Assembly: GCA_000004985.1 (NCBI GenBank)
Contig: GG739061.1
DNA: 8,540 bases
Source of the DNA: Naegleria gruberi
Taxonomy: Eukaryota
Direction: 5' to 3' (one strand)
In this document: piece by piece, positions 1 to 8,540 of the stretch
Layout: every line of letters begins with the position of its first letter
Position numbering within the stretch: position 1 is the first letter of the stretch
Notes under the pieces: model-generated
The model's database searches: none
What the model saw: the letters and a program-made list of their open reading frames with translations, nothing else
What the model was told of the DNA's origin: nothing
Position numbers and translations under genes: made by a program

Positions 1-27
1 AAGTCTATTTTTATTCTTCAACTTCTG

Positions 28-57
28 GTGTGAAACATTTTTTCACACTTTTAAATA
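28..57 (+). promoter_or_regulatory. Perfect 8-bp inverted repeat GTGTGAAA-cattt-TTTCACAC followed by TATA-like TTTAAATA, ~80-110 nt upstream of ORF1 ATG
   Basis: The inverted-repeat arms are 28-35 and 41-48. TTTAAATA is at 50-57. Confidence 0.3.
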
Positions 58-137
58 GAAAATTGCAAGCTGAAATTCAAGAAAATCCAAAACAAAAAAA
101 AGATCCATTGATCATCAACCTAACTGTGTAAAAAATC

Positions 138-779
138 ATGACCGTAAAAATCCTCCCTGTAAATAATACTGCCACCAATCAAACTAAATATTTCCTTTCT
201 AAGAATGAACAAATTGCTGAAGAAGAAACAATTTGGCTAAAGAAAAAGGAACGTTTTCTAACTTGTAAGGAAGCAATTAATAGAATCATGTGGGATTCTG
301 ATTTAAATGATGCCTATCTTCACTTGTCAATGATTTACAAAGACAGATTTGAAGGTGACACTTTTATTTCATATGAAGAATTCTTAAATAGTGATTTGGC
401 TGAAGAACTTCCACAACACCGAATTCAACAATTGATTTATAGAGATGAATATGTATTCTGGGATAAGAATAATAGAATTGACATGTTGTCAAATGGTCAA
501 TTGGGAGAATTGATTTTGAAATTCAAAAAGGAAGAACAAGAAAGAATTGCTAGAGAACATGCTGAATTCACAACTGTTTTACAACCAACAACTCCAGAAA
601 CCTCAACTTTAAAATCTTGTTCACAAAAGAAGAATAAGAAGAATAAGAAAATTATGAAGGAATTTGTTAGAAATCAAGAAACAGGCAAACAAATTGTTTC
701 ATCTATTGACGAGGATGATGAGTATGAACAATATATGGAAGAATATGATGAACAATATTCAATCTATTCTAAATATTAA
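138..779 (+). CDS. Intronless 213-aa hypothetical protein, possibly an MJ1316/DUF504-like RNA-end recognition domain, with a basic KKNKKNKK patch and an acidic Tyr-rich C-tail
   Basis: The frame is uninterrupted and this is the first ATG after an in-frame TAA at 129-131, with A at -3. The stop at 777-779 overlaps an AATAAA at 779-784. The 'RIMWDSDLN...LPQHRIQQLIYRDEYVFWDKNNRID' block resembles the MJ1316 domain consensus as I remember it. That match is unverified. Confidence 0.6.
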   Translation: MTVKILPVNNTATNQTKYFLSKNEQIAEEETIWLKKKERFLTCKEAINRIMWDSDLNDAYLHLSMIYKDRFEGDTFISYEEFLNSDLAEELPQHRIQQLIYRDEYVFWDKNNRIDMLSNGQLGELILKFKKEEQERIAREHAEFTTVLQPTTPETSTLKSCSQKKNKKNKKIMKEFVRNQETGKQIVSSIDEDDEYEQYMEEYDEQYSIYSKY

Positions 780-784
780 ATAAA
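779..784 (+). promoter_or_regulatory. AATAAA poly(A) signal overlapping stop of ORF 138-779
   Basis: The sequence is tattAAATAAAttg and the stop codon is 777-779. Confidence 0.5.
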
Positions 785-967
785 TTGTTAAACAATTTGT
801 GCAATAGTCATATCTACCTTTGGAGCTTCAACACTAACTGCAGTATTCTTTACATTCCAACAATTAACCAACCTGGTAGGCCACTAAAACTACTAAAACT
901 GTGAACATACTATCCACACTTGAGAGTGAAAATGTGGCTCCACATAGATTTATGAAGATTAGAAACC

Positions 968-973
968 TTTATT
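968..973 (-). promoter_or_regulatory. AATAAA poly(A) signal of CLC gene, 1 nt after TAA stop
   Basis: The minus strand reads TAA-G-AATAAA-GG. Confidence 0.5.
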
Positions 974-974
974 C

Positions 975-1945
975 TTACACTACTATTATTTGATTTCTTT
1001 CTCTTGCAGAAACAGTATTAATGAGCATTTGTCTTGCCAATTGTCCCATCAATCTGCCTTTCCACACCACAAATGCTTCATCCAAACACAATTGAGAAAA
1101 GAGCATGTGAGCTCTCTGAGCTGATTGAGACTCGGAAATTGTAATATCACATGTTTCATATTCAATTCGAATAATATCAGTTTCATCACGATCTTGCAAT
1201 TCGAAACTGGCATACCCAGCCATATTAGTTGCAGAAGAATCATTTCCATCATTTGCTGATCCATATCCTTCATCAGATATTGGTGCAAAATTTGATGCTT
1301 GAGTGATTTCCTTTCCTGAATTATTCAATCTAGCTTTCATTAGATTATATTGAAATTCCAAAGATTTCAGATGCACTTGTCCTAATAGAACCAAATTGTC
1401 CTTACTTGAAACAACGGGTAAAATCTTTGGTAATTTCTTCTTTTGTAAGAGGAGTTCAAGATCTCTCATTGAAACATTCTCTTCCAAAATGTCTAGTTTA
1501 TCGACAGATGTCATAATATTGGTAACTTTCAAATCTTCTGAATCTGTCATACTCTCCAATAATGCTGGCCATCCCTTTACCTTAATACTGGTATCATAAA
1601 AGTTTGCTGTGCACAATCTTGAAATTCTGACAGCTATCAAAGCAGCCATTAAACTTGGAAGATAAACAGCAACACCAACAATTTCAAGGAAGATGAAAAC
1701 AGTTGAAAATGCATGTGTGGCTGATGCTGTCAATGCCACAATACCAACAACTGCATAAGCTCCTGCATAAATTGGTTGTCCAGCAACAAATCCATTTGGA
1801 AATATAATTGCCACTATTTCTCCAAAGAATCTTCCACATCCAGCTCCAATAATAACTAGTGGAATGTATGTTCCTCCTGGAAGTGGCAAACTCATTGAAA
1901 AAATTGTGAATATCAATCGAATCACAATGAAAATGGCAAGAGAGG
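975..1945 (-). CDS. CLC terminal coding exon (from gap to stop): GxFxP-region, helix R, and two C-terminal CBS domains
   Basis: The frame is open from the gap edge (1945) to TAA at 977-975. It contains '..LPLPGGTYIPLVIIGAGCGRFFGE..PIYAGAYAVVGIVALTASATHAFSTVFIFLEIVGVAVYLPSLMAAL..YDTSIKVKGWPAL', which corresponds to CLC helices N-R. A CBS-like 'VTNIMTSV...LPKILPVVSSKDNLVLLGQVHLKSL' and a second CBS-like segment follow. The track's 'M' at 1925 is a GTG, not a start. Confidence 0.85.
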
Positions 1946-2320
1946 NNNNNNNNNNNNNNNNNNNNNNNNNNNNNNNNNNNNNNNNNNNNNNNNNNNNNNN
2001 NNNNNNNNNNNNNNNNNNNNNNNNNNNNNNNNNNNNNNNNNNNNNNNNNNNNNNNNNNNNNNNNNNNNNNNNNNNNNNNNNNNNNNNNNNNNNNNNNNNN
2101 NNNNNNNNNNNNNNNNNNNNNNNNNNNNNNNNNNNNNNNNNNNNNNNNNNNNNNNNNNNNNNNNNNNNNNNNNNNNNNNNNNNNNNNNNNNNNNNNNNNN
2201 NNNNNNNNNNNNNNNNNNNNNNNNNNNNNNNNNNNNNNNNNNNNNNNNNNNNNNNNNNNNNNNNNNNNNNNNNNNNNNNNNNNNNNNNNNNNNNNNNNNN
2301 NNNNNNNNNNNNNNNNNNNN
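1946..2320. other. Assembly gap (375 N) inside CLC gene
   Basis: A continuous run of N. The missing region should hold CLC helices F-M, including the 'proton glutamate' region. Confidence 0.99.
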
Positions 2321-2397
2321 GCTACCAATAGGTTTAAATATTGGAATTTTGAGCATGTTGTTGATTAGGAGAGCGCCAATATGAGCCGAAGGTCCAA
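2321..2397 (-). CDS. CLC coding exon 3, 5' part (continues into assembly gap)
   Basis: Acceptor tctcaaAG|TTGGACC is the only AG in the 44-nt intron. The phase-1 junction gives G+TT = Val, so the reading is 'GK-VGPSAHIGALLINNMLKIPIFKPIGS', the CLC GK(E)GP..H.GA block. It stays open into the N-run. Confidence 0.7.
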
Positions 2398-2441
2398 CTT
2401 TGAGATTCGAATAAAAATTATTTGACATTTTGCAAACTTAC
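2398..2441 (-). other. Spliceosomal intron 2 of CLC gene (44 nt, GTAAGT...CAAAG)
   Basis: Consensus GTAAGT donor and a single possible AG acceptor. Without splicing, the downstream CLC 'VGPSAHIGA' block is lost. Confidence 0.7.
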
Positions 2442-2525
2442 CTTTACCAAAAAACATTCCAGTTCCCAAAACCGCTGGAAGTGTAATAATTTTTACAAGA
2501 AATGTTTTGAAACTGAGAGGATCTT
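2442..2525 (-). CDS. CLC coding exon 2 (84 nt, phase 1-1)
   Basis: Acceptor ctcctttAG|AAGATCC and donor GGTAAAG|GTAAGTTT. Spliced to exon 1 it reads 'GSGIPAIKG-EDPLSFKTFLVKIITLPAVLGTGMFFGK', which matches the CLC helix D-E region. The unspliced ORF would hit a stop at 2558. Confidence 0.75.
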
Positions 2526-2613
2526 CTAAAGGAGTACCATTTAAAATAGCTAAATAATTATTCGAAAGATGTCACACATTCGAATAAAACTAATTTCAGT
2601 TGAAAACACTTAC
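2526..2613 (-). other. Spliceosomal intron 1 of CLC gene (88 nt, GTAAGT...TTTAG)
   Basis: It has a canonical donor and acceptor. Removing it restores a conserved CLC reading frame. Confidence 0.75.
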
Positions 2614-3337
2614 CTTTAATAGCTGGAATACCAGATCCCTCCGAAGCAGGCGCAATGAAAATCGTCATCATTAAACTCACATACATAAACACCAAATTAA
2701 ACAAAATCCACAAAACTAAACGTAATCCGAAATAACTATTCGAATCGAATGCATTTATCAAAGTCAACCTTCCCTGAAACATGTATTTGACAATCAAATC
2801 ATGCGTATAAATAATCACTCCACCAACAAATCCACAAACTGTTAGAAATGTCCAAGTATATTTCTTTCGTCTAATTCCTTTTAGACCTTTCTTCCAATTT
2901 TGAGTTTCTACATAATTTACATTCGAAGCATTCTTTAAATTTGTTAGAATTACTTTCGTTTCCATGTCGTCAAGAGTTGTTACGGTAGAGGATGCAGTCA
3001 ATCCTGTTTTTTTGCTAGTTTCGTTTGGAGTGATTGTGCTATCCGAAACAACATTAGGTTTCGTCGACTGTTTGTTAGAGTCATCCTTTGTGTCGTCGTT
3101 ATTGTTGTCGTTGTTGTGAATGGTCACGGTGGGTGAGACAACATCTGTGATCATTGCGTTTGTTGTTGTATTTTTTTTGCTTGAGAGAATCGTCCAATCT
3201 TTCGTATAAAACCATTTGGGGATTTTTTCAAAAGTGGTACCGTGAATTGATTTGTTTAGTACAGTGGAACTATATTTGAGTACATTGCATCTTAAATTGA
3301 ATTTATATGTAAATTGTTGAAAATTTTGAGAAATCAT
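2614..3337 (-). CDS. CLC chloride channel/transporter, coding exon 1 (N-terminus through GSGIP motif)
   Basis: ATG at 3337 is preceded by an in-frame TGA three codons upstream. The translation ends '...IAPASEGSGIPAIK', which is the CLC GSGIP selectivity-filter motif. The exon ends ATTAAAG|GTAAGT, a consensus donor at 2613-2608 on the minus strand. An Asn/Asp-rich N-terminal cytoplasmic tail is present. Confidence 0.85.
3092..3118. repeat. Imperfect GTY trinucleotide run (gtcgtcgttattgttgtcgttgttgtg) encoding N/D-rich low-complexity tract of CLC N-terminus
   Basis: Seen directly in the sequence. On the minus strand it encodes 'HNNDNNNDDTKDD'. Confidence 0.6.
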
Positions 3338-3374
3338 TTTCTTTCATTCTTGTAATTCTTGTAAATTCAAAAAA

Positions 3375-3384
3375 TTTATTTAAA
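3375..3384 (-). promoter_or_regulatory. TATA-like element (TTTAAATAAA) ~40-47 nt upstream of CLC ATG
   Basis: The minus strand reads ttttTTTAAATAAAtttttt. Its position suits a core promoter. Confidence 0.35.
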
Positions 3385-3444
3385 AAATGACCACAGCAAA
3401 AGAAAATAAAAATTATCATTAATTAATGGTGGAAAGGAGATGTC

Positions 3445-3460
3445 AAACGCCACTTGACAT
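3445..3460 (+). promoter_or_regulatory. Copy 1 of 16-mer AAACGCCACTTGACAT in divergent CLC/LRR promoter (embedded in TGTCAA-N7-TTGACA inverted repeat)
   Basis: It matches the copy at 3600-3615 at 14 of 16 positions. It contains an E-box-like CACTTG. Confidence 0.3.
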
Positions 3461-3599
3461 GAAGTGAGACAAAGAAATGAAACTAAACTCCATACGATTC
3501 TTTCATATTTGTTGCCCAAAATTGCTTAGTGAAGAACTAATATCATACCAATCCAGTGATTGTCAATTTTCCTTGCCTTTTGCAATCAAACTCATCAAG

Positions 3600-3615
3600 A
3601 AACGCCACCTGTCAT
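3600..3615 (+). promoter_or_regulatory. Copy 2 of 16-mer AAACGCCACCTGTCAT, 25 nt upstream of LRR gene ATG
   Basis: Direct repeat of 3445-3460 with a CACCTG E-box core. Confidence 0.3.
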
Positions 3616-3639
3616 TACAATAAAACAATTAATAAAAAA

Positions 3640-4452
3640 ATGAGAAAATCTGTCATGTTCTTTGGCTCCAAACTTAATAGAAACGAAGCCGATGAACAAT
3701 ACCTTCCCTACACCAACCATCGACACTCCAAAATGTTCGGTACCATTACTTCTTCGACTGTCAACAATCAAAATAATTCTTTAAATTTCACATTACCAAG
3801 AATTATAAATATTGACATGAAGGATCCTCTGAAATGTTTTGAATTTATTAATAATTGTGAAAAGGGTGCATTTAATGTCCATGCCATTGAATTTTCACAC
3901 GTTCAATATTTATTACAACAATTAGTTTGCAGTAATTCGATTTATAGTGAACTGCCAATATTTCACATCAAAAAGCAAGATAGAGTTTCACTTGATTTAT
4001 CAGTGAGTGTATCACCATCGACTCCAATTTCGACATCTCGAAGAGAAACAGTCAGTGGAAGTGGTGGATATTTAACTCCAAATTCACCAAATTTTGATGA
4101 TAATTCAAGTTCGAGTAGTTTGGGGTCAACTTTTACTAATCCTTCAATTCCAAATAAGGATTTACCAAGTATTAGCACTGGTTTGAATGAGAGGAAGGTT
4201 TCTGGATTTGGAAAGTTGAAGAAAATATTTCAGAAAGTTTCGCCTTCAACTCCTTCTTCTCCAAAAAAGAAAAGGGCAAAAGTTTTGAAGAATTTATTCG
4301 ATTCCATGCCTAATTTGACTAAATTGACCATGACAGAGAGTTTTGCAAATGAGATGGAGGCAGATTCATTTGAAGGTTATTCATTTGGTCATTTATGTGA
4401 ATATTTAACAAGTAGTGCAGTAACTTCCTTGACAGGTTTGACAAGTTTAGAA
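3640..4452 (+). CDS. N-terminal part of large LRR-containing protein: unique N-terminal region, Ser/Pro-rich linker with SV40-like NLS (SPKKKRAKV), onset of leucine-rich repeats; continues into gap
   Basis: This is the first ATG (3640, A at -3) in a frame open from 3556 (a GTG) to the gap. The sequence 'LKNLFDSMPNLTKLTMTESF...GHLCEYLTSSAVTSLTGLTSLE' is LRR-like and PKKKRAK is NLS-like. The N-terminal 150 aa shows no CARD, PYD, TIR or F-box. Confidence 0.6.
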
Positions 4453-7365
4453 NNNNNNNNNNNNNNNNNNNNNNNNNNNNNNNNNNNNNNNNNNNNNNNN
4501 NNNNNNNNNNNNNNNNNNNNNNNNNNNNNNNNNNNNNNNNNNNNNNNNNNNNNNNNNNNNNNNNNNNNNNNNNNNNNNNNNNNNNNNNNNNNNNNNNNNN
4601 NNNNNNNNNNNNNNNNNNNNNNNNNNNNNNNNNNNNNNNNNNNNNNNNNNNNNNNNNNNNNNNNNNNNNNNNNNNNNNNNNNNNNNNNNNNNNNNNNNNN
4701 NNNNNNNNNNNNNNNNNNNNNNNNNNNNNNNNNNNNNNNNNNNNNNNNNNNNNNNNNNNNNNNNNNNNNNNNNNNNNNNNNNNNNNNNNNNNNNNNNNNN
4801 NNNNNNNNNNNNNNNNNNNNNNNNNNNNNNNNNNNNNNNNNNNNNNNNNNNNNNNNNNNNNNNNNNNNNNNNNNNNNNNNNNNNNNNNNNNNNNNNNNNN
4901 NNNNNNNNNNNNNNNNNNNNNNNNNNNNNNNNNNNNNNNNNNNNNNNNNNNNNNNNNNNNNNNNNNNNNNNNNNNNNNNNNNNNNNNNNNNNNNNNNNNN
5001 NNNNNNNNNNNNNNNNNNNNNNNNNNNNNNNNNNNNNNNNNNNNNNNNNNNNNNNNNNNNNNNNNNNNNNNNNNNNNNNNNNNNNNNNNNNNNNNNNNNN
5101 NNNNNNNNNNNNNNNNNNNNNNNNNNNNNNNNNNNNNNNNNNNNNNNNNNNNNNNNNNNNNNNNNNNNNNNNNNNNNNNNNNNNNNNNNNNNNNNNNNNN
5201 NNNNNNNNNNNNNNNNNNNNNNNNNNNNNNNNNNNNNNNNNNNNNNNNNNNNNNNNNNNNNNNNNNNNNNNNNNNNNNNNNNNNNNNNNNNNNNNNNNNN
5301 NNNNNNNNNNNNNNNNNNNNNNNNNNNNNNNNNNNNNNNNNNNNNNNNNNNNNNNNNNNNNNNNNNNNNNNNNNNNNNNNNNNNNNNNNNNNNNNNNNNN
5401 NNNNNNNNNNNNNNNNNNNNNNNNNNNNNNNNNNNNNNNNNNNNNNNNNNNNNNNNNNNNNNNNNNNNNNNNNNNNNNNNNNNNNNNNNNNNNNNNNNNN
5501 NNNNNNNNNNNNNNNNNNNNNNNNNNNNNNNNNNNNNNNNNNNNNNNNNNNNNNNNNNNNNNNNNNNNNNNNNNNNNNNNNNNNNNNNNNNNNNNNNNNN
5601 NNNNNNNNNNNNNNNNNNNNNNNNNNNNNNNNNNNNNNNNNNNNNNNNNNNNNNNNNNNNNNNNNNNNNNNNNNNNNNNNNNNNNNNNNNNNNNNNNNNN
5701 NNNNNNNNNNNNNNNNNNNNNNNNNNNNNNNNNNNNNNNNNNNNNNNNNNNNNNNNNNNNNNNNNNNNNNNNNNNNNNNNNNNNNNNNNNNNNNNNNNNN
5801 NNNNNNNNNNNNNNNNNNNNNNNNNNNNNNNNNNNNNNNNNNNNNNNNNNNNNNNNNNNNNNNNNNNNNNNNNNNNNNNNNNNNNNNNNNNNNNNNNNNN
5901 NNNNNNNNNNNNNNNNNNNNNNNNNNNNNNNNNNNNNNNNNNNNNNNNNNNNNNNNNNNNNNNNNNNNNNNNNNNNNNNNNNNNNNNNNNNNNNNNNNNN
6001 NNNNNNNNNNNNNNNNNNNNNNNNNNNNNNNNNNNNNNNNNNNNNNNNNNNNNNNNNNNNNNNNNNNNNNNNNNNNNNNNNNNNNNNNNNNNNNNNNNNN
6101 NNNNNNNNNNNNNNNNNNNNNNNNNNNNNNNNNNNNNNNNNNNNNNNNNNNNNNNNNNNNNNNNNNNNNNNNNNNNNNNNNNNNNNNNNNNNNNNNNNNN
6201 NNNNNNNNNNNNNNNNNNNNNNNNNNNNNNNNNNNNNNNNNNNNNNNNNNNNNNNNNNNNNNNNNNNNNNNNNNNNNNNNNNNNNNNNNNNNNNNNNNNN
6301 NNNNNNNNNNNNNNNNNNNNNNNNNNNNNNNNNNNNNNNNNNNNNNNNNNNNNNNNNNNNNNNNNNNNNNNNNNNNNNNNNNNNNNNNNNNNNNNNNNNN
6401 NNNNNNNNNNNNNNNNNNNNNNNNNNNNNNNNNNNNNNNNNNNNNNNNNNNNNNNNNNNNNNNNNNNNNNNNNNNNNNNNNNNNNNNNNNNNNNNNNNNN
6501 NNNNNNNNNNNNNNNNNNNNNNNNNNNNNNNNNNNNNNNNNNNNNNNNNNNNNNNNNNNNNNNNNNNNNNNNNNNNNNNNNNNNNNNNNNNNNNNNNNNN
6601 NNNNNNNNNNNNNNNNNNNNNNNNNNNNNNNNNNNNNNNNNNNNNNNNNNNNNNNNNNNNNNNNNNNNNNNNNNNNNNNNNNNNNNNNNNNNNNNNNNNN
6701 NNNNNNNNNNNNNNNNNNNNNNNNNNNNNNNNNNNNNNNNNNNNNNNNNNNNNNNNNNNNNNNNNNNNNNNNNNNNNNNNNNNNNNNNNNNNNNNNNNNN
6801 NNNNNNNNNNNNNNNNNNNNNNNNNNNNNNNNNNNNNNNNNNNNNNNNNNNNNNNNNNNNNNNNNNNNNNNNNNNNNNNNNNNNNNNNNNNNNNNNNNNN
6901 NNNNNNNNNNNNNNNNNNNNNNNNNNNNNNNNNNNNNNNNNNNNNNNNNNNNNNNNNNNNNNNNNNNNNNNNNNNNNNNNNNNNNNNNNNNNNNNNNNNN
7001 NNNNNNNNNNNNNNNNNNNNNNNNNNNNNNNNNNNNNNNNNNNNNNNNNNNNNNNNNNNNNNNNNNNNNNNNNNNNNNNNNNNNNNNNNNNNNNNNNNNN
7101 NNNNNNNNNNNNNNNNNNNNNNNNNNNNNNNNNNNNNNNNNNNNNNNNNNNNNNNNNNNNNNNNNNNNNNNNNNNNNNNNNNNNNNNNNNNNNNNNNNNN
7201 NNNNNNNNNNNNNNNNNNNNNNNNNNNNNNNNNNNNNNNNNNNNNNNNNNNNNNNNNNNNNNNNNNNNNNNNNNNNNNNNNNNNNNNNNNNNNNNNNNNN
7301 NNNNNNNNNNNNNNNNNNNNNNNNNNNNNNNNNNNNNNNNNNNNNNNNNNNNNNNNNNNNNNNNN
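4453..7365. other. Assembly gap (2913 N) inside the LRR-protein gene
   Basis: A continuous run of N. It hides the central domain(s) and most of the repeats. Confidence 0.99.
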
Positions 7366-7711
7366 ACTTCAGCACTTAACCATTTCGAGAAATAATGTTG
7401 GCAGCTCTGGTTGTCTCTATCTGAATGCACTTTCAAAATTGGAATACTTGGATCTTGTTGGAAATGACATTAGGGATGCAGGATGTGAAATATTATGTAA
7501 TGGATCACTGACAAACGTTCGAGTTTTCCTTTTGAATCAGAATTTAATTGGTTTGGAAGGTGTGAAATTCCTGTTGAATGCAGATTTTCCAAAATTGGAA
7601 GAAATTCACTTACAGGATGCCAAGGATGGATCTATTCATGCCAATACTATTGAAAGACAACCTCTGGTAGAGCTATATACTTCTCATAAGAGTAAGGTTA
7701 TCCTCAAATAA
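7366..7711 (+). CDS. C-terminal ribonuclease-inhibitor (RNI)-type leucine-rich repeats of LRR protein, to stop codon
   Basis: Open from the gap edge to TAA at 7709-7711. The translation '..LQHLTISRNNVGSSGCLYLNALSKLEYLDLVGNDIRDAGCEILCNGSLTNVRVFLLNQNLIGLEGVKFLLNADFPKLEEIHLQD..' has the L..L.L..N.Igd.G...L periodicity of RNI-like LRRs (NLRC/RanGAP type). AATAAA at 7707-7712 overlaps the stop. The frame differs from the N-terminal part, which means nothing across an N-run of arbitrary length. Confidence 0.65.
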
Positions 7712-7712
7712 A
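7707..7712 (+). promoter_or_regulatory. AATAAA poly(A) signal overlapping the TAA stop of the LRR gene
   Basis: The sequence is ctcaAATAAAtct. Confidence 0.5.
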
Positions 7713-7890
7713 TCTGACATTTAAAGTAATTCCAATCTCTTTATGAATTAACATTATAATTTTATCCAAAATTGAAAACCTCATCCCTGATTTCTTGCTG
7801 TTGTTGGTCTGTGGGTGTGGATGCTCCAAATTTAGATAAAGAAGATTTATTCTTTCACTTTAGAAACTAGAGTTTAAACATTTAGAACTG

Positions 7891-7896
7891 TTTATT
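7891..7896 (-). promoter_or_regulatory. AATAAA candidate poly(A) signal ~80 nt downstream of the small TM-protein gene stop
   Basis: The minus strand reads CCAATAAACAG. Confidence 0.35.
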
Positions 7897-7974
7897 GGAT
7901 TTACAAGAGATCGTGTGCTAATCATCATTAATATTAATATTTACATTACTATTTACAATATCTTAACAAATACC

Positions 7975-8511
7975 CTACATGGTGGTGGTTTTGAATCTAC
8001 TATGTTTGGTCAACCAAATGATTCCAAGAACTGAAATAATCAAAGCTGCTAACAAACTCATAATAGCACAAATCGTTAGTATTACAATATTATTCATCAG
8101 CAAACTCTTTACAAAGTAAACAGTACTGACAATGAATAGAGACACCAGAACAAACATGATACATCCCATCATGATATTCTTCTTGTTATTATCGAGTACC
8201 TTTCCCACTCGTTTCCAATAAGGTTCAGTCACCACAAGTGTTCGAATTGAGAATGACTGTTGTTTATGATATTGATCGTCACATGATAAATAACTGGAAA
8301 CTGATTCATTACAACTACAAACTGGTGACAATTCAGTGTCACAAATTAAAGCACCACTACCAAGTTTCGTCTCATAATAGTGTGCTTCGTTTTTGTAGTC
8401 AGGAGTTGTAGAAAACATGATCATTTGTTGTCCACTACTTGTAGTCGAATTTGTTGGATAGAGTGGATAGTGATCAGTTGAATTGGAATTAGATCGAGAT
8501 TGTTTGGCCAT
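7975..8511 (-). CDS. Orphan 178-aa membrane protein: hydrophilic Ser/Asn-rich N-terminus, Cys cluster (C..C.C...C), two C-terminal TM helices (hairpin)
   Basis: ATG at 8511 in 'agaaATGG' context and TAG stop at 7977-7975. The hydrophobic stretches 'IMMGCIMFVLVSLFIVSTVYFV' and 'IVILTICAIMSLLAALIISVLGIIWL' lie 7 residues apart. There is no signal peptide. I recognise no family. Confidence 0.55.
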   Translation of the reverse strand: MAKQSRSNSNSTDHYPLYPTNSTTSSGQQMIMFSTTPDYKNEAHYYETKLGSGALICDTELSPVCSCNESVSSYLSCDDQYHKQQSFSIRTLVVTEPYWKRVGKVLDNNKKNIMMGCIMFVLVSLFIVSTVYFVKSLLMNNIVILTICAIMSLLAALIISVLGIIWLTKHSRFKTTTM

Positions 8512-8540
8512 TTCTTTTGATTTGATTTGGAAATCAATCG

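Follow-up and report, generated by a model that had tools for sequence, protein, structure and literature searches.

How does a CLC protein conduct anions once the glutamates that control its pore have been replaced? In other CLCs, two glutamates, Glu_ext and Glu_in, gate the pore and carry protons. The window analysed here is an entire 8540-nt scaffold of Naegleria gruberi, and its positions 975-3337 code on the minus strand for a CLC protein. An earlier note on this DNA had read Val at the gating-glutamate position, Tyr for the Phe of the GxFxP motif and Ala after GSGIP, and had suggested from these an ungated channel or an altered selectivity filter. Here we ask whether the residues are genuine, how unusual they are among relatives and what they would mean for transport.

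Gene structure and the assembly gap

The gene consists of four exons and three short introns, with a predicted product of ~822-826 aa (Table 1). Exon 1 begins at an ATG different from that of the public model (ATG 3154) and codes for helices B-D, the GSGIPA motif and the long N-terminal tail that the earlier note had described, here ~150 aa rich in Asn, Asp and Thr. Intron 1 agrees with the public protein model P0001 and with the orthologue contig L003, which has no intron there. It had previously been drawn 24 nt too long, as 2526-2613. This 88-nt version stays in frame but drops AILNGTPL, a stretch that all homologues conserve and that L003 codes without an intron, and we rejected it for these reasons.

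Table 1. Positions of the CLC gene features in the window
Feature	Position	Strand	Details
Exon 1	2614..3337	minus	start ATG 3337; end ...GGA TCT GGT ATT CCA GCT ATT AAA G = GSGIPAIK
GSGIPA motif	2638-2621	minus	in exon 1
Ser_cen codon	2635-2633	minus	TCT; in exon 1
Ala codon after GSGIP	2623-2621	minus	GCT; in exon 1
Intron 1	2550..2613	minus	64 nt, phase 1, GTAAGT...TTTAG; restores conserved IKAILNG
Exon 2	2442..2549	minus	108 nt; codes AILNGTPLEDPLSFKTFLVKIITLPAVLGTGMFFGK and base 1 of the Val codon (G, 2442); ends GGT AAA G
Intron 2	2398..2441	minus	44 nt, phase 1, GTAAGT...CAAAG; interrupts the Val codon at Glu_ext
Exon 3, visible part	2321..2397	minus	TT (2397-2396) completes Val; opens TT GGA CCT at 2397; codes GPSAHIGALLINNMLKIPIFKPIGS; runs into gap
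Assembly gap	1946..2320		375 N standing for 649 nt (from L001)
Exon 4, visible part	975..1945	minus	stop TAA 977-975; helices N-R and cytoplasmic C-terminal region
GGTYIP motif	1877..1860	minus	in exon 4
Tyr codon at Phe_cen position	1868-1866	minus	TAC; in exon 4
Tyr_cen motif NFYDTS	1604..1587	minus	in exon 4
Tyr_cen codon	1598-1596	minus	TAT; in exon 4

The critical junction is intron 2, which divides the Val codon as G|TT exactly as first proposed and is identical in L001, a strain contig 97-99.5% identical to the window. Its acceptor is indeed the only usable one: the stretch from the donor to the CLC frame downstream contains no other AG, and read-through breaks the frame. Neither of the other splice choices that we considered holds up, as there is no further in-frame AG to serve as acceptor and an upstream GT donor (GGT|AAAG) would retain Val yet delete the conserved Gly-Lys. 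The spliced product reads G-K-V-G-P and places this motif 37 residues from GSGIP, the same spacing as in the alignments of canonical CLCs of solved structure.

The helix of the proton glutamate had been assigned to the assembly gap, and this proved correct once the gap was closed with L001. In the missing DNA (L001 1081-1729), exon 3 runs on for its final 39 nt, followed by intron 3, 48 nt long, and by the 562 nt that open exon 4. Helices G-M are coded here, and with them Phe_ex (NFSTP) and the position of Glu_in. That position holds Val (FALEV), as read from L001, the window itself being gapped there. The full protein assembled from L001 is 822 aa long. By comparison, the public model P0001 misses ~310 internal residues: it skips the gap by joining the exon 2 donor to an AG within exon 4 (CTAG|TTATTATT), a splicing artefact that also reads 'GKV', by coincidence of its wrong splice. 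Replacement of this public N. gruberi protein model is warranted.

Given such a model and a small, gapped scaffold, one might suspect that Val is itself an artefact, whether of a misplaced splice site, of faulty assembly or of pseudogene decay. However, the independent assembly of L001 shares the exons as well as intron 2, and the orthologue contig L003, intron-less at the site, codes directly for Val (ggt aag gtt gga cca), which makes the residue independent of any splice call. GKVGP is also read in the amoebozoan relatives P0025 and P0062, whose sequences derive from transcriptomes. Val recurs at Glu_ext closer to home, in the N. gruberi paralogue P0003 (GDVGS), which the comparison of paralogues brought out, in P0009 of Willaertia and P0160 of N. 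lovaniensis, and also in P0007 and P0012. Nor does the gene seem to be decaying. All five nucleotide differences between the window and L001 in exon 3 fall at third positions of the predicted frame; in the 5' coding sequence downstream of an indel in the N-terminal tail (mostly membrane domain), 10 of 10 strain substitutions are synonymous; gene-wide, outside the indel region, 12 are synonymous and three non-synonymous. Orthologues at ~60-67% identity retain the open reading frame. This pattern of substitution indicates a gene under selection, and we consider the suspicion of an artefact, whose probability we put close to nil, to be effectively refuted.

Family placement and pore residues

The two halves of the protein visible in the window score 53.7 and 61.4 bits against Pfam PF00654 Voltage_CLC (cut-off 24.8), and the gap-closed protein reaches 202.7 bits (E = 1.1e-59) over profile positions 4-346 of 346. 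Its top matches among solved structures are ClC-2, ClC-1, ClC-K and CmCLC. The C-terminus gives no match to Pfam CBS, and that of the Willaertia orthologue only a weak one; by phmmer, the same region aligns to the CBS1 and CBS2 regions of ClC-1/2/K and, as one stretch, to CmCLC residues 322-617. These alignments suggest homology between the cytoplasmic C-terminal region coded by exon 4 and the CBS region found in ClC-1/2/K and CmCLC. The solved-structure matches assign the protein to the channel-like eukaryotic branch of the family (ClC-0/1/2/K and CmCLC). A trait of this branch, Val at the proton-glutamate position, is present in the L001 reading, FALEV aligning on the FSIEV of ClC-1/2 with its non-acidic residue.

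In the pore, alignment of the sequence to solved CLCs is unambiguous. GKVGP falls in the G(K/R)EGP column: phmmer pairs it with GKEGP in ClC-1/ClC-2 and with GKVGP in ClC-Ka and bovine ClC-K. This placement, together with the GTT of the intron-less orthologue, bears out the proposed Val at Glu_ext. Val in the Glu column is no bar to CLC family membership, ClC-K being a known precedent for it. GSGIPA aligns on GSGIPE of ClC-1/2/K, which keeps the Ser_cen motif and upholds the reading of Ala, coded by GCT, in place of Glu after GSGIP. The replacement in GxFxP is equally secure: GGTYIP aligns by phmmer on CGGFMP, CGAFMP and AGYFMP, with Tyr occupying the Phe_cen column of GTYIP. NFYDTSIKVK, at the N-terminus of helix R, is matched to SLYDSIIQVK of ClC-1 and supplies Tyr_cen; 131 of the aligned relatives have Tyr in this column. 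Ser_cen, the Lys of GKxGP, Phe_ex and Tyr_cen are thus all conserved, and Phe_cen is Tyr. With Ser_cen, Tyr_cen and this Lys retained, the suggestion of an altered selectivity filter finds no specific evidence.

Loss of the gating glutamate among relatives

How rare are such residues? We surveyed the 150 nearest cluster representatives, using as search query the full-length paralogue P0003, chosen over a MAFFT alignment of fragmentary homologues, which aligned poorly. The residues turned out to be less unusual than the earlier note implied. Glu_ext is absent in 38 of the 145 representatives that cover the position (~26%), replaced by Val in 13, Met in 9 and Gln in 7, and Tyr stands at Phe_cen in 42 of 152 near relatives covering that position (28%). 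The loss recurs in Heterolobosea, Amoebozoa, Archamoebae, an ichthyosporean, nematodes and vertebrates. We found no phylogenetic survey of Glu_ext variation in the literature.

In a neighbour-joining (NJ) tree of 142 sequences, Naegleria and Willaertia form a separate clade, all members of which lack Glu_ext where they cover the position, and the ClC-K sequences (P0111 from gar, P0138 and P0080) nest among metazoan sequences with Glu. The tree thus indicates that Val arose in Naegleria independently of vertebrate ClC-K. By Fitch parsimony, Val at Glu_ext has at least seven origins. The channel-like branch, about a quarter of whose cluster representatives lack Glu_ext, counts at least 16 changes of state at this position. 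Replacement by Val is a repeated event among related proteins and nothing exceptional. Of 36 proteins without Glu_ext, 15 have Tyr at Phe_cen, against 19 of the 106 that keep Glu_ext; this excess comes mostly from two clades, and we did not retain the idea that the two changes co-evolved.

At least three N. gruberi paralogues differ in their motifs: GKVGP/GSGIP in the protein described here, GDVGS/GSGIS in P0003 and GKMGP/GSGLA in P0010. We can tentatively envision, at rather less than even chances, a heterolobosean CLC family (Naegleria, Willaertia), made up of at least three paralogue lineages, from which the gating glutamate disappeared early and has been missing ever since. It would mark an ancient origin of constitutively conducting channels, separate from that of ClC-K. 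In such a family, Glu_ext may be replaced by Val or Met, in every case together with Tyr at Phe_cen and with no acidic residue at Glu_in.

Predicted transport and comparison with known CLCs

We propose that this is a functional gene of the channel branch in which Glu_ext and Glu_in have become Val and Phe_cen has become Tyr, and that its product probably mediates a passive, H+-uncoupled anion flux. By the established CLC mechanism, this flux is expected from the absence of the Glu_ext carboxylate: S_ext would not be occluded and protons would not be shuttled. The passive Cl- flux would then proceed with neither a glutamate-based fast gate nor voltage or pH gating, and any regulation would have to come from the common gate or from the cytoplasmic C-terminal domain. 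In ClC-K, the Val-to-Glu change V166E is reported to bring about fast voltage-dependent gating. According to Leisle et al. (2020, PMC7274781), Phe_cen and Phe_ex exert their effects by way of Glu_ex. Tyr at Phe_cen fits a loosening of the constraint on the 'aromatic slide', whose normal task is to guide Glu_ext. Loss of Glu_in by itself says little, since CmCLC, which lacks it, remains an exchanger according to work cited in PMC4746265. Val at both positions, a pair found in ClC-K, strengthens the earlier note's idea of an ungated channel-type protein. The function is most likely an H+-uncoupled anion conductance devoid of a glutamate gate, and a fast channel and a slow uncoupled transporter would look alike at the level of sequence.

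Could the protein still be a coupled Cl-/H+ exchanger that uses another residue as proton shuttle? CmCLC shows that exchange can survive the lack of Glu_in, and ClC-7 E312A retains residual transport (PMC7681918). These exceptions, however, bear on Glu_in and not on Glu_ext, whose neutralisation abolishes coupling in the exchangers tested; E148A, for instance, is H+-uncoupled (PMC7274781). Moreover, Val has no acidic neighbour (F-G-K-V-G-P-S) and Glu_in is likewise Val, and we regard coupled exchange as very improbable. Rather less remote, but still unlikely, is a change of substrate or role, in which Tyr at Phe_cen, Ala after GSGIP and Val at Glu_ext would retune anion selectivity (towards nitrate, bicarbonate or organic anions, for example), or the protein would itself conduct poorly and regulate other Naegleria CLCs by pairing with them in heterodimers. 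Nitrate-selective plant CLCs are marked by a proline at the Ser_cen position; here Ser_cen is retained, as are Tyr_cen and the Lys, and the relatives that combine Tyr at Phe_cen with Glu_ext show that this Tyr is not tied to an unusual pore. What speaks for a changed role is the diversity of pore motifs among the N. gruberi paralogues of the clade, the position of the Phe_cen backbone along S_cen and S_ext (PMC7274781), and the precedent of Trypanosoma brucei TbVCL2, which lacks all the consensus pore residues, namely Ser, Glu_ext, Glu_in and Tyr (PMC5731698). The TbVCLs are ClC-6/7-like proteins from outside the channel branch.

The Naegleria protein has one of its closest known counterparts in ClC-K (ClC-Ka/Kb; bovine PDB 5TQQ, human ClC-Ka PDB 11AH), which belongs to the same channel-like branch, has GKVGP and Val at the proton-glutamate position and likewise keeps Ser_cen, Phe_ex and Tyr_cen. 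The two are not orthologous, as they fall in separate clades of the NJ tree; ClC-K has Phe at Phe_cen (GYFMP) and no comparable long N-terminal tail, and its vertebrate subunit barttin is described as essential in PMC4188032. Among solved structures, members of the ClC-0/1/2 group score highest, ClC-2 with the N-terminal and gap-region fragments and ClC-1 with the C-terminal half; these channels share the Val at Glu_in, the motif spacing and an apparently homologous C-terminal cytoplasmic region, but keep Phe_cen and, as their fast gate, the Glu_ext of GKEGP. In Entamoeba species, a paralogue with GKVGP (P0127, P0163/P0174) exists alongside one with GKEGP (P0162), the Val proteins having Phe at Phe_cen and falling in a different clade from the Naegleria protein. 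Of the two CLCs described from E. histolytica, EhClC-A and EhClC-B, the former behaves like a ClC-2-type, pH-insensitive Cl- channel (PMC9799330). Finally, exchanger mutants of the E148A type also lack the Glu_ext carboxylate, with passive H+-uncoupled Cl- flux expected (PMC7274781), but they are engineered on exchanger scaffolds that keep Glu_in, whereas the Naegleria CLC is natural, built on a channel-like scaffold and conserved across genera. It opens no new class of system.

Our literature search returned no paper on Naegleria CLCs and no functional data for any heterolobosean CLC, and a search on the contractile vacuole yielded nothing that pointed to a physiological role. If the proposed function holds, this protein would be a natural, barttin-free CLC without both glutamates, a microbial counterpart of ClC-K and a test case for what, apart from Glu_ext, gives a CLC the properties of a channel; it would also allow the role of Tyr at Phe_cen in the 'aromatic slide' to be observed without the glutamate. 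The recurrent loss of the gating glutamate in the channel-like branch qualifies a common textbook statement and would also supply many natural experiments on the conversion of CLCs to channels.

Gene structure across the gap

The CLC gene lies in a gene-dense scaffold (about 32% G+C over the complete 8540 nt) that holds two runs of N. Pfam Voltage_CLC matches both halves of the gene, and all of its introns start with GTAAGT and end with AG. The earlier note had drawn the first of them at 2526-2613, overshooting by 24 nt; with an intron of 64 nt, the conserved IKAILNG is back in the protein. The gap within the gene was closed with a near-identical strain contig (L001, 2962 nt, matching the window gene at 97.3% identity on one side and 99.5% on the other), which has the exons as in the window and an identical intron 2. 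In fact, the 375 N stand for 649 nt of sequence: exon 3 continues for 39 nt, intron 3 takes up 48 nt, and the remaining 562 nt belong to exon 4. The complete protein of this strain has 822 aa and matches the Voltage_CLC profile over positions 4-346 of 346 (E = 1.1e-59).

Features of the window and the basis on which each was placed
Feature	Position (nt)	Strand	Basis
MJ1316 RNA cyclic-group end recognition domain gene, 213 aa	138-779	+	Pfam PF04457, E = 3.3e-07
CLC gene, exon 1	3337-2614	-	sequence reading
CLC gene, intron 1, 64 nt	2613-2550	-	GTAAGT...AG
CLC gene, exon 2	2549-2442	-	ends GGT AAA G
CLC gene, intron 2, 44 nt	2441-2398	-	GTAAGT...AG
CLC gene, exon 3	from 2397 into gap	-	begins TT GGA CCT
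CLC gene, post-gap open frame	1945 to TAA at 977-975	-	single uninterrupted frame
Run of N	1946-2320		
Large gene, RNI-type leucine-rich repeats in C-terminal part	3640-7711	+	LRR_6, LRR_4
Run of N, 2914 nt	4452-7365		
ORF, 178 aa: Ser/Thr-rich N-terminus, hydrophobic C-terminal segments	7975-8511	-	ORF reading

The MJ1316-domain gene and the CLC gene converge 3' to 3', with stop codons 195 nt apart. The leucine-rich-repeat gene, itself split by the larger run of N, and the CLC gene form a divergent pair with about 300 nt between them. For the 178-aa ORF, Pfam gave a sub-threshold match only (Glucos_trans_II, 17.5 bits vs a cut-off of 30).

The public N. gruberi model of the CLC gene (P0001, 509 aa) was rejected. 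It takes the whole gap region as an intron and splices from the exon-2 donor (2442) to an AG within exon 4 (CTAG/TTATTATTGGA); this mis-join (window 1858-2442, minus strand) yields FFGKVIIGAGCG, and about 310 residues, helices F-N, are absent. Its start is ATG 3154, vs ATG 3337 in the present model.

Introns 1 and 2 have the 12-mer TTTTATTCGAAT in common and carry TTCGAAT 8-12 nt upstream of the 3' splice site. The decamer TTATTCGAAT, with at most one mismatch, occurs six times in the window vs 0.93 expected (a count that none of 200 shuffles attained), at 2405-2414, 2578-2587 and 2558-2567 in introns 1 and 2 and also at 1165-1174, 2736-2745 and 4294-4303. Intron 3, as read in L001, is without it, and the second intron-1 copy is mutated in that contig; the element might be branch-site-like, or merely compositional. 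An orthologue contig (L003, 4306 nt, presumably heterolobosean, 63-67% protein identity), set against the window introns at about 1044-1058 and 1160-1210 of the contig, is without introns 1 and 2 and has an intron at the exact intron-3 position, after ...CGC. Introns have therefore been gained or lost within this CLC gene family.

Residues of the pore

The exon ends on either side of intron 2 join so that the protein reads G-K-V-G-P. This intron offers no alternative in-frame acceptor, and read-through breaks the frame. The position is as the earlier note had proposed: phmmer lines GKVGP up with the gating-glutamate motif of human ClC-1 and ClC-2 (GKEGP) and with its counterpart in ClC-Ka and bovine ClC-K (GKVGP), all of them solved structures, and the 37 residues from GSGIP to GKVGP equal the spacing in the aligned solved CLCs. 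In L003 no intron falls at this codon (ggt aag gtt gga cca), so that Val is independent of the splice call; this orthologue has VEA at the proton-glutamate position (Glu_in) and GGFYIP.

Comparison of the window with L001 bears on the gene as a whole. Downstream of an indel in the N-terminal tail, all ten substitutions in the 5' coding sequence (mostly membrane domain) are synonymous; the five in exon 3 all hit the third base of a codon in the predicted frame; towards the 3' end there are two synonymous and three non-synonymous changes, all within the cytoplasmic tail. The indel itself (12 nt, in frame, window 3101-3112, minus strand; NNDNNNDDTKDD vs NNNDTKDD) lies in the Asn/Asp-rich tract and is ordinary low-complexity length variation. 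From this pattern, the GTT of L003 and the identical exons and intron 2 of L001, we conclude at the level of sequence that the gene is genuine, keeps its reading frame and is under purifying selection.

The proton-glutamate position did fall within the gap, as had been suspected, and is Val in the near-identical strain contig, where FALEV aligns on FSIEV of ClC-1 and ClC-2. The same region supplies the Phe of NFSTP (Phe_ex). GGTYIP aligns on CGGFMP, CGAFMP and AGYFMP of solved structures, which puts the Tyr seen earlier in the column of the GxFxP phenylalanine (Phe_cen), and the Ala read in place of Glu right after GSGIP is borne out. Ser_cen and the Lys of GKxGP are kept; NFYDTS aligns on SLYDSI, and Tyr_cen is therefore retained.

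Relatives and repeated origins

A HMMER search with the full-length paralogue P0003 of N. gruberi, run over all 1.84 billion cluster representatives, produced 4806 matches, and the best 150 were aligned with other homologues and the gap-closed protein. The channel-like branch takes in almost all of these best 150 of 4806, and by its sequence the window protein belongs to the CLC family and to this branch. Among the aligned relatives, the gating-glutamate column (Glu_ext) holds E 107, V 13, M 9, Q 7, D 3, L 2, A 2, T 1 and H 1; Glu_in holds V 113, A 12, L 7, I 6, T 5, S 3, E 1 and M 1; Phe_cen holds F 88, Y 42, L 11, V 5, I 3, W 2 and A 1; the residue after GSGIP is E in 111, Q in 14, A in 6 and another in 13.

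In a quick neighbour-joining tree of cluster representatives (142 sequences covering all three sites), no member of the clade of the window gene has Glu at Glu_ext. Val with Tyr at Phe_cen is found in the window gene, N. gruberi P0003, Willaertia magna P0009 and metagenomic P0012; Met with Tyr in N. gruberi P0010 and Willaertia P0014 and P0016. The same Naegleria/Willaertia clade includes metagenomic P0015 (Thr, Leu) and P0097 (Val, Trp), and N. lovaniensis P0160 reads GKVGP and LEA. P0003 (769 aa) has GSGIS for GSGIP and GDVGS for GKEGP, an Asp immediately preceding its Val. Elsewhere Glu_ext is Val in Soliformovum, Luapelamoeba and Entamoeba, Met in nematodes, Gln in Mastigamoeba and Mastigella and Ala in Sphaeroforma, and vertebrate ClC-K (e.g. 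gar), also with Val, is nested among Glu-bearing metazoan sequences. When Fitch parsimony is applied to this rough tree, Glu/non-Glu changes number at least 16 and origins of Val at least seven. Tree placement and repeated origins thus make the Naegleria Val convergent with that of ClC-K; in the alignment, Val at Glu_ext and Tyr at Phe_cen are both recurrent in the channel-like branch.

Predicted conductance and its precedents

In CLC proteins the Glu_ext carboxylate sits in S_ext or S_cen and is fast gate and proton shuttle in one. With Val at both Glu_ext and Glu_in and no adjoining acidic residue, nothing would gate S_ext or carry protons. We envision that the window CLC most likely conducts anions passively, uncoupled from H+ and with no glutamate-dependent fast gate, as ClC-K does; its throughput may be channel-like or transporter-like. 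Retention of Ser_cen, Tyr_cen and the Lys speaks for ordinary Cl- selectivity. The two valines are the ClC-K combination, but the protein is not ClC-K by descent, and its ClC-K-like working is a prediction.

The Tyr at Phe_cen is not diagnostic, because 19 of the 106 relatives that keep Glu_ext also have it. F357 (Phe_cen) and F190 (Phe_ex) form an aromatic slide for the protonated Glu_ex; coupling is impaired in F357A and F357L, and in the H+-uncoupled E148A mutant F357A adds little transport defect, 582 vs 974 ions/s (Leisle et al. 2020, PMC7274781). The Tyr fits relaxed constraint after loss of Glu_ext.

Our literature search found no paper on Naegleria CLCs. Protist precedents are already known: T. 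brucei TbVCL2 is without all consensus pore residues (PMC5731698), and Entamoeba EhClC-A acts as a ClC-2-like, pH-insensitive Cl- channel (PMC9799330). EhClC-A is one of a paralogue pair in Entamoeba histolytica and its relatives, with GKEGP (P0162) and GKVGP (P0163/P0174). To these we add a closed gap, a corrected public gene model and, from the aligned sequences and their tree, evidence that members of the channel-like branch have lost the gating glutamate frequently and convergently.

What the first reader, a model, noticed from the sequence alone, without database searches (positions are those of the whole stretch)
3640..7711. Large LRR gene with RNI-type C-terminal repeats and an NLS-bearing novel N-terminus; central ~2.9 kb unsequenced (possible NLR-like architecture, unproven)
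The C-terminal 115 aa are RNI-like LRRs of the kind found in NACHT-LRR/NLRC proteins, RanGAP and CARMIL. The N-terminal 150 aa match no domain I recognise. They are followed by an SSSS/STPSSP linker with a near-SV40 NLS (SPKKKRAKV) and then the start of LRRs. Whether a nucleotide-binding domain (NACHT/NB-ARC) or only further repeats sit between them cannot be told from this window.
Basis: partly seen in the sequence, partly recalled or inferred. Interest (0 to 1): 0.5.

Follow-up and report, generated by a model that had tools for sequence, protein, structure and literature searches.

The report
Gapped duplicate of known Naegleria LRR gene
The two reading-frame pieces either side of the sequencing gap are a second, incompletely assembled copy of an already annotated 646-residue Naegleria gruberi leucine-rich-repeat protein whose complete copy has only repeats in the middle, so it is an ordinary repeat protein and not an NLR-type immune receptor.

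Summary
An ORF of 271 codons (3640-4452) runs into a run of 2913 N, and 114 codons plus a stop run out of it (7367-7711). The C-terminal piece is LRR_6-type. The N-terminal piece has no detectable relatives and carries SPKKKRAKV.

The window is a whole 8540-bp scaffold of Naegleria gruberi NEG-M. It is an allelic duplicate of a three-gene block (MJ1316 protein, ClC channel, LRR protein) that is also annotated on a 502-kb scaffold. There the gene is complete: XP_002678442.1, 646 aa, "leucine rich repeat domain-containing protein".

Its first 271 and last 114 residues match the window's two pieces with no mismatch. The 261 residues between them are a regular array of 24-26-residue LRRs. They contain no Walker A or B motif, and Pfam finds nothing but LRR families.

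About 782 bp of coding sequence is missing, not 2.9 kb; the length of the N run is only an estimate. The public model on this scaffold (XP_002668447.1, 318 aa) is an artefact that splices across the gap.

The most likely function is an intracellular LRR binding scaffold, possibly nuclear. That is inference only.

The parts
3640..4452 (+). 5' part of the LRR gene: 271 codons from the first ATG, open into the gap. Identical to residues 1-271 of XP_002678442.1.
3640..3969 (+). Residues 1-110, the orphan N-terminal region. No family match and no homologue. The boundary at residue 110 is approximate.
   Evidence: The AF2 single-sequence model has pLDDT 36 and is not informative.
3970..4284 (+). Residues 111-215, an S/T/P/N/G-rich (52%) low-complexity linker. 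It ends in the SV40-like basic motif.
4258..4284 (+). SPKKKRAKV (aa 207-215): a classical monopartite NLS-like motif. It starts with an S-P-K-K match to the CDK-site consensus. Both readings are inferred from the motif only.
4315..4452 (+). Residues 226-271: the irregular first LRR units (LTKLTMTES..., ...LTGLTSLE) leading into the array.
   Evidence: No Pfam hit on the fragment alone. In the full-length twin the LRR_14 match starts at aa 259 and a conserved-segment motif lies at aa 226.
4453..7365 (.). Assembly gap of 2913 N. By the twin it should hold residues 272-531 plus two bases of codon 532, about 782 bp, which is roughly ten LRR units.
   Evidence: Gap sizes on this scaffold are unreliable.
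7366..7711 (+). 3' part of the LRR gene: last base of codon Q532, residues 533-646, then the stop at 7709-7711. Identical to the last 114 residues of XP_002678442.1.
7367..7630 (+). The last LRR units, starting at aa 533, 557 and 583 (24, 26 and 26 residues), plus a terminal partial unit from aa 609. A 26-residue tail follows (7631-7708).
975..3154 (-). Neighbouring ClC chloride-channel gene, with introns and the 375-N gap at 1946-2320. It is divergently transcribed from the LRR gene. Residues 444-765 are 100% identical to XP_002678351.1 on the 502-kb scaffold.
138..779 (+). MJ1316-domain protein (XP_002668446.1). It matches XP_002678443.1 on the 502-kb scaffold at 212 of 213 residues, which marks the window as an allelic copy.

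Best explanation
Window 3640-7711 is the gapped, allelic (haplotig) copy of one already annotated Naegleria gruberi NEG-M gene, XP_002678442.1 / EFC45698.1 / UniProt D2VC73.

Architecture of the complete 646-aa protein:
- about 110 residues of orphan N-terminal sequence;
- about 105 residues of S/T/P-rich, probably disordered linker ending in the basic motif SPKKKRAKV;
- about 15 tandem LRRs of 24-26 residues (Pfam LRR_6), running almost to the C-terminus.

It has no nucleotide-binding domain. The assembly gap hides roughly ten ordinary LRR units, about 782 bp.

The architecture and the identity with the twin gene are shown. The mechanism is inferred: a soluble LRR horseshoe that binds a protein partner on its concave face, with the basic motif acting as an importin-alpha-dependent nuclear import signal.
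For: - The N-terminal query finds only XP_002668447.1, from an 8540-bp Naegleria gruberi contig, which is the window itself.
- Its 90%-identity cluster holds a second member, the 646-aa XP_002678442.1, on a 502,116-bp scaffold.
- Window residues 1-271 and the last 114 residues match that protein with 0 mismatches. The 261 residues between them contain no Walker A or B motif.
- Pfam on the full protein finds only LRR families: LRR_6 4.6e-23, LRR_4, LRR_14, LRR_1, LRR_8.
- LRR conserved segments matched by the motif scan recur at 329, 355, 381, 407, 433, 459, 485, 509, 533, 557 and 583. They run without a break through the part missing from the window.
- The neighbours are duplicated too. ClC residues 444-765 are 100% identical to XP_002678351.1. 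The MJ1316 protein matches XP_002678443.1 at 212/213 residues. Both lie on the same 502-kb scaffold, with consecutive UniProt accessions D2VC73, D2VC74 and D2VC75.
- Gap lengths on this scaffold are only estimates: 375 N against 649 bp.
- The best solved relatives are LRR-only proteins: GALA protein 5e-17, ribonuclease inhibitor 1.7e-11, DRC5 1.6e-6.
Against: - The DNA of the 502-kb scaffold could not be fetched. Identity is therefore shown at protein level only, and the content of this allele's gap is inferred, not read.
- The N run is 2913 long, against about 782 bp expected.
- Nothing tests the NLS, the binding partner or expression.
- Both AF2 single-sequence models were of low confidence.
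Confidence: 0.9

Rival explanations
1. It is the same gene, but this allele carries about 2.1 kb of extra sequence in the gap compared with the 646-aa copy. That could be extra LRR units (a copy-number polymorphism), an intron or a mobile-element insertion.
For: - The N run is 2913 bp, whereas the twin predicts about 782 bp.
- The two copies are true alleles rather than the same reads assembled twice: they differ by one amino acid in the MJ1316 protein.
Against: - Gap sizes on this scaffold are demonstrably unreliable (375 N against 649 bp).
- 707 residues are identical between the two copies across the LRR and ClC genes, 385 in the LRR gene and 322 in ClC. That argues for very similar haplotypes.
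- The visible LRR units are not near-identical at DNA level, so slippage or expansion is not favoured.
Confidence: 0.08
2. It has an NLR-like architecture: a NACHT or NB-ARC P-loop NTPase lies in the unsequenced centre, between an N-terminal effector region and the C-terminal LRRs.
For: - Only the general layout: an unknown N-terminus, a gap, and LRR_6 repeats at the extreme C-terminus.
- Weak matches of single repeats to NLRP1 LRRs, E about 0.03.
Against: - The complete twin has flanks 100% identical to the window, and its centre holds only LRRs, with no Walker A/B motif.
- LRRs already begin upstream of the gap, which is not where an NLR has them.
- A survey of multiple non-metazoan genomes found NACHT only with ANK, TPR or WD40 repeats, never with LRRs (PMC3879445).
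Confidence: 0.01
3. There are two separate same-strand genes. One ends and another begins inside the gap.
For: - A span of 2.9 kb could hold a gene boundary in this gene-dense genome, where intergenic spacers in the window are roughly 200-500 bp.
- The fragment upstream of the gap gives no LRR hit in Pfam on its own.
Against: - Both pieces are the exact ends of one annotated 646-aa protein, and its repeat register runs continuously across both junctions.
Confidence: 0.01

Closest known systems
Naegleria gruberi XP_002678442.1 / EFC45698.1 / UniProt D2VC73, 'leucine rich repeat domain-containing protein', 646 aa, on a 502-kb scaffold
   Same: - Residues 1-271 and 533-646 are identical to the window's two ORF pieces.
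- It has the same neighbours, a ClC channel and an MJ1316 protein.
- This is the same gene, as another allele or assembly copy.
   Different: - It is fully sequenced.
- The window copy has a gap where residues 272-532 belong.
- The window copy is annotated as a truncated 318-aa chimera, XP_002668447.1.
GALA-type / cysteine-containing LRR proteins (for example PDB 9j7j_A 'GALA protein' and 4xa9_A)
   Same: - 9j7j_A is the best solved-structure match, E = 5e-17 over residues 353-567.
- The repeats are short (24-26 residues), with an N.IG..G core and frequent Cys.
   Different: - By my own knowledge, GALA effectors and eukaryotic FBXL proteins carry an F-box upstream of the LRRs. No F-box is detectable here.
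- The similarity is confined to the repeats.
Ribonuclease inhibitor (RI/RNI) and other LRR_6 proteins such as DRC5/TCTE1
   Same: - Pfam LRR_6 is well above its cut-off (79.8 against 23.4 bits).
- Ribonuclease inhibitor matches at 1.7e-11 and DRC5 at 1.6e-6.
- All are intracellular proteins in which the LRR array is the only recognised domain.
   Different: - Canonical RI repeats alternate between 28 and 29 residues (established knowledge). Here the period is 24-26.
- This protein has an extra orphan N-terminal region of about 215 residues with an NLS-like motif.
- No orthology is shown.
Metazoan NLRs (NACHT-LRR) and plant NB-ARC-LRR proteins
   Same: The C-terminal LRR array belongs to the same broad Pfam family (LRR_6).
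   Different: - There is no NACHT or NB-ARC domain, no Walker A/B motif, and no CARD, PYD or TIR domain.
- The total length of 646 aa is taken up by the N-terminal region and the repeats.

Membership tests
NLR (nucleotide-binding domain + LRR receptors) | A central STAND P-loop NTPase (NACHT or NB-ARC) with Walker A and B motifs | tested here: not met
   Pfam on the full-length twin returns only LRR families at E <= 1. A regex search for Walker A and Walker B finds nothing in the 646 aa.
NLR (nucleotide-binding domain + LRR receptors) | A C-terminal LRR sensor domain | tested here: met
   LRR_6, E = 4.6e-23, with repeats reaching residue ~620 of 646.
NLR (nucleotide-binding domain + LRR receptors) | An N-terminal effector domain (CARD, PYD, TIR, coiled coil, Death) | tested here: not met
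   No Pfam hit for residues 1-124 even at E <= 10. No PDB sequence match.
LRR superfamily, Pfam LRR_6 (RI-related) repeats | A match to PF13516 above the gathering score, with tandem LxxLxLxxN/CxL units | tested here: met
   33.1 bits for the window's C-terminal piece and 79.8 bits for the full protein, against a cut-off of 23.4. Eleven regularly spaced conserved segments from aa 329 to 583, plus an isolated one at aa 226, were found by regex.
Canonical ribonuclease-inhibitor (RI) LRR class | A repeat period of 28-29 residues | tested here: not met
   The spacings between conserved segments are 26 (six times), 24 (three times), then 26 (twice).
F-box/LRR (FBXL) and GALA proteins | An F-box motif N-terminal to cysteine-containing or GALA LRRs | tested here: not met
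   No F-box family appears in Pfam for the N-terminal 271 aa at E <= 1, or for residues 214-271 at E <= 10. A faint by-eye resemblance of VLKNLFDSMPNLTKL to F-box helix 1 has no statistical support.
CARMIL | PH domain, then LRRs, then a long C-terminal half (helical dimerisation domain, capping-protein-binding region) | tested here: not met
   The protein ends 26 residues after the last partial LRR unit, so there is no C-terminal half. Whether the N-terminus has a PH-like fold could not be tested (AF2 pLDDT 36).

The most novel reading that the evidence does not exclude
The allele on this small scaffold really differs from the reference copy by about 2.1 kb inside the LRR array. That would mean a large LRR copy-number polymorphism, or a mobile-element or intron insertion, between haplotypes of one clonal amoeba strain. 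The length of the N run would then be roughly right rather than a scaffolding error.
Probability: 0.08. Interest if true: 0.25.

Novelty: already known. Interest (0 to 1): 0.05.

Why it matters
It matters little for biology.

- The gene is already in GenBank and UniProt as an uncharacterised LRR protein, and the speculative NLR reading is excluded.
- A NACHT/NB-ARC-LRR protein in a heterolobosean would have challenged the view that NBD-LRR fusions arose only in animals and plants. This locus gives no support for that.
- The practical value is for curation. XP_002668447.1 (318 aa) and XP_002668448.1 (509 aa) are gap-truncated duplicates of XP_002678442.1 (646 aa) and XP_002678351.1 (765 aa). 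They inflate the gene count, and they create a false 'orphan' protein with a 3.1-kb 'intron'.

Tried and rejected
- **Exact-protein look-ups of contigs.** I tried the window's MJ1316 protein, the 178-aa membrane ORF, P0001 and P0010. None is on record, so no DNA of the 502-kb scaffold was obtained.
- **Homology search with the C-terminal 114 aa.** It found nothing, not even P0001, which shares 49 identical residues. The word index therefore misses short queries, and I did not treat this as evidence of absence.
- **Exhaustive HMMER search of 1.84 billion representatives with the N-terminal 271 aa.** Besides the protein itself it gave two hits (P0002 and P0003). Both are artefacts of weak 35-57-residue matches repeated in tandem-repeat proteins.
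- **Scans of metagenome, GTDB genome and viral contigs with both pieces.** They gave only a generic match of 46% identity over 37 residues, one to a metagenome contig and one to an Omnitrophota MAG.
- **Synteny.** The ClC orthologue (57% identity) on 25-35-kb contigs of a related heterolobosean has no LRR-gene, MJ1316 or membrane-protein neighbour.
- **AlphaFold2 without an alignment.** pLDDT was 36 for the N-terminal piece and 45 for the C-terminal piece. That is too low for a fold search, so none was run.
- **F-box, CARMIL and RanGAP readings.** I considered and rejected them (see the membership tests).
- **Repeat-induced assembly collapse as the cause of the gap.** There is no support: the flanks share no long DNA repeats. 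The other gap on the scaffold lies in the ClC coding sequence rather than in a repeat array.
- **Frame comparison across the gap.** The frames differ by +1 if the N run is taken literally. This means nothing, because gap lengths are estimates.
- **Literature search for the accession numbers.** It found nothing.
Full report
**What is in the window.** The window is AT-rich (about 33% G+C outside the gaps) and holds two runs of N, 1946-2320 (375 N) and 4453-7365 (2913 N).

On the + strand, the first ATG at 3640 opens a frame that stays open for 271 codons, up to the last base before the long N run. On the far side, base 7366 is the third base of a codon. It is followed by 114 codons (7367-7708) and a TAA stop at 7709-7711.

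With a stop-codon probability of 0.074 per codon in this composition, open frames of these lengths are expected by chance at 8e-10 and 1.5e-4.

The C-terminal piece matches Pfam LRR_6 (E = 4e-8, above the gathering score) and LRR_4. Its best solved-structure match is ribonuclease inhibitor, at 9e-6.

The N-terminal piece matches nothing in Pfam, NCBIfam or the PDB. It contains SPKKKRAKV at residues 207-215, inside a stretch that is 52% S/T/P/N/G.

The only slip is that '115 aa' includes the stop codon.

**Where it comes from.** A search with the N-terminal piece returned a single protein, P0001. This is XP_002668447.1, 'predicted protein [Naegleria gruberi]', whose longest contig is 8540 bp. 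The window is therefore an entire small scaffold of the N. gruberi NEG-M draft assembly, and the N runs are scaffold gaps.

Gap lengths on it are only estimates. A 97%-identical Naegleria contig from a public metagenome (L002, ENA ERZ929261) spans the first gap with 649 bp where the window has 375 N.

P0001 itself is a gene-prediction artefact. It joins 3640-4444 to 7560-7711 through a GT at 4445 and an AG at 7558-7559. That treats the gap as an intron and discards 65 residues of open LRR-coding frame.

**The decisive result.** The 90%-identity cluster of P0001 has a second member, P0010. This is XP_002678442.1 / EFC45698.1 / D2VC73, 'leucine rich repeat domain-containing protein [Naegleria gruberi]', 646 aa, on a 502,116-bp scaffold.

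Its first 271 residues and its last 114 residues are identical to the window's two pieces, with no mismatch.

The neighbours are duplicated as well:
- The ClC channel on the window's minus strand is 100% identical over residues 444-765 to XP_002678351.1 (D2VC74) on the same 502-kb scaffold.
- The MJ1316-domain protein at 138-779 matches XP_002678443.1 (D2VC75, EFC45699.1) at 212 of 213 residues.

The consecutive accessions (D2VC73-75 on the large scaffold, D2W5E7-9 on the small one) indicate the same gene order in both. This is an inference from accession order.

The single amino-acid difference shows that the window is an allelic copy (a haplotig) rather than the same reads assembled twice.

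**What lies in the 'unsequenced centre'.** In the complete copy, the 261 residues between the two pieces are LRRs and nothing else.

- Pfam finds only LRR families in the whole protein: LRR_6 4.6e-23, LRR_4, LRR_14 from residue 259, LRR_1 and LRR_8.
- There is no Walker A or Walker B motif anywhere.
- Conserved LxxLxLxxN/CxL segments were found by regex at 329, 355, 381, 407, 433, 459, 485, 509, 533, 557 and 583. By eye, further units start at about 226, 268, 295 and 609.

That gives about 15 repeats of 24-26 residues. Their register runs without interruption across both points where the window breaks off.

The missing coding sequence is therefore about 782 bp, roughly ten LRR units. The whole protein is 646 aa, not about 1350 aa.

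LRRs also start upstream of the gap, which is not the NLR layout. A survey of multiple non-metazoan genomes found NACHT only with ANK, TPR or WD40 repeats, never with LRRs (PMC3879445).

**What it is and how it probably works.** What is shown is an LRR-only protein with an orphan N-terminal region.

An exhaustive HMMER search of 1.84 billion representative proteins with the N-terminal 271 residues found only the protein itself and two spurious hits. Those two are weak local matches multiplied by tandem repeats in unrelated proteins.

No orthologue lies beside the ClC orthologue in a related heterolobosean. The gene therefore looks lineage-specific.

The best solved relatives of the repeat region are a GALA-type LRR protein (5e-17), ribonuclease inhibitors (1.7e-11) and the axonemal protein DRC5 (1.6e-6). 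The similarity is confined to the repeats.

The 24-26-residue period and the frequent Cys place the repeats nearer the cysteine-containing/GALA class than canonical 28-29-residue RI repeats. In that sense 'RNI-type' is only loosely right.

The following is inferred, not shown:
- The LRR array forms a horseshoe that binds a protein partner.
- SPKKKRAKV acts as a classical importin-alpha signal.
- Its S-P-K-K start matches the CDK-site consensus, so import could be regulated by phosphorylation.

No F-box, PH-like domain or other adaptor domain could be shown. AlphaFold2 without an alignment gave unusable models (pLDDT 36 and 45).

**Remaining uncertainty.** I could not retrieve the DNA of the 502-kb scaffold. 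The content of this allele's gap is therefore inferred from protein identity of the flanks and neighbours.

The N run is about 2.1 kb longer than the twin predicts. The simplest reading is a scaffolding estimate error, because the other gap is also wrong. An allele-specific insertion or LRR expansion is not excluded, and I put it at about 8%.

A P-loop domain in this allele, or two separate genes, each get about 1%.

The gene is already known and annotated. Interest is low. The useful outcome is a curation note: the gene models on this scaffold are gap-truncated duplicates of complete genes elsewhere in the assembly.

Noticed in passing
window 1946-2320 and 975-3154 (- strand); L002 1-2962: The first gap (375 N) interrupts a ClC chloride-channel gene. 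A 97%-identical contig from ENA metagenome ERZ929261 / run ERR1078381 closes it with 649 bp. The annotated model on this scaffold (XP_002668448.1, 509 aa) is truncated compared with the 765-aa XP_002678351.1.
   Followed up: yes
L002, L003 (ENA ERZ929261, Logan ERR1078381): A public 'metagenome' holds DNA about 97% identical to N. gruberi NEG-M, so a strain of the N. gruberi complex is present in that sample. Its other contigs might carry the LRR gene, but I could not reach them with the look-ups that remained.
   Followed up: partly
window 138-779 (+): The MJ1316 (RNA cyclic-end recognition) domain protein has three annotated copies in N. gruberi: this one, a copy with 1 aa different on the 502-kb scaffold, and a 96%-identical, 214-aa copy (XP_002673263.1) on a 342-kb scaffold. 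No matching extra copy of the ClC or LRR gene was seen, so the third copy is likely a separate paralogue.
   Followed up: partly
window 7975-8511 (- strand): A 178-codon ORF has a C-terminal hydrophobic stretch and only a sub-threshold Pfam match (GtrII-like, E = 0.0023). Its exact sequence is not in the 15-billion-protein collection, so it may be unannotated or modelled differently.
   Followed up: no
window 2402-2452 and 2545-2622 (- strand): Read on the minus strand, two short candidate introns of the ClC gene both start with GTAAGT and share a TTTTATTCGAAT-like motif near their 3' ends. This was seen by eye only.
   Followed up: no
L001 10001-10111; L006 4044-4154: The only matches to the C-terminal LRRs outside Naegleria were 37-residue stretches at 46% identity, in a JGI metagenome contig and in a Candidatus Omnitrophota MAG. 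This is generic LRR similarity and no evidence of a relationship.
   Followed up: no
L004/L005 (ENA ERZ2098899; Logan SRR29240419): Contigs of 25-35 kb from an unidentified heterolobosean-like eukaryote carry the ClC orthologue (57% identity), but with different neighbours (a RalGAP-like protein, a kinase, a PPR protein). The window's three-gene block is therefore not conserved there.
   Followed up: partly
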